Below are positions 1-64,000 of a stretch of 64,000 bases of DNA, one piece after another (positions within the stretch are counted from its first letter, which is position 1; each line of letters opens with the position of its first letter). Source of the DNA: Lophium mytilinum (taxonomy: Eukaryota); the NCBI GenBank assembly GCA_010093605.1, contig MU004195.1, forward strand, positions 744,001 through 808,000. Direction: 5' to 3'. The translations under genes and the position numbers were made by a program. The notes beneath the pieces are model-generated. The model did no database searches, had not been told where the DNA came from, and saw only the letters and a list, made by a program, of their open reading frames with translations.

Positions 1-959
1 CTTGGCTCTTTCTTGACGCTGGCTTCTGTCTTGACGATAGGCTCCTTCTTCACGGCTGTCTCTTTCTTGATGCTTGGTTCCTTTTTTATGGCTGGCTCTT
101 TTTGGACGCCGGCCTCTTTCTTGACAGCGGGTTGTTTCTTTACCACGGGTTCCTTCTTGGCATTCGCCTCGTCCTTGACTTTAGGTCCGCTCTTCCGAGC
201 AGTTTGCTTGCTGGTCGCCCCATTCTTCGTCGCATTTGCGTTCAACTTTGGATTCGAATCCTTTTTCGCAAGGCCATCCTTCTTCACCGGAGCAGCCTTC
301 TTACCCACCGCCCCTTTCCTCGCCACTTCCTCCTCCCTCTCCGCAGCCATCCTCTCCAACTCCCGCTTCTCCAACTCCCTACTCTCCAAAATCTTCTTCG
401 ACAAACTCGCCGATTTGGCCGTCCCGCTTCCCCTCTGCTCCGGTACAGGCGACTCAATATGCAAATGATAATGCACACTCACCGGCGCCCCTAGCCCGCC
501 TTCAGCCCCCTTAACCTTCTTCGCCACCTCCTCACCCCCATCTTCCGCCTTCCTCTTCCTCGGCGCCGTCGTCCCCTCCGCCTTCGCCATCTCCGCCTTC
601 GCCTTCCGATTCGCAGCATCATACTCTCTCTTCAACGCCCCCTCCAACCTCTTCACCTCCCCCGGCACCTCCAACCCCCCCGAATTCAGCGCATTCAGCA
701 ACCGCACCTTCGCCGCGTTCTTATCCTTGCACATCGGCAGCCCGTAATGCTTCAATTGCGCGAAGTACCAATGCCCAACCTGATCTTTCGGCGTCTCCGT
801 CGTCTTTGACTTTCCGCTGGAGGAGAGCTTCGGGCGTAACATATTCGTGAGTTCGGTGATGGAGGCGCGGGGATGTCGATTCAAATTCCCGACGTCGGCG
901 TACAGCGCGCCGTGGTAGACGAAGCCATCGCGGGAGATTGGGGGGGCGAAGTTGGACAT
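1..959 (-). CDS. Lys-rich fungal hypothetical protein (3' end outside window)
   Basis: Absent from the ORF track because it runs off the edge. ATG at 959 opens an uninterrupted frame MSNFAPPISRDGFVYHGALYADVGNLNRHPRAS...GHWYFAQLKHYGLP...AKVRLL, ending in (V/I)KKEP repeats. Confidence 0.8.
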   Translation of the reverse strand, partial: MSNFAPPISRDGFVYHGALYADVGNLNRHPRASITELTNMLRPKLSSSGKSKTTETPKDQVGHWYFAQLKHYGLPMCKDKNAAKVRLLNALNSGGLEVPGEVKRLEGALKREYDAANRKAKAEMAKAEGTTAPRKRKAEDGGEEVAKKVKGAEGGLGAPVSVHYHLHIESPVPEQRGSGTAKSASLSKKILESRELEKRELERMAAEREEEVARKGAVGKKAAPVKKDGLAKKDSNPKLNANATKNGATSKQTARKSGPKVKDEANAKKEPVVKKQPAVKKEAGVQKEPAIKKEPSIKKETAVKKEPIVKTEASVKKEP

Positions 960-2070
960 TTTGAGGTTTTTTGGCTAGATCACCCGCCTGGGAGAAGATG
1001 TTGTGCGCGATGGGGTTATTGGATTTGTGTGAGTAATTGAGGGGGGAGGGGTTGGCTATCTTGGCATGAGGTTGAGGTTGGGGTAGCACGTGATAAGGGG
1101 TTAACGGGGCCAAGAATAGCGCCTCGTCTCGAACTATTCTAGCGGAAGCAGGCCGCCATTTCCTCACCCATTACAACGCACTCATACACCTGTTCGCCAC
1201 TGCTTGAAATGCCCTGACAGGCTTTCACATAAATGCTTCTCTCTCATTTAGGTTTCTGAAAATGCACTGGGGCAACCCGAACAGTGACATACATGGATAC
1301 GCGTTCATCACGTCTTGATCGACACAGGAGTGCCACATTTTTAATGCCCCGCGTGTGGGCTTCGATGAGAACAAGCACAGATAGAGTCAAGCATCAATCA
1401 ACGGACCGTAGACCAAACCCACGCACATGAGACAGACTCGAAGGATCTTGATGAATATACAGACTGCGACGGCCATGGGAAGCAAGAGATGAAGCATACA
1501 CTAGAAAGACTCGCGAGGATGAGGAGGTATTTGAGAAAACTTGTCATCCATCCTCGAGGCAGATGTTGCAGACTTCGTGTCCATAGAACCGTCTACTCGT
1601 ACCTCATTTCTTCATTCCTCCTAAAGCTACTGAAACCATTGTGATAATTGTTAATAGATCTCGCTATAGCTGGCACAGTCTAGGGATGCTGGAGGCAATG
1701 CGTAATACAAGCTGAGGTTCTGGCCGCAGTATGTCGGGAGCCCTTCCATGGTCTCGCCTTCTATGTTCTCTTTTCAGGATACCAAAGTATAAGTAGAAGA
1801 GAAGGATACATGGGCATCGTACTCGGCAAGTGTTGTGGTATCCACTCTTCAATCCTATGGTACCGATGATTCCACACCCTCACCAACCATGGAACCATCA
1901 GCTTCAACACACCGACTCCCACAAATCTCCAAAATCATGCCTTCATACAAAAAGCTCTCCTCTCCTCCCACACATCCTCAGTAGTGCTCCCCCATAGACC
2001 CCGACCACCACGCACTTCCCTTCTCATAACCCCGAAACCACTACCCAGGCCACAGAGCACCCACTTCACG

Positions 2071-2688
2071 ATGTCTCCTACCCCAACCCGCACCGCCTTT
2101 ACCAGCAACCTCGCGCACTACGCTACCTTCCACTCCACCGGCGCCAACCCCGACTTCCCCGACTGCGTCATCTGCACGCGCCCCTACGGCCCCAAACGCA
2201 AGCGGTTGCACCTCCTCGACTGCGAGCACGACTTCTGCACCCCCTGTTTCAAAACTTGGATCAACAGCGAGCAGCACGCCGCGAATCTGTGCCCCATGTG
2301 CCGTAAGGTGCTTTTTGTGCCTGACCACGTGCCTGACGACGATAACGAGGAGCACAGCGTCTCCATAGGCCCGAGCTGGGCTCTCATGAATTCGTACTGG
2401 TATCTCACGCGTGATGCGGACTCTGATACTGAGAGGCTTGAGCCGCTGAGCTGGGAGGAGCAGGTGAAGAGGGTGAGGGAAGTGGCTGCGGACATTTGGG
2501 ACACGGGACGGTGGGTGTGGTTTTTTGTAAGGTTATGGGATCTTGGGGAGGTGAAAGATCTTTTGAAGGAGGCGCGGAGACGTAGGAGGTCGTATGCGGG
2601 GTCTCAGTATCGGAGGGAGCTGAGGCATCGGCGTGGACTGGAGAGGTTGAGGGGGGACGAGTACTACGTTATAGAGTCACAGTGGTGA
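2071..2688 (+). CDS. RING-finger (C3HC4) protein, putative E3 ligase
   Basis: CVIC...CEHDFCTPC...W...CPMCR motif; first ATG at 2071 (the track starts at an upstream GTG). Confidence 0.85.
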   Translation: MSPTPTRTAFTSNLAHYATFHSTGANPDFPDCVICTRPYGPKRKRLHLLDCEHDFCTPCFKTWINSEQHAANLCPMCRKVLFVPDHVPDDDNEEHSVSIGPSWALMNSYWYLTRDADSDTERLEPLSWEEQVKRVREVAADIWDTGRWVWFFVRLWDLGEVKDLLKEARRRRRSYAGSQYRRELRHRRGLERLRGDEYYVIESQW

Positions 2689-2888
2689 TATGAACCCTAT
2701 TGGTGTTGTGAAAGCTACACTAGAAAACGAGGGTTTGCGTCCTTGCTAGGACCGGAAACAAGAATGAGAACGCGCGCGCAGTACGTAACAAAGAAAATAT
2801 CGAATGTTGACCAAGCAATGCTTAAAATCGAAAGCCAATGTCCGTACAGTGAAGAGTAGACAAAAAACGAAAGCAGCTATTGCTCACC

Positions 2889-3518
2889 TTACACCAGCGA
2901 AGTCCCCTCTCGATTGCTCCGCCTCCAATCTAGTTCTCCAACTACTAGCATAGCGCAAGAATAAACACTCACAACCATAATAACGACGCCATAAACAATC
3001 GCCGCGAATGCCACAGTTGCAAGTGGGATAGCCATGAGCTCGCTAAGAATTAGTAGCCAGCTACTATATTCAACAATTCGGAATATCAGGAAAAGAAGTG
3101 GTCCCGATAATAGGAAGGCGCACAAGAGCAAAGGAAAGAGATGCCGGCCAGCGGCAGTCTCGATCCCGGTATCACTCTGAGGATGCCCGTCAAGTGCGGA
3201 GTCTGTCGCTTGTGCTCGATATACCGGTACTTGATATACCGGGAGTTCAAAAAGCACACTACGGCATAGCGGACAGGTGTTGCGGTTAGGGTGTGGGCCT
3301 TCTACCCACTCGATCAGGCAACTGCGGCCGAAAGTGTGAGTGCATGTAGGGATGTTCTTTACCCGCACCGCTGGGTGATCTGCGGAGAAGTCGAAGAAGC
3401 AAATGGGGCAATCAGCGGGATCATAGGGGCTGATGGTGGTGTCGATGGTGCTGAGGTTCTTTGAGATGAACTCCGCGGAGCTGATAGGAAGTGGGAGACA
3501 ATCAGGTTGTGAAGACAT
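2889..3518 (-). CDS. Variant RING-finger protein with C-terminal hydrophobic (TM) segments
   Basis: CPIC...CTHTFGRSC...W...CPLCR; two long hydrophobic stretches near the C-terminus. Confidence 0.85.
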   Translation of the reverse strand: MSSQPDCLPLPISSAEFISKNLSTIDTTISPYDPADCPICFFDFSADHPAVRVKNIPTCTHTFGRSCLIEWVEGPHPNRNTCPLCRSVLFELPVYQVPVYRAQATDSALDGHPQSDTGIETAAGRHLFPLLLCAFLLSGPLLFLIFRIVEYSSWLLILSELMAIPLATVAFAAIVYGVVIMVVSVYSCAMLVVGELDWRRSNREGTSLV

Positions 3519-4153
3519 GCTTGCTGGGTATTGAAATCAGTCGAATGATGTGGAAAGGATAGACTATCGGAACGGATTAGGTCTAATATGAAGAGTTGAA
3601 AAGCATTGTGAGAACGCATTGTGTGACCATTGTTGGGACGAGAATCTAGTCCTGAACATACTATGGTGAGAGGCAACATTGTATTCGTTGGCATGATGTG
3701 ATGTTTGATGCGCACTCCTAACCGCTTGATACGCGTGTTAGCTCTTAAGAAGGGGCTGGACACCTCTAATAGTGGGGAGATGAGCAGAACCAACAGTGTA
3801 TTAGGCTATGTAATCTTTGCTTTTGACGGTCCTACCCCCACCTCCGATTTTTGTGAACTTTCGATGTACCTAACCAGTGCCAACCAAGTGTACATGGACT
3901 TCCATCCAAACAGTGTGTACTAGTTCTTTTCAAGCGCCGTACCCGGATTTGAAGTGAGGAAGACTGAAGATGATCGAGGTGTCAGGAGTTCGCCGTCTTG
4001 TTTCGAGAAGTAACAGTTTTAAAAGCTGACCAGGATGCTGGCTATACAACGAGATCCTTTAATGGAGTCGCACCTTCGGACATCACCACGAAGAAACGAT
4101 TAAGGTACGCGCTCTCCGACCCACTACGCAGTCTAGCCTGGGCGTCGCTGCCA

Positions 4154-5704
4154 CTACTGCCTAGAGCGCCACTCCTCCTCATCGCGACGCTGATGCTGGT
4201 ACGCCTGGAAGTGTAGTTGTCCAAACTGGTTCGACGGCATGCCTCCCCGCTCCAGCGTCAAAGAATCCCCCATCTGCGCGTGCAAATATTGCCTCTGAGT
4301 CGACATCGAACGAACAACGACGTTCTGTGAAGTGGCTTCCAGCTCCGCCAGCCTCGAAGCAATTCCACCCGGTGTCAAACCTTCTCCACGCCTAGGTTCC
4401 CCTCGTTGAAGTTGTTTCTGTCGCTCAGACTCTTGTTCGCTCCGCCACGCCTCCGCCATTCGCTGCCGAACGTTCGCTGCCTCCTGCTGAACTCCCGCTA
4501 AACGTTGCTGAGATTCCTTTAGCTGATTCTCCAGTGCCCGCTGCTGATCCTTTTCCTTGCGGATTCCGGTTTCCAGGTCGGTAAGTTCCTGGCGGAGCTG
4601 GGCATGGCTGCGCGCAGACTCACTCTGAACATCCGCGTCTCGAGGCAGCCACGCTGGAACTCCTCGTTCGCTTCTAGCTTCCATCATAGCACGCGCCGCG
4701 TTCCTGTTCTCTATAGCCATCTCCCTCACAGCCGCGGCACGAGCACGATGTTGCATAAGATCGAGCCTCCGGGGGCCTGGTGGGGCACCAGGGCGAGGCA
4801 CGAGACGTCGCCTAGTGCCTATCGGGGCTTGCAGAACAGAAGGGCCTGTGGAAGTGTCCGCGCTGCTCTGTAGTTGATCCCGTGAGCGCTGAGCGTCCTG
4901 CTCCTCAAGCTTTCTCAAAAGAGAATCGATCTGCTCACGGCCTGCCGCAAAGTCCCGTAGCAGTCTGGCTCTCTGAGGAAAGGCGTTGGGTTGATCCTGT
5001 TCAGCTTCTTGAGAAGCACCCGCCGTAGCTTGCTGCTCATCATCAAGCCTCGTAAGAGCTTCGGCGCGAGGACCACCAATTGGCTGCGATCGCGCAGGCA
5101 TTGTCGTGGTCCGCTCCAAACGCGCAGCGAACTCGCCCGGCTGTTGTTCGTTGGCCGTCGAGCGGGTCTGCTGCCACCGCTGACGAAGTTGTGCCATACG
5201 AGCGGAGATGTCGTCGAGCGAAGCAGCGCCAGTCGTAGGGCCGGAGCCGTCCAGCTGAGAAACTTCGCCCATGTTAAACAGTCCACCGGCACGTCGCACA
5301 GTACGTGATGGATGCCTGCTGGGGCGCGGTCCGAGAGAGGGGGGCCCAAGCCGGAGGTTGGCACGCTGTAGATTCCACAATGCGATATCATGCCCCATCA
5401 GCTCCAAATCAGACAGTCCATTTGGATCCAGTCGATTACCCCGCCCAAACAGCGTAATCCTACACATGGGGCACTTGTTATGGTTGAAGTTGAAGCTCTT
5501 CGTCCAAGTTACCAAGCAGTCGCGGCCAAAGATGTGATGGCAGCCTTCGATGCCTGTGATCTGGACCGCTGGATGTTCGGCGCCAAGTTTCTCGTAGCAG
5601 ATATTACATTCATGAGGCTCGGGATTGTTGATTTCGAGGGCGGTGAGATGATTGGCGGCGAACTCGGAGTGGGTGGAGGGACGAGATGCGCCTAGAGAGG
5701 GCAT
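4154..5704 (-). CDS. Variant RING-finger protein with coiled-coil C-terminus
   Basis: CNIC...CHHIFGRDC...W...CPMCR; 516-aa ORF with a Q/E/R-rich heptad region. Confidence 0.85.
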   Translation of the reverse strand: MPSLGASRPSTHSEFAANHLTALEINNPEPHECNICYEKLGAEHPAVQITGIEGCHHIFGRDCLVTWTKSFNFNHNKCPMCRITLFGRGNRLDPNGLSDLELMGHDIALWNLQRANLRLGPPSLGPRPSRHPSRTVRRAGGLFNMGEVSQLDGSGPTTGAASLDDISARMAQLRQRWQQTRSTANEQQPGEFAARLERTTTMPARSQPIGGPRAEALTRLDDEQQATAGASQEAEQDQPNAFPQRARLLRDFAAGREQIDSLLRKLEEQDAQRSRDQLQSSADTSTGPSVLQAPIGTRRRLVPRPGAPPGPRRLDLMQHRARAAAVREMAIENRNAARAMMEARSERGVPAWLPRDADVQSESARSHAQLRQELTDLETGIRKEKDQQRALENQLKESQQRLAGVQQEAANVRQRMAEAWRSEQESERQKQLQRGEPRRGEGLTPGGIASRLAELEATSQNVVVRSMSTQRQYLHAQMGDSLTLERGGMPSNQFGQLHFQAYQHQRRDEEEWRSRQ

Positions 5705-6231
5705 GTTTGGGGATTGAGGGAGCCTGGGGGTTGGCGGATGATGGGTTACGGTGGAAGATTGATTTTCGGTGTGAGCTGTGTGCGGTGGGTGGTGGGTGGT
5801 GGGTGGTTAGCGGTTGTGGTGTTGTTGTGATGTCAGGGAGCGCGAGAGAATAAGAATGCGACTGGCATTTATGTTGGGAATCACACAGGTAGGAGGGTGA
5901 ATGGCGGGCGCTAATTTGAGTTTGAAACAGCGAAGAGGTGATTGTAGGAAACTTGAGCATCGCTACCGGTGGTGGCATGGGGATATTCACCTACAATGCA
6001 TACAAATCTTGTGGTTCATTCAGACAACAAGGAGACGAACCCAATCCCTTGTCCTGACTTTGAGAGACCTCTAAAATTCCTGATGCCGTCTCACAGAGCC
6101 TATACCTACACGTCCCAGACGATTAAACGCCAAAAGCCCGCCGCCCGCTATTGCTACCGTGATGCGATTCAGAGTGCATCCCCATCTAAAGCCCGATACC
6201 AAAAGAACACCTCAAGCGCCTGTCCTTAATC

Positions 6232-8083
6232 TTATCCATTCATCTCCGTATCTGCGCTCTCTTCATCGTTCCGCGTGCCTGCTCCTCCCAGACATCCGGG
6301 GCAGTTATGTAGCACCTCATGGCAGAACACGTCGCAGTCGATGCAGAAATGGCTCTTGCATTCCCGACACTCGTATCTAAAAGACTCGCTCGCTGTCGCC
6401 AACTCATCCTCGTTCGAGTCGTCGCCACTTCTTTGCCTCCCATTAGCAGCAATGATGTGCGACGTCGCCGCCGCGACAGCCCCGTTCGCTGCGCTGGTTA
6501 AACTCTCCGCAGCGTTTTCGGTATGTGATGATGGAGGTTCTGGGAAGTCACTCAGACAGCTCATGCACTGCTTGCTCCCCTTCTCCCTAGCACGCTGCCA
6601 GCTGACTTCGATCCAGTTGCGGAGGGGGAATAAGTGGTGGTAACTTCGCGCTAGGTGGGTAGACAAAATGAGCGTGAGATGGCATCCCGGGCAGGTTGCT
6701 GGAAGACTGCAAACTTTGGCCTTGCATCTCGAGCAAGTGTATCCGCCACGCGTGAGATTGCCGTGGCAGGCACAGAGAGTGGGGACGTCTTCGATAACGC
6801 GGGATGGGAAACCCATCTGAAGCAGCGACGCCCCGGATTCGGCTGGAGCAGCAGCGCCGTCGGTAGTGGGCACGGAAGAGCGGATCACAGGAGGGGTGGT
6901 AGTCGCGAGAAGGAGCTCGCGGAGGAGTTCCTGATCTGTGGCGACAACGTAGCCGCTTTCGTCGCCTGAGTTTGTACGGCTGACAATCTCTGTGCAGATA
7001 TGCATGCGACCGCCCATGCCGATGATGCTTACCCGTATTCGATCCTGGACACATGACTTGATCGTCTTATGGATATCGCCTGGGTCCAGAGTGAGAAGGG
7101 CACCAAGGACTAGAATAACTTCGCGAGTTCCGTGGCTGGGTGTGTGGTACAAGGTCGCTCTGGACACCTCCAAAGCATTCTGTAGACTAGGCGATCCCTT
7201 TGGCTCTTTGGACGTCGAGCTCTTCGGGTCTCTCAGCCCTTGTATGGCGGAGATATGGTCGGCCGGATTACCTGAAAGCTCGGAGACCCTAATGCATATT
7301 CCATCATGCATTCCCATGACGCACATTTGTGATATGGGGTTCTGTTCGAAGAATTCGCGAACGTACTCCTGGGTGTACTTGATCATGGTGAAATAGCGAT
7401 TCGGCCGCATGTCTTTTTCAAGCATTGCTTCGGACAGATCGAGAACGAGAACAACGTGGCGTATGATGCCTCGCTGGAACGCTTTTGTATCCTTGCGGAG
7501 CCTATTTTCAAGGTTAGTTGAGGCTTTTAGATGGCATCATTTACGATCGGCAGATACCACTTTCTGAGAAGAACTGCTCGGGGAACAGGGGGATCCGAGA
7601 CAGTACGATATGGCAGAGAGGGAAGCATAGTATAGTCGATGCCGGGCTCAGGATCTCGCTCGTAGATGCTGAGATCCACAGAGCGGCGACGTCGGGGCAT
7701 CTTGACTGCATCCAACATTGTATTTACGAGCCATCTTTTGTGCAAAGTAAATAGAGAAAGGAGCATTCTGGAACAGGAAAGAGGGAGTGAAGCATGTAGA
7801 AGAATTTGCGCCAGAAAGTGCCCTGCAACAAGGCATCTCCATCTCACCTTTTGCGTTTCCTCTCCTCCTCCCGCTCCTGTATGCTCTTCCCAATGGTCCC
7901 ATCCGCAGACTCCTTGTATGACTCGAGACCAGTCTTTGCAGATAGTTCCCAGGCGTTCTTTGCGCGACCGTCGCCTCTTTGGCCCTTCTTCCCTTTTCCA
8001 TGACCTCGTGTGCCATAGCTGCCACCTCCGCCCATGTATTCGTCGTCCGATGCTTCGATGTATTCTCCATCCGAGTCCGCCAT
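6232..8083 (-). CDS. SSL1: TFIIH core subunit Ssl1/p44 (vWA + Zn fingers); exons 8083-7848 and 7501-6232
   Basis: Spliced RKRKR|LRKDTKAFQRGIIRHVVLVLDLSEAMLEKDMRP; PSLQNALE; LILSTHLARSYHHLFPL; FCIDCDVFCHEVLHNCPGC. Intron GTGAGA...CTAAC...TAG. Confidence 0.95.
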
Positions 8084-8731
8084 TGATACAGGTCAAAAGA
8101 AGTCGGTGGCAAGGCCCAAGTATAGGTAGGTGCGAGTGTCGTTCTTGGGTCGATAATGTGGTCAAGTCTGCGCTCAAGTGAGCTCTACTTGTTGAATTTC
8201 TACGGTATAATCAAGAGTTTGGAAAGCAGGTGTTGCTTTTGATCGGGTTGCGCGTCGAGGCACGTTGTGATGCTGAAAGCGGAAGAACGCAAAGGAGCTC
8301 TAAGAAGCTCGAGGTGGCGCGGAACCATTCAGGATGTGTGAACAAGACAGACCTAAATTAGCGGTGAATTAAACAGCAGTGCGGGTGAATTGCCACGTCA
8401 TTATATCAGCATCAAGAAGGGCTTCGGGTACCTGCACTTCTGAAGTGGTCGAGGGCGAAATCGAACCATGGAAGCCCGCAGTCGACTTGCCACGCGAGCG
8501 CACGTGACTGATTTCATCTAGTCGCAGAGTCTCCTTCAAGTCAATTGCAAATAGGCAGAGCAAGGCATTGGTAAATGGCCGTATTATTCTATCCTACCGA
8601 AGAAGCTTCGTGTAATTTCAAAGCCAACGGAAAGCACCAAGCCTGGTATATCGCTATGCTAAGACAAATCCCGTCGTCGCGCTCATTAAGAGAAGCATTA
8701 CTCCGCCACCCCTCGTCCCTATTAGCCCCAA

Positions 8732-9964
8732 CTATGTGTACGTCGCCGAGCCTGTAACTCCTGGCATTGGCCAATCGTCCTCGGTGATGCTGGACCAGAA
8801 TACCCAGATCGTAACGACAGCAAGCAGGGTGAACAGCGTCTCGAACATACCACCATTAATCTTGCCGCTAGTTCCGTTGCAGATGTGGACACTGGCTATG
8901 TATTGGAAGATCTGGCCGATGGCAAAGAGCAAGGCTGCGCCGATGAGATACACTATCCAGGGTCAGCGGGCTACTACAGGCAGAAGTGAAGGTGCACATA
9001 CTCATTGGCTTCTTTTCGCCGAGAATTCGAAGGACGAGGAACGCTTCTAAGAGGAAGAAGAGGACGAGGAATACGAGGGGAACCAGCTGGTACAAGGTGT
9101 AAAGCGCATATGCTTGGTTCGGGGCTACCAAAGTGTCGTCCCAGTATCCAGTCCAAGAAAATCCGGTGTCGAGGGCGATGTAGCCGGTTCCAACAAACAG
9201 GACGGCCGAGGAGGCGAAGACTAATGCCATCGACATGGGGGTTCCGTCGTCAAGTAGCTGGTATCCAACAACTCCGTTCAGCAACAGAATCCAGAGTGTT
9301 GCAACGACTGCGGCGATATGAACAGCGCTGAACGCCTAGCATTATGTTAGTGTCGTCCAAGAATGAATAGAAGGCGCGACATACTCTGCGCACGCCTCCC
9401 TGCAACGGGAAGCCGCCGACTGTGAAGATCTCGCATATCTCGATGATGATGAATCCGATCAGGAACAACTGCATCTCCCTGTTTCAAGTGTCAGCCAAGG
9501 CCACCGACAGGGTGTGGATCGCGCGTACCGTCGTCCAACAGCTGCCTTCTTCCTTTCCGATCGCCATATCAGGAATGCCGAAATGAGAATCGCGAGGCCG
9601 CAGAGTAGTATCGATCCTGCCAGAGTTAGCCCGAGTCCTCGACGGCCGTTCGTAGTTCACCCACCAAGATTCGCCAGGTGTCTCCCTCGACTCAATGCTA
9701 TGCCCACTAGCTCGCATCCACCATATCCATCTCCTCCTCGAGTTGGCGACTCTTTGAAAAGCTAGTGGCGTCGTCAGTAGGATGTCGCGAACGAGGCTGG
9801 GACGGCGCTTAAACGTACGTTGCAGACTGCGCATCAGGTCGTGTTAGAGAGCTTCATTAACATTGAGGATTCACATGTATCGGAGACTGACCTGGTATAG
9901 TTGCGAGCCGGCTGCCCGAATCGCGACAGAAGTCGTGGAAGTTCCCGTACTGTGTGGAAGGCAT
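8732..9964 (-). CDS. CHS7: Chs7-family chitin synthase export chaperone (multi-exon)
   Basis: MPSTQYGNFHDFCRDS N-terminus; MQLFLIGFIIIEICEIFTVGGFP; LLNGVVGYQLLDDGTP; FWSSITEDDW. The N-terminus resembles the second, filamentous-fungal Chs7 paralogue. Confidence 0.9.
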
Positions 9965-11400
9965 CGTTCGGGACAAGGAGTCGACCCCCTAAGTTGCCGG
10001 ACTCGATGTGTCGCGCGCAGGGCTGGCGAGATTGGGGCGGATAGTTGAGCTTTATCGTAAAGATTAGGATCGAAAGCTGCACGATGGCGATCCGAAGAGT
10101 CTGGGGCGAGGAGGCGCTGGATGGTGTTTGGGCGCGCTGTCATTCGGGGTGGCTGAGTACCTAGGAGGTGCAGGTGTTTTGAAACCCTGTTTGCACGGCA
10201 AAGTGTCGATGCACCAACTTCACTTTGAATAACGTGCTCCCACAAACGCGACAGTGGCTGCTTCGGCGGTGAACTTTGGGCCAAAGGTGAATCTCATTGG
10301 CAAGGTCTCTTTTTACAGCGAAGGGAATAATAACGTCTCGAAGGCAAGGGAAGGCCGGCAGACTACTTCGCAGGCACGTAACGCAACCACGGGTGAGTAT
10401 AAATAAACTCTTAGCCCGTTTCATGTCCAGCCGCCTATCATCATAATTTATGCATGCTCAACCCTAGACCGAGGCGCCGTTGGCGGCCTCGCCACCCTTC
10501 CGCTTGTTCACTCCATTCGAACCTCCAGAGTACGAGATATTCATGCCTGGCCAGAGAAGGTTGGGAGTCGGAATGTCGACCTTTACGCCACCTGGGATTC
10601 TACAGATTGCCCTTGCGCTGGAGCACCTCCCAGCCTCCCTTTCTCCTCATCTTATGACAGTAACACTTGATATTTGCTTGTTGTCGTTCCAGATCAATGT
10701 CATGCGCAGGTATCCCCCAGCTCAGATTGCCAATACCAGTGCTCTCGATCATCCCACCCAATTAGACCTGGCAAGAAAGCGGAGGCCGTCCCGAAACATC
10801 TAGGATACCCACGCTTCTTCAGCCTCTTAGAGCGACGATTGACTTAGAGAGTCTACCCGTGTTTCGACTGGCCGCATTAGTTCTCTTCAAGTCCCTGAGT
10901 GGAGGAGGCTGGGCCTGCGGTCGGCTCGAGTTCGCCGTGAGCGGGCCTTTAACGGCATAACACTGAGCCCTTCGTGTTTACCAAATCTCAACCCCTCCCT
11001 TGAGCTCGGTACACTGATAAATATTTTTCTAGCAGTCTGATGTTCAAGATATCTCTACTAATATGGAAGATATGTCTCGAGCTACCTGCATGGCTTGTAA
11101 GACAGTGCCGCGTGTGCGTCACGCCTAGCCTGTTTCCACATTCACGCTGTTACGACTGCTCAGGTAAACACAAATGGGACAATAGGATGTATAGTAGAGA
11201 CTATACATCGTAAGCTAAGGAGGAGAAAGAGATGCTAGAAGGCAAAGTAGCTGTAGACGAGTCCTCAAGCTCATCGTTTCTCTGAATGTCATGTGACGAG
11301 TCACAAGTAAGATAACCAAAGCGACAGGCCTGCGTTTGGGCTATGGCATACAGCGTCACTCATGCTAACACTATACCTTACTTTAAAGTTAACTGTATAC

Positions 11401-12609
11401 TAGCAGAGCTCAGGAAGGTGGCAATGCTCAGACAAGACAGCAGTGTCGTCCAAAGTTCCAATTGAAACTCTACAGTAGTTGCTACTTCAATCCCTCCACA
11501 ATTAGTCGGGGAGGGTGCCGTTTCTAGGCTTTCCGCAGTGGACGGACATGGAAAAGATGAACCAGAGCGTTGGACAGCCTCCCGATGCCAGGCATCCAGG
11601 CCTCCCGGAATCACGCCATGTGAATACAGCTCCAACTCTTACATCCAATCCCCTAGACAAGACGTCCTATCAAAACAGCGGTTAACCGGCCACCCAGGAC
11701 CTGTACCTACTTACCCCAGAAACGTTCGTGTTTGGAGTACCTGATCTATACCAAACAGCTAAAGCGTTGGCTCCACGACACCGACGATTTGGCAAGTTTC
11801 GCGCAATGGCTTTCGCATTCCTATGCCGTGAGCTAGCGCACGCTCTGTCAGATATACAAAGCGTGCTTCCAATCTACTGGGCACCAGACGGCGCGAGCGA
11901 GACTACGTTTATGTTCCCTAACTTTCTAGCACTATCTACTCTCCTTGATGGCCGACAGGTTGTGTTGCCGTTCAAATGCAACATTCAGGGAACTTGGGAG
12001 CCGCGATGGTATAACGACGTCTGAGAGTTGCGTGGGGTTCTCGGGGACGGCATTGGGCAACCTCGGTTTACTCCAAACTTATCACAGCCTTCTAAGCTAT
12101 ATGCTACGTTATCAAAGCTTGCGGATCGGATCCTACACACGGCACATTCCATCGCGTGGACAACAGAGCCGCCCACTCAGCCATTTTCGCGGGTTTCCAC
12201 AACCGAATTCCACCTCACAGCGCCAGCGCCGCTTAGTGCTCTACCTTTTACGCTCCGTAGTGGCGGAAGAGATGTATCTGTGGATGGCGAGCCAAGCTGC
12301 GATATGTTTGCTGGCTGTATGGGCAAGCCAGTCGCAGGCTCCATATACTGCGAAGGCCACTTCAACCAATGGGTTTGTCTGGGGTCGCTTAAGGATATAG
12401 GGTCGGTTCTAGCGGGCCAAGGCGTCAGAGACGAACTGCCTGGAGCAACTCTATACCCGGTGAAACAGTCGTTGGCTCTATGTACCGTCCACAAAGCACT
12501 TTGTCCAGACTCTTCAATTAGGCGAGAGGACTTCCATGACGCGGCGGTGGACACGCAGGCTTTATTTGATGTCTTGGAGGCAGCCATGGCATGCGCCAAT
12601 ACTAAGTAG
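11401..12609 (+). pseudogene. Degenerate gene; C-terminus resembles a DEDDh exonuclease ExoIII motif
   Basis: ORFs 11728-12024 and 12028-12609 share one frame, split by a TGA. Further in-frame TAG/TAA at 11401, 11476, 11503 and 11683. Ends FHDAAVDTQALFDVL. Confidence 0.5.
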
Positions 12610-12826
12610 CTAGGGGAGGACGGTTCGGCTACTTGTATTTCGTGTTCAGCTGGAGCCTGTAAACTCTTAGGCTACTCGGAAAATCGGTGGTTTTTTCATG
12701 CCCATGATGTGGTAATACTCTTAAATATATCCTCTTTCTTACGCACTGGGGACTTCCGCGTGGATTCTAGAACGCAGGCAGTGATGGGAAGCTATACCGA
12801 ACCCGCGATTGCCAGGCGTGTTGAGG

Positions 12827-13500
12827 TCAAGGGATGCATGGAGGATGCAATACCACACTGTAAAATTGAATAAACCATTTCATCACTGCTGGGCTTATGC
12901 CTTGCTCGTTCAATGCGACTGCAAGGGGTGGTCCAGCTAGTACGTGTTGAACCATCTTAAGGGTAGCCTCGATATCCACTGCGTCGACCTTGACAATGGT
13001 ACTGCTACTACAATTATGGACCATAAAGCTGGACACACAGATTTATCACAGCCTGAGTCCAATCCTGCTCGGTCGACACCACTGTAAGGGGTGGCCTGGC
13101 TGGTAGGTATGTGCTTATCTAAAAGGTAGCTTAATATCTACTACATCGAGCTCACAGCAGAAGAAATGTTCTCTTGTCCGTCTGAGAACCGAAGAGTCTG
13201 CAGCAGCCAACTCATAGGGCATAGATCGCCATCCTTGCTGATGGGTCAGGCAAGCCGGCGGTCACAAGATGAGAACGATGCTTGGCTGTCATGATCCTAT
13301 TACGCAAGGATTCAAAGATGGTGGCGGGGTCTCCTGGACTGGCTCGTACCTTTGTAATATTCAGCTTCAAATACACTGCATGACCCTTGGAAAAGGTGCC
13401 TTGCAAACGTCTTTCGAGGTGCCTGACGACGGATTAGAGGAAAGTCGTTTCTTGAACAGTATCCTTGATGGCTGCGGAGACGAATCTGGGGAATCCAGCA
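12827..13500 (-). pseudogene. Degenerate gene fragments of unknown family
   Basis: Protein-like frame AGFPRFVSAAIKDTVQETTFL*SVVRHLERRLQGTFSKGHAVYLKL with TAA at 13436-13434; second fragment at 12827-13036. Confidence 0.35.
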
Positions 13501-13908
13501 GGCATCGCATCGCATTTATCTATGGCTGCTCCGCTACAGTACATCTCAACCCAAGGATGTGGCCCAAAAGTAAGCATATCCGTGTAGCCGTGTAGAAAGA
13601 AAGCGGCCGTGCGCCCTGGCCGGCGTTTGCCCTGCGTGCCTATTCTCGCTCGGGAGAGAGTGTCAGGTAGCCCAGAACTCGATCATCCTTCCCTACACCG
13701 TGACCATTCTCTTGGAGTCTTGTCCCAGTGGTCTGCTAGTTGCATCTTGAGCTTTCGATGTCGATGCCCGCTTCTTCGCAATAGGCTTGATCCAGCTCCC
13801 GCGAGCCCTTTTGGATTCCGACCCTTGCGACGTCACTAGACTACCGCGTTATCCTCCACCTCCACTCCACACCAGCGGGCTCCCAACCAGCCCGCCAAAG
13901 CCGTCAAA

Positions 13909-16240
13909 ATTCCTCCCTCGTCGAACTCTCGGAGGCCTGCCAACATCCCCCTCCACACTCTTTCGTCTTCGTCACGCCCGCGGGACCTCGACTCAGCCTA
14001 TCTGCTCGAGGACGACGAGAAGAACAGCCCGCGATCCTCCTTCTCGTCGGCGACCGCTGCCTCGGAATTCTCCCTTTGGAGCGACACAGGCGATCTTGTC
14101 GACCAGCTTGCAGACGACGAGGATCCTCTCTCGAACCGCCTTCGCGAGTCCGTCGAGGGCGCTCCTCTCGTCACCCTCCCCAAGCACCGCAGGCACCAGA
14201 AACGAGTCCGATACCGATCCCAAGACAACACCAGAGAGAAGAAAGCACAGCCTGGAGTCGTTAAGAGGAAAGAGGATATAGAAATACCGAATCCTGCTCC
14301 CCGGATCATTTCTCGTGCAGAACGTACTATCGCTTTCATCATGGCTCCCCGAGATGGACCCTCCCGTATCCATGGGCTACATGGGAAGAAGCTCATGTGT
14401 GTCCCTACTACCCCCTCACCGTAGTGTACCAGCTCTAACAACCTCTCCCAGTTATTTCACAAGCGTGTTTGTATCATTAGGCGTTTTCTTGTTCGGATAT
14501 GATCAAGGTGTAATGTCAGGCATCATCACGTAAGTAAGGACAACATGTCTTGAATGCTGTTTCTGACTCTGTGATAGCGGTTCGTACTTCAAAGACTACT
14601 TTAATCAACCCTCGAGCGCCCAAATCGGCACAATGGTGGCAATCCTCGAAGTTGGTGCCCTAATATCATCTCTCGTCGTTGGAAGAGTTGGAGATATCAT
14701 CGGACGTCGAAGGACTATCCTATACGGCTCACTCATATTCTTAGTTGGCGGTGCTTGTCAAACATTTGCCAATGGTATGCCAATGATGATGCTGGGAAGA
14801 ATAATCGCTGGTCTCGGGGTGGGAGCGCTATCTACCATCGTCCCAGTGTATCAATCGGAGATCTCTCCGCCTCATAACCGCGGAAAGCTAGCCTGTATCG
14901 AATTTACAGGAAACATCAGTGGATATGCCGCAAGCGTCTGGGTTGATTACTTCTGCAGCTATATCAAGAGTGATTGGGCATGGAGGATACCATTGCTCAT
15001 GCAGTGTGCCATGGGTATACTACTCGCTGTCGGCAGTCTGCTCATCTGCGAGTCCCCAAGGTACTTCCATGTGCCGCTGCTTGGGAGTGTTATGTCCACT
15101 AACTTTATTCAGATGGTTGCTCGACAATGACCACGACGAAGAAGGTATTGTTGTTATTGCCAATCTTTACGGAAAGGGAGATATCCACAACCCCAAAGCG
15201 CGTGACGAATATCGCGAAATCAAGATGAACGTCCTGCTCGGACGGCAAGAAGGAGAGCGATCTTATGCCGATATGTTCAAACGATACTCCAAGCGCGTTT
15301 TTATTGCCATGTCCGCCCAAGCCCTCGCGCAACTCAATGGCATCAACGTCATATCGTATTATGCGCCACTAGTATTTGAAGAAGCCGGCTGGTACGGGCG
15401 TCGTGCCATTCTGATGACGGGAATCAACGCCATCACCTATCTGCTTTCCACCATACCACCCTGGTATGTTGTCGATAAATGGGGCCGACGTCCAATTCTC
15501 TTGACAGGCGCAATTGCTATGATGCTGTCGCTTTCTCTTATATCGTATTTCATCTACCTCCAGGCCAGCTGGACGCCCAATTGCGTCGTCCTATTTGTTA
15601 TGATATACAACGCCGCATTCGGCGCATCTTGGGGGCCGATACCTTGGCTATATCCGCCAGAGATCCTGCCTTTGAGCATCCGCGCAAAGGGCGCGAGTTT
15701 GAGTACAGCTTCGAATTGGGCTTTCAATTGGCTCGTAGGTGAGATGACGCCCATCTTGCAAGAATGGATCCAATGGCGGCTGTACCTCATTCATGCGTTC
15801 TTCTGCGCTGTCAGCTTTGTTGTTGGTAAGTTAATTCAGTGCCTATTAATCCAAAACGTAGAGGCTGACTTGATGCAGTATGGTTCATCTATCCCGAAAC
15901 GGCCAACGTTCGTTTGGAGGACATGAACTCCCTTTTCGGAGACGCAACTTCGGTCATGCCCACGCCCGCTACTCTCGCGGAAGCCGAATCTCTGTTCAGC
16001 GGACATGGTTCGCCCGTGCCATCGCTCGATATCCGACGGCCAGGCTTTGGCGCTGACAATGCTATTCCTGGCCTCGACATCAACCCGCCCGATGTGGGAG
16101 ATGAAGATAGAGCGGAGGCAGGCGAAGGCGTTGGCGGATGGATCTCGAATCTGGTCAAGAACGCTCGCGGCAAAGGCAACGATGATGACGCCCAAAGCGC
16201 CAAATACAAGCAGGTCCACCAAGATGACGAGGAGGAATGA
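13909..16240 (+). CDS. MFS sugar porter (monosaccharide transporter); first AUG at 14341, probable non-AUG extension from 13909
   Basis: LFGYDQGVMSG, GDIIGRR, PVYQSEISPPHNRG, AQLNGINVISYY, WGPIPWLYPPEILP and PET motifs. Introns 14397-14451, 14530-14577, 15061-15112 and ~15826-15878. Confidence 0.92.
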
Positions 16241-17175
16241 AAGATCCAGATCTCAATGTTGAGGATCATTTATTTCACATGCATCGTGTCCGGGGTGGCA
16301 CGATATCGAGCAAGAGTTTAGATGCGCGGCAGCACGATTTGTACATGGCGGCTGCCAGGCTGCGAGGCTGATTATAGAGAGTAGAGTGGGGGCGTTTTAC
16401 GTATGACGCGGCCGGGGGCTGCTCGATCAATCTCATTTTCATTTCGAAACGGCATTCTTGTACAGGTACCAGAATTAAATATATTTTGGACTCCCTTTAC
16501 TTTATGGAAGTCATGATATGACTGCTCGAGATCGTGGTGAATTATGCCTAATTTATACGTCGAAACATCGGCTAAACTTGCTCTTCAGAATAGTATACTG
16601 AATGTAGCCGCTTAACATGCATTTAAATTATATTAACGATCGACAACATGTGCCTTTTGTTCCCCGAAGTTGTAATTCAGAATCATTTAATGTGTTTGTG
16701 GAGAGCTTTAGTTGCTACCTAAGTAGGAGGCACGTAGACAGACAGCCTAGATCGAACGTTGCGGCGCCACCCCTTGGGCTCAGCCCTGCAGAAAGGGGAA
16801 AAGAGACGACGTGGTCTGTTCGTCTCTTCGTGCCAAGACCGCTGGACCTCTCGAAATAGATGCGCGCAAGGGCACCACCACGGATTCCCAAAACTCTCTG
16901 CGCTGCATTCAACGAGGCAGACGCGTTCGCTTTCACGAGGGTGCTCTTCTTTGCACGAATTGCTATTCTCTACCGCCTTTGTAATATATAACCCTTCGCT
17001 TCTCTTCTTTCTCGGGCTTGAGAACTGCTCCTTGTTCAGCCTCCTCACTCCCTGGGCACAGGAGCTCTCCGCCCACGTCCCTTACCTTCTCCTCATTTCT
17101 TCACCGAGACCACGCATAACTTTACGTAGCCCTCTGGCCCCCTAAAGATCTCCTCAATTCCTTCGACCCGTCACC

Positions 17176-19667
17176 ATGGCGGCGACGGCCCAACAGCCGT
17201 ATTCGACGGGCGCCGACACCCAGGCGGATGAGCTACGGAGAAGAAACGTAGCTGGTCAACCACAGGCGGCGCAGACTGAGCAGGCGCCTATTCAAGAGAA
17301 GTCGAAAGAAAAGGTAGCTGTCTCGCTGTTCGAAGACCTCCCCGGTGGCTAATTTGGCCGCAGGCATTCTCCATCATCTCCGCATTCAAAGAATACGAAC
17401 CCATATTTGCTCCCACAATATTCACTGCACTTTCCTTATTCACACGATTATGGAAGATCGGCGCTTCCAATATAGTGACATGGGACGAGGCACAGTAAGA
17501 TCACAGGCCTTGTCCGCGCAGGAATATATAATGGATCGAAGTGCTAATACTCTGAACAGTTTCGGGAAATTTGGCTCTCACTACCTCAAACGGGAATTCT
17601 ACTTCGATGTCCACCCTCCACTGGGAAAGATGTTGGTCGGTTTGTCTGGATATATGGCTGGATACAATGGATCTTTCGAGTTCAAGTCGGGCGAGCAATA
17701 CCCTCCGGAGCTCAACTACACATTCATGCGGCAATTCAACGCGATATTTGGAGCGCTCTGTGTGCCCCTGGCATACTTCACAGCCAAGGAGTTAAACCTC
17801 AAGAAACACACGGTCTGGCTGATTACCATGATGGTTCTATTCGAGAACTCATACACCACGATCAGCAGATTCATCCTGCTTGACTCCATGCTGCTCTTCT
17901 TCACCTTCACGACCGTCTTCGCTTGGTCCAAATTCCACAGCCTGCAAAAAGACCCCTTTTCTCCGGCTTGGGGCCTATGGTTGATGTTGACCGGTGTCTC
18001 AATTGGCTGTGTCACTAGTGTGAAGTGGGTTGGGTTCTTCGTAACGGCCTTGGTGGGACTTTACACTATTGAAGATCTCTGGAACAAGTTTGGCGACCTC
18101 AAGATGAAAAAGGTAGGACCGAGATAGAATCATAACTTGAAGGTAGATGCTGACTGAAGCAGGTGGAATTGGCCAGTCACTTAGGTTTCCGCGTATTCGG
18201 TCTGATCATCATTCCCCTCATGGTCTACATGTTCTCCTTCTTCATGCACTTCCTCATCCTCGAGAACAGCGGACCCGGAGATGCCCAGATGAGCTCCCTT
18301 TTCCAGGCCAACTTGAGGGGTACCGAGGTTGGAAAAGATAGCCCATTGGAGGTTGCATATGGCTCTCGCGCAACTCTCAAGAACATGGGTTACGGAGGTG
18401 GTCTTCTTCACTCTCATCACCAAACCTACCCGGAGGGTTCTACTCAGCAACAGATAACCTGCTACCACCACAAGGACGCCAACAATGACTGGTTCTTCTA
18501 TCCCAACCGCGGTGAAGTCGAGTATCAGCCTGAAGAGGAGATCCGTTATCCTGGCAATGGCGACACCATTCGTCTCATCCACGCTCAAACTGGCCGTAAC
18601 CTCCACTCTCATCAAGTCGCCGCTCCCGTTACCAAGGCTGACTGGGAAGTTTCTTGCTACGGCAACACAACTGTTGGAGACACTAAGGACCATTGGATCG
18701 TCGAAATTGTGCGCGATGCGGCCTCGAGAGATCACTCGAAGCTCCGCACTTTGACTACGGCGTTCCGCTTGAAGCACGCAGATCTTGGATGCTACCTCCG
18801 CGCTGGCAATGTAAACCTGCCTCAGTGGGGTTTCAAGCAGATTGAAGTCACCTGCACCAAGGATAACAAGCCGCGGGATGTCTTTACCCACTGGAATGTT
18901 GAGAGCCATGTCAACGAAAAGCGTAAGTTCTGAACCTCAATCACGAGATTGAATGTACTAACGCGTATTTTAGTCGAGCCCGGTGACCCAGGCTCCTACA
19001 AGTCCCCGTTCTTCCAAGACTTCATCCATCTCAACGTCGCCATGATGACCTCCAACAACGCGCTTGTCCCCGACCCAGACAAGCAAGACGATCTCGCCTC
19101 CCAATTCTGGCAATGGCCCCTGCTTCACGTCGGTCTCCGCATGTGCGGCTGGGACGATAGCAGTCCGTCCCCTTCCCCTTTCCCGCATCCTCTAAACTAA
19201 CAAATCACGCAGTCACGAAATACTTCCTGCTCGGCAACCCCGCCGTCTACTGGACCTCCACCGCCTCCCTCGGCATCTTCGCCCTCATCGTCGGCTGGTA
19301 CCTCATCCGCTGGCAGCGCGGCTACACCGAGCTCAAGCCCGCGGATATCGACCACATCCACTACGCCGGCCTCTACCCCGTCATCGGCTGGTTCCTGCAC
19401 TACATCCCCTTTGTCGCCATGGCCCGTGTCACCTACGTGCATCACTACTACCCCGCGCTGTATTTCGCCATCCTAACGGCTGGATTCGTGATTGACTGGT
19501 TCACGAGAGGCCTGGGACCGAAGGTTAAGGCCGGGCTGTTCTTGGCCATGTACAGTGTGGTCATAGGGCTGTTCATACTGTTTAGCCCGATCTGCTTTGG
19601 CATGACGGGGAGTAACCAGCAGTATAAGTACCTGAAGTGGTTCCCGAGCTGGAGGGTGACGGATTAG
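17176..19667 (+). CDS. PMT2: Dolichyl-phosphate-mannose protein O-mannosyltransferase, PMT2 subfamily
   Basis: [35 protein letters not shown] domains (LLHSH, NLHSH); [37 protein letters not shown]. Confidence 0.95.
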
Positions 19668-20785
19668 ACGACTTCGGATCTGTAACAGGTTCAGGCCTCG
19701 TGGGTTAGAGGGATACCAAAAGCAAATGGGAATGGGAGGGGGAGTGCAGGAGCCAGCTGGGTGGTGGGGTGTTGGCTTTGTAATATTTTTTTCCCTGCTC
19801 TCTCCTTTGGTGAGCTTGGTGGGTTGGTCTCTGCTCTTTTCTGCTTCTTTTGTAGTCGTAGGGGGGTATGGGTTTGGGTAGGTTGGGGGAGAGGGCGTGT
19901 TAGTTAGAGTGGAGATTATGGGATCGGAGTTGCTCTGATTGATTTTGGGGAAAGTTTTGGTGAATGTGTGAGTGATGAGAACGCATTAGGCCGGTGTGGT
20001 CCCTACGATGTGTAAGCTAGGTGGGCTGTTAGAGATTGTGGGGGATGGTTATGGTCGATGATGGATTGGCTAGTATGATCCGGTCAGGTCAGCACACATG
20101 CGGTCAGTACACATGCTTGAGAGTTCTATTGTGCATGGAGGCTCACAAAATAAATAAGCCAAAGCAGTCCCGGCCTGCCTCCCACATTGAACTTCGAAAC
20201 CGGCTTCGCCGAGGAAATGACGCTTAGCCAACGACCTTCTGGTACCGGCAGATGCGCGTGGCGGGCGTTCAGCCAACGTTTTGGACTTAACAAGGTTGGG
20301 ATTCTAGAGGCAGAAGGCTCGCTAACCCACAAGCCAAATATATCCGAGGGTCAGGACACGCCGTAGCTTTTAGGAAGGTACGTACGCGGCAGGCAGGCAC
20401 GGCACGGCAGAGGGGCAGCTTAGGCGATGGAAAGCTTGTGGAAGCTTGTCCGTCTCGCACCGCCTCGCTAACCCGCATACGGCATCTGCGTCACGTATCG
20501 CGATCCACATGGCGCATCAACCGCATGGGATTGGATGCTCGTCCGTATACGCAGTTTGCCTGTCTTATCTCCCTTGTGTCCTCCACGCTGAACGTACGTC
20601 GTCAATCAAATGGCAAGTTCCTGCCAGAGCTTTAGCCAGGCGGTGCTGTTGAAAGCCTGTCGGACTGCGTCTCCGCGGATCTACAAAATGGCAAGCTTCT
20701 GCCTTCATCAATCACTGTTGTTTGCCCAGCTTCCTGGGCACAGTTCGACCAGACTGTTCTCACCGTCGGTTGAGTACTGTCAAGC

Positions 20786-22780
20786 ATGAAGGCCACAGCC
20801 GGATGCGCTCTTCTCGGAGCGCTCTTGGCAGCCTTGCCCGCACAAGCCTACCGTATACCGGCATCCGCCAAGCGCGACGTTGACACCCGATATCCCTACA
20901 CCGGTAAGAGCTCTTCACATCTTCCTATCTATTAACTCCTTCATTTTCTCACTGCTGTATAGGCCCTGCCGTCCCTGTTGGTGACTGGGTCGACCCCACT
21001 GTCAACGGCAATGGCAAAGGCTTCCCTCGTCTCGTCGAGTCTCCCGCCGTGAAACCCGCTTCGCCCAAACCTCGCAATAACGTCAATGTCATCTCGTTGT
21101 CGTACATACCGAACGGCGTCAATATCCACTACCAAACTCCATTCGGTTTGAGTAGAGCGCCTTCCGTCCAATGGGGACGTTTCCCATTCTTGCTGAGGAA
21201 CCAGGCTCTTGGTACTTCCAGCTGGTAAGTAGCCCAATCATCATCGCCCTTTCCTCTGCGTATGAGTTCTGACGTGATTAACAGGTATGATCGTACTCCT
21301 CCCTGCTCCGAGGTCGTAGTCACCCAATGCAGTCAATTCTTCCATGATGTCCAGATCACCAACCTGAAACCCGATACCACGTACTACTACCAGATCCCGT
21401 CTGCCAATGGCACAACCACTTCTCATGTCATGAGCTTCAAGACTGCCCGCTCTGCAGGAGACACATCTTCTTTCTCCATGGCTGTTTTGAACGATATGGG
21501 TTACACCAATGCCCAGGGTACCTATAAGCAGCTCAACCAAGCCGTCGACCAGGAAGGCGTGTCTTTCGCCTGGCACGGTGGTGATATCAGCTATGCTGAT
21601 GATTGGTACTCTGGCATTCTCCCTTGCGCTTCTGACTGGCCCGTCTGCTACAATGGTACCAACAGCGAACTGCCACTGGGTGTTGACAACCCTGACTACC
21701 TCACCCCTCTCCCTGCTGGAGAAATCGCCAATCAAGGTGGTCCACTTGGAGGTGACATGAGCGTCCTTTACGAATCGAATTGGGATCTTTGGCAACAATG
21801 GATGAACAAGCTCAGCGTCAAGATTCCTTACATGGTACTTCCTGGCAACCACGAAGCTGCATGTGCCGAGTTTGACGGACCCGGCAATATCCTGACTGGT
21901 TACCTGAATGACGACAAGGCCAATACAACTGTAGCTAAATCAGGCCTTACATATTACAGCTGCCCGCCTTCCCAAAGGTGAGCTTGACTTGTCCATTGTA
22001 TGAAGCTTTCCTAATTGGTACAGAAACTACACTGCCTATCAGCACCGGTTCCGCATGCCTGGAGCCGAGTCGGGAGGTGTCAGTAACTTCTGGTATTCCT
22101 TCGATTATGGCCTTGCTCACTTTGTGGCCCTCGATGGCGAGACCGACTTCGCATACAGCCCTGAGTGGCCATTCGTTCGGGACAACGCGGATGGTCTGCC
22201 AACAGAGACTCAGACATTTGTCACTGACAGTGGCCCATTCGGTGCCATCAACGGCAACTGGACCGACAACACAGCTTACGAGCAATATCAGTGGTTGAAG
22301 AAGGACCTCGAGAGCATCGACCGCAAGCTGACTCCTTGGGTCATTGTTATGAGCCATCGTCCCATGTACAGCAGCCAAGTCTCATCGTACCAGAAGAACG
22401 TCCGCAACGCTTTCGAAGGTCTCCTGCTCGAGAACGGAGTCGACCTTTACTTGTCCGGCCACATTCACTGGTATGAACGTCTTTTCCCTTTGGGAACGAA
22501 CGGTACTATCGACAAGGCGTCTATCAAAGACTCAAACACTTACTATACCAATCCTGGAAAGTCCATGACCCACATCATCAACGGCATGGCCGGTAACATC
22601 GAGAGCCACAGTACACTTAGCACTGGAGCGACTCAGGCAAATATCACCAATGTTCTTGACCAGAAGCACTATGGATTCAGCAAGCTTACTGTTCATGACT
22701 CGAAGAAGCTTACCTGGTCGTTTATCAAGGGTGATGGTTCAGGAATTGGGGATGAGTTGACTTTGATCAAAAAACAGTAG
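20786..22780 (+). CDS. Secreted purple acid phosphatase (AphA-like metallophosphoesterase)
   Basis: Signal peptide MKATAGCALLGALLAALPAQA; metal-binding motifs NDMG, GDISYAD, GNHE, SHRPMY and GHIHWYER. Confidence 0.93.
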
Positions 22781-23363
22781 CTATAAGAAAGAGCTTGTTG
22801 GTAGTGTCGTTGGTGATCTATTCGTCACAAGTCATGTAGATAGAGTAAGGAAAGAGATTCCAAGTTCTCCGCCTTTTCCTCTTTAGCTACAAATTCATGA
22901 CGGTAATTTCGATATATTGCAGGGACTAGAAAATGAATTACCAGAAATACCTTCTACGCGGCCACAAACTCGGGTGTAGGCGCCAGGATGAATATTACTA
23001 CATCATCGGTGCTCAATTTGGTTACGGGTGAGCAGTGGTAATGCTCGATTAGGCTAGCCAAAATACGGAACATGAAACCCCTCCAGTTTCCGAGGTCTTT
23101 CATTGAAGGTTGATGCGAATATATGCATACTGGGTCGGCCTGCCCTGCAACAGTTGGGCGGCCTTCTTAGGTCCGGCTTATGGCTTCCTAGGTCCGGTTT
23201 ATGGAAGATTGTTTAGCATATACAGTCCTAGTTTTCCGCTATTCTACTTCTTAACCCGTTAAGAACATGACCAAGCTAACTTATTTCTGGAAGAATCATC
23301 TAGATCTATTAAGCTTTAATTTTTAAAATCTCTAAAAGTTACTTAAGGCTAGTTTATAGATGC

Positions 23364-24960
23364 TTAACAGCAATGTAGGCTAAACCCATACATTGATATG
23401 AAGGCAGAAGAAGACAAGCACGACTGCGAGTCTAAGAGGAAAGCTTTACATCCCTTACAACTTTCGAGAGATCGATGGCGGAGATAGCATTCGTTGGCGG
23501 TTACTGTGCCGATGTTGAAGTCTGGATCACAGGCGTACTCATTCTCCTTTCCATATTCAGCTGCGCAGTCCTGATTTAGGTGGAGATCTGCTCCTAGATC
23601 ATACGGAGAAGCTCTGTGCGGGCATGCCTCTAGACTGTGCGAAAGAGGGTCGTCCCAAGCCCCAAGGATGCGCGGGGCTGAGTTGAAGTCTGTTGCGAAT
23701 TGGCGGCTTTGTGAGGGTTCTTCAATAGAGGTCCAGAAGTCACCAGCGTAGATATCGTTTGGTTCTGTGAAGAAGAACTGCCAGTCTTGGGGATGCGGGC
23801 CTTGAGTAAAGTAAAGAAGCTTGGGAAAGTCGCTGGGTGCTTAGTGTTAGTACGTCGTTTCATGAATGAAGCGGTAATGACATGCCTGCTCATACCATGA
23901 TTCAATGCGCCCTCAAAGTCTAATGTGTCCTCGGTCTCTCCATATGTGAGCAGATCTACGCCGGCCATGGATAATTCGATGAGCCAGACATCCAGGAGTC
24001 TATCAAACCGGCGGAAATGGGACCACCTTTCGACATACCTAACCATGGTCTGTCGAATCAGGCTGCACAGTGGTGTTCGTCCGTGCTTATCCACAGCATG
24101 TACAGGTGCTCCAGCGCTCAATGTATCTCGCAATAGCGTACGCCAAGGGTGTTGGTAGTTTTCAGGCCTGTAAGGCTGTCTCCACACCACGGCGTCGCAG
24201 CAGTCGTCAAATACACCCCTGTGTCCAGGACGATTTCGCCCAAAATCTCCAAACCCCCACCGCAGTGCGATGTGATGGAGTAGAGTTCGGCCGTCAGAGT
24301 CCACGTGACTGACAGCTTCCTTGCCCAGGGTACTTCCTAAGACTGACCTGATCAAGTCCGGAACGTTTTGCCATCCGCCGGCACGGATATTTTTCGCTAG
24401 CTCGAACCGCTGAGCAAGTGGGACGTTGGAATATGAGGGGAACACCTGCTGAACGAGATAGCCCAATAGGCTTTTGGGCATGTTTTGGCGCGTAATCACA
24501 CTGATATCTTCAATTAGTGTCTCATCAGCCCCGCTGTTAATCAGTAAACGACAGATGTCCCAAACAGGACGCCTGCAGTGGAAGGCTAGATGAGAAGCCC
24601 AGAAGGTTAAAGTGTGTAATGGGGTCCTGGAACAGTTGCTTAGCGGACGCGTTAAGGGATAAACGAGCTACTTACTGGTTGTTGTCGGAGTATGCCAGGG
24701 GTTCGGCACCTGAGTCAAAGAGAAGTCTGCAGACCTCGAGGTGGCCACCTCTCGCTGCAAACTATTGCCGCAGAAGATGGGGTTAGCAACTTCTATCACC
24801 ACATTTGACTATTTTCTTGCTTACGTGTAGTGCGGTCTGACCAGATGTGTCCTCAATGTCCATCACAGATGCTTCTCCATCTGCCAACATCTTCTGCATA
24901 CCTGTAACGTTCCCTCTCGCAGCTAGAGCAAACAGATCATGAGTAGCGGGCAGCCGACGA
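23364..24960 (-). CDS. Fungal ankyrin-repeat protein; 5' end unclear or possibly disrupted
   Basis: Spliced exons give GQTALH|FAARGGHLEVCRLLFDSGA and TPLH, GRTLLH, GRTPL ankyrin motifs. C-terminal GPHPQDWQFFFTEPNDIYAGDFW is reached via a GC-AG intron (23885-23833). Confidence 0.7.
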
Positions 24961-25995
24961 TATATATGCTCGCTTTAAAGCCACGCCGTACCGCTGATAT
25001 CGCCACGAGATATGGATGTGCAAAAATTAGTCGAAAACTCATCCAAGCTATGCTTACCCCTTTAGCCCTCGGCACACCTAGCCTACTATGTCTCAACAAT
25101 CACGGAAACCCGTGGGTCTACGACTTCTGCACTGGTATCAGTTCAATCTTAGCACTCTAATCATCCACCGTAAAGGGGGTCCTGCAATCTCAAGATGCTG
25201 GTCTCCAAAAGGCCGAGGATATTGTGCCCAAATACTGGCCTCAGACTGATGTAACGTTTGTTAGCTTTATATTCCAAGACCGCCGCATCATCTGCAGTCG
25301 CCTCAAAACCACTTCAAGAGACTTGCTGAAAGATGAAAGGTCCGCAGCGGATTCAAACCACCCAAAAGAATACTTCGAAGAAGGCGAGCCACCCGCAAGC
25401 TTACTAGGCCCTAACAGCCACCGCTAGTGATCCCACAACTTTCGTCTAGTTACCACACGACCACTGGAGCTTTTCAGAGATTGAGTATATGGTGCGGACT
25501 TTGCTTAGAAGATAGGATACTGGCAGAATATTCCCTTGTATAAGGTGTTGAAAGTGGGTTGCTTTCGCATCAGAAGTTTTGTAGGTTGTGTTGAGACCTT
25601 GGCTCGCTGTGTAATGCAGGGATTTGCTGTTGTACTGTGGGGTGTGGGTAAGTTGGTGGAATAGGCTGAAAGAGTAGTCTGGATGATGTAGGAGATAGAG
25701 TTAGTGTTCCCCTAAGCCCTACACGCATGAGCAAAAACATCTCCCACCATTACCGCCATCGTCACTCAAACCCTCCCCATCCCACCCGTTCCTGCCCGTA
25801 CCACACGAAAATCACGCCGCGAGTTTCGCACTGAGACCTGTGAAAAAGTGGGATGGTGGGTTCTACATTGTATTCCCCGATGACCGCCCCTTACGTGTGT
25901 GTCTCGCATCCCCACGTGCTCTGTTACCTGCCTGCCTACTACAACTTCCCACCTCTTTGCCTCTCGCGCCACCACACCAGCGCCACAAAACGCAG

Positions 25996-28091
25996 TTACA
26001 GCGGTATCTGATCCAACGCCGTGATCACCGGGTACGTCTCGAATATCTCTTCTGCTAGCGGCGCGTTGTCAGGCCGGTCGACGACGAGGGCGTAGACGCC
26101 GGCTACGGTTGCGGCGGCGGCTTCTGCGCAAAAATTAAATATTAGCATCCTCTCAACGTACCCATGTGAATCTTTACGACGGAAGTGTGAATGAGGTAGG
26201 CCCCGCGGTAGTTGAGCAAGTGAGTGAATAGATGAATGGAGGGACGTACGTACCCTTCACGTTATCAGTCAAGAAGACGACTTTTTCGGGCACTGTGGTT
26301 AGTGCCGAGCAGATTTTGTCGTAGCTCGCGCTCTCGAGCTTCGGGCCGGCGGTGATGGTGTCGAAGTTGGCGGTGAAGAGGGGGTTGAGGTCGCGGGTTT
26401 TGGGGGGCGGGGTGGGGAGAATGGGTTCTGAGGTTGCGGTTTTGGCTTTCTTCGCTGAGGGGGAGGTGGTGGGTGGGGAGTGGGTGCGTTTGAGGGAGGT
26501 GTTCGCGTCTTTCGACTCTTCTAGCTGGGGTTCTTCTATGGGATTGGGTTCGGAGACATCTTTGGTATCCTTGTCATCGGATCCGCTACCCTCCTCGCTG
26601 GTCTCCGGATCAGTGGTCTTGGGCGAGGGTATCTCAATGTACTTGAAAAAGTTGAGTTGGGCCTCGACGCTGCCAGAGGAGAAGATGGCGAGTTTCTTGG
26701 GTATGGCGAGCCAGGACTCGAGGGCTGGGAGGACGTCCGGGTAGAGGGGCGTCGTTATCTCGCCGCTGGAGTAGCCTTGTTTCCATAGCTTGCCTGGTGT
26801 TTGGTTAGCTCGGTGTTGGAAAGTCTGCCAGCGGGAGGAGTTGGAGACGGGATTCAAAACGAGGGGTCAGATCAACAAAATCAATTTCGCTGGGAAATAT
26901 GTGTATTGCAGCGTTGATACGAATGTGTACTAAGCTTTGAAGGAGATGGTATTATGATGGTGTATAGGCAAGGTCTTCTAATATGCGGGGAGAAAGGAAG
27001 AGACGGGCGATATCTTCAATCCATCTCTCGACTTCATAAACCCCTCACGGGACGCATTTGACGAAGGAGAGAACTCCGAATCGCGAATCGCAAAGAAACG
27101 CTTCCACCTACCTTGCAACTGCTTCAAATACACGGCCTTAATATCCTTCCGTGTCAACTCCTCAACATGAGCAATCAGCGACTCGGAATCCCTCCTCGTC
27201 TCCTCTGGGAACCCCTCAATGAGCTCCTGAAAAGACTCCTCATCCCACGAATCATGGGCCAGTCTCGTGAGACGCCGCAAAGCATACGGATACTGAAAGC
27301 CGTAAGCACACACCCGATCGGCGGCTGGAGATGAAGACGCCGTCACGCGACCCCCGCGATCCCCACGATCGCTTCGCCTATCCTTCCGGAAAAAGACACG
27401 ATAGAGGAAATTGCGGAGGCTGGATGGGGTAACGAGTGGCTTGGGGCCCAACAGCCTCGACGATACATCGAAACGTGGGCTGGGAGCGACAGACAGCCCT
27501 CAGTGGATAGGGGAGTGGTCACAGGGCCGTTGCCCAGCCCCTGGAAGAGAAAACAAAAAGTCCGATGGCTTGCTTGCGCAGCGCAACGGGTGCGGGGAAA
27601 CAAGGTTGTGACAGAGTGGAATTGGAACTCGAGACGAAATGGAGCTATGCTCACCAGGGTGTCCTTGACGAAGGAGATGGACGATATGGTGCCCTCTGCG
27701 TTGAAGGCATCGTTAGTGGTTGTTCTCGTGAATGCCGGATCCCTTCACGTTGGCCCAACTCGGGACCCTCACCCCAGCCGCGCACTTCGCCACGGCGCAT
27801 ACTCTGGGGAAAGCCGTGGGTTCGAGCTGAGGTGGCTTGGTGTCACAGAGCGCTTGTGCTTGCAGAGCTGCTGCACGACGGCAACAAAGATCACCACTGC
27901 TGGTGCGACGGGTGGCTGCTGAGCCAGACCAGTCTGCGCGACGCCGGTTCGGGCAGCTCGCGGAGAAGTGCGTTGCGATGGACGGCGGGACGGCGCATCG
28001 GAGCGGACTTGGAGAGAGAGGACTGACCTATGTCGAGTAGGACGATATCAGCGGCCTTCCATCGCTCGACGTTGATCGCCACTGGAGACAT
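25996..28091 (-). CDS. UTR4: Enolase-phosphatase E1 (methionine salvage, HAD family); exons 28091-28028, 27695-27655, 27292-27112, 26793-26254, 26123-25996
   Basis: Spliced VLLDIEGTISSISFVKDTLYPYA; KDIKAVYLKQLQGKLWKQGY; IFSSGSVEAQ; FDTITAGPK; FLTDNVKE; VVDRPDNAPL. Confidence 0.93.
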
Positions 28092-31000
28092 TGTTGATAT
28101 CTGGGAAGTTGGCGGTGAGGAGCGGTGAGGGGCGAAAATTTTCTGGGTAGACGAATGGGGGGGCGGGTGTGTGTGAAGAAGGCTCGGGATTGGTCTGGGA
28201 GACGACAGGGAAGTAAACAGTGAATGTCAAGTGGGTGTAGGCGAGGGAGGTGGTGTGGAGCATGAAGACTGAGGGTATCAAGATTCTGCAGAGAAGCCGA
28301 AGCTGCAGGTAGCGGGAGCGCCTCTACCGCGCTGTGCTTTGGTAGGTTGGAAATTGTATTGTTTATCTGTGTTTATCTAATTCGAACGAAGAGTGAATGG
28401 CGGTCAAGATGAAAATTTTCATGTTTCCGTGGAGGTTGCTTGTTGAATTTACAGTGTTGAGTGTTGACTCGTGAAATGGACAACACGGCCCTCTTGGTCC
28501 TGAATTCGGACCCCATGGCTGGGACACTCTAGACCAAACAGGCTCGCTGCAGGGCTTGTTAGTAAGAGGCCACGATGCGGGCCCACTCCGGGCATCGGCT
28601 TGGTGCTGGGTGGAACTTGTTCACGAAACTGACACGTTGCAAGCTCCCGGGCAAGCTCGCCGTGGCAAAGACACGACGGAACGCTCCACTCTCCCTCGGC
28701 ATCCTACAGCATGTAAACATGTAGCTACATTCGGCGGTGAAGAAACAGAAACTTCTACGGGCATTCACTGGGTGCGAGGTGCAGCGAACCTGCAGTAGCG
28801 CGATGGATTCGGGACGGGTTTCGTGGCGAGAGCGTGGCCTGTCCTTGGTGTGCTTCTCGAGGTGCAGCGTTGGCGTCAGCCTACTCATGCATGGCCCGAA
28901 GCGTGCCTTGTTCGAAGCTCCGGGCGAGGCCGAATGCGATGCCGTCGAATTCGACGACTCCAACGGACTCGTTCGCCAGCGGGTTGAGAGCGGAAGGCCT
29001 CTCACCGACTTTGTTTCATCTCCGTCGCCGCATTCTGGCCAGTCTGGGAGAGCCACGATGCCGGATGCGATGCCGCAGAGGGTCCACATACTGAACACGG
29101 CCATGGGAGAGAAGAGCTTTCCCCACAGCCGCGGCTGCTACCCGCTGGCCGTGCTCGGGCAGAGTCGAGAGCTCTCACGCAGAGCTCAGGGGCTGATCGA
29201 GGTGAGGATTCAATGGCTTAGGATCCAAGGGAGCGGGCAGCGGCATCCCGAGCGCCAACAGCGGCATATGCTGCAGCTTCAGCATCCATGGCCTCAGACG
29301 CAGCTGGGCACAATATAGCCGGCGCAGGAATGGCGGGCACCGTTGTCGGTATCGCAGGCTGAGGTCGCGCAACTGGTGGTGTGTGCCTCAGGCCAATGGG
29401 GTTCACGATGGCGCCGTTGGGTGCGACGGCAAAGAGGAGGTGTGGCCTCGGTGGCAATTGGCCAGCAGCAGGCACAAAGAAAGGCACAGAAGCGGGTCGA
29501 GTTCGGCCGTCGATCTTGGCTGGCTCAGGCCCTTTGACATCTGGAGACGGGCGCTGTCATCTCACGCGAGGCCCTCCTTGCTTCACAATAATGGGGAGGG
29601 CGTTTCAGGCGCACTCTCCCAGCACGTCGGCCCACGGCGGAAGCAGCGGGGTCAAAGGAATGCTGCGTCAGCGCAAAATAGCGAGACTCTGGTCACGATG
29701 GCCGTCACCATGGCCGATGCGAGGGCTGTGGAGAAAGGAGCGAGGTCAGCCGCCATGTTGGAGAGGACACATGTCGGATGCGAGGGCACGGAGGACGCTG
29801 TGAGGGTGTGTGACAGACAGCGTGGAAAGCTCCAGAAAGTGCCGGTTCCGGACAGCTCGAGGCGCAGGCAGCGGCGACCGGGGCCCGCAGGCTAAGGGTA
29901 ATTTTGGAAAGGCGCTTGTCTCGATTCTGGCATAGCGGGCGCCTTCATGCGCGTCCAACGCACGCAAGCAACCACTCACTGGCCTCGATCGTCGCCACTC
30001 TGCTATTGGCCCTGGTGGCCCTGGCTTGGTTGACGCAGCCGGGCAGGTTCTCGCAGGCTCACCAGACCGCTCTTGCCCAGTGCCCAGCGCCCGGCCGTGG
30101 CTGCCGTATACAACCAGCTGTCCCCCTACCTACCCTCTGCACCCACCTCAACACCACAGACACCCGTACTATGTCCTGATACCGTCCCTCGCCCGCTGTT
30201 CCGCTGTAAAGCTTCGCACGCACTCACTCTTTCGACCGATTCTCTCCCATTCCTGCCATCCTCGCCGAATTCCTCTCGTTACCGACCCAACCGCCGTGCC
30301 TGCCCTGCCAAACAGCCCAACACACTCCCTCCCTCCGCCTCAGCCCCTCCAGCTCCTTCATCAATCTCGCCCGCTCCTCATCTCGCCCTCGGATCCTCCG
30401 CCTAGCTACGCTTTCTTCCAAGCCACTGAAGTAGTCTGTCCATCGTCGTCGCATTGATGTGAGGCTAGCTGCTACGGACAATCGGACTTGGTCAACAAAG
30501 CCTCGCCGCCTGCGTCGTCATCGGATCGTCCCCCGACGTGCTCCACAACATCCACCCAACCACCTCAATCAGCCTCCAGAGACCGTCTTTGATGCGTGCA
30601 ACAGCATCAGAGTCTACTCGAGAGTCCCGCCGCTACGCAGTATCGTCATCCTGGTCGATCCCCTGCCCCGTGAGCCTGCTCCGTTGACTCACGACGTAAA
30701 CAAACCGACAAAACCACCATTTGGCAGCCTATCTGTCACGACTCATCCCCCACCACACCCACGCTTTCCCACGTGTTACGAACATTTCCACCATCCTATT
30801 TACGCAGCGACCTCTTCGTCTTCAATTGTGAGCCCAGACTCCACCACGACTCACCTCATTTGCTTCGCCCTCTCGTTGATACGGGTTATCCATACAGCCA
30901 ATTAATACATCAAATGACAACAACAACTACACTCTTTTCATTTCCTTGTCTCTAGTCGACGGAACGGAACCCCCTGTGCATACTTCCCTACTCGACGACC

Positions 31001-31323
31001 TCTTTTAGCGTACCTGGAGTCTCTCTGGAGCGGCGGCCACCGATACCCCGGCCTTTCTGTTTTGCGCCTCCACCTTCTGCCTTTCTCGAAACCACCTCCA
31101 CTGGACTCGAAACTCTCCTACTTATCATCTTATTGCTATTCGCCCCCAGTTTTGTTGCACCGAAAAGTGTCATAGACTTTTGTTGCTAGTGCTGCTTTTA
31201 CACCCCTGTCGGTCTACGAACCCACTCCGTCTCTAAGCGTTCCCCTCTGTTCTCAACTGCTCGCCCTCAGACCCGTCTTCGGACCCCCTCGGCAGCCCCA
31301 CGATCCCTTCTACGTCCGTATCC

Positions 31324-33213
31324 ATGGATTGCATGCGTAATCAGTTGTTCGAAGGTGTTGTACTGGATGGACGATTCGAGACCATCGCACCTCTTAATCA
31401 TGGCTCCTTCGGCATGGTCTTCCAGGCGAAGGACCTCTGGACCGGAGATAATGTAGCCATCAAGTGCCTCACCAAGACTGCGGGAGCGAACGACTGCTCC
31501 ATGTTCGCTGTCGACGACAAATCCGAGGAACTTGACATCCACCTCCGCATCGGATCTCATCCAAACATCGTCAACCTGATTCACTCCTTCGAGACTAAGA
31601 ATCACATCTACCTCGTTCTGGAATTCTGCTCGAATGGCGACCTCTACGAAGCCATTCGCCTTGACAAGGGCCCCCTCGAGACCCAGCACGTTCGAGACTT
31701 CATGCTCCAGCTGGTCGACGCTGTTGAGCATATGCATTCGAAAGGCATCTACCACCGTGACATCAAGCCCGAGAACATCTTTCTCAACCAATACGGCGAG
31801 ATGAAGCTTGGCGACTTTGGTCTTGCCACCAAGGACGCTTGGTCTTTCGAGGCCGCCGTAGGTAGCGACCGCTACATGGCTCCCGAGCAGTACGACCCTT
31901 CCAACTTTGGCTACTCGACCTCGAAGGCAGATATCTGGGCCATCGGCATCTGCCTGTTGAACGTCTTGTTTTCTCGCAACCCGTTTGCTGTGCCAGCCAC
32001 CTCGGACCCGCTGTATGCAGACTTCGCTCTCGACAGGCAAACCCTCTTCGACGTGTTCCCAAACATGTCTCAGGACACGTTTGAGGTCTTGGTTCATAGC
32101 ATGGCAATCGACCCCGAGAAGCGCTCTCTGTCAATGGTGAGGGAAGCTCTTGAACGCGTCATCAGCTTCACCACTGATGACGAATCTCTCGATGAGTTCT
32201 GCACTGAGGAGCGGGAGACTGTTATTGCGAGTGCCAACCGCGAACCTCTGCGCACTCCGTCTGTTTCCACTGCTCAGCTCAACCAAGACGGCTCGTTCCC
32301 CTGGGCCAAGGCTCTTGCACTGTCCCCGCCGCAGCAGCTCCGCCAGCTTTCCGCAATTCCCGATACGGAGTCCTATTCGGAGGATCTGTTCTCGTCCTCG
32401 GAACAATCTCAGGACTGGTACGACGTCAAGCCGGACACAGCTTCCACAGTCTCGTTTGTTGATTCTGGTCTGGGCTTGTCTTTCAAGTCTTATGGCAACT
32501 CCCAACCCGAGCCAATCAAGGTGCAACGTTCCAAGCCTGTGCCCATCTCCGGGTCACTACCTATCACCGCTGGCAGACCTATCCCGAGCATGTCTACTGT
32601 CTTTGGAAAGAAAAGAGATGTCATTTCCAAGAGCTGGAGTGATCTCTGGGACGAGGAAGAGGAGGCTCATGCCGTTGTTGAGGTCGAGAATACGATTGAA
32701 CGCAAGGGAGGCTGCAAGAAGGAGAAGGCTTGGGATCACTTTGAGAGTGAATCAGGCGTCTCAACTCCCCGTGGTGGCCTCACCGAGGTCAAAAACCCTG
32801 CTACCGTCAACAACAGCAGGAACCGCACCCCTGAGCGCAGCCACCACGTGGACGACCGAGTCAGCGAGCAGACTGGCTTCATCTTCGAAGACCACACGCC
32901 GGCCCCTCCTCGCTACTCACCACCGTCAAAGCGTACCATCATGGACAAGTGGGCTGCGTTGGGTGATCGCAGGCGAGGTCAACAGACGCCGCAGAAGGCC
33001 CAAAAGTCTCCCGAACCTGCCTCCAAGCGAATTCGGGCAAGCAGCTGGAGACGCCACCTTAACTTCGGCCAAAACCACGCCAACGACAGCGGCATCTGGG
33101 AGCAGAAGGAGCCGTGGACTGCTTCTCGAGACTGGCGTCAGCATCCAAATTTTTCTAGTGATGACGTTGGCGATTTAGAGTGGGTTGGAGGTTGGCATGA
33201 CCTCCACTTGTAG
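31324..33213 (+). CDS. KSP1: Ser/Thr protein kinase, Ksp1/Ran1-like
   Basis: LNHGSFGMVF, VAIK, HRDIKPEN, DFG, GSDRYMAPE, DIWAIG; long Ser/Pro-rich tail. Confidence 0.9.
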   Translation: MDCMRNQLFEGVVLDGRFETIAPLNHGSFGMVFQAKDLWTGDNVAIKCLTKTAGANDCSMFAVDDKSEELDIHLRIGSHPNIVNLIHSFETKNHIYLVLEFCSNGDLYEAIRLDKGPLETQHVRDFMLQLVDAVEHMHSKGIYHRDIKPENIFLNQYGEMKLGDFGLATKDAWSFEAAVGSDRYMAPEQYDPSNFGYSTSKADIWAIGICLLNVLFSRNPFAVPATSDPLYADFALDRQTLFDVFPNMSQDTFEVLVHSMAIDPEKRSLSMVREALERVISFTTDDESLDEFCTEERETVIASANREPLRTPSVSTAQLNQDGSFPWAKALALSPPQQLRQLSAIPDTESYSEDLFSSSEQSQDWYDVKPDTASTVSFVDSGLGLSFKSYGNSQPEPIKVQRSKPVPISGSLPITAGRPIPSMSTVFGKKRDVISKSWSDLWDEEEEAHAVVEVENTIERKGGCKKEKAWDHFESESGVSTPRGGLTEVKNPATVNNSRNRTPERSHHVDDRVSEQTGFIFEDHTPAPPRYSPPSKRTIMDKWAALGDRRRGQQTPQKAQKSPEPASKRIRASSWRRHLNFGQNHANDSGIWEQKEPWTASRDWRQHPNFSSDDVGDLEWVGGWHDLHL

Positions 33214-33978
33214 TCTGGCTGTTGCGATCAATCCTCCCTTTTCCACTTGCTGTTTTTTCCCTTTCTTGAGCGACTTTGATAAAAAGAAGGATTGCTTTTC
33301 CCAAACAAACTTCTCTTCTCCCACCCTGTAGCTTTAGATATACCCCGTCTTACCTCCTTTTATTCTCCTTTTTCTTGACAGCGCTCATACATTATCCCCT
33401 TCCAGAGTCGATTTTTCCACCTGTTCGGGCTTTCATAAACCGATATTCTTATCTGGGTTAATGGGAGCAATGGGATCACGGGAGAAATTGACTTTTCGTT
33501 GTTGTTCAATGGGTATATGCATGAGCGTGGGGTTTTCAAGAATGGCACCCAAGGGGGAACAAGATGGATCTCGACATTTATTTTTCATAAAGCATTTCTT
33601 CGTGTAGTTGTTACAGCACTTGTACGAAGTACGGGATGGATATGGGGATGGTTTCATGGATGGAGAAACGGATAGTGGTGTCCTCTTTTTTCTCTTTGTT
33701 TTTGTTTGTGCGGCGTTTACGTTTCTTGCGCAAGTGGAAAAACGGATTAAGGATTGGGGGGATTGATCAACGCAGCCGAGACTCGTATCTGGGGATCTTT
33801 GGAAATTGAAAGACCAGATTTACCCACTCTTAAATTGTTTTTGATGCTCTGGTGATGGTGACTTGTCTGATGATATCAGACAGCTAACTATAGCGGTTGC
33901 TTTAGGGGGAAGAGGAGGGTACACTTTGGGTACTTCTTATGGAAGTATGTACCGAATTTACCGCATTATCCTCGTCGT

Positions 33979-34700
33979 TTAGCAACTTTGGCTTAGGCGA
34001 GCTGTCAGTGACGGCGTTGTGTAGTTACAAGTCCCTACACTTGCACTTCTCACATTCCTGCATTTTCTCCCATGGTCACTTCTACTCATATTTGTCCTTC
34101 TACTCACACTTCTCCTACTCACATCCCCCCTCCTACCTACGGACACACGATATTCCCACTCATCCCCACACTTTCCCGCTTTCATCCGACGTCATCCTGC
34201 CCCTTCCATCCCGCTCCCTTCCGTCCAAGACTTCCTCCCTAAATCCTAGCACTCCCTCTCCACCCCATCACCAATCGCCGCGCCCCCGACTTCCGTCACG
34301 GTCCCCACATCTTTTCGTTGCATGTGTCCCAAGGCCGGCGCTGTGTCGATCGTAACGGATATCGCGGGATCATCCCCGTCCGACGGACCGACGTAGTTAT
34401 GCGCTTTCTCCACACCCCTCTTCGCAAGCTGTTGCATTAGTCTCGCCAGAGTTCCCTTGAGTAGTGGTTTCACGGTTTTGGAGGCCGGCTTCGGTGGGCG
34501 TGGCGCGGAGGGGGTAGTGGATGAGCGCGGCTGTGCGGCGATGGACGGCTGGAGGGGGGGTTGGCGGGGGATGGTGTCCTAGTGGGGTCGGGTGATGGTG
34601 TTGTGAATGGGTGGGTACTCAAGGTATTAGGGCGAAAGATTGACACATTAGGAGGGTAGTGGGGGGATGGGAGAGGGTTTGGTAGAGGGACGGGGAAGGG
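33979..34700 (-). pseudogene. Possible decayed low-complexity gene
   Basis: ORFs 34246-34473 and 33979-34185 are in the same frame, separated by TAG (34248-34246) and TGA (34194-34192); next to a TpA-rich tract. Confidence 0.3.
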
Positions 34701-36523
34701 CATGATGGTAGATGATATATCTGGGAATATATGTGGGCGTTGCGTACGGTTGTTAGGGGATACGCTGTGGTCTGTGACTATATAACCCAAATTTACTATT
34801 GATGCATTAACGCAGTTCGATCTGTTACTATTGGTAACAAAAAGGACGATGCGTGTTGTAGCATAACCTTCTCCTGTATTCTTAGTCACGTGCTATATCG
34901 CGATTCCTATCACTATAGTTTAGTCTATACGTTTTATTAACATTATTAGACGTTATATATACAACGTTCTACTATGTATGTACCTATTGCCGCGCGCTCT
35001 CTATCTCAACATTATAGCAGTTCAATTCGTACCTTTTGTTAACATAAGTGGACGTTGCATGCTATAATAGAATCTTCTACTACCTACCTATAGCTATACA
35101 CTGTCTTCTCCCCCAAATATCACTATAGGCTAGTCCGTGACTAGGTTCACCGTTTGTTCCATTCGCACGACTACATTAAAGGTCGCGCAATATACTCATA
35201 CCCCACCCGCTACCCGCTTTTAAAACACAATCACGGCCCGAATTATCCCATTTATCCCATTTCACCTTACAGCGCCCGGTCACACACTTGTTTTCCATCC
35301 CATCTTTCCTGTAGACATGCTCAAAACCTTTGCACGGTCTAATTCGTTACTTATTACGATCCATATGTAACACCCCCTGTCCCCTCTAGTACCGTCCGGT
35401 CTGCACCACCACCACTCCCTCTCACCACGCGTATGCACGAGGAGCGCTCACATCAGCACTCCCCATCCCACTACCTCCCTGCATTAACAGCTTCCGCAGG
35501 CGAAGTAGCGATGTTTCACACCAAAAGCCACCGTCAGCGCTAACCCGCATTCCCTCTGCCTCCAACATCGACCCTAGGCGAGCTGGGAGGGACGCGACGC
35601 CAAAACAGCCCCGGAGATGGAGCTGGAGCGATGGGCGGCGCGTTTCAGATCGGGCGGGGTGGATGTGAGGTAGGAAGAGAGCAGGAATTGAGAGGGTGGG
35701 AAGGAGAGTTTAGGTGGGATAGGATGGTTAGGTAGTTGCGGGTAAGCGTGTGGAATGGTAATAAGTACACGAATTAGATTTTACAAAGACTTTTTGAAGT
35801 TGGATCTGAGAAATGCGAAATGGGAGATCGGTGTGTGGTCATCGAGGATATCCACCTATAGTGGTTTTAATTTTGATAGCGGAAATGCTTTTTGCGCTGG
35901 AAAGGAGAGGCGGGCTTTGCAGGAGACCAGTTGATCTGATTAATGCTGTTGAAATACTACGTCTCTCGCTCTCCTGGAAGCATGAAATGACGCCTCGAGG
36001 TGTTGGGGTCGGAGCATGTCAATGATAGGTTCGTTGATGGCGATTACGCTAACATATGAGTACAGCGTTTCTCAGTCATCAACGTGATTTACAGAACCGA
36101 AAGGTGACCGAGTGGAGAATGCTGAGTGTCAGTGAGTAATTGAAGATGTGCGTGCGTCGTCTGCATCTCTTACCACACTACCCACACACCTCACTGCATT
36201 ACCGTTTCACAGCCACCAAAGCACCCATAAATTTCGAACTAAATCGATCTGAATTCCACACCACGATCTATTTCAACCACTCACCACCACCGCACAAACC
36301 CGACAAAATCAAGCAGAAACCCCTCATCTCCAATCCATCGGCCAATCTCAGAAACCTCAGTGGTATGAAACAGAAGCACAAAATGCAGGAATCCCAGGGT
36401 CATTGCATAATCGCCCTTCTTCAGAGAAGAGGTAATATCATCCCAATCCCAATCGCTACCATCATGCCTATGTTCATGTTCGAACCGAATCGCTCGCATC
36501 AATAATTGACCGTTGATACCGCA

Positions 36524-39478
36524 TTACCAGCCTAGGGGAAAAGTTAGTATTTAAGAGGATTTTCTCGGATTTTCTCGGATTTGCTACTAGGTATCACATA
36601 CCTGGCTGCGGCGGTTGCGGTGTTCCCCCATGAGAGCCATACCCGCCTTGCTGGCCACCATGCTGCTGCCCCCCATGCTGACCCTGTCCAGGATACCCAC
36701 CCTGGCCGCCGTACTGGCCCTGCTGCTGATGGCCCTGCTCTCCGTAGCCTTGGCCATACTGCTGCTGAGGCGGTTGTCCACCATGGCCTCCCTGGCCGTA
36801 CTGGTCGTGCGACTGGCCTCCTGGGTTATACTGGCCTGGCGGAGGGGGATACTGGTGATTGTCGCCTCCATAAGATGGGTTAGGGGCACCGTAGGGAGCC
36901 TGGCCGGGCGGAAGATACTGGCCTGGTGTGCCGTGCTGGGAGCCGTATTGATCGTGCTGGCCGGGCGGGTTGTACTGGCCTGGAGCACCGTGTTGATCGT
37001 GCTGGCCGGGTGGGTTATACTGTCCTGGAACGCCGTGTTGGTCGTGCTGGCCGGGTGGGTTGTACTGGCCGGGAGCGCCGTGTTGGCCTGGGGGGTTATA
37101 CTGTCCCGGAGGGGCGCCGTGTTGCTGCGCGCCATGCTGCTGCGCGCCATGCTGCTGCGCGCCGTACTGGTCGTGTCCGCCTGGTGCGCCGTAGGAAGAA
37201 GCTTGACCTCCATAGGATGGCTGACCATGCGGAGGTGGAGAGTTGTATTGGCCTGCGGGTGGGCTGGCGTGGCCGCTGTGCGGAGCGTTGTACTGTCCTT
37301 GGGTTGGGTAATGACCCTAGATGAATGTCAGAACTGGCTTGAAGACTGCTTAAAAAAGCATGAACACGAAATGCAACATTAGTGTTCCTGATAGATTCGG
37401 CCAAACTAAGAGGCCTCGATAAGCCTGGTGGAGCGGGTAGAAAGGCCCTGTGAAGTTCGCCTAGATCATGGGGCTTCCTAGGGCGCCCAAGGATCAAGCC
37501 TATTGGAGCGGGTAGAATGGCTTGAGTCTTAGAAGCTGGTGGAACTGAGCTGTAAGGTGAGGCGTGATTCCAACCGGATACGGGGAGCCTGCTTGGATTA
37601 GGAGCTCTTTGCGGGATGTAGTCTGTAGAACCTGGTGCCGTCCTGATCCTGGAGTCCCCTAGACCTGGAAGAGGGCCTCCTTGAGCCAGCTGGGAACCTG
37701 GAATTGAGCTGTAAGGTGAGGGGTGATTCCAACCGGATACGGGGACCGTGCTTGGATTAGGAGCTCTTTGCGGGATGTAGTCTGTAGAACCTGGTGCCGT
37801 CCTGATCCTGGAGTCCCCTAGACCTGGAAGAGGGCCTCCTTGAGCCAGCTGGGAACCTGGAATTGAGCTGTAAGGTGAGGGGTGATTCCAACCGGATACG
37901 GGGACCGTGCTTGGATTAGGAGCTCTTTGCGGGATGTAGTCTGTAGAACCTGGTGCCGTCCTGATCCTGGAGTCCCCTAGACCTGGAAGAGGGCCTCCTT
38001 GAGCCAGCTGGGAACCTGGAATTGAGCTGTAAGGTGAGGGGTGATTCCAACCGGATACGGGGACCGTGCTTGGATTAGGAGCCCTTTGCGGGACGTAGTC
38101 TGTAGAACCTGGTGCCGTCCTGATCCCGGAGTCTCCTAGATTCAGAAGGGGGCCTCCTTGAGTCGGCTGGTAACCTGGAACTGAGCTGTAAAATGTGGGG
38201 TGATACCAACCGGATACGGGCCAACCACTGTCGATTCGAATTTGGTCGAGCATAGCTTTCTAAGGTTATCCTCTTTTTAGCCCTCCTCCTTTCAGCCCTC
38301 TTCCTGTTATAAATACTTCGTAGTGACGGCCGGTTCGCCGCCACTTGTGAATAAATGTTGATAGGCCATAGAACAATGGTCCTCGAAGACAGGGCATCCA
38401 GAGTCAAGCGATTGCTAAAACAGGTAAACAAATGAAAAGACTATCTTACCGGAGGAGCTGGGCTGCCATACTGGCCGGCCGTCGAGCTGGGAGCTGGGCT
38501 GCCGTAACCAGGGGTGCCGTGTTGACCTGCAGGTTGATACGCCGAGGGCGGTGCCTGTCCTGTATACGTGTTACCACCTGCTCCATGACTGTACCCATAA
38601 TCCGTAGGTTTCTGGCCATGCTGCACACGTGTATTAGTATAACACTCAAGCGGTAGATGTGGAGAGGGGTGGTATGAAACTCACAGCACCACCACCACCA
38701 AGCACACCCCCAAGCAACCCTCCCAAACCGCCCGATTGTTGATGTCCCTGCTGTCCCTGCCCTCCAGTCTGTCCATGGGACTGCTTTCCACCTCCGAGCA
38801 GACCGCTCGCAAGCTGTCCCACAAGGCCACCTCCTCCACCACCTCCTTGTCCCCCACTGCCAGACTGCTTGCCACCACCGAGGAAGCTCGACGCAAGACT
38901 GCCGACTAGGCCGCCCTGTCCACCACTCTGTTTGCCGCCGCTTTGCTTACCACTCAGCATATTCATGGCCATGCCCTGCGCCCGTCAGCATCATATACCT
39001 CGAACACCCAGCACCTGTATTTGGGGGAACATACTCCCAAGCCACCACTCCTCTCGCCCGTCTGCCCATCTATTCCCCTCGTGCCTTCACCCCCTCCTAG
39101 TCCCTGCTGCTGATGCGGCGCATCGTACGGATTCGCGCCTTGGGCCGGCGTGCCGGCGGGCGAAGCGCCGGGCGCGGTGGGCGCGGCGGAGGTAGGCATA
39201 TCCCACTGGGAGGCGCCGGTAGCGATTTGGACGTAGTAGTATTTACGGGAGCTAGTAAAGATAACGGGTGTAAGCGATTGTCTGGTGGACGAACACGTAT
39301 GCGCGGTGGATAACACTGAAGTATCGAGGGGAAGGGAATTGTAAGTCGGAGGAGGGGAAGGAGGAACCTACGTGTTGTCCCATTGAGATATCCACCCGGA
39401 AGGCACTTTGGGGAGGTTTGGGTCTGTGGGACCTGAATCGGGGGAGACTGGCGGGAGCGGGGGGGTTGGTTCCGCCAT
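36524..39478 (-). CDS. WW-domain protein with G/Q/Y/H/P-rich low-complexity region (6 exons)
   Basis: VPSGWISQWDNT|SRKYYYVQIATGASQWDMP WW domain. Exons 39478-39372, 39251-39035, 38975-38685, 38620-38450, 37316-~36602 and a final GW* exon ending at 36524, all with GT-AG sites. Confidence 0.85.
37541..38220. repeat. 159-bp tandem repeat, ~4.3 near-identical copies, inside intron 4 of the WW gene
   Basis: Unit starts (ggaa[ct]tgagctgtaa) at 37541, 37700, 37859, 38018 and 38177, with exact 159-bp spacing. Confidence 0.97.
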
Positions 39479-40166
39479 GGTGAGAGGGGATGTAGGTGAG
39501 GATGGAGTGAGGAAGGTGGTAGTGTGGTTCTCTGGAGGTGAGTTTGTCGTTGATATGCGGCATTTACAAGGGCCACGAATGGGGCTTGAGGCTGTGCTGA
39601 CTTCAGGGAGAGACGTGAGCTGAACGTAGGTTGCGAATTGGACCCCCCGCAAAGTGTGGCACAACGACGGGAGGCTGTGCTGTGGCGTCATCGGGGGGTG
39701 GCCCGTGTTGCTCAAACCTTGGAATCAATCTGCATAGAGGTGAGACTTCGGCCGGTGCTCCCCCAACGGTGTAGACGTGCGAGACATAATCATAAAGAGC
39801 AGAGCGCCTGGCAGGGGGAGCAGCTGAGAAGTATTACACTTCCAATTACTATCAAAGGCTAGCTACTCGCAATGCAGATCAGTAAGACCTCCATGATACT
39901 CTGATAATCTCATGGATGAGGTCAATCGTATCATCCGCTCGCCAAGAAGCCCCAATGCCCTGGCAAGAGTCCTGTTTCCCATGTACCCATCCGAATTCGC
40001 CCCTAAAGATGTTGTACAAGTGCTAGCCCTAGAACCATAGGTAGTGTGTGAAGCAAGAGTGGAAGCTGCCGGAACCCTTTGACCCGTTTCCCAAACACCA
40101 ATTCCGTGCACCGTAGTCGTCAGATGTGAATACGTTCTACAGAGAAGGGAATCCACGCCTGAATGC

Positions 40167-42549
40167 CTACCAAGCATACCTATCGTTCTCATTCTCTTCG
40201 TTACCGTCCCAATCTTCGTCTCCGCTTACCTCAGAGTCCAAGAAGTCACCCTCATCGAACAAATCTTCTCGAGGTCGGAGGTTGTCGATGCGGATATCCA
40301 CCACACGACATCTGCCCTGAACGTATTTTTCGACGATCACATCTTGGGGTGAATCTGTATCGTTCTCGCTCTCGGAAGTTCGAACGCGGCTGCGCAGACG
40401 TTTCGTACCCCACGTGTCGTCTGAACCCCGAGTCTGTCGCCTGCGAGCACCCCTAGGTAAGATGGGAGCATCACTGTCTGTATCCTCTAGTGCATCACTT
40501 TGTGAGCTGATGTTTGCGGGTGTCGCCGCTTCATCTCCCTCGTCTTCGCTAACGGCTCCAATGGCGGTTGTAGCCCCGTTCGGGCCGGCTGCTTGCGAAG
40601 CCTTCCATTCTCTGAAAGCACGCAAGGATACCAAGTGGTCACTGGGTGGCGCAGGTCGTTCGAGGAATACCGTCTTGAACCGCGGAATCCATTCGTCACG
40701 GAAAGCGGCTCGCTCGCGCCAGTTCACGTCTACCATAGCCTTCAATACGAGTTCGCGAAGGTCCGGAAGCTCTGCCGCGGAGTTGATCAGTGACTTGAAG
40801 AATGTCTTGGCGGCAGGCGCAGACCACTTTCGCAGGTAAACGAGGTCCAGGACTTGCAGAGTGGAGGGCCAAGACGGTACCTCTTCCTCTGTGAGAAGCT
40901 CGTCGTACTTGGGATCTGCGTCTCGTGATGTGGTGAATGTGGAGTAGTAGTTGAGGTCCATCCTAAGAACTTCCAGCCGAGGGCATGAGTGCTTGAGGTC
41001 AGGCAAGAACGACAAGTTGAGGGTTTGGTTGTGGTTCAGGATTAGTTCCTCTAGCTGATTTCCATGGGTGAGAAGATATGCCCCCAGTACTTCCGAAGTA
41101 AGCATCCCACAGTTAGCAATCGTTAACGAGACGAGCATGTCTGGGAGTAACGGAAGGAGAATATTGTTAACGGCTGTACACGACACGAAGGAGAGAGCCC
41201 GAAGGCTGGGGAGAGTGGCTAGAGCTGATGCCAGAAGTTCCTCTTGGGTGGGCTGGTCTTCCACGTCCGCTGCAGGATCCTTTGCCCGTGGTGACTCCCA
41301 TTTTGGGTCCTGTGGAAAGTTTGTGAGAACCAAGTCTCGAAGACTTTGGAAGGACGCCTGTCCATGGATGTCCTTCATTCGTAGCATACTCGTGGAATTG
41401 ATAGTTTCCGTAAGCAGGAAATGATTCCACGTCCAGCCCTTCAACCTTGCTCCACTCTGATCCAAACCCGTGAAGAGTGCGGGAGGGTAGTGTCTACTGG
41501 CGGACTGACGCACAGCTACTTGCGATTGTCTATACGGTGGCCGATCGTGGGGGTCGAATATGTCGATCTCTTTGAGAGTCCTCAAGGGCGTAATAAGAGC
41601 TCCTAGATCTAACTCCGCGCGGCCTGTTGGGGACCGACGTGGCATCTTGGTAACGTCCAGCTCCAGACGCTTGACCATGACTTGGTAGTCTCTGTCTTCT
41701 GACGTGGGCGTTTGCGATAGAGTCTGCAGTAGCTTGTTCCTCCTATCCTTAGGTAAGACGAAGAGCGGCGGGTTGCGATAGAGCGCAGTCAGTGCGGGTT
41801 TGGTGAATTCGAGGTGCATCCGGGCCATATGGAGAAGCCAAGGTACTGCAGAAGTCGGAGAAAGGCCATCGTAGAGGGGATGAGAGGCATAGACAAATAT
41901 TTGCAACAGGACAGCGTATGGAAGCGCCGCCAAATTAGGTATCTTGCCGTCCGTCACGAGTGGTTTGGTCTTGAGGGGAGCCTTGGTTTGAGGATCTGAA
42001 CGTTTGGTGATTCGACCTGCGATTTGAAGTTAGGACTAGTTGTTACGGCTGGATTAAGCTGGCGGAGTGTTGCTTCGGCTTACCTAGGGCTTTCCGAGGG
42101 GTCCTGTTGCGCCGGGTCGTTTTCACATACTCTACATAATCGCCTTCGAAGTTTGCGTCATCATGGCGAGCTGCTGCCTTGACTCTGGCTGGCTTGTTCC
42201 GTGACCGTGTCGCTTTGCGCTGGACCGTCGCCACCTCATTTGTATAGTCACCCTCAGAGTCGTCTTCTGAGCTCGGCTCCTTGTATGATTGAGGATGTTG
42301 ACGGCGCGACCTGCCTGCTTTCTGGGGTGACTGCGACGGGGTGGTGCGTGGGGTCTTGCGGCTCCGGAGTGTGAGTTGTGGTTGCGACTGCGACTGCAAA
42401 TGCGCAATGCGCCTAGTCTCGCGGTGGGCGACAGCTGGCAGCTCCTCGTTGGCAGAGTCGGCCTCGGAATCAGGAGGGGTGTCTTCATCACTGCTCGGTT
42501 CGCGGTAGGATATGAAGGCGCGCTTGCGCTTCAGGTTGCGGGTCACCAT
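40167..42549 (-). CDS. Fungal F-box-like/LRR (RNI-like) protein with basic N-terminus
   Basis: MVTRNLKRKR exon spliced (GTAAGC...CTAAC...CAG) into LAALPYAVLLQIF and LxxLxL repeats (LEELILNHN, LEVLRMDL, LRELVLK). Confidence 0.8.
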
Positions 42550-43815
42550 GGTTTCTATGACATGCCGGAGATAGGGCGGAGGAGATGATGGCCGTCCAGC
42601 AGCAGGAGTGGCCGATCGAATGGAGTCGAAGGTGAGAGGGCCGCCTGCGGTGTGTCGAGGTCTCCAGAAAAGCGAATCCAGAAAGTTGGGGAGAGGTTGG
42701 GAAAACAAAGAGGGTGATGGTTGTGGGTGCTGCGCGCAGTCAGTGACGATGGCACTTGCATCAAATATTTAGCGCTAGTGCAGATCCCGGTCGGTTAAGT
42801 GCACCGCCAAGACATACTGCATATGCTTCAAACGTCCTCACCATCTCATTTGGGGGTTGTCTTTCTGATTCGGCACAGAAAAAGTATCTAGGTTGATTAT
42901 ATAGTAATTCGAGAGTAGCTCAAGTAACGCTAAGGGAACGCTCACACTTGAGAAACAGCAGAAGGTCGTCCTGTCTCCAAATTTAGTTTCGACACCTTGC
43001 AGAACCGAAGTTGCGCTCAAGCCGACATTTCAGTTTTGAGAGTATCCAGTTGATGTGACAAACAATGCGTCTTCTCGCTGTGCATGAGCGATAATACCTA
43101 GGCTTGAAGTTTAGCCCTTCCCTCTTCGGGACGTCACGCTTAAGCGGCTTAGTCATGGTCAATCTGCTTGGCTCTCGTTTGCCAGCCGGCGCGTCAGAAA
43201 CAACATTGGAACCTCCTGTAAGTCGCCGCGTGCAAGCTCACCAGCAACCTCTCCTCTGTCTCTTTGTCTGTACGAATTCTATAGCTCCCTCACCGCTCGC
43301 CGTCTCGGCGCGCATCTCTGATTGTCCATTGTGTGCGCCGACATTTTCAGGAAGAGCTGGTCAAGCTTTCGCGGCAGTCTTCTGTTCAGAAATCTGCACT
43401 TTCTATCGTGGCGCGGAGGTTGTAGTGAAGGCGCCCTCATTTTCTGGGACTGCGGTAGCCACTCCTCACTGGATTTGCGCCATTAGCGCACATGCCACCT
43501 CAGGAACCCCATCAATATCTCCATTGACCTTTTGGGTGGGCATGCACTGTCGCATTCACCATCAAAGTCCTCAGGGTGCTTGGTTGCAACAGCTCTGCGC
43601 TGCGGCCGTCTACTCGCCATCCTCGTGACAGGACTTCATCTGGCGACCCCCACCTTCACCGCAAGAAGAAGATCACTTCTATCTCACAAGAAAAACACCT
43701 ACGCCGTTCTCTGTCGCGTCATGACCTCCTCTCAGTCACTTGATCACCACACTACTGCTCACGGCGCTCTCATCATCGAAACCGAGTCCTCCCCAGTCTC
43801 ATTCACGGCGATAGC

Positions 43816-46222
43816 ATGGTGATCACGCAAACCCCCGAATTTAAGAACTTTTTTGGAAATTCCTGCCTGTATTTGACTTTGAAGGAGTCGAGGAACAGAA
43901 CTTTTTTGTCCAGAAACCTTGAGGCTGTTCTGGACCATCATCAACGACGACTTGAGAACCCAACTCTCGCCGACACGACAGAAACGCGCGCTCTCACACG
44001 GCGCCATTGGCAATACCCTTCTGACGGTATGGACGACTTGTTGCAGAGCTTTGAGAACGGAGAGATCCTTGAGGTTTCTGTCCGAGGGTTTTGGCCTGTA
44101 GACCCTTCATCGAAAAAGAAAGCATCAAAGAAAATCGCAGTCGGCCCGAAGGCGAGAGAGGCGATATGGGACGCGCTCGAACATGCCGAAAACATTATTA
44201 AACAGCCTTGTCGGGTCAGACTTGCAATTGCAATAGTCGAGCCTGATGAGACCAAGACTATACCTCTGGGCGACAGATGCAAGATTCTCTACTCTACCGA
44301 GCATGCCGCATCTATCAGCGGAAAACAGAACAAAGGTGGCCAGCGATTTCTGAAAATCGATGTGGAACCGTTCCGAGTAGACATTCCTACCCTGACGGTC
44401 CCAAAATCTAACGGCGTACGATGGAAGAACGCCATAGGAGCCAAGTACGAAACTACAATAGGTATATCTCCTATGGACAGCAGGAAAGCGGACGAGCTGC
44501 TACGCTTCTTAAAGCCCAACAGCGAGTTTAGTCGATACGATAAAGCTGCTTTTTCTGGAAAATGGAACGACCTACCACAGCTTCCTTTTAACGGGCAGAT
44601 GATCCCTGTCTACCGGAAAACTAGCGAGGGGCGGATGAAGTTTGAACATGAGATCGATTTCGAGATGGCTTTTACAAAAAGCCAGGTGTCGCCAATCGCA
44701 CTATATAATCAGTCTTCAAAGCGGGCCCGGCCAAACCAGCTCCCTTCGCCAGTCTCGGAAACAAGGCTTCTCGACGAGATGACCGAGGTGACGTACAGAC
44801 TGATTAATGGCAATGCTTCCAAGGTCATGACCTATACCGACAACACGTGTCTCTTTTGTGAGAAGATGACTCTACCAAACAGCGAAAGGTTGCACCATCA
44901 CCTTAAGACACATCATGACAACTACGATTTCGGGGTTGAAACACAGCAGAAGGAGCGAGGTGCAGCGACACTGACTGAAGTTACGATTCTCGTTGAGCTT
45001 TCTGAGAAAAGGGAGGACGTAAGAGCAAGTGACTCAGTACCTGATACGCGCGCCGTCAGTTGGGTCGCACCAGAGGAGCCTTTCAACCTAGCTGAGTCAA
45101 ACAAGGGCAACTCGGACTGGGTAGCAAAAGGTTCTTACCATGGGAAGAGAAAGGCACCCAAGCCTGTCTTTCGGCAGATCAAACCTAAGGAGCCAGAAGA
45201 GGTCCTACAGCAGCTACCTGCTCCCATTAGAAAGAGGCACAAAGTTCCTCCCGCTCCAAGGGGCATAACGTTCTTCCGGACCCTGTCAAAACGTCCTTTG
45301 GAAGAGGGTGAATCGGCCAGTGAGAGTGACGACGATATAGACATAACTTGGCTTAAACTCAGACGGAACGGCGCAACAAGCGATTCAGATACTCCTGAAT
45401 CGGCCAAAACTCTCATCAAACGGCTAGATGATCATATGGAAGATGAGCAGCTAACAGACGACTTGCACGTTGGTGATGCTATTGTTCGATTCACCTCCCA
45501 AAATCGCGAGTGGTTGCAGGAATCAGATCATGCCCAGCAGCTCTTGAAGAAAGCAGCAGAACTTCGAGACGATGATATCATCACAGAAGCTGTGTATCAG
45601 CACTGCAAAAAGATCACGCAAATGGATCCAGTCGAAAGTAGCAAGAGTAGATTACATAACAGGACGATGGGCTTATGTTCAACGCCACCACGAACACCAG
45701 CTACATCCTCAGCAAGTTTCAGTTCTGTGGATGCAGAACCCAGAAAGCGCAAGAGATCAAATACAAAAGGGCGCGGACCTTCTCAGCCACAGGACACCGA
45801 CGGAGATGTTGAGATGTCAGAGCCAAGTCCGCCAGACAGTCGACAGCTGAGTAAAGACCGTGGACAGTCACGTACCCTTGTCAACGGCAGATGCCTATGT
45901 GGTGAGCAAGCTGAAGCGGTTGACAATTTGCGTGAGATCATCTGGTGCGACAATCCTGTAAGTTTGATCTCGTCTCTCATACACTTTCATCATGTTACAC
46001 AAGCCTGAGAGCGTTGTTACACCAAAATTCTCATCTTATTTCTCTGTTCATACGTTTCTCGCCGCCTTCAGTCATGATCAGAATTCCATCACTAACTCAT
46101 TTCATCAGCACTGTGTCCGCCACTGCTTCCACATTAAATGCGTCGGCCTGCCCAGACGATGCCGCGGTTGGGCTTGTGACGATTGCAAAAAGGACGAGAC
46201 TCTATGGCCGACAAAGGACTAG
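43816..46222 (+). CDS. SUZ12: Polycomb PRC2 subunit SUZ12 (C2H2 Zn finger + VEFS-like box) with C-terminal PHD finger
   Basis: RTFLSRNL N-terminal motif; CLFC...LHHHLKTHH; FFRTLSKRPLEEGESASESDDDIDITWL. Intron 45958-46108 completes the PHD. Confidence 0.8.
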
Positions 46223-47693
46223 TCCCCAATTATACGTTCGCAAAGTGAGGGCGGTGGAGATTGATGCTGATTGAACAGAGGGGGAATAAGTATCGCATCG
46301 GACACCTCCCCTATCTACCCAAGCTTTGCTCATTGACTTCTTAGGGGGACGGCGGCGGACTTTCTGCATTTGCATCTTCTTTTTTTCTTTTGTCTAGCTT
46401 CAGCATGCGCCGGCGTTTGGGGGAGAGGAGTACGAAGCATATTAACACGGCGTGGGTTGGGTGGTTCCCATCTCTTGGACGAGGTGGGGCTTTTACTGCT
46501 TTGCTTACTTGATGGACCGGATAGTTGCTCGAGGGTGAGAGGAGGTGCTTCACAGTTGACTAAATAGAATATGATTACCACTTGAGCTGCAAATCCCGTC
46601 CTTCTGCGATGGGAAGTGATAGGGTTTCAGTTTGAAAGGCCCGTGAAAGCTGAAAAGCCCATTCCAGGCTGTCGCAACTCCGTGCGGCCCTATCCTTACG
46701 CTCAAATTCCCGTAATTTTCGCCTCTCGCCACGCTTCGATCATTTTGTATACTGAGGCCTTTCAGATCATGGCGAATAGAAGTCGAGACGCAAATCTCTC
46801 AAGGCACCTTTTAGAAAGTAGTCTGTATTGACTTGAACATATGCTGTCCATATATGATCTTCTCCGGTATTCAGTATCAGCTTGACAAGGACTGATTCCT
46901 TGATCCGTTTGTCCCCAGATCATGTTGACAGAAGTTGGTTGTATCAATGCTATCACAATTCTCGGTAACTACCGGAACACCCCTCCACTCAATGTTCAAG
47001 TACTCCCATTGCAGCCAATTTTCCAATCATCTTTCTGTTTCTCGACAACGAATCTCTCCCCAAGCCACAACGCACTCAAATCGAAACACCCACTCTTCCC
47101 AACAGCCTCTTAGTTGTACCTGTGTACAGCTACGCATTCTAACAGCCTAAAGTTTCCAGGTGACATAATGGCTTCCCCAACAGTGCTACCAATGCCAGGT
47201 CTTTCCCCATAAGGACACTTGGAAAGCCTGATTATTTTTCCCCAAGCCCTCCATCTGCAACCTTCCCCAAACGGCTGACACCTGTGACCCTCGTGCCACA
47301 GAGGCAGCTGACAGGCCACATGAGTGACGGGAACGAGCCGTCTGCTCGTGGCACCAACAGCCTGGGCGTACCATCTAACCCGATTCGAACGGGTATCTAA
47401 CCACACCCTAACCACGACGTGTGACGCAGGACCCGAAAAGAGAAAACGCTACAAAACACAGCTACGTACCCTCAAGCCTTGCCGCAAAGCCTTTGCAACA
47501 GAAGAACCGGAAAATGGATGCAACGACGGCTGGGATGCTTTCGGTCGTGTTAATAGGAGAAAATGGGGTATAAGAACGACGTCCGTGACGCTTTCGAGAA
47601 TCCCATCCTGCTCTAGGAGAACAGTCGTTCCCGCTTCTTTCTCTCTCCACTTTCGTTTGCAGTCCGACCCAGGTCGATTCGACTCAAGACAAG

Positions 47694-48784
47694 ATGAAAT
47701 TCTCCCTCTTTGCTCTCATTCAGCTTTCGCTTCTCGCCCTCGCCCACCCCAACCGCTTGAACGAACCGATCCACCGCCCTCGCGCCGCGGCGAGCTCAAA
47801 CTCCACCAGCGCCGTCTCGACGTCCGGCATCATCCTCAGCACGGGCACTTCCTTCCCCACCAGCGTGATCCTCAGCACCGGCATCTCCATCCCCACCAGC
47901 ATCATCCTTAGCACTGGCCCTACCCCCTCCAACACCACCACCAGCACGCCCCCCTTCGCCAACACCACCTTCTTCGAGTCATATGCCACCACCACCACCT
48001 CCTCCTCCTCCTTCTCTTCCTCCTCCTCCTCCTCTCTCACCTCCTCAACCCCCTCCCCCTCACCAACCGCCCCCGGCCCCGTGTCCTTCAAACTCCGCAC
48101 CGCCCTCCGCCCCACCTCTCCCTCCAACCCCTCCCCCCCGCACCACCTCGCCAACCTCTACCTCACCACCTTCCACACCGGCGCCGGCACGTCCGACCCC
48201 GTGTTCGCTGCCTCGAGCTCCACGACTTTCTACCTCAACAACACGTCTAGCGGCGGGGGTTACGGCGGCGGCACCGCGGAGACGGTGCTGCAGGTCGCGA
48301 ACCCCGCGGGGTACATCTGGGGTTTCCAGTTCACGTTCTGGCCGTACACGGGATGGGGGGATGTGACGCTGGATGTGAGTAAGGAGGCGGCGGGGGGGTG
48401 GGTGGTTGCGGTGGTGGAGATGGGAGGGGGGAGTGAGATGGAGGCGGGGCGGGTGAGGGAGGAGGTGGTGGTGAGGTATGAGGGGAGTGGGACGGGGGTG
48501 GGGGGTGGGTGGCTTGGTGAGTGATTTTTTTCCATCTTCTTGTTTTGGGGTTTGATGGTTAGGGGATGAAAGCGAAGGCTAATTCCACCCACCCCTAGTG
48601 TGTGACTGGTGGCACGCGGTCCCGCAGTTGTTTTTCCGTGATCCGTATCGCGACCCGAAGTTCTATCCGGCGCCGAAGAGCTGTGCGGAGGTGGAGTTGG
48701 TGATGGAGTTTGTGGGGGATGGGGATATTACTGTGGGGGGTTGAAAGAGGGTTAGAGAAGGGTGGGCTGGGCAGGTTTAAGTAG
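47694..48784 (+). CDS. Secreted protein with Ser/Thr-rich stalk and conserved-looking C-terminal domain
   Basis: Signal peptide MKFSLFALIQLSLLALA; YLTTFHTGAGTSDPVF. Intron 48517-48598 gives GWLVCDWWHAVPQLF...SCAEVELV. Confidence 0.8.
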
Positions 48785-49064
48785 GAGAGAAGAGGTTCAA
48801 TGAGTTCTGAGTTGGGCTTGCAGCGAAGAAGTGACAGAGAAGGAGGTTGAGGAAGAAATGAGGAGATAGCTTGGAGGATGAGCGTGGATCGTGGATCGTG
48901 AAGAGTTAAGGAGGGTGTAATAAGTGCGTATGAGAACGTAGAATCCTGAAAAGCCTGTACCGCTTTCATGGTTGATTTTGTGAACCATGGCGGCTTGAGC
49001 ATTATTTGCTACGTCTTTTTCCGTATGCGGCTTGGAGGGTCCTTCTAAAGGAACCGATCCCACC

Positions 49065-49830
49065 GTAGCAACCCCCTAAATTAAGCCTGTGGTATCAGGT
49101 GTAGAAAAAGTCGCTGAGGTGCGTCTATAGTGGGCTTACCCCCTCTAGCAACAAAGAGTCACAATTCTAACTGTGCATGTTTAGTAGCCATTTTCTCATC
49201 CGTTTGCACGACCCTCTAAATCGAGCCTATAGAATTAGGCGCAGAAAAGATTGCTAGGGTGCGTTGTTAGAGATCCTGCCTCTTCTGGTTATAAAGAGTC
49301 ACATTTCTAACCGTGTAAATCGATTTCCGCTAGACGCGGAGGGCACGCAGCGTGCATGTTTAATAGCCATTTTCCTATCCGTTTGCACGACCCTTTAGAT
49401 CGAGCCTACAGAATTAGGTATAGATAAGGTTGCTAGGGTACGTTACCTGAGATCCTGCCTCCTTTGGTTACAAAGAGTTACATTTCTAACCGCGTAGATC
49501 GATCTTTAGTAGACGCGGAGGGCACGCCGCGTGCACCTATTGTAAGGGCGGGTTTTACCATCTTTCCACGACCCCCTAAATTGAGCTCGTGGTTTTAGTT
49601 TCGGGAAAGGTTGCTGGGATGCGATGTTGGAGATTCTGACTCCTCTAGTTACAAAGAGTCACATTTCTAACCGTGTGAGTCGATTTTTTTGGGAGACGCG
49701 GAGCGCACGCGGCGTGCACCGATTATAGGGGCGTTTTGAAACGATTTCCCGCGACCGCCTGAATCGAGCTCGTGGTATTAGGTTCGAAGGAGGTTGTTGG
49801 GGCACCCCTTACCTTCTTTAGTTGCTAAAA
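49065..49830. repeat. Degenerate ~180-bp tandem repeat (about 4.5 units) with internal palindrome
   Basis: AAAGAGT[CT]ACA..TTCTAAC at ~49153, 49293, 49472 and 49653; CGACC...GAGC blocks at ~49209, 49388, 49568 and 49752. Confidence 0.9.
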
Positions 49831-49853
49831 GTTACTTCTCAACCCCATCCTCC

Positions 49854-51290
49854 CTAATCGCTCTCGTCCATTAAAGCCGCCAACTCCGCCTCCTCCTCCA
49901 CCGTCATCAGACTCTTCTTTCCCTTCTCCTCCTCCTTCACCACACCTTCTTTCTCTTCGTCATCTTCCTTCCTAACCCTCTCAAATTCCCCTTGACTAAG
50001 TTCCCAGCTCCTCACCGTCCCATCAATCCCCACACTTACCACCTTGCCCCCCCAAATCACGACTCCAGTAACCTCCTCATAGTGTCCTGCTAGCACAATC
50101 ACACACTTCCCACTCCCTGAATCCCACACTCTGACCTCCTCATCCCTACATGCTGTCACAACCCACCCCTTCCCCTCGTCCACAGCGACAGCCCGCACGA
50201 AATCAGGGTGCGGGAACGTGGTGTCTGGGGCGAAATTCTGAGTCCGGGAGAGAATCTGGGCGGATTTGTCCGAAGATGCGGTGAAGAGGTCGCCAGAAGG
50301 GGAGAAAGTAAGCTGGTTTATAGAGGTTTCGTGTGGCGTATGGGGGTCGTTCGGGTCGCTGGTTACCGAGATCGTTGATTTCAAGGTGGAATCCGAAGAC
50401 GGGGTAGCGGTTATCGTCCACCGCCTGATCTCGCGATCACTGCCTGCGCTGAACACAATCACGCTCTCCGACTCTGTACTCTTCGTCTTGGATGGATTAT
50501 CGAGGGAATCAGCTAGACTTAGGGAATTAACAGCTAGACTCAACACCCCCCTCGCATGCCCCTTGAGGGTTTGCAGCGCCTCTCCGGTTTCAACGTCCCA
50601 AATGATGATGGTAGCGTCTGCGGCCCCGCTGAAGAGTAGCTCGCGCCCGCCGAGCGAGACACATACGACGCACTTTACGAAGTCGGTGTGGCCTACGAAG
50701 CGGCGGCCAGGTGCGCGGGTAGCGGTAGACCAGGACCATATTGTTTTATCCCAGCAGCCGGCGAAGAGAGTGCGGGGGGAGCGGGTAGTGGAGAGGCAGA
50801 GGGAGGTGAGGGGGGCCATAGGGCCGGTGAAGGGGGTCGTAGTTTTGCTCTGGGGGGATGTTAGTCGTGATTATGATGATGATGTTTAATAAGCGGAGTG
50901 TATAGGACAATATACAGCAAGGAATCCAACTGTTCTCTTTTAGGGAATAATAGAGACAGGACTAGGGTAGAAGCTGTGTGCGGAACGATAGAAAGAGCGT
51001 ATAACTAAACATCTTACCCACTTCAAGCACAATCCTCCTCACCACCCCCGCCGCCTCGGCTACATACACCGCACCTTCATTGTCTAGATCCGGGATGATT
51101 GCCAGCAACTTGCTTGTAAGCTTGATTGGGTTTCCCTTCTTATTCTTCGACTTTGATGCCTTGCGCGTCCCCTCGTCGATGGAAGCTCTATTCACGCACA
51201 GTTTAGCTTCTAATACACCTAAGAGTTCACAAGCTGATTAGAAGCTCACGTAGTCTGGAAGAAATGCCCGGGGTCGGTAGAGCGCGACAT
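49854..51290 (-). CDS. WD40-repeat protein
   Basis: MSRSTDPGHFFQT first exon; GCWDKTIWSW, GHTDFVKCV, GAADATIIIWD, GHARGV and GHYEEV...DGTVRSW repeats. Confidence 0.9.
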
Positions 51291-51469
51291 TTTGGGCGGA
51301 GAACGCGTAGGTAGGTGGTGGTGTTAAGGTGCGGCTCTGGGATGTGGGGTGGGGTTTTATTTCGTAGGTAGCTCCTCCTGCCCCTCAGCGCAGCTTTCCA
51401 CCTTAACACAGCTTTCTGAAAACACCATACACCCAACAAACCCACCTATTGGAATCCATGTTACTATAG

Positions 51470-51980
51470 CCATATATACTAGGCGCAATTAGCTCTCCTA
51501 TGCCTACCAAGCAAAATCATTACTTAAATAAAAGTCTCCGGACGCGTTTAAAGCGGTGTTTATATTATTAGCTAGGAGGCTAAATTTCTTGCGCCTAAGT
51601 ATACATCCCCGCTATTGCTAGATTATAAAACTACACTATTATGGAGCAAATACTATACTTAATACTAGAGCCAAGGATCTAATACTAGAAAGCTGTAGAG
51701 ACGCTTGCTCTAGTAACTGCTAGTAGTTAGCCTTTATTAACTATAGTTAGTTGGACACTGCTACTAGAGGCTATCAGGTAGAGGTCTGCAATAGAACAGT
51801 ATTAGTAGATCTAGCACTCATCTAGCAGGAACGGGAGAAGAGGCCGCCTCGGGATAAGCTATTAATAATGTAATACATTTATAAGGACACCTGCCAGCTA
51901 ACTACCTAGGTATCTACAGTGCCTTAACGCTAAATTGCTGCTGTAGCACCTTTAGATACTAGAGATAAATTCCACTCCTC
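51470..51980. other. AT/TpA-rich tract, probable RIP-mutated repeat relic
   Basis: Abrupt GC drop with dense TA/CTAG/TAG; no long ORFs. Confidence 0.5.
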
Positions 51981-52089
51981 CTTTTTTTTAAGCTTGTTGG
52001 CGATCCACAGAAATACTGTTTACGAAACTTGCGCGTCCGAACCTCAACACCAGACATCCCTTTTCTAGTTTCGTGCCAAGAACTCATCA

Positions 52090-53305
52090 ATGGAGGCCGT
52101 TGGACTGTCACTTGCGTTGATTCAGGTGTTTGACACTACTACAAAGGCTAGTATATCTCTTGCTTTGTCCATCAGATCCGCAAAAGAGTTTGGCAAAGAT
52201 GCGGAGAAGCTTTCAGTCCGCATTGCAGACGAGATCGAACGGATCAGACAGCTTCGGCAGCTCCTACTGGAGAGAGACAAGATCTTTCCTGATGCTACCT
52301 TGTTTGCGCAGCTCTCTCCTGAGTCGCAAGAGAATCTGGTTGCGTTAATATATGTCGTCACTGGTCCGCTCTTCGGAGAATGTAAGGAGCTTTGGAGTAC
52401 ATACTTGGCCAAGTCGCAGTCAATCAAAGATCTTGACGACCAAGAACCGTTGGGAACATTAGGAAAGGAGCGAGACTTAGACGACTTGGTGAAAGCGTTT
52501 GAGGCAGCATCAGTAAGTATCGATTACCAACAGAACATTGGACTCCGAGCGAAAATGAAATGGGCCGTGAGCGATAAGGTGAGGGCGATCGAGCTAGTTG
52601 ACGAGCTCTCAGATACCACTCGGCGCATCAAAGACGACATTGAGCTCTTCTGCTTTCCTCTTGGAATACTCAATAGCAAAGCGAGCGTGCTTCGACAAGA
52701 TACGGATGCGCAGAAGATTGGCTGGGCGGCCAATGCAGAGCTAATAGGTCTTATTCAAAGCTGCATCACATCTGGGAAGACGTGTGAAGTCAACAGCAAT
52801 GACGTGGAAGTCGACACGGCCAGCAGCGACAACAGGAGCATCGCCACCGCTTACCTACTATCAGAGTCAACCAGTGGTCCTGCAGTACAGATACTACAAA
52901 CCAGATGACAGTAACGATGCGGACAGCGACGCCATGGCAAGATAGAATGAGCCGCTCCGATCGCGCCGAATTCACGATATATACAGTCTGGGTGTGGTCT
53001 TGCTAGAAATTGGCCTACGGCGAACCGCACTTAACATCATTCCCGACGACCTTCGCAAGGCTGGCACGAATATCCAACGAGGAGTAGCAAACATCAGGTT
53101 GCGGAATAAGATCTTAGAGCATTACCACAAGCTATGCGACACTGCTCTCCCGATGACCATGGGATCACGGTATGCTGACGTCGTGTTGAGGTGCTTGAAC
53201 GGCGGTTTTGGGCTACCGGCTGAATATGAAGGGGAGGAGCAGTTGCAGAGACAATTCTGGGTTGACGTTGTAGACTGCTTAAGTAAGATGTCTGAGCAAT
53301 TATGA
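52090..53305 (+). pseudogene. HeLo(-like) domain + kinase-like domain gene with frameshift, stop and probable internal deletion
   Basis: MEAVGLSLALIQVF...KMKWAVSDK...ELVDEL (HeLo-like). A second frame carries VVLQYRYY, TAG at 52943, then HDIYSLGVVLLEIG, MGSRYADVVLRCL and FWVDVV. Confidence 0.75.
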
Positions 53306-54319
53306 GCGAGATAAACAGAGGTTCGTTGAAGCCTAGATGCGCGTAGGGTGCAAGTAAGATGCACGTATCTGATGAGAGGGATGACGTCCGGATAGATTGA
53401 AGACTGCCCTTCGAGGCGACCGCATGCTATCTATGATGCTGAGTTGGTGAGATGGAGGTTAGCAGCGAAGTCATGATAAGGTTTTAGACCACGCTTAAAT
53501 GTGGACTATGCTCCGATTCGGCACACCCCGTTTTCTATTCCACTTCTTCCCAAATCTCCGAATTATTACTCTTATGTGTATGCTTCATCTACAACTATAG
53601 CTTACATCGCGGGTGAACGTAAATTCGTGTCATCATTTGTGCCCTCTCTCTCACTCTAATATTTGATGGAGGGGTGAAATAGAACGGCGAGGAAGTAGAG
53701 CACTTCGTAAGCGGTGGAAGATACTCTGATATCGATCCCACAAGCGGGAATAGACACGCTAGACCGAAAACGGAGGACGACTTAATAAAACCAACTGTTA
53801 TACATCAAGGGAGCACCCCCTCAACTATCAAACTCCAAGGCTATCTATTAAACATTACTCCTCCCTTATCTATTCTCCTCCTCTATTACAACCACGCCGC
53901 TCTCAGCTATTACAGCAATACTAATAAGTATCACACCTTCAACTCAAACCAAAATACAGCAAGCAAACCAAATCCTCATTTCGTAATAATAAAACCAAGA
54001 ACGCCGCCGCCCAATCCCTCGGCATTATTCTCATATCTTCATGCGTTCATACCCATCCATGTTCATATATCGTGAATCCGTCATATCATGCAAAGAGGTC
54101 ATCGTCGTCAATCCAAACCCGCCGCCCAAAAGCGTACAAAAACATCTCCTAGGTGTTTGAACAGGGAAATCCCAATGAAACAACGCCCCAAGAAAAAGAT
54201 CTCCCGCCAAGGGGATCTCTTTGGTGCTTTTTGGAAAAACGCGGCGGTACTGCCTGGCTTGCTTGTGGCCGCCGGCAAATGCGAAATGGTAAACATCATC
54301 CGTACAACCCATCAGCGCA

Positions 54320-56991
54320 TCACCTTCGCAGATTCTCCGCGGCCGCCAACTCCGCAAGGTCGCGAACCGCCCACCGCCAGCCCTCGCCAGAATCGCGGCC
54401 GCCCTCGAACCAGCCCTCAACGCGCCGGCGCCACACGGCCTCCTCCTCGCGCTGGCGGCGGATGAAGCCAGGGCCAAGATCGAACTCCTCGCCGACGAAC
54501 GACGGGTCGTCCATCTTGCTGCTGTCGCCGAAGCCAGACGTGACGCTGGGCGCGCCACCTGCGCCGACTGTGACTTTGTTTTCCTCGTCTTTGAGGTCGT
54601 CGAGCCCGGCGAAGGGGTCGTCGTCGTCGTCGCCCGAGGGCGACATGGCGCCGGCGCGGGATGACGGGCCGAGCTTGAGCCACTTCATTTGGCGGGGGTC
54701 GAAGACCATGCCGCGCTCGACTTGGACGCCGCGGGTGGCGGTAATGTGGGAGATGAGCGCTGGAGCGCGAGGTGGTGAGGGTGGGTTTATGTTGGCGGGC
54801 CGGGAGCTGGTGTGGCGGCCCTGCGGTTGAGATTGGAAGATGTGCGGTATAGATTGTGATCGATCGTGCGAGTAAGGCGACGGTTGATGTGGTGGTGCAA
54901 AGGTAGGTGTGCTCGCGATGGTAAGATTACCGAGCGTCGTGCTCGAAGTGTTGGGATGTGAAAAGGAATCTAATATGGCTTCGTTGCCCTCCCATCTATG
55001 CAATATTGGGTTGTAACGCATGCCTTTCATATCTGCGGAAGGTTAGCGTTTGCTTTGCATATAAAGGAAGTTTGATTCGTACTTTCGGCTCTAGGTGCTG
55101 ACATTGGATTAATCAAAAAGGGTTTCTGGCCCGTTCCTCTTTTCGTGCGCTGGGCGGAAGGGCTCGTATGAGGACTGCTTGCTGCGACCTTAGCCTTCCA
55201 GTTCGTCTGGACTGGAGCAACTGGCCCGTCCTGGCGAGATCTCGTCCCTGCAAGTCGCTGTTCTCGCGCTATGCGACTTGCTGCTGTGTCGCGGGCGAAT
55301 CGTGGTGTGCTGTCTGGCTTCGTCGGGCTTCGCGGTGTAGCTGGAGGTGCCGGAGTTTGCATGCGGTCGGGAAGGGGCAATCGAGTGTTGCTTTGCTGAT
55401 GCCTGAGGGATTTGACCGGGCCTCGCGCGATTGGCACCTTCTCAAACTTCTTCTCCTTCGCGGCGGACGTAGGCAAATCGTCGAAGACCTCGAGCTCACT
55501 GCCGTCGCCGAACGCACGACGTCGTTTGGGCAGCGCAAGAGCACGTTTGGCAGCAGCTTCCCGTTGTAACGCCGCTGGTGCTAGATCGCGGCGCATACCA
55601 GCGCGACTTGGAGTTTCAGGAGGATTCGTTGCCGACATGCGGGAGAATGATCGCATAGCTGGTGATTGGGGTCTGTTATTCGAGTATGATCGCATTGCTG
55701 GCGATAAAGGCCGGTTGCTATTATTCGGGTCCGAGTCCCGACGAAGATGGGTTTGCGAAGATTTGGACTTCACATGGTGGGATTGCGAGCTTGATCCACC
55801 AGCCGGAAGGAAGGGTACAGGGGGTTTCGGCGCATTGTTGAAACTGTTGCGCAAGACAGGCGCAGACCGTTTGGCCCGTAACAGCTGGGCATGGGTGGTC
55901 GTTGGCATGGGACGGGCAGTGCTCTTCGATTGCGCACCTTGCTCATGGATAGGAGTGAGCTTTGATCGACTAGCGGATGCTTGGAGGGGCCTCGGTATCC
56001 TTGAGATTGAGGGCTTGTCGGTGAATGTAAGGGTTGTCGCAGGGCGAGAAGCAGGAGGCGCAGCAGCTTTCGGTGTCGGCTTTTGAACGACGACGTGACG
56101 ATTTACGGTCGCTTTCTTTGTGTCGATGATGTCGCCAGCACCAATGTCCAAGTCGGCGAAGAAGTCGTCCTCCTCGACGGGTTTGGGCTTTGGGGCTGGC
56201 TGTATAGGCTCTGCGGGGGAGGGCGACGAGGACGGCGCATCATGCGGTGAGAAGTCTGGCACGGACGTTGGTGCTTGATCCCGTCTGTGGGGATGAGCTG
56301 GCTCGGGAGAGACATCGGGCGTGTTCTGCTCGGCCTCTTGGAGCTTTTTCAAGCGAGCATTGAAGTCCAGCTGCTCGGGTAGCACAAGACCAGTGATGTC
56401 GTCCTCCTCGCTCTCGAGCGTCATGCAGCTGTTCATGCTCGGGCTCATGGCAGAGACAGACGAGCCGCGGTTGCGGCCATCCCGCTTCGTTCCTCCAAAG
56501 CGGATGCCCAGGCTTCCCTCGCCCCAGTCGTCAAATTCATCTTGGTCTTCTGCTGGGGTCCGCGGTAACTGCGGTGCTTTCAGTTTGAGGGTCTCGAAGC
56601 CGGCAGTCGGCAGCTCGAGGTCATCGCCCCAGTCGTCGTCAGCGATGATTTTGCGCTGGGATTTCTTCTTGCCCAGCTTCTTGATGGATCCGCCGAGCAG
56701 GGCGGAGGACGGCACCCCCAACGGTATGGGGATACCGGCTTGTTTTGCGGATGAGATGGCATGGAGGGTGGATAGCTCGTCGTTGGGCGTAATGAGGACC
56801 TGCCAGTCGTCGTCGCCAATGTTGGACTCGGAGCGCACGGAGACGCGTGAGGATTGCGACGTCTGCACAGTGGAGACGGAGTTGGTGAAGAGGTCGCCTT
56901 GGAAGTCGGCGTCGTCGTCCCAGTTCTCCACAGAATTCGACATGAGGGCCATTCGCTGCGCGAAGCTGCCTTTGTTAGTAGGATTGGCCAT
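54320..56991 (-). CDS. BYR4: Septation-initiation-network GAP scaffold Byr4/Bfa1
   Basis: VENWDDDADF; FGDGSELEVFDDLPTS; KGMRYNP...WEGNE; PALISHI...GMVFDPRQMKW; one intron near 55034-55083. Confidence 0.88.
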
Positions 56992-57655
56992 GGCCGCTTT
57001 TGCGGGCAGGAGCTGGTTTGAAGTTCGCAGGTGAGAGTTGGCGTGGTTGGGAGGTGGTTGGTTTTAGCGAGGCCAGCTCGGCGGTGAGCCCTAGAGCTAA
57101 CGAAAACCCGGACACGAAGTCGCGACACTAACGCGAGAACAGAGAGCGATTCAACACGAGAGCAAGAGGAGCTGAGGGCGCGGAATAATTGTTGACAGCG
57201 GCCTCCGATGGTGTCTATTCCGCGCACATGGAACGCACCCGTAAGTCGCAGTCGCTAGCCGTCTCAAACCGTGTCCGCCGTCTACCTACAGGCAGAAGCC
57301 AGCTACCTACGCGACTCCACTTATAGTCCCTATAACATAAGACCGCCGGACCCTCGCAGCCCTCTCCCTACCGGCGTCGTGGTCTCAGCATTCACTTTCA
57401 CCTGAAACAGCCGTGCCCGCCTCAAACAAGAATCCGCTTCCTCCAGACGCCTGTCCGTCATTCTCGGCGGAGATAGGTGACAGGCATAGCCTTTAGGGCT
57501 CAACATCAACCAAGGATACTCCTGTTACTTGTCTCAGTCCATCTCTCTGTCAACTCACGATCCTAGACGTGTTGCCCCCCGCGTCAGACCCGCGTTGTTC
57601 CCTGTTTGCGCCGGAATCCACGTTCCAGGTAGAGCATCTCATCTCGATCCGCAAC

Positions 57656-58873
57656 ATGGCCGCCGGAGATCGCCATATCATCGAGATCCCCGCCGCAGCG
57701 GGGGAGGGAGATGAGTTCATCATAGTCGACGTCACGAGCCATGGGCCCGGCCGGCTGGACGTCACGTTACTGGGCTCCGAGGGCCAGTTTCCCTACTTCA
57801 AACAAAGTAATCTTACTCGAGTCCAGGATCTCGGCCTGTCTGCTGACCTCGAGTGCAGTTCAGCAGCGAAAGCTCAAGGAGTTGCGGACGACGCGTAAAG
57901 GCAGCGATGAGCAGTGGGAAGCTGCGCTGTCTCACTTGTTGCTGAATGAGGCTGTTAAGGCGGAGTATGTGAGCGCGCTCAAGGGCGTTCAGGTTGTTTA
58001 CCAGGAGGATGGCGACAATCTCAAACTCATTGTCAGACAGGAGGTGGCAACTACTAAGCTCAAGGTTGGTGGTTTACTAATACGGTCTATGGATGCGTAC
58101 TAATGCGTATGTAGCATAACATGGGCGAGATAGTACTCCTAAGAGACGAAGAGAAAGAAATTGACCCCCTCGACTGGGCGCGAGTCGCTGCTAGAGGGGC
58201 GGCAGCGGCCAAAGATCAGTTCGCCGACTTACAGACACAGCTAGGCACTCAACAGAGCACTATCGACAAACTACACGCGCAACTTGACGATCTTGTTAAG
58301 GCTAAGGAAGAAAATGATAATGCAATGCTGCAGAAGTTCACCGAGCTACTCAACGAGAAGAAAATGAAAATCAGAGACCAGCAAAGGCTCCTCGCTGGTG
58401 CAAAGGTGGACCCCAAGGCTGCTGTCACAGTCGAGGCCACCCGCGAGGACTCGAAATCCAAATCGAAGTCACGAAAACCTGCGCCGTCGAGAACCTCAAA
58501 GAGGAAAGCAAACGGGACGGCACGCGTTGTAGAGTCTGAGTCGGAGGGTGAATTCGAGCAGATGCAGGTCGACGAAACGGAGGTCAAGGCGGAGCAGGAG
58601 CGTGAGGAAGACATGCCTGAGGCGACAACGCCTGACCGCAGCGACGATGAGACAGAGGACGAAGAAGGCGATGTCGGGGAAGCTTCGACATCGACGCAAC
58701 CAAGCAAACCCGTCGAATTGGCTACACGGACGGCCAGCAAGCCTGAGCAAACGCCAGAGCTGCCGCCACCCCGGCGCGAATTGCCGTTTGCGAAAGCGAA
58801 AACGCGAGGTCAGAAGGTTGCGCCGCCGCCTGTGGAGGACGAGGATGACGACACAGAGGACGACGAGCTTTGA
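57656..58873 (+). CDS. XRCC4: XRCC4/Lif1-like NHEJ factor
   Basis: Head domain LLGSEGQFPY; coiled coil KFTELLNEKKMKIRDQQRLL matches the XRCC4 ligase IV-binding helix; acidic tail; two introns. Confidence 0.75.
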
Positions 58874-60190
58874 AATAGAGAATGACCGTCACGAGGCAAG
58901 TCAAAGCCTTCAAGACCAATCCGTATCAATTGATCATGGGAATCGCCAACAGCGATGTCGAAGCGACGGGCTCCAAGCTCTCGCTAACGCACATACCCGC
59001 GAGTACCTAGCATCATGCCTAAGCATCTTGTGGCTCAGGAGGCGGAAGCGAAAGATCCCATGATGCACAGGAAGGGTGTTACAGCGGAATCATCCCGCCG
59101 CCGGGTAGTGGACTGTGTAACAGGGGATGAAGATGGTTGCTACCCCATCGGCGAAGTAGAGATGTCGCAATCGATGTGAAAGGGGTAAGACATTGGATAG
59201 CTAGAACTCAGCCCAAGACAGCCCAATATATCAGTGCCTGAAATCGGTGAGTCCCGTGACGTGGAGCGCTTGGCCGTGAATGGCGGGGCTGGGATTGACG
59301 CGCATAGGCGCAGATTCAGGGCCCGGCGACGGAGTGACTGACAGCGAGAACGTGCATGTCAGATTCTATTCTCTGACCCCGGCAGGGCTGAATCTGATGC
59401 AATCTTCGGGAACCTGCGTAGGAAGCAGCAGCGAGGTGGATAGCTTTTCTGCTGCATAGATAGATAGATAAGATGGCCCCTTCCTGCAGCGGCGCTGGCC
59501 TAGCAAACGCCCTGGTGCGGTAGGCTGAGGGTCCAGCAATCCGCGTGGGATTCAAGGTCCGTTACACGCCAGCCGATCTTCAAGAAGAGCCGTGCGTTGA
59601 CGCCCGCATCTTTGGCCTGCTCCACCAGACCCAAACCTGGGAACAACCTCACCGCGCGCCTCCAGACACCACTCCCTCCGAGCAGCAGACGTGCCGACCG
59701 ACACTGCTCTTGCTGCTGCACGCCGAACCACCATACCCGGACCGATCCCGCCCTCCCGCGCTCGACAGCCGTGCCGACATGACCGCCGTGCCCGGCCCAG
59801 CTCACGAATGATAGACAGGCTGCGATAGGCCTCCTGCGGTCCTGTCGCGTCGTCACTCGGTGCGTATTGACTCCTGCGACTTGCTATCCATAGCTTGTCA
59901 TTTCACTGCCCGAATTGGCTGACAATAGTGCGCAGCTCAATTGTGCCTCACTTCACCCACTTCACCGCCAACTATTCACGTCCCCCGAACAATACCATCA
60001 CGGCCTGCAACCTCACCCATCCCAACTCCCCGACGTGTATAGACCTATGATCTGCCATCCTCTGTCCATTTGTATCCTACACCTTACATACCTCTGCCTC
60101 TACCTTTTCACCTCCAACCAAATACCAATTCCCCCCCGGCATATACCATCTCGAGCCCTCTCACCTGTCGCATTGCCGTATGAACTCAGA

Positions 60191-62827
60191 ATGTCCATCT
60201 CCGAGTCCACCGCCGACCTAGGCAAGGCCGGCCAGGACGTCAAAGCCGCACGAGCCAAGGAAGACGCGGACGAGCTGGCGAAGCTCGATGCAATTATTGA
60301 TCGCATCCGCAAAGTCGTTCCAACAGAACCATACATCCTATCCACACCAACCGACCTCCCTTACCACCGCGTCGACGACCAAGAACGCCGCAGCTGGATG
60401 ATTGGTGATTTGTGGGAGCCCCGAGAGGAGTACCGCCAGTATCAGACCTGGCAATACCGCGATCGCGAGGACACCGTATACGCCCTTCGGTCCGCTGTCG
60501 ACGAGCGAATGCAGAAAGAAGCCGCATTGGCATCTTCTAAGAATCGTCTCAAGTCCAACTTTATGGCGACTCCAGCGGCGGGGGCCAAAAAGATGAGCTA
60601 CAGCGACTATGCCAAAGCCAAGCAGGCCAATGGGACTCTCGGGACTCCGTTGTCGAAGAAACCTTCCCCAGAGCTTGGCCCGGTGCAGCCACAGCAAGCT
60701 CAGAAGCCTCAGACTAATGGCATCAAGCCTGTTGTCAATGGTCATCCAGCCCCCGTTCAAGCCCCAGTCCAACAGGGACAGAAGCGCGCCCTGGACGTTA
60801 CCCCATCCGACCTACTCCAGGACATCCTCAAGGAAGCCGGTGGTGATGCACCACCCCCAGCGAAAAAGCTCAAGCCAGCATCGCCGCGCCCAGCTCAGCA
60901 CTCCAAGTCCTCCTCCAATGCGTCTAGTCAATCAAACTCCACCCCTCATGGTCTCCCCCCAATGCTTTCCCCAACATCATTTCCGAATCCTTATGGCCTC
61001 CCTCCCATCTTGTCACCAACTCTTCCCGCAAATGTTCAAGCAGAACTTGCTCGCATCGAGTCTCGAAAACGCGCCGACTCAAATGTGTCGTCGTCGTCGT
61101 CAAGCCAACTGCTTTCCGTTCCGGAGCTAAAGAACAAGAGGAGCGACGAATCGTTGAAGGGAGTCGCTCGGAAAGTTCTCAAGAATGGGGAAGTCAAGTC
61201 CCGAATAGACAGCGCTGAATCGAAGATCGCTACTTCAACACCAGTTCGAAATCACGTCCGGGATGAACCTCAAAAGGAGTCGCCGGTCAAAGCAGTGAAG
61301 AGACTCATGGTCAAGTTGAAGTATGGCAGGAAGAATAGGAATCAAGTCGAGCGATTCCTCAGGTTACCAGCTGCCAGCCAGAAGAAAGAACGACAGGCTG
61401 AGCGGGAGAAAGAAAGGCAAGCTGAGAAGGAGAAGGACCGTCAGGCTGAGAGGGAGAAAGACCGCCAAGCTGAAAGGGAAGAGTTATTGAGGATGAAAGA
61501 GCGAGCAACGAAGAACAAGCTGAAGCAAGAGGAAAGAGACAGGGCGGAAGCCAAGGCCAAGCAAGACGCTGCCAAAGAGAAGGTTCTCAAAAGCGCACTC
61601 TCCACACCAGCTCTCAAGAAAGTATCTGCCACGATGTCCGACACCTCGGCAACGTCAAAGTCCGCAAAACGCCCTCGCGAGTCCGACGATGTACCCACTG
61701 TCCACTCCAAGCGCGTCAAGGCACCGGCAGAACTCGAACTCGACAAGCGACCCAGCACGCCCTCTGACCAGGCTATCCCTTCTCCAGCCTTGACCACTGC
61801 ATCAAGTGCTCAGAAGTCAGGTAGTCACCTCATTACCCCCCGCAAAGACCTGAGAGCATTGAACATGATTCGAGCTATCTCGTCACCAGGTAACGATTCC
61901 ACCCCTGGCCGCGGCTCCACTCCGACAATTTCTTCGAAGCCAGTCGATGGGAAGACATCAGTACCCGCTTCACAGAAGAACGAGACGATGCGCCGGAGTG
62001 TTTCCGGTTGGTTGGAGTGCCAGAAGAAAGCGACCGACATTGGGCGCAATTTGAAGCACGACGCTACAAGAATTGAGGGCGAGGCCAAGACTTTGAAGCA
62101 AGGCGCTAAGGATGCCACAGCAATGCGCATCGCCTTGATGAGCATTGACTGTATCCTGTAAGATCCCCTAAACCACTTTCATCCTCAGCATTCCATCCTC
62201 TCCATGCCTATCGAAGATCCTCCAATTCATTTCCTGCGCTAATATTCCCGCAGTGCCTTCATGATCGCCTTTCACGCTGGAGATGCCAGCCAACACGTGC
62301 AAAGCCGCCCCCCAAATATCGATAACACATGGCGTACCCTTCTAACGCTGACCCACTCCTTCAAACCTCGCACCGTCCCTTACCGAGACCTCGAAAACCT
62401 CCGCATTACCCTAGCCTCCATCATTGCTACCCGCATCGCCAACCAGCCGCGCCCCAGCAACATTAGCAACATGACGACCGCAGAAGCCGCTCAAGCATAC
62501 TACAACTTGAACAAAGACATGAACAGCGTCATGCGCCTGTCCGCTGAGGCCACGACGGCACTGCCTACTTCCACCATCATCGAGAAGTATCCCCAGACCT
62601 GGGAGCTACGGTCCCGCGCCACGCCTCAGGCATTCCAACAGAAGGACTTTGGCAACCACGGCGAGCTCACCGGTCCCTTCTGGCTGCCGATCGGCCCCTG
62701 CACTTTCCCCATCCACGGCGTGAGATTCGGCATCGCGTACATGAACGAGTTCATGGAGCACAAGGGCACAGACTACGGCATGCTCAAGGTGCAAGCTTTC
62801 CTCGACCGAAAAGCCGACGAAGCATAA
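60191..62827 (+). CDS. Large low-complexity nuclear protein, Ebp1 (Ell-binding)-like C-terminal domain
   Basis: ATG at 60191; PYILSTP...YQTWQY, LPPILSPTLP, VKLKYGRK; intron 62158-62253; helical C-terminal domain. Family is recalled, not searched. Confidence 0.65.
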
Positions 62828-64000
62828 GGCACTCCCGTTGCCAAAACCCGTCTTCTCCTATTTGTTAATTAATATTCCTTACTATCAGGGTGCTACCCCA
62901 CATTACGGGGCGTTGCGTTTCTGGCGTTTGAATTCCACGGACTATGGATCGGGGGTCCCGGCGATTTGCGGGGTTTTGGTACCGGGCTTGGATTCCCGGA
63001 TGGATGGATGGATGGATGGATTCAGGCGTGTGATATATTGGTCTCTGATACCCCCCCTTTTCCCTTAGTCTGCGCGTACTGCGGAGATTTTGTGCATAGG
63101 CACTGGCATTGCGGTTGTGTAGTATAGCGGATACCGCCCGGTCTGGGTGCGATGATTGCGAGAGTGAGGAATAGAGCGAGAACTGTTCAATTTTGGTGCC
63201 GGGTATTGAGTGAGTGAGTGATGCAGTGATGCGTGTGTGGGTGTGAGAAGCTCCGACGTATGTACTATCGGAAACTGGGGGCCGGCAGATACCGCTTTCA
63301 ATCTGTGTACAGCAAATTTTTACCTGGTGTCCATAACGCAATTTGTTTTTCGTGAGAGTTCATATTCGAGCGACGTGAGGACGAATATGGGTACTAGGGA
63401 CGACGGGCTTGGTAACGAGCAGGACATGACATCGTGAGCAGTTGGCGCGTAGCGAGTTTGTCTATTGGAGCTGTACCCACGAAATCGCTGCATATTCTCC
63501 GTGCCTCGTGAAGGTCATCCATGTGCTCCAAGAATGAAGTAGTACAGTACTGCGCCATTAGTTTGGGCACACGGACATCACTACTTGAGTGCCGCTTTTG
63601 CAAGCCGGACGCTACTTTCAGCGGTGGCCTCACCGCGAGGATGCTTCTTAGTCAATAGGAAGCGTAGATTACATTGTGTAAGTCTTGACTTCACGCTTGT
63701 GTTGCGCTCACCCCACAGGGGCACTCCAAGCCGTGGCAAACAAAGGTGCACAGAGTTATGGCCTGTCACTGTAGGCTCCGCCACATAGAGTGACATTGCA
63801 AGCTTTCAGTCGATCCAAAGCATAGAGCAATGTCTGTTCCAAAGCTTTGAGAAGAGATAAGGGAACCCGATGAGCTCTAAACAGCCATAAAACAGACATA
63901 ATTTCATCTAGTCAAATGAAGACTTGATCCTAAAATGCCACAAACGCCAACTCCACCGTCCAATCGTGCCTATCTTCATTCCTAATAACCGTGCTGCGAC

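Follow-up and report, generated by a model that had tools for sequence, protein, structure and literature searches.

Neurospora cpc-1 and its homologues in the Pezizomycotina carry an N-terminal extension whose translation starts at near-cognate codons that have been conserved (Ivanov et al. 2017, mBio, PMC5487733). The extension is in frame, AUG-less and conserved throughout the Pezizomycotina, is under purifying selection as protein, and starts at near-cognate codons, AUU among them, that lie in good context with A at -3 (PMC5487733). The gene encodes a bZIP factor, several codons are candidates for the start (AUU in 64 of 100 species), and the extension bypasses an inhibitory uORF (PMC5487733). 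A second precedent is provided by the Cryptococcus arginyl- and leucyl-tRNA synthetases (ArgRS and LeuRS), whose mitochondrial isoforms are initiated at AUU and ACG (Wallace et al. 2020, NAR, PMC7049704). In these genes a single mRNA yields both isoforms, because a near-cognate start that is weak but lies in strong context (cccaccAUU) is followed by leaky scanning to a strong AUG, and the extension is a short mitochondrial presequence (PMC7049704). On RNA structure near such starts, a preprint describes downstream hairpins that stimulate near-cognate start selection, start-proximal upstream hairpins that push the 43S complex backwards, and a hairpin effect that levels off above -12.2 kcal/mol (Wang et al. 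2021, bioRxiv 10.1101/2021.12.08.471614).

The gene considered here encodes a sugar porter of the major facilitator superfamily (MFS) in five exons on the forward strand of a 64-kb stretch of Lophium mytilinum contig MU004195.1; the whole of that stretch is called the window below. In contrast to cpc-1, the sugar porter has a single near-invariant AUU, encodes a membrane transporter, and combines an ATG-free tract of about 550 nt with a hairpin that precedes the AUU by 11-15 nt. Unlike the short presequence of the Cryptococcus synthetases, its extension would be a predicted disordered cytosolic tail of 127-159 residues on a polytopic membrane protein and is not known to act in targeting. The main text of PMC5487733, supplements aside, contains neither 'transporter' nor 'sugar', and our literature search found no report of a non-AUG start in this transporter clade, although the supplements of PMC5487733 and PMC7049704 might list further genes.

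We consider it very probable that one mRNA of this sugar porter is read from two start sites, the AUU at 13909 and the AUG at 14341. Scanning 43S complexes would traverse an ATG-free leader of roughly 120-200 nt and then pass a small GC-rich hairpin (13875-13895). Some complexes would initiate at the AUU, whose flanking bases hardly vary (C at -4, A at -3, CC at +4/+5), and make a 707-aa protein whose first 144 residues would form a mostly disordered cytosolic tail with short conserved motifs. Complexes that miss the AUU would cross 432 nt without an AUG in any frame and initiate at the AUG at 14341, which lies in strong context, to give a 563-aa core transporter. Initiation at the AUU, the ratio of the isoforms and any difference between them in localisation or regulation are what we infer from the features described below.

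Transcripts and gene models

Four transcript contigs (X1-X4), from three organisms comprising the window's own and two relatives, cover the start of the gene. The contig from the same organism is colinear with the window over 13002-14396, and the sequence missing from it corresponds to exactly four GT..AG introns (Table 1), including the one that ends exon 1 at 14396, where an earlier reading of this DNA made from its letters alone (the sequence-only reading) had placed the end. Contigs X2, X3 and X4 begin at 13713, 13762 and 13748 and are likewise colinear through the ATT at 13909. The sequence-only reading had named a transcript start downstream of 13909 as a finding that would count against it; all four contigs begin upstream of that point, although contig ends cannot define a transcription start. 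The reach of X1 to 13002 would bring 12 extra ATGs upstream. Given where X3 and X4 begin, the uORF may sit at or near the transcript start; its sequence of eight codons was confirmed, and its position matches a mini-uORF or AUG-stop motif of related loci. Searches of the surrounding DNA returned no tRNA in 12500-14000, no Rfam family in 12800-14400 (E <= 1) and no repeat in 12900-13300, and the 35-nt core of an element at 13058-13102 occurs once in the window.

Table 1. Features of the sugar porter gene, in window coordinates
Feature	Position	Strand	Details and basis
Spliced transcript contig, run X1 (same organism)	13002..16473	+	3264 nt, 0 differing letters; four introns skipped
uORF, 8 codons and TAG	13758..13784	+	ATG TCG ATG CCC GCT TCT TCG CAA TAG; second in-frame ATG at 13764
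Stem-loop	13875..13895	+	GCGGGCU (13875-13881) pairs with AGCCCGC (13889-13895); 7-nt loop, 13-nt spacer to AUU
ATT, proposed AUU start of long isoform	13909..13911	+	C at -4, A at -3, CC at +4/+5; conservation
N-terminal extension	13909..14340	+	144 codons, no ATG in three frames, conserved as protein
Exon 1, coding part	13909..14396	+	ORF and transcript contigs
DSAYLL, fits [DE]xxxL[LI]	13990..14007	+	Limited to part of the lineage
First in-frame AUG, proposed start of 563-aa isoform	14341..14343	+	Context atcATGg
Intron 1	14397..14451	+	55 nt, GT..AG, transcript joint
Exon 2	14452..14529	+	ORF and transcript contigs
Intron 2	14530..14577	+	48 nt, GT..AG, transcript joint
Exon 3	14578..15060	+	Sugar_tr match and transcript contigs
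Intron 3	15061..15112	+	52 nt, GT..AG, transcript joint (cut +2)
Exon 4	15113..15825	+	Sugar_tr match and transcript contigs
Intron 4	15826..15878	+	53 nt, GT..AG, transcript joint (cut +1)
Exon 5, coding part with TGA stop	15879..16240	+	ORF and transcript contigs

One alternative is a conventional AUG start for the extension, supplied by an upstream exon or by another form of the transcript that is missing from the present data. Annotated orthologues all start with M, and some use upstream exons. Some, for example P0022, P0044, P0077 and P0091, show an in-frame M further upstream, as judged from protein models; moreover, transcript contigs can drop rare spliced isoforms. We regard this explanation as very unlikely, however. 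No upstream AUG exon spliced into the frame was seen in the transcript contigs, which run colinear through the ATT in three organisms. Six intronless, cDNA-like contigs (L017, L018, L019, L032, L048 and L055) contain a full ORF of 695-723 codons from the ATT, preceded by an in-frame stop and no ATG. The N-termini of the gene models are mutually dissimilar, no AG acceptor is conserved at the boundary of conservation, and the closest model (P0002) starts at an ATG that reads TTG in the window (13452). Calls derived from Logan print M at non-ATG starts (P0038 versus P0037).

Upstream of the conserved Ile codon the gene models disagree, having different N-termini or being merged with adjacent genes, which is what predictors would produce where they find no AUG; the extension is missed by standard annotation, as had been anticipated. 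The AUU would explain a systematic annotation error in which Pezizomycotina models of the transporter carry unrelated, invented N-termini or neighbour fusions, and models started at the AUU would yield one consistent protein.

The extension and its conserved AUU codon

Frame 1, the transporter frame, follows a TAG at 13837-13839 and stays open from 13840 to 14424, with its first in-frame ATG at 14341, and the ATT at 13909 is the first in-frame near-cognate codon downstream of that TAG. The open frame from 13840, the ATG at 14341 and the in-frame ATT at 13909 had been noticed from the letters and were confirmed here, as was the length of 144 codons. That the extension is real protein, another of those early claims, is supported by 162 proteins that match it alone at E <= 0.001 (4220 candidates; best E 1e-87, 92% identity). 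These matches are spread across the Pezizomycotina, and a Leotiomycete extension used as the query gave further matches in Leotiomycetes, Lecanoromycetes, Eurotiomycetes and Sordariomycetes. The arrangement is ancient and present across Pezizomycotina classes. Among loci the extension varies in length from 127 to 159 residues around conserved short motifs (PANIPLHTL, FSLWSDTGDLVDQL..EDPL, KRVRY and KEDIEIP).

When the codons of 53 non-redundant loci were aligned, the pairwise difference averaged 0.324 at codon position 1, 0.278 at position 2 and 0.591 at position 3, and third positions vary at invariant residues of the extension. This is the synonymous-biased conservation whose lack the sequence-only reading had listed as a refutation, and the comparison shows that purifying selection acts on the extension as a protein read in the transporter frame. 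The same data bear on the idea of an untranslated leader that is conserved as RNA and resembles protein by accident. A conserved hairpin and conserved nucleotide motifs do occur just upstream, but over 152 aligned codons the third positions vary about twice as much as positions 1 and 2, blocks of amino acids are retained from Dothideomycetes to Sordariomycetes, and the transporter frame is unbroken in all 68 loci (67 metagenome loci and the window). There is hardly any likelihood that an RNA-level constraint accounts for the extension.

The ATT lies in the context gccgtcaaaATTcct in the window, with A at -3, a setting that the sequence-only reading had called strong and Kozak-like. Among 56 non-redundant loci, which are mutually related metagenome contigs and hence do not count as independent events, the conserved Ile codon is ATT in 53, ATA in two and ATC in one, and never ATG. 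For the remaining Ile codons of the extension the usage is ATC 194, ATA 89 and ATT 58, or 17% ATT. The flanking bases are similarly constant (A at -3 in 55/56, C at -4 in 53/56, C at +4 in 50/56 and C at +5 in 55/56), and A at -3 is kept though the residue of that codon varies among K, T, I and N. A covariance-model alignment of 74 matches gave ATT in 71, A at -3 in all 74 and ATG at the codon in none. Exceptions at this codon are ATA in L061, L063 and L064 and ATC in L045, which is possibly misaligned. As to coverage, 13 of 81 sources lacked the search motif; six of these (L007, L036, L039, L074, L075 and L078) were regained by the RNA model, three (L054, L067 and L076) were read by eye only, and four (L047, L072, L073 and L079) end before the region.

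These counts refute the view of the ATT at 13909 as an ATG that was changed by a private mutation or misread in sequencing. We found no evidence in support of it; ATG is absent from the position in all 56 non-redundant loci and all 74 model matches, and the listed differences of X1-X4 include none at 13909-13911.

Several features point to the ATT itself as the probable start. None of the 68 loci has an in-frame Met ahead of the conserved Ile as far as the first in-frame stop upstream, and that stop is just 4-6 codons away in L040/L042, L019/L023/L024, L032-L035 and L050. Eight of 55 loci, among them the window, have no in-frame near-cognate codon before the ATT; in the other loci near-cognates 5' of the ATT occur at unconserved positions, the recurring exception being an AAG (Lys) that abuts the ATT in 18 of 55. 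A motif 5' of the ATT is found in all three frames relative to it, which indicates that coding constraint begins at the ATT.

Two other candidates at this boundary were rejected. A CUG within the upstream GGGCUGCUCC motif is missing from the window and occurs in each of the three frames, and an AG acceptor at the ATT is not conserved, the letters before the ATT being caaa, cacc, catt, caat or caag.

ATG depletion and the leader hairpin

The early claim of some 550 nt without an ATG in any frame proved accurate: the gap runs from 13764 to 14341 (577 nt) and is the longest on the forward strand of the window, where the second-longest measures 526 nt. The conserved ATG-free tract extends from about -118 to the internal AUG. 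In 53 loci, the interval from the ATT to the internal AUG holds five ATGs in 22,662 nt, versus 459 in the 21,587 nt directly downstream. Three out-of-frame ATGs were observed in the extension, where 1000 synonymous permutations gave 68.6 on average (sd 5.8, minimum 49), and three ATGs were observed in the region from -118 to -1, where about 58 were expected. Of 53 loci, 47 carry a purine at -3 of the internal AUG and 47 carry G at its +4.

The ATG-free stretch and the strong internal AUG fit leaky scanning that gives 707-aa and 563-aa isoforms. The proposal that leaky scanning produces an AUU-initiated extension, which originated in the sequence-only reading, has gained support from the conservation of the ATT (53/56), of A at -3 (55/56) and of this tract. 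An alternative is that only the long protein matters, with a start at the AUU or nearby, so that the Met at 14341 is an internal residue and the AUG product a by-product. The extension is conserved across classes, as that explanation would have it, and the Met may be kept just as a residue of the MAPxDGPSR block. Out-of-frame AUGs, however, are nearly absent over about 430 nt in the 53 loci, a scarcity to be expected solely where scanning complexes pass through in large numbers, since elongating ribosomes ignore such AUGs; moreover, the AUG at 14341 keeps its strong context. We therefore think it improbable that the long protein is the sole product of consequence and favour translation from both starts. 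AUU is a weak start in the systems in which it has been tested. Given this weakness elsewhere and the C, rather than G, at +4, the long form may be the minor product.

The stem-loop in the leader folds at -13.0 kcal/mol (z -3.2) and is kept in the MFE and centroid structures of the 213-nt leader. Across loci, a hairpin of 6-7 bp recurs at a conserved spacing 11-15 nt 5' of the AUU. The helix was proposed by eye and from per-sequence folds, and its pairs were then counted across loci. In an alignment that was not fitted to the structure, 81.9% of cells in this short helix from related sequences were paired, versus 30-50% when the helix was slid; covariation was 0.212, versus 0.04-0.10 in slid controls and with 0 of 500 shuffles as high, and five of the seven pairs were altered on both sides. 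A second count of covariation across loci gave 84.4% paired and six of the seven pairs altered on both sides. RNAalifold run on the MAFFT alignment predicted no consensus pair. The base pairs of the stem-loop are maintained by compensatory changes beyond the controls, and the covarying hairpin upstream of the AUU is new in this analysis.

In a yeast single-molecule study, a hairpin close 5' of the start codon reduced initiation (bioRxiv 10.1101/2021.12.08.471614), which suggests that the leader hairpin may damp use of the AUU rather than promote it. As in the hairpins described there by Wang et al. 2021, a small and stable structure (about -13 kcal/mol here) lies near the start codon; the leader hairpin differs in being natural, evolutionarily conserved and upstream of a near-cognate codon at a spacing of 11-15 nt. 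One tentative possibility, which we hold with some doubt, is that it is a dedicated cis-element that sets the share of scanning complexes committing at the AUU versus the downstream AUG. It might act by refolding at the mRNA exit side of the 40S subunit or through a dependence on helicase activity. If so, the ratio of long to short protein would respond to translational state, such as carbon supply, and the hairpin would be a natural, ancient upstream-structure counterpart of the stimulation of near-cognate starts by downstream hairpins.

The locus would present a clean natural case of a near-cognate start. Its single AUU is kept in 53 of 56 loci within a fixed context, the ATG-free tract spans about 550 nt, and the covarying hairpin stays at a set distance. 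With these features, start-codon stringency and leaky scanning can be put to a direct test in filamentous fungi.

The N-terminal tail and the transporter core

In an AlphaFold model of the orthologue L019, residues 1-110 have pLDDT below 50, and the extension is accordingly predicted, for an orthologue, to be a mostly disordered cytosolic tail. To our knowledge, non-AUG extensions are mostly organelle presequences or parts of nuclear factors, and a membrane-protein case is unusual. The arrangement suggests control of a sugar porter at the level of isoforms through a 144-residue tail that is predicted to be disordered and carries conserved short motifs.

The sequence-only reading had also assigned the extension a vacuolar sorting signal, DSAYLL. 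The pattern [DE]xxxL[LI] is the acidic dileucine pattern for adaptor binding and sorting, linked to AP-3 and the vacuole. DSAYLL fits this pattern in the window and lies in a segment predicted, from the orthologue model, to be disordered and cytosolic, a likeness that it shares with acidic dileucine signals. The motif differs from them in its retention, being present at the aligned position in just 21 of 53 loci and absent in 32. A vacuolar sorting signal as a general feature of the extension is not supported by this distribution, and the part of the claim that stands is the match to the pattern in the window.

The gene product belongs to the MFS sugar porters (Pfam PF00083, Sugar_tr), with a profile score above the curated cut-off of 22.3 bits: exon 3 matches the family at E 3.6e-37 (128.7 bits) and exon 4 at E 2e-50 (172.4 bits). 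The Sugar_tr match of the core starts at about residue 150. In L019, residues 152-596 match solved sugar porters (STP10, GlcP, GLUT3 and XylE; E 3.9e-50 to STP10), and the AlphaFold model has a helical bundle at residues 150-581 with pLDDT mostly 65-94. The core is thus like those of the solved porters, whereas the N-terminal extension and a C-terminal tail of about 100 residues have no Pfam or PDB match. Listings of protein matches carry the names 'high affinity glucose transporter' and 'STL1', which are automatic labels.

Proposed start codon and transcript of the transporter

The transporter is encoded by a five-exon gene on the forward strand, with Sugar_tr (Pfam) matches in exon 3 (E 3.6e-37) and exon 4 (E 2e-50). 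A TAG in frame 1 (13837-13839) is followed by an open stretch (13840-14424), and a frame scan bore out the sequence-only reading that this frame contains no ATG before 14341. The ATT at 13909, proposed in that reading as an AUU start codon, is likewise in frame, and no other near-cognate codon stands in frame between it and the stop (context gccgtcaaaATTcct). Products of 707 aa and 563 aa are predicted from ATT 13909 and ATG 14341, respectively. ATG is absent from all frames of the forward strand between 13764 and 14341, and this 577-nt gap is the longest on that strand across the 64-kb window.

DNA evidence on the start region was taken from 80 metagenome loci, 67 of which encode the PANIPLH motif in the same frame as WSDTGD, making 68 loci with the window. 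None of the 68 has a Met codon in frame between the conserved Ile and the first in-frame stop 5' of it, and this stop is just 4-6 codons away in several loci (L040/L042, L019/L023/L024, L032-L035, L050). The conserved Ile codon is ATT in 53 of 56 non-redundant sequences, ATA in two and ATC in one that is possibly misaligned; elsewhere in the extension, Ile is encoded by ATC (194), ATA (89) and ATT (58). A is found at -3 in 55 of the 56 while the residue encoded there differs (K, T, I, N), and C occupies -4 in 53, +4 in 50 and +5 in 55. No in-frame near-cognate codon lies upstream of the ATT in 8/55 loci, including the window; elsewhere such codons are at unconserved positions, save a recurring AAG (Lys) immediately 5' of the ATT (18/55). 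Six short intronless contigs (L017, L018, L019, L032, L048, L055) have the complete ORF (695-723 codons, counted from the ATT) behind leaders of 121-490 nt. Thirteen sources were missed by the motif search and six were regained with an RNA covariance model; by eye, L054, L067 and L076 have the Ile and lack a Met, and L047, L072, L073 and L079 are truncated ahead of the start region. A splice acceptor at the ATT boundary was also considered and rejected, as the bases 5' of the ATT form no conserved AG.

Contigs from four sequencing runs without an RNA label on record, X1 from the window's own organism and X2-X4 from relatives, were placed on 12800-16700 and turned out to be spliced. The X1 contig (3264 nt) is identical to the window, colinear over 13002-14396, skips four GT..AG introns and ends at 16473. 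The relatives' contigs (X2; X3 and X4) begin at 13713, 13762 and 13748, have the same introns and are colinear across the ATT, and no difference among those listed for X1-X4 falls within 13909-13911. Thus, the mature mRNA includes the extension, with no upstream exon joined in these assemblies, which as assembled contigs neither fix the transcript start nor rule out rare isoforms. We consider it highly probable that the AUU-started extension is translated.

The X1 contig reaches ~900 nt upstream of the AUU and adds 12 further upstream ATGs (13002-13757), which may reflect either an isoform with a long leader or an assembly merger with an overlapping transcript. Within this region, several transcript contigs in X1-X4 that are otherwise unrelated align to a ~45-nt stretch (13058-13102), their flanks being unlike on both sides; the stretch is single copy within the window, is not a tRNA and had 0 Rfam matches.

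Annotated orthologues share sequence from [K/T/N]-I-P on and have no mutual similarity upstream. Several models are fused to neighbours carrying PF00443, PF03641, PF00153, PF12271 or PF08610, and where the closest model (P0002) has its ATG, the window reads TTG (13452). Fusions to upstream neighbours were noted in P0050, P0054, P0060, P0062, P0068, P0117, P0119, P0121, P0149, P0163, P0165, P0173 and P0174, and one relative's record is flagged 'LOW QUALITY PROTEIN'. The fused models and the flag apparently result from the lack of an AUG.

Features of the transporter gene and its leader (window positions)
Feature	Positions	Strand	Remark
uORF	13758-13784		
Counterpart of the bare ATG-TGA motif	13755-13772		has ATG TCG ATG instead
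Second leader motif	13819-13835		gacccttgcgacgtcac
Hairpin	GCGGGCU 13875-13881 with AGCCCGC 13889-13895	+	13 nt 5' of AUU
DSAYLL	13990-14007		fits [DE]xxxL[LI]
Intron 1	14397-14451	+	GT..AG, skipped in X1 contig
Intron 2	14530-14577	+	GT..AG, skipped in X1 contig
Intron 3	15061-15112	+	GT..AG, skipped in X1 contig
Intron 4	15826-15878	+	GT..AG, skipped in X1 contig
C-terminal tail	15940-16237		last ~100 residues

ATG depletion and two predicted isoforms

Over 53 loci, the interval of 381-477 nt from the ATT to the conserved internal AUG has 5 ATGs in 22,662 nt, and the adjoining downstream stretch of the same loci has 459 in 21,587 nt. Out-of-frame ATGs in the former number 3 versus 68.6 expected (sd 5.8, minimum 49) from 1000 synonymous-codon permutations with each protein sequence held fixed. 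The depletion starts near -118 (3 ATGs in -118..-1 versus ~58 expected), and farther than -300 upstream the counts equal or surpass expectation. Out-of-frame AUGs are of no concern to translating ribosomes, and the depletion thus argues that the AUU is bypassed by many scanning complexes, which need a clear path to AUG 14341. At this internal AUG, 47/53 loci have a purine at -3 and 47/53 have G at +4. Leaky scanning past the AUU would then yield a long and a short isoform, and both are probably functional.

Conserved non-AUG extensions are of a known kind: cpc-1 of Pezizomycotina has one (PMC5487733), and Cryptococcus synthetase isoforms are started at AUU and ACG (PMC7049704). The main text of the cpc-1 paper never mentions a transporter, and full-text searches of main texts gave no report of a non-AUG start for this transporter clade. 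Unusual features here are the lone, nearly invariant AUU in a membrane transporter gene, the ATG-free tract of ~550 nt and the covarying hairpin kept at a constant spacing upstream.

Hairpin and other leader elements

The hairpin is an addition to the sequence-only reading. A motif, GGAG.CGGGCUGCUCC....CAGCC, recurs 5' of the ATT in each of the three possible reading frames with respect to that codon, and so is non-coding; it folds as GGGCUG-N8-CAGCCC. The window hairpin (-13.0 kcal/mol, z -3.2) is present in the MFE and centroid structures of the 213-nt leader. In a MAFFT alignment not fitted to structure, 81.9% of cells pair versus 30-50% with the partner slid, the covariation score is 0.212 versus 0.04-0.10 (matched by 0/500 shuffles) and 5/7 pairs are changed on both sides, statistics that rest on a short helix and related sequences. 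At least 5 contiguous pairs occur in the hairpin columns of 33/56 rows, where the spacer measures 11-15 nt and the loop 6-8 nt. The covariance model detected a single site in each locus and, in addition, one weak match, and its alignment is 84.4% paired with both-side changes in 6/7 pairs. RNAalifold by itself predicted no consensus pair. The fit is poor in several lineages (L053-type, L049, L050, L061/L063), and L069 and L071 have another hairpin at a similar distance to the start. In a yeast single-molecule study, hairpins adjoining the start codon drove the 43S backwards and lowered initiation (bioRxiv 10.1101/2021.12.08.471614); the hairpin here may thus modulate AUU use instead of raising it.

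A uORF is present as first described. In related loci, an ATG precedes the ATT by 119-166 nt and is often directly followed by TGA, and in L008, L009, L011, L013-L015, L019, L020, L022, L025, L029 and L032 the conserved motif ccaATGtgaccgac surrounds this one-codon uORF. The 5' ends of several transcript contigs fall no more than a few bases from the uORF, so this position may be a transcript start instead of a translated uORF. The cDNA-like L017 and L018 begin 2-9 nt 5' of the ATG of a 6-codon uORF, which is at the same position and is without the ccaATGtgaccgac motif. A second conserved leader motif, GACCCTGTGACGTG, with an ACGT core, lies at ~-100 in Pleosporales-type loci and could be either an element of the RNA or a DNA site close to the promoter.

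Protein tails

The extension alone retrieved 162 proteins at E <= 0.001 (best match 92% identical, E 1e-87), mostly from Dothideomycetes among the matches listed (120 of 162); with a Leotiomycete extension as query, Leotiomycetes, Lecanoromycetes, Eurotiomycetes and Sordariomycetes gave matches as well. Across 53 non-redundant DNA loci aligned by codon, pairs differ on average by 0.324/0.278/0.591 at codon positions 1/2/3, and in blocks such as PANIPLH, WSDTGDLVDQ, EDPL and DGPSR.HGLHGKKL only position 3 varies. No Pfam family matched the 185-residue translation of 13840-14394, and residues 1-110 of an intronless orthologue have AlphaFold pLDDT below 50. The N-terminal tail is best read as predicted to be disordered with short conserved motifs; we claim no fold, and confidence in a specific role is low. 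The proposed vacuolar sorting signal, DSAYLL, is present in the window but did not hold as a general feature, the motif being present at the corresponding position in 21/53 loci and absent from it in 32/53. Its pattern, which we take to be linked to AP-3 and the vacuole, makes it a candidate signal that may act in the sub-lineage that carries it.

The C-terminal tail is also kept among orthologues (consensus FGDAT..MPTP.TLAEAESLFS..SPVPSLDI...AIPGLDI.PP...GGWISN). It had no match in PDB and is predicted to be disordered in an orthologue structure model.

Follow-up and report, generated by a model that had tools for sequence, protein, structure and literature searches.

The SUZ12 locus and its transcript

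The 64,000-nt stretch of Lophium mytilinum DNA analyzed here (the window) carries, on its forward strand, a two-exon SUZ12 gene whose product ends in a PHD finger. The reading frame opens with an ATG at 43816, where homologues begin at the same Met, and its unspliced form stays open as far as a stop at 46008. Exon 1 (43816..45957) encodes aa 1-714. It is followed by a 151-nt, phase 0 intron (45958..46108) with a GTAAGT donor at 45958, an ACTAAC branch at 46091 and a CAG acceptor ending at 46108; the GC content of this intron is 0.40, versus 0.49 and 0.56 in the exons. Exon 2 (46109..46222) adds 37 codons, aa 715-751, and the stop, giving a spliced product of 751 aa.

One transcript-like contig (43216..46542, +) joins 43216-45957 to 46109-46542 with no mismatches and a depth of 171, omitting exactly these 151 GT..AG bases. 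It comprises a 600-nt leader, the two exons and 320 nt past the stop, and its ends are not to be equated with true transcript ends. The source is one run from one study, used as Logan contigs only; its kind, listed as “RNA?”, is a guess, and it may be material behind the assembly's own annotation. Within the 12.5 kb examined, the same run omits three further GT-AG-type introns nearby on the minus strand, and because these are skipped as well, the run behaves as RNA. The spliced SUZ12-PHD form exists in the contigs of this run, which do not give its share of the message. The intron predicted by the initial annotation is thus borne out by a contig joint at the exact 151 nt, as well as by orthologs annotated as spliced, and the same evidence rules out the unspliced protein ending at 46008. 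Nor is the PHD a product of chance, as public annotation gives this spliced finger to the orthologs of Mytilinidion resinicola (Dothideomycetes; at 85% identity, the closest named protein) and Glonium stellatum too.

The leader and the first bases of the coding region (43216-43822, +) also contain three upstream ATGs, at 43492, 43542 and 43721, which open frames of 11, 28 and 33 codons, respectively. The last is out of frame, has G at -3 and ends at 43822, overlapping the SUZ12 main start. It is possible that these upstream ATGs dampen SUZ12 translation.

On the other side of the leader lies a divergent neighbor (40167-42549, -) of two exons, the first encoding basic low-complexity sequence and the second leucine-rich-repeat-like sequence. 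Its contig (39826-42723) skips a 67-nt intron near 42014-42082 and ends ~490 nt from that of SUZ12. Downstream are a Ser/Thr-rich protein with DUF7907 (47589-48524, +; 46.5 bits) and a WD40 protein (49854-50870, -), neither of which showed a link to SUZ12-PHD.

Domain anatomy of the SUZ12-PHD protein

The identification of the gene as SUZ12 in the initial annotation is upheld by both profile and fold. The VEFS-Box (PF09733) matches aa 486-599 (45271..45612, +) with 29.5 bits against a Pfam cut-off of 23. An AlphaFold2 model of the M. resinicola ortholog, built with a 71-sequence alignment, finds SUZ12 chains of solved PRC2 as its top fold matches. Its VEFS region aligns with that of human SUZ12 (5hyn_C; Z 15.0, rmsd 2.9, 123 aligned), its N-terminal region with the SUZ12 N-lobe (6nq3, Z 11.3, rmsd 4.0, 133 aligned; 5wak_B, Z 11.2, rmsd 3.0, 110 aligned), and C2 domains are matched at Z 7-8.7. 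This is also the genome's sole VEFS match (1 match, 1 candidate), and first-look searches, whose counts are lower bounds, found no second SUZ12 copy without a PHD in the genome. In this Mytilinidiales-like Dothideomycete, the gene is the single SUZ12 ortholog and encodes a PRC2 scaffold via its VEFS box.

From N- to C-terminus, the protein features a C2 domain, a Zn finger, the VEFS box, a disordered linker of ~70 aa and a Cys4-His-Cys3 PHD. The C2 domain (~aa 72-288; 44030..44680, +) is placed approximately, by transfer from aa 75-291 of the M. resinicola model. The C2H2-type SUZ12 Zn finger spans C345 to H367 (44848..44916, +); the Zn_SUZ12 model (PF23320) scores only 14.3 bits here, below its cut-off of 28, and 27.8-28.9 bits in homologues P0005 and P0006, and the ligands are at least 90% conserved in 71 sequences (from the best 150 of 737 matches). 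In the M. resinicola model, the core is mostly structured to aa 618, aa 619-688 have pLDDT under 50, which delimits the linker here (~aa 616-688; 45661..45879, +), and the finger has pLDDT 83-95. With a pTM of 0.45, the model leaves the relative placement of the domains undefined. A complex prediction of the M. resinicola PHD (690-749) with its own core (1-618), run with neither alignments nor folded controls, scored 0.00 twice and weighs neither for nor against contact between them.

The intron divides the finger in two. Its first half (45892..45957, +) holds ligands C693, C695 and C711, with G691 and R692 just before, R706 at 45931-45933, I708, W710 and D712; its second half, in exon 2, holds C716, H722, C725, C737 and C740, with R718 at 46118-46120, R731 at 46157-46159 and C720. 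All eight ligands of a PHD are present, together with the aromatic residue two positions ahead of the last Cys pair. The Pfam PHD model (PF00628) gave no match at E 0.1 in any of eight homologues scanned. By structure, the modeled finger matches PHD clusters at TM 0.65-0.72, while ESM Atlas feature matches for the finger alone were all below 0.9 and serve as leads only.

Human and Chaetomium thermophilum Suz12 share the C2, Zn finger and VEFS folds in the same order. The PHD part of the family profile matched none of the solved SUZ12 chains, and the human SUZ12 motifs listed in PMC10638273 include no PHD. By contrast, the Neurospora crassa protein (XP_963451.3) and MoSuz12 of Magnaporthe oryzae combine the same Zn finger, VEFS box and PHD.

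The fusion is widespread among filamentous ascomycetes

We assembled 155 distinct homologues, comprising the best 150 of 737 profile matches and 9 word-index matches, and including the window's own read-through call; the set contains no named Sordariomycete or Leotiomycete, and word-index searches gave 9, 7 and 12 matches, again with no named Sordariomycete. By pattern, 71 of these proteins (best 150 of 737) have a whole PHD, 68 have its first half and 16 have none. Among the 84 without a whole finger, the 68 that retain Cys1, Cys2 and Cys3 carry Val four residues past Cys3 in 61 cases, compared with 1 of the 71 whole fingers. Because this Val would be the GT donor read in frame, the intron position is probably common to the family and most half fingers are probably gene-calling errors. 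The SUZ12 PHD is easily missed, with a Pfam model that stays silent and gene calls that are truncated at the donor. In a tree of 154 sequences (FFT-NS-2 and FastTree -fastest, midpoint root), which has weak deep support and served only to choose proteins for naming, whole and half fingers are interleaved.

Thirty of the 155 homologues were looked up by name, and 16 carried a species name. Whole fingers occur in Mytilinidion, Zopfia, Aplosporella, Lineolata, Phyllosticta, Teratosphaeria, Fulvia, Rhizodiscina, Trichodelitschia, a Stagonospora-type cluster and Glonium, all of them Dothideomycetes, and further in Xylona (Xylonomycetes) and Trapelia (Lecanoromycetes). Pyrenula (Eurotiomycetes) and Sarea (Sareomycetes) have half fingers, Sclerophora a doubtful half pattern, Lepidopterella Cys1-Cys2 only, and Cirrosporium none. 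Across the family, the linker before the PHD ranges from ~16 to 325 aa.

The initial annotation had suggested a lineage-specific fusion, and this does not hold. In addition to the three classes with whole fingers above, the organization is in print for N. crassa and throughout Dothideomycetes, Leotiomycetes, Pezizomycetes and Sordariomycetes (PMC9018016, Table S8), the C2H2, VEFS and PHD domains of MoSuz12 are listed for M. oryzae (bioRxiv 10.1101/2021.04.20.440724), and several orthologs are already named PHD-type proteins in UniRef or NCBI. A SUZ12 with a C-terminal PHD is therefore already known in fungi, and the single locus is ordinary. Outside the fungi, PHD or RING-type fingers are likewise annotated in two VEFS proteins of Emiliania huxleyi (PMC9018016, Table S8, rows 128-129), perhaps as an independent fusion.

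The finger resembles ING-family PHDs

With a profile of the 71-sequence family (best 150 of 737), E values run from 4e-14 to 4e-8 for ING-family chains and are no better than 6e-4 for any other PHD, and single SUZ12 fingers rank ING PHDs first, in the same order as the profile. The complete, ING-type Cys4-His-Cys3 finger described by the initial annotation is confirmed in both its ligands and this ranking. Similarity to the ING fingers (ING1-5, Yng1, Yng2, Pho23 and Png2) extends to a Cys3-x4-Cys4 spacing, a mostly Cys4-x5-His spacing, and FH and CVGL motifs. Unlike them, the SUZ12 finger is without the cage Tyr, Met and Trp, has Arg for Gly at Cys3-5 and has a loop before the conserved Trp that is one residue shorter; nor does SUZ12 have the ING helical domain.

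Within the L. mytilinum genome, where the comparison covered 20 of 35 PF00628 matches as loci and nine chosen stretches, three ING genes give the highest single-domain scores with the family PHD profile (38.2, 35.7 and 31.9 bits), followed by a multi-finger protein (29.7 bits). All three ING PHDs retain Tyr, Met and Trp as well as the acid after Cys3. A separate locus (G000:C4:2446460-2452407) carries several ING-like fingers in tandem, each of which matches the same profile with 12-30 bits.

The best-matching ING gene splits its PHD with a 64-nt, phase-0 intron (G000:C1:1987849-1987912) located after Cys3+4; in SUZ12 the intron follows Cys3+3, one codon away. Such a near-match would fit capture from an ING gene with a one-codon shift, and is suggestive only. 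That the introns are one codon apart and not identical counts against capture.

Neither H3K4 pocket is conserved

The aromatic cage with which ING-type fingers read H3K4me3 consists of Tyr, Met and Trp (PMC4225485). In the window protein, these positions are R692, I708 and C720, as the initial annotation had observed, and in the 71 whole fingers (best 150 of 737) Tyr is kept in none, Met in one and Trp in one. The cage has thus been lost throughout the family. That the finger still reads H3K4me3 would suit its nearest relatives, the ING PHDs; on the cage residues we reject it as highly improbable.

A different H3 reading follows the initial annotation in its suggestion of a reader for unmethylated H3K4. 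The finger would recognize the H3 tail in its unmodified state (H3K4me0 or R2me0) and would steer PRC2 off H3K4me-marked chromatin. The residue two before Cys1, the K4me0 acid position, is G691 here, and is Asp or Glu in 19 of 71 relatives (best 150 of 737), compared with 15% acids in the adjacent linker. Close relatives P0003-P0007 do have Asp at this position, and the window protein has D712 at the R2-pocket position after Cys3, where 19 of 71 relatives (best 150 of 737) and 10 of 15 further PHDs from this genome have an acid; both H3-binding acids occur together in only 6 of 71 (best 150 of 737). In AIRE, the corresponding residues are D297, which reads unmethylated K4, and D312, which reads R2 (PMC2261226). 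BHC80 has D489 at the K4me0 acid position and the bulky M502 (PMC4225485), which W710, just before Cys3, resembles; that residue is variable in the family, with Ala in 21, Ile in 8, Ser in 7 and Trp in 6 of 71 (best 150 of 737). The Asp rule is not absolute, as K4me0 recognition by KDM5B PHD1 differs somewhat in mode (PMC4225485). However, relative to ING4, 48 of 71 fingers (best 150 of 737) lack one residue in the loop that precedes the conserved Trp, and this loop has no conserved Pro. Compared with AIRE PHD1, BHC80 PHD and KDM5B PHD1, the window finger shares the absence of a cage and the acid after Cys3, but the acid before Cys1 is missing here and unconserved in the family, and what is conserved is basic rather than acidic, like the H3 tail itself. 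Finally, the analogy with VIN3 drawn by the initial annotation cuts against an H3 reader, as the VIN3 PHD superdomain does not bind H3. On these residues, the H3K4me0 pocket appears not to be conserved in the SUZ12-PHD family, and we consider an unmodified-H3 reader doubtful.

Conserved basic positions

Instead, the family keeps Arg or Lys at three non-ligand positions: Cys3-5 in 51, Cys4+2 in 58 and Cys7-6 in 56 of 71 fingers, with all three in 38 (best 150 of 737). The window protein has them all, as R706, R718 and R731. Among 15 further PHDs from this genome, caught by pattern and with one of them mis-anchored, the same positions are basic in 3, 2 and 2. Net charge varies from -4 to +9 with a family mean of +1.4 (71 from the best 150 of 737); the window finger has a net charge of 0, and 11 of the 15 other PHDs are negative. 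Some of the conserved Arg residues may be structural rather than parts of one surface patch, given that Arg also occupies Cys4+2 in the genome's EPR-1-like PHD, a poor match to the family profile (10.3 bits). R731 may simply be inherited, as it aligns to a Lys of ING4, and not to its Pro, in the HMMER register.

Proposed function of the finger

We tentatively favor the view that the ligand of the ING-derived finger is acidic, with DNA or RNA as the likeliest candidates, and is not H3K4. Under this proposal, a PHD would have been captured once from an ING-family gene into SUZ12, would have lost its H3K4me3 cage without gaining a conserved H3K4me0 pocket, and would have had basic residues fixed around its former peptide-binding face. 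The tethered finger would sample chromatin near the catalytic lobe and bind weakly, irrespective of sequence, to an acidic polymer, be it RNA or the DNA of nucleosomes or linkers, thereby prolonging PRC2 residence on chromatin. It would be a built-in substitute for the chromatin-binding accessory subunits missing in these fungi, namely PCL, AEBP2 and JARID2, none of which Fusarium or Neurospora has according to a table in PMC7348808, and would presumably be dispensable for catalysis. DNA or RNA is our first choice because of the analogy with VIN3 and BP1: the VIN3 PHD superdomain has a conserved basic surface, lacks H3-tail binding and binds polyanions (PMC9640981), and the PHD of Fusarium BP1 binds DNA (PMC8501951). 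The analogy is functional only. The VIN3/VEL and BP1/EPR-1 fingers are PRC2-linked and bind polyanion or DNA, with conserved basic residues in VIN3, but they belong to separate accessory proteins of other architecture, unlike a finger borne by SUZ12. The net charge of 0 in the finger of the window protein and the family range of -4 to +9 are modest for a DNA binder and count against this reading.

The same Arg residues could instead hold an acidic segment of a protein, such as EPR-1/BP1, PAS, another repressor or PRC2 itself, making the finger a protein-protein adaptor, a possibility we find somewhat unlikely. It would suit an acidic peptide that two of the three basic positions fall near the ends of the strand-pairing groove in alignments to ING4 and AIRE. 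In Fusarium, BP1 binds Suz12 directly, in a mapping that covers the BP1 side only (PMC8501951), and a BAH-PHD gene is present in the L. mytilinum genome, its EPR-1/BP1 kind being judged from architecture; these partners are candidates only. We consider it quite improbable that the finger contributes little or nothing to PRC2 targeting and is retained for a minor interaction or for folding or stability. Widely varying surface positions, the very variable linker and the 16 of 155 homologues (best 150 of 737) with no PHD by pattern would agree with such a role, as would solved Chaetomium PRC2 chimeras that are active, by their entry titles, with only the VEFS part of SUZ12. Against it, the finger is kept over several fungal classes at ~21-43% whole-protein identity, along with its intron and non-ligand Arg residues, and several of the 16 PHD-less homologues resemble fragments or mis-called ends. 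Binding of an acidic ligand by an ING-derived finger remains the reading we prefer.

In Fusarium and Magnaporthe, SUZ12 orthologs assemble with EZH2 and EED and are required for H3K27me3. The L. mytilinum genome also has a CXC and SET gene that finds EZH2 as its closest match among solved structures. In this EZH2/Kmt6-like gene (G000:C2:1473714-1476842, minus), the His of the SET NHS motif is Asn (RFINNS versus RFANHS in human). The first exon of the genome's H3 gene has only 9 codons.

Significance

With PCL, JARID2 and AEBP2 absent, the way in which fungal PRC2 is directed to its targets is an open question (PMC7348808), and the fungal SUZ12 PHD has so far been an entry in domain inventories. 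The literature searched, which takes in few subscription papers, yielded no functional test of a fungal SUZ12 PHD; none appears in the available text of PMC7348808, PMC9720130, PMC10638273, bioRxiv 10.1101/2021.11.30.470311, PMC8501951, PMC10926671, PMC3814326 or PMC7886369. Nor did those sources yield a residue-level case for an ING-derived finger that does not read H3K4. What is new here is modest: a finger that is probably ING-derived and in which, across 71 orthologs (best 150 of 737), neither of the usual H3K4 pockets appears to survive. The three kept Arg positions are ready targets for point mutants. More speculatively, and as a rather unlikely proposal when taken in full, filamentous ascomycetes may have solved PRC2 targeting by capturing an H3K4me3-reading PHD from ING into SUZ12 and rewiring it as an Arg-lined module for DNA, RNA or an acidic partner, so that this easily overlooked, intron-split finger would take the place of the missing accessory subunit within SUZ12 itself and determine the placement or spread of H3K27 methylation.
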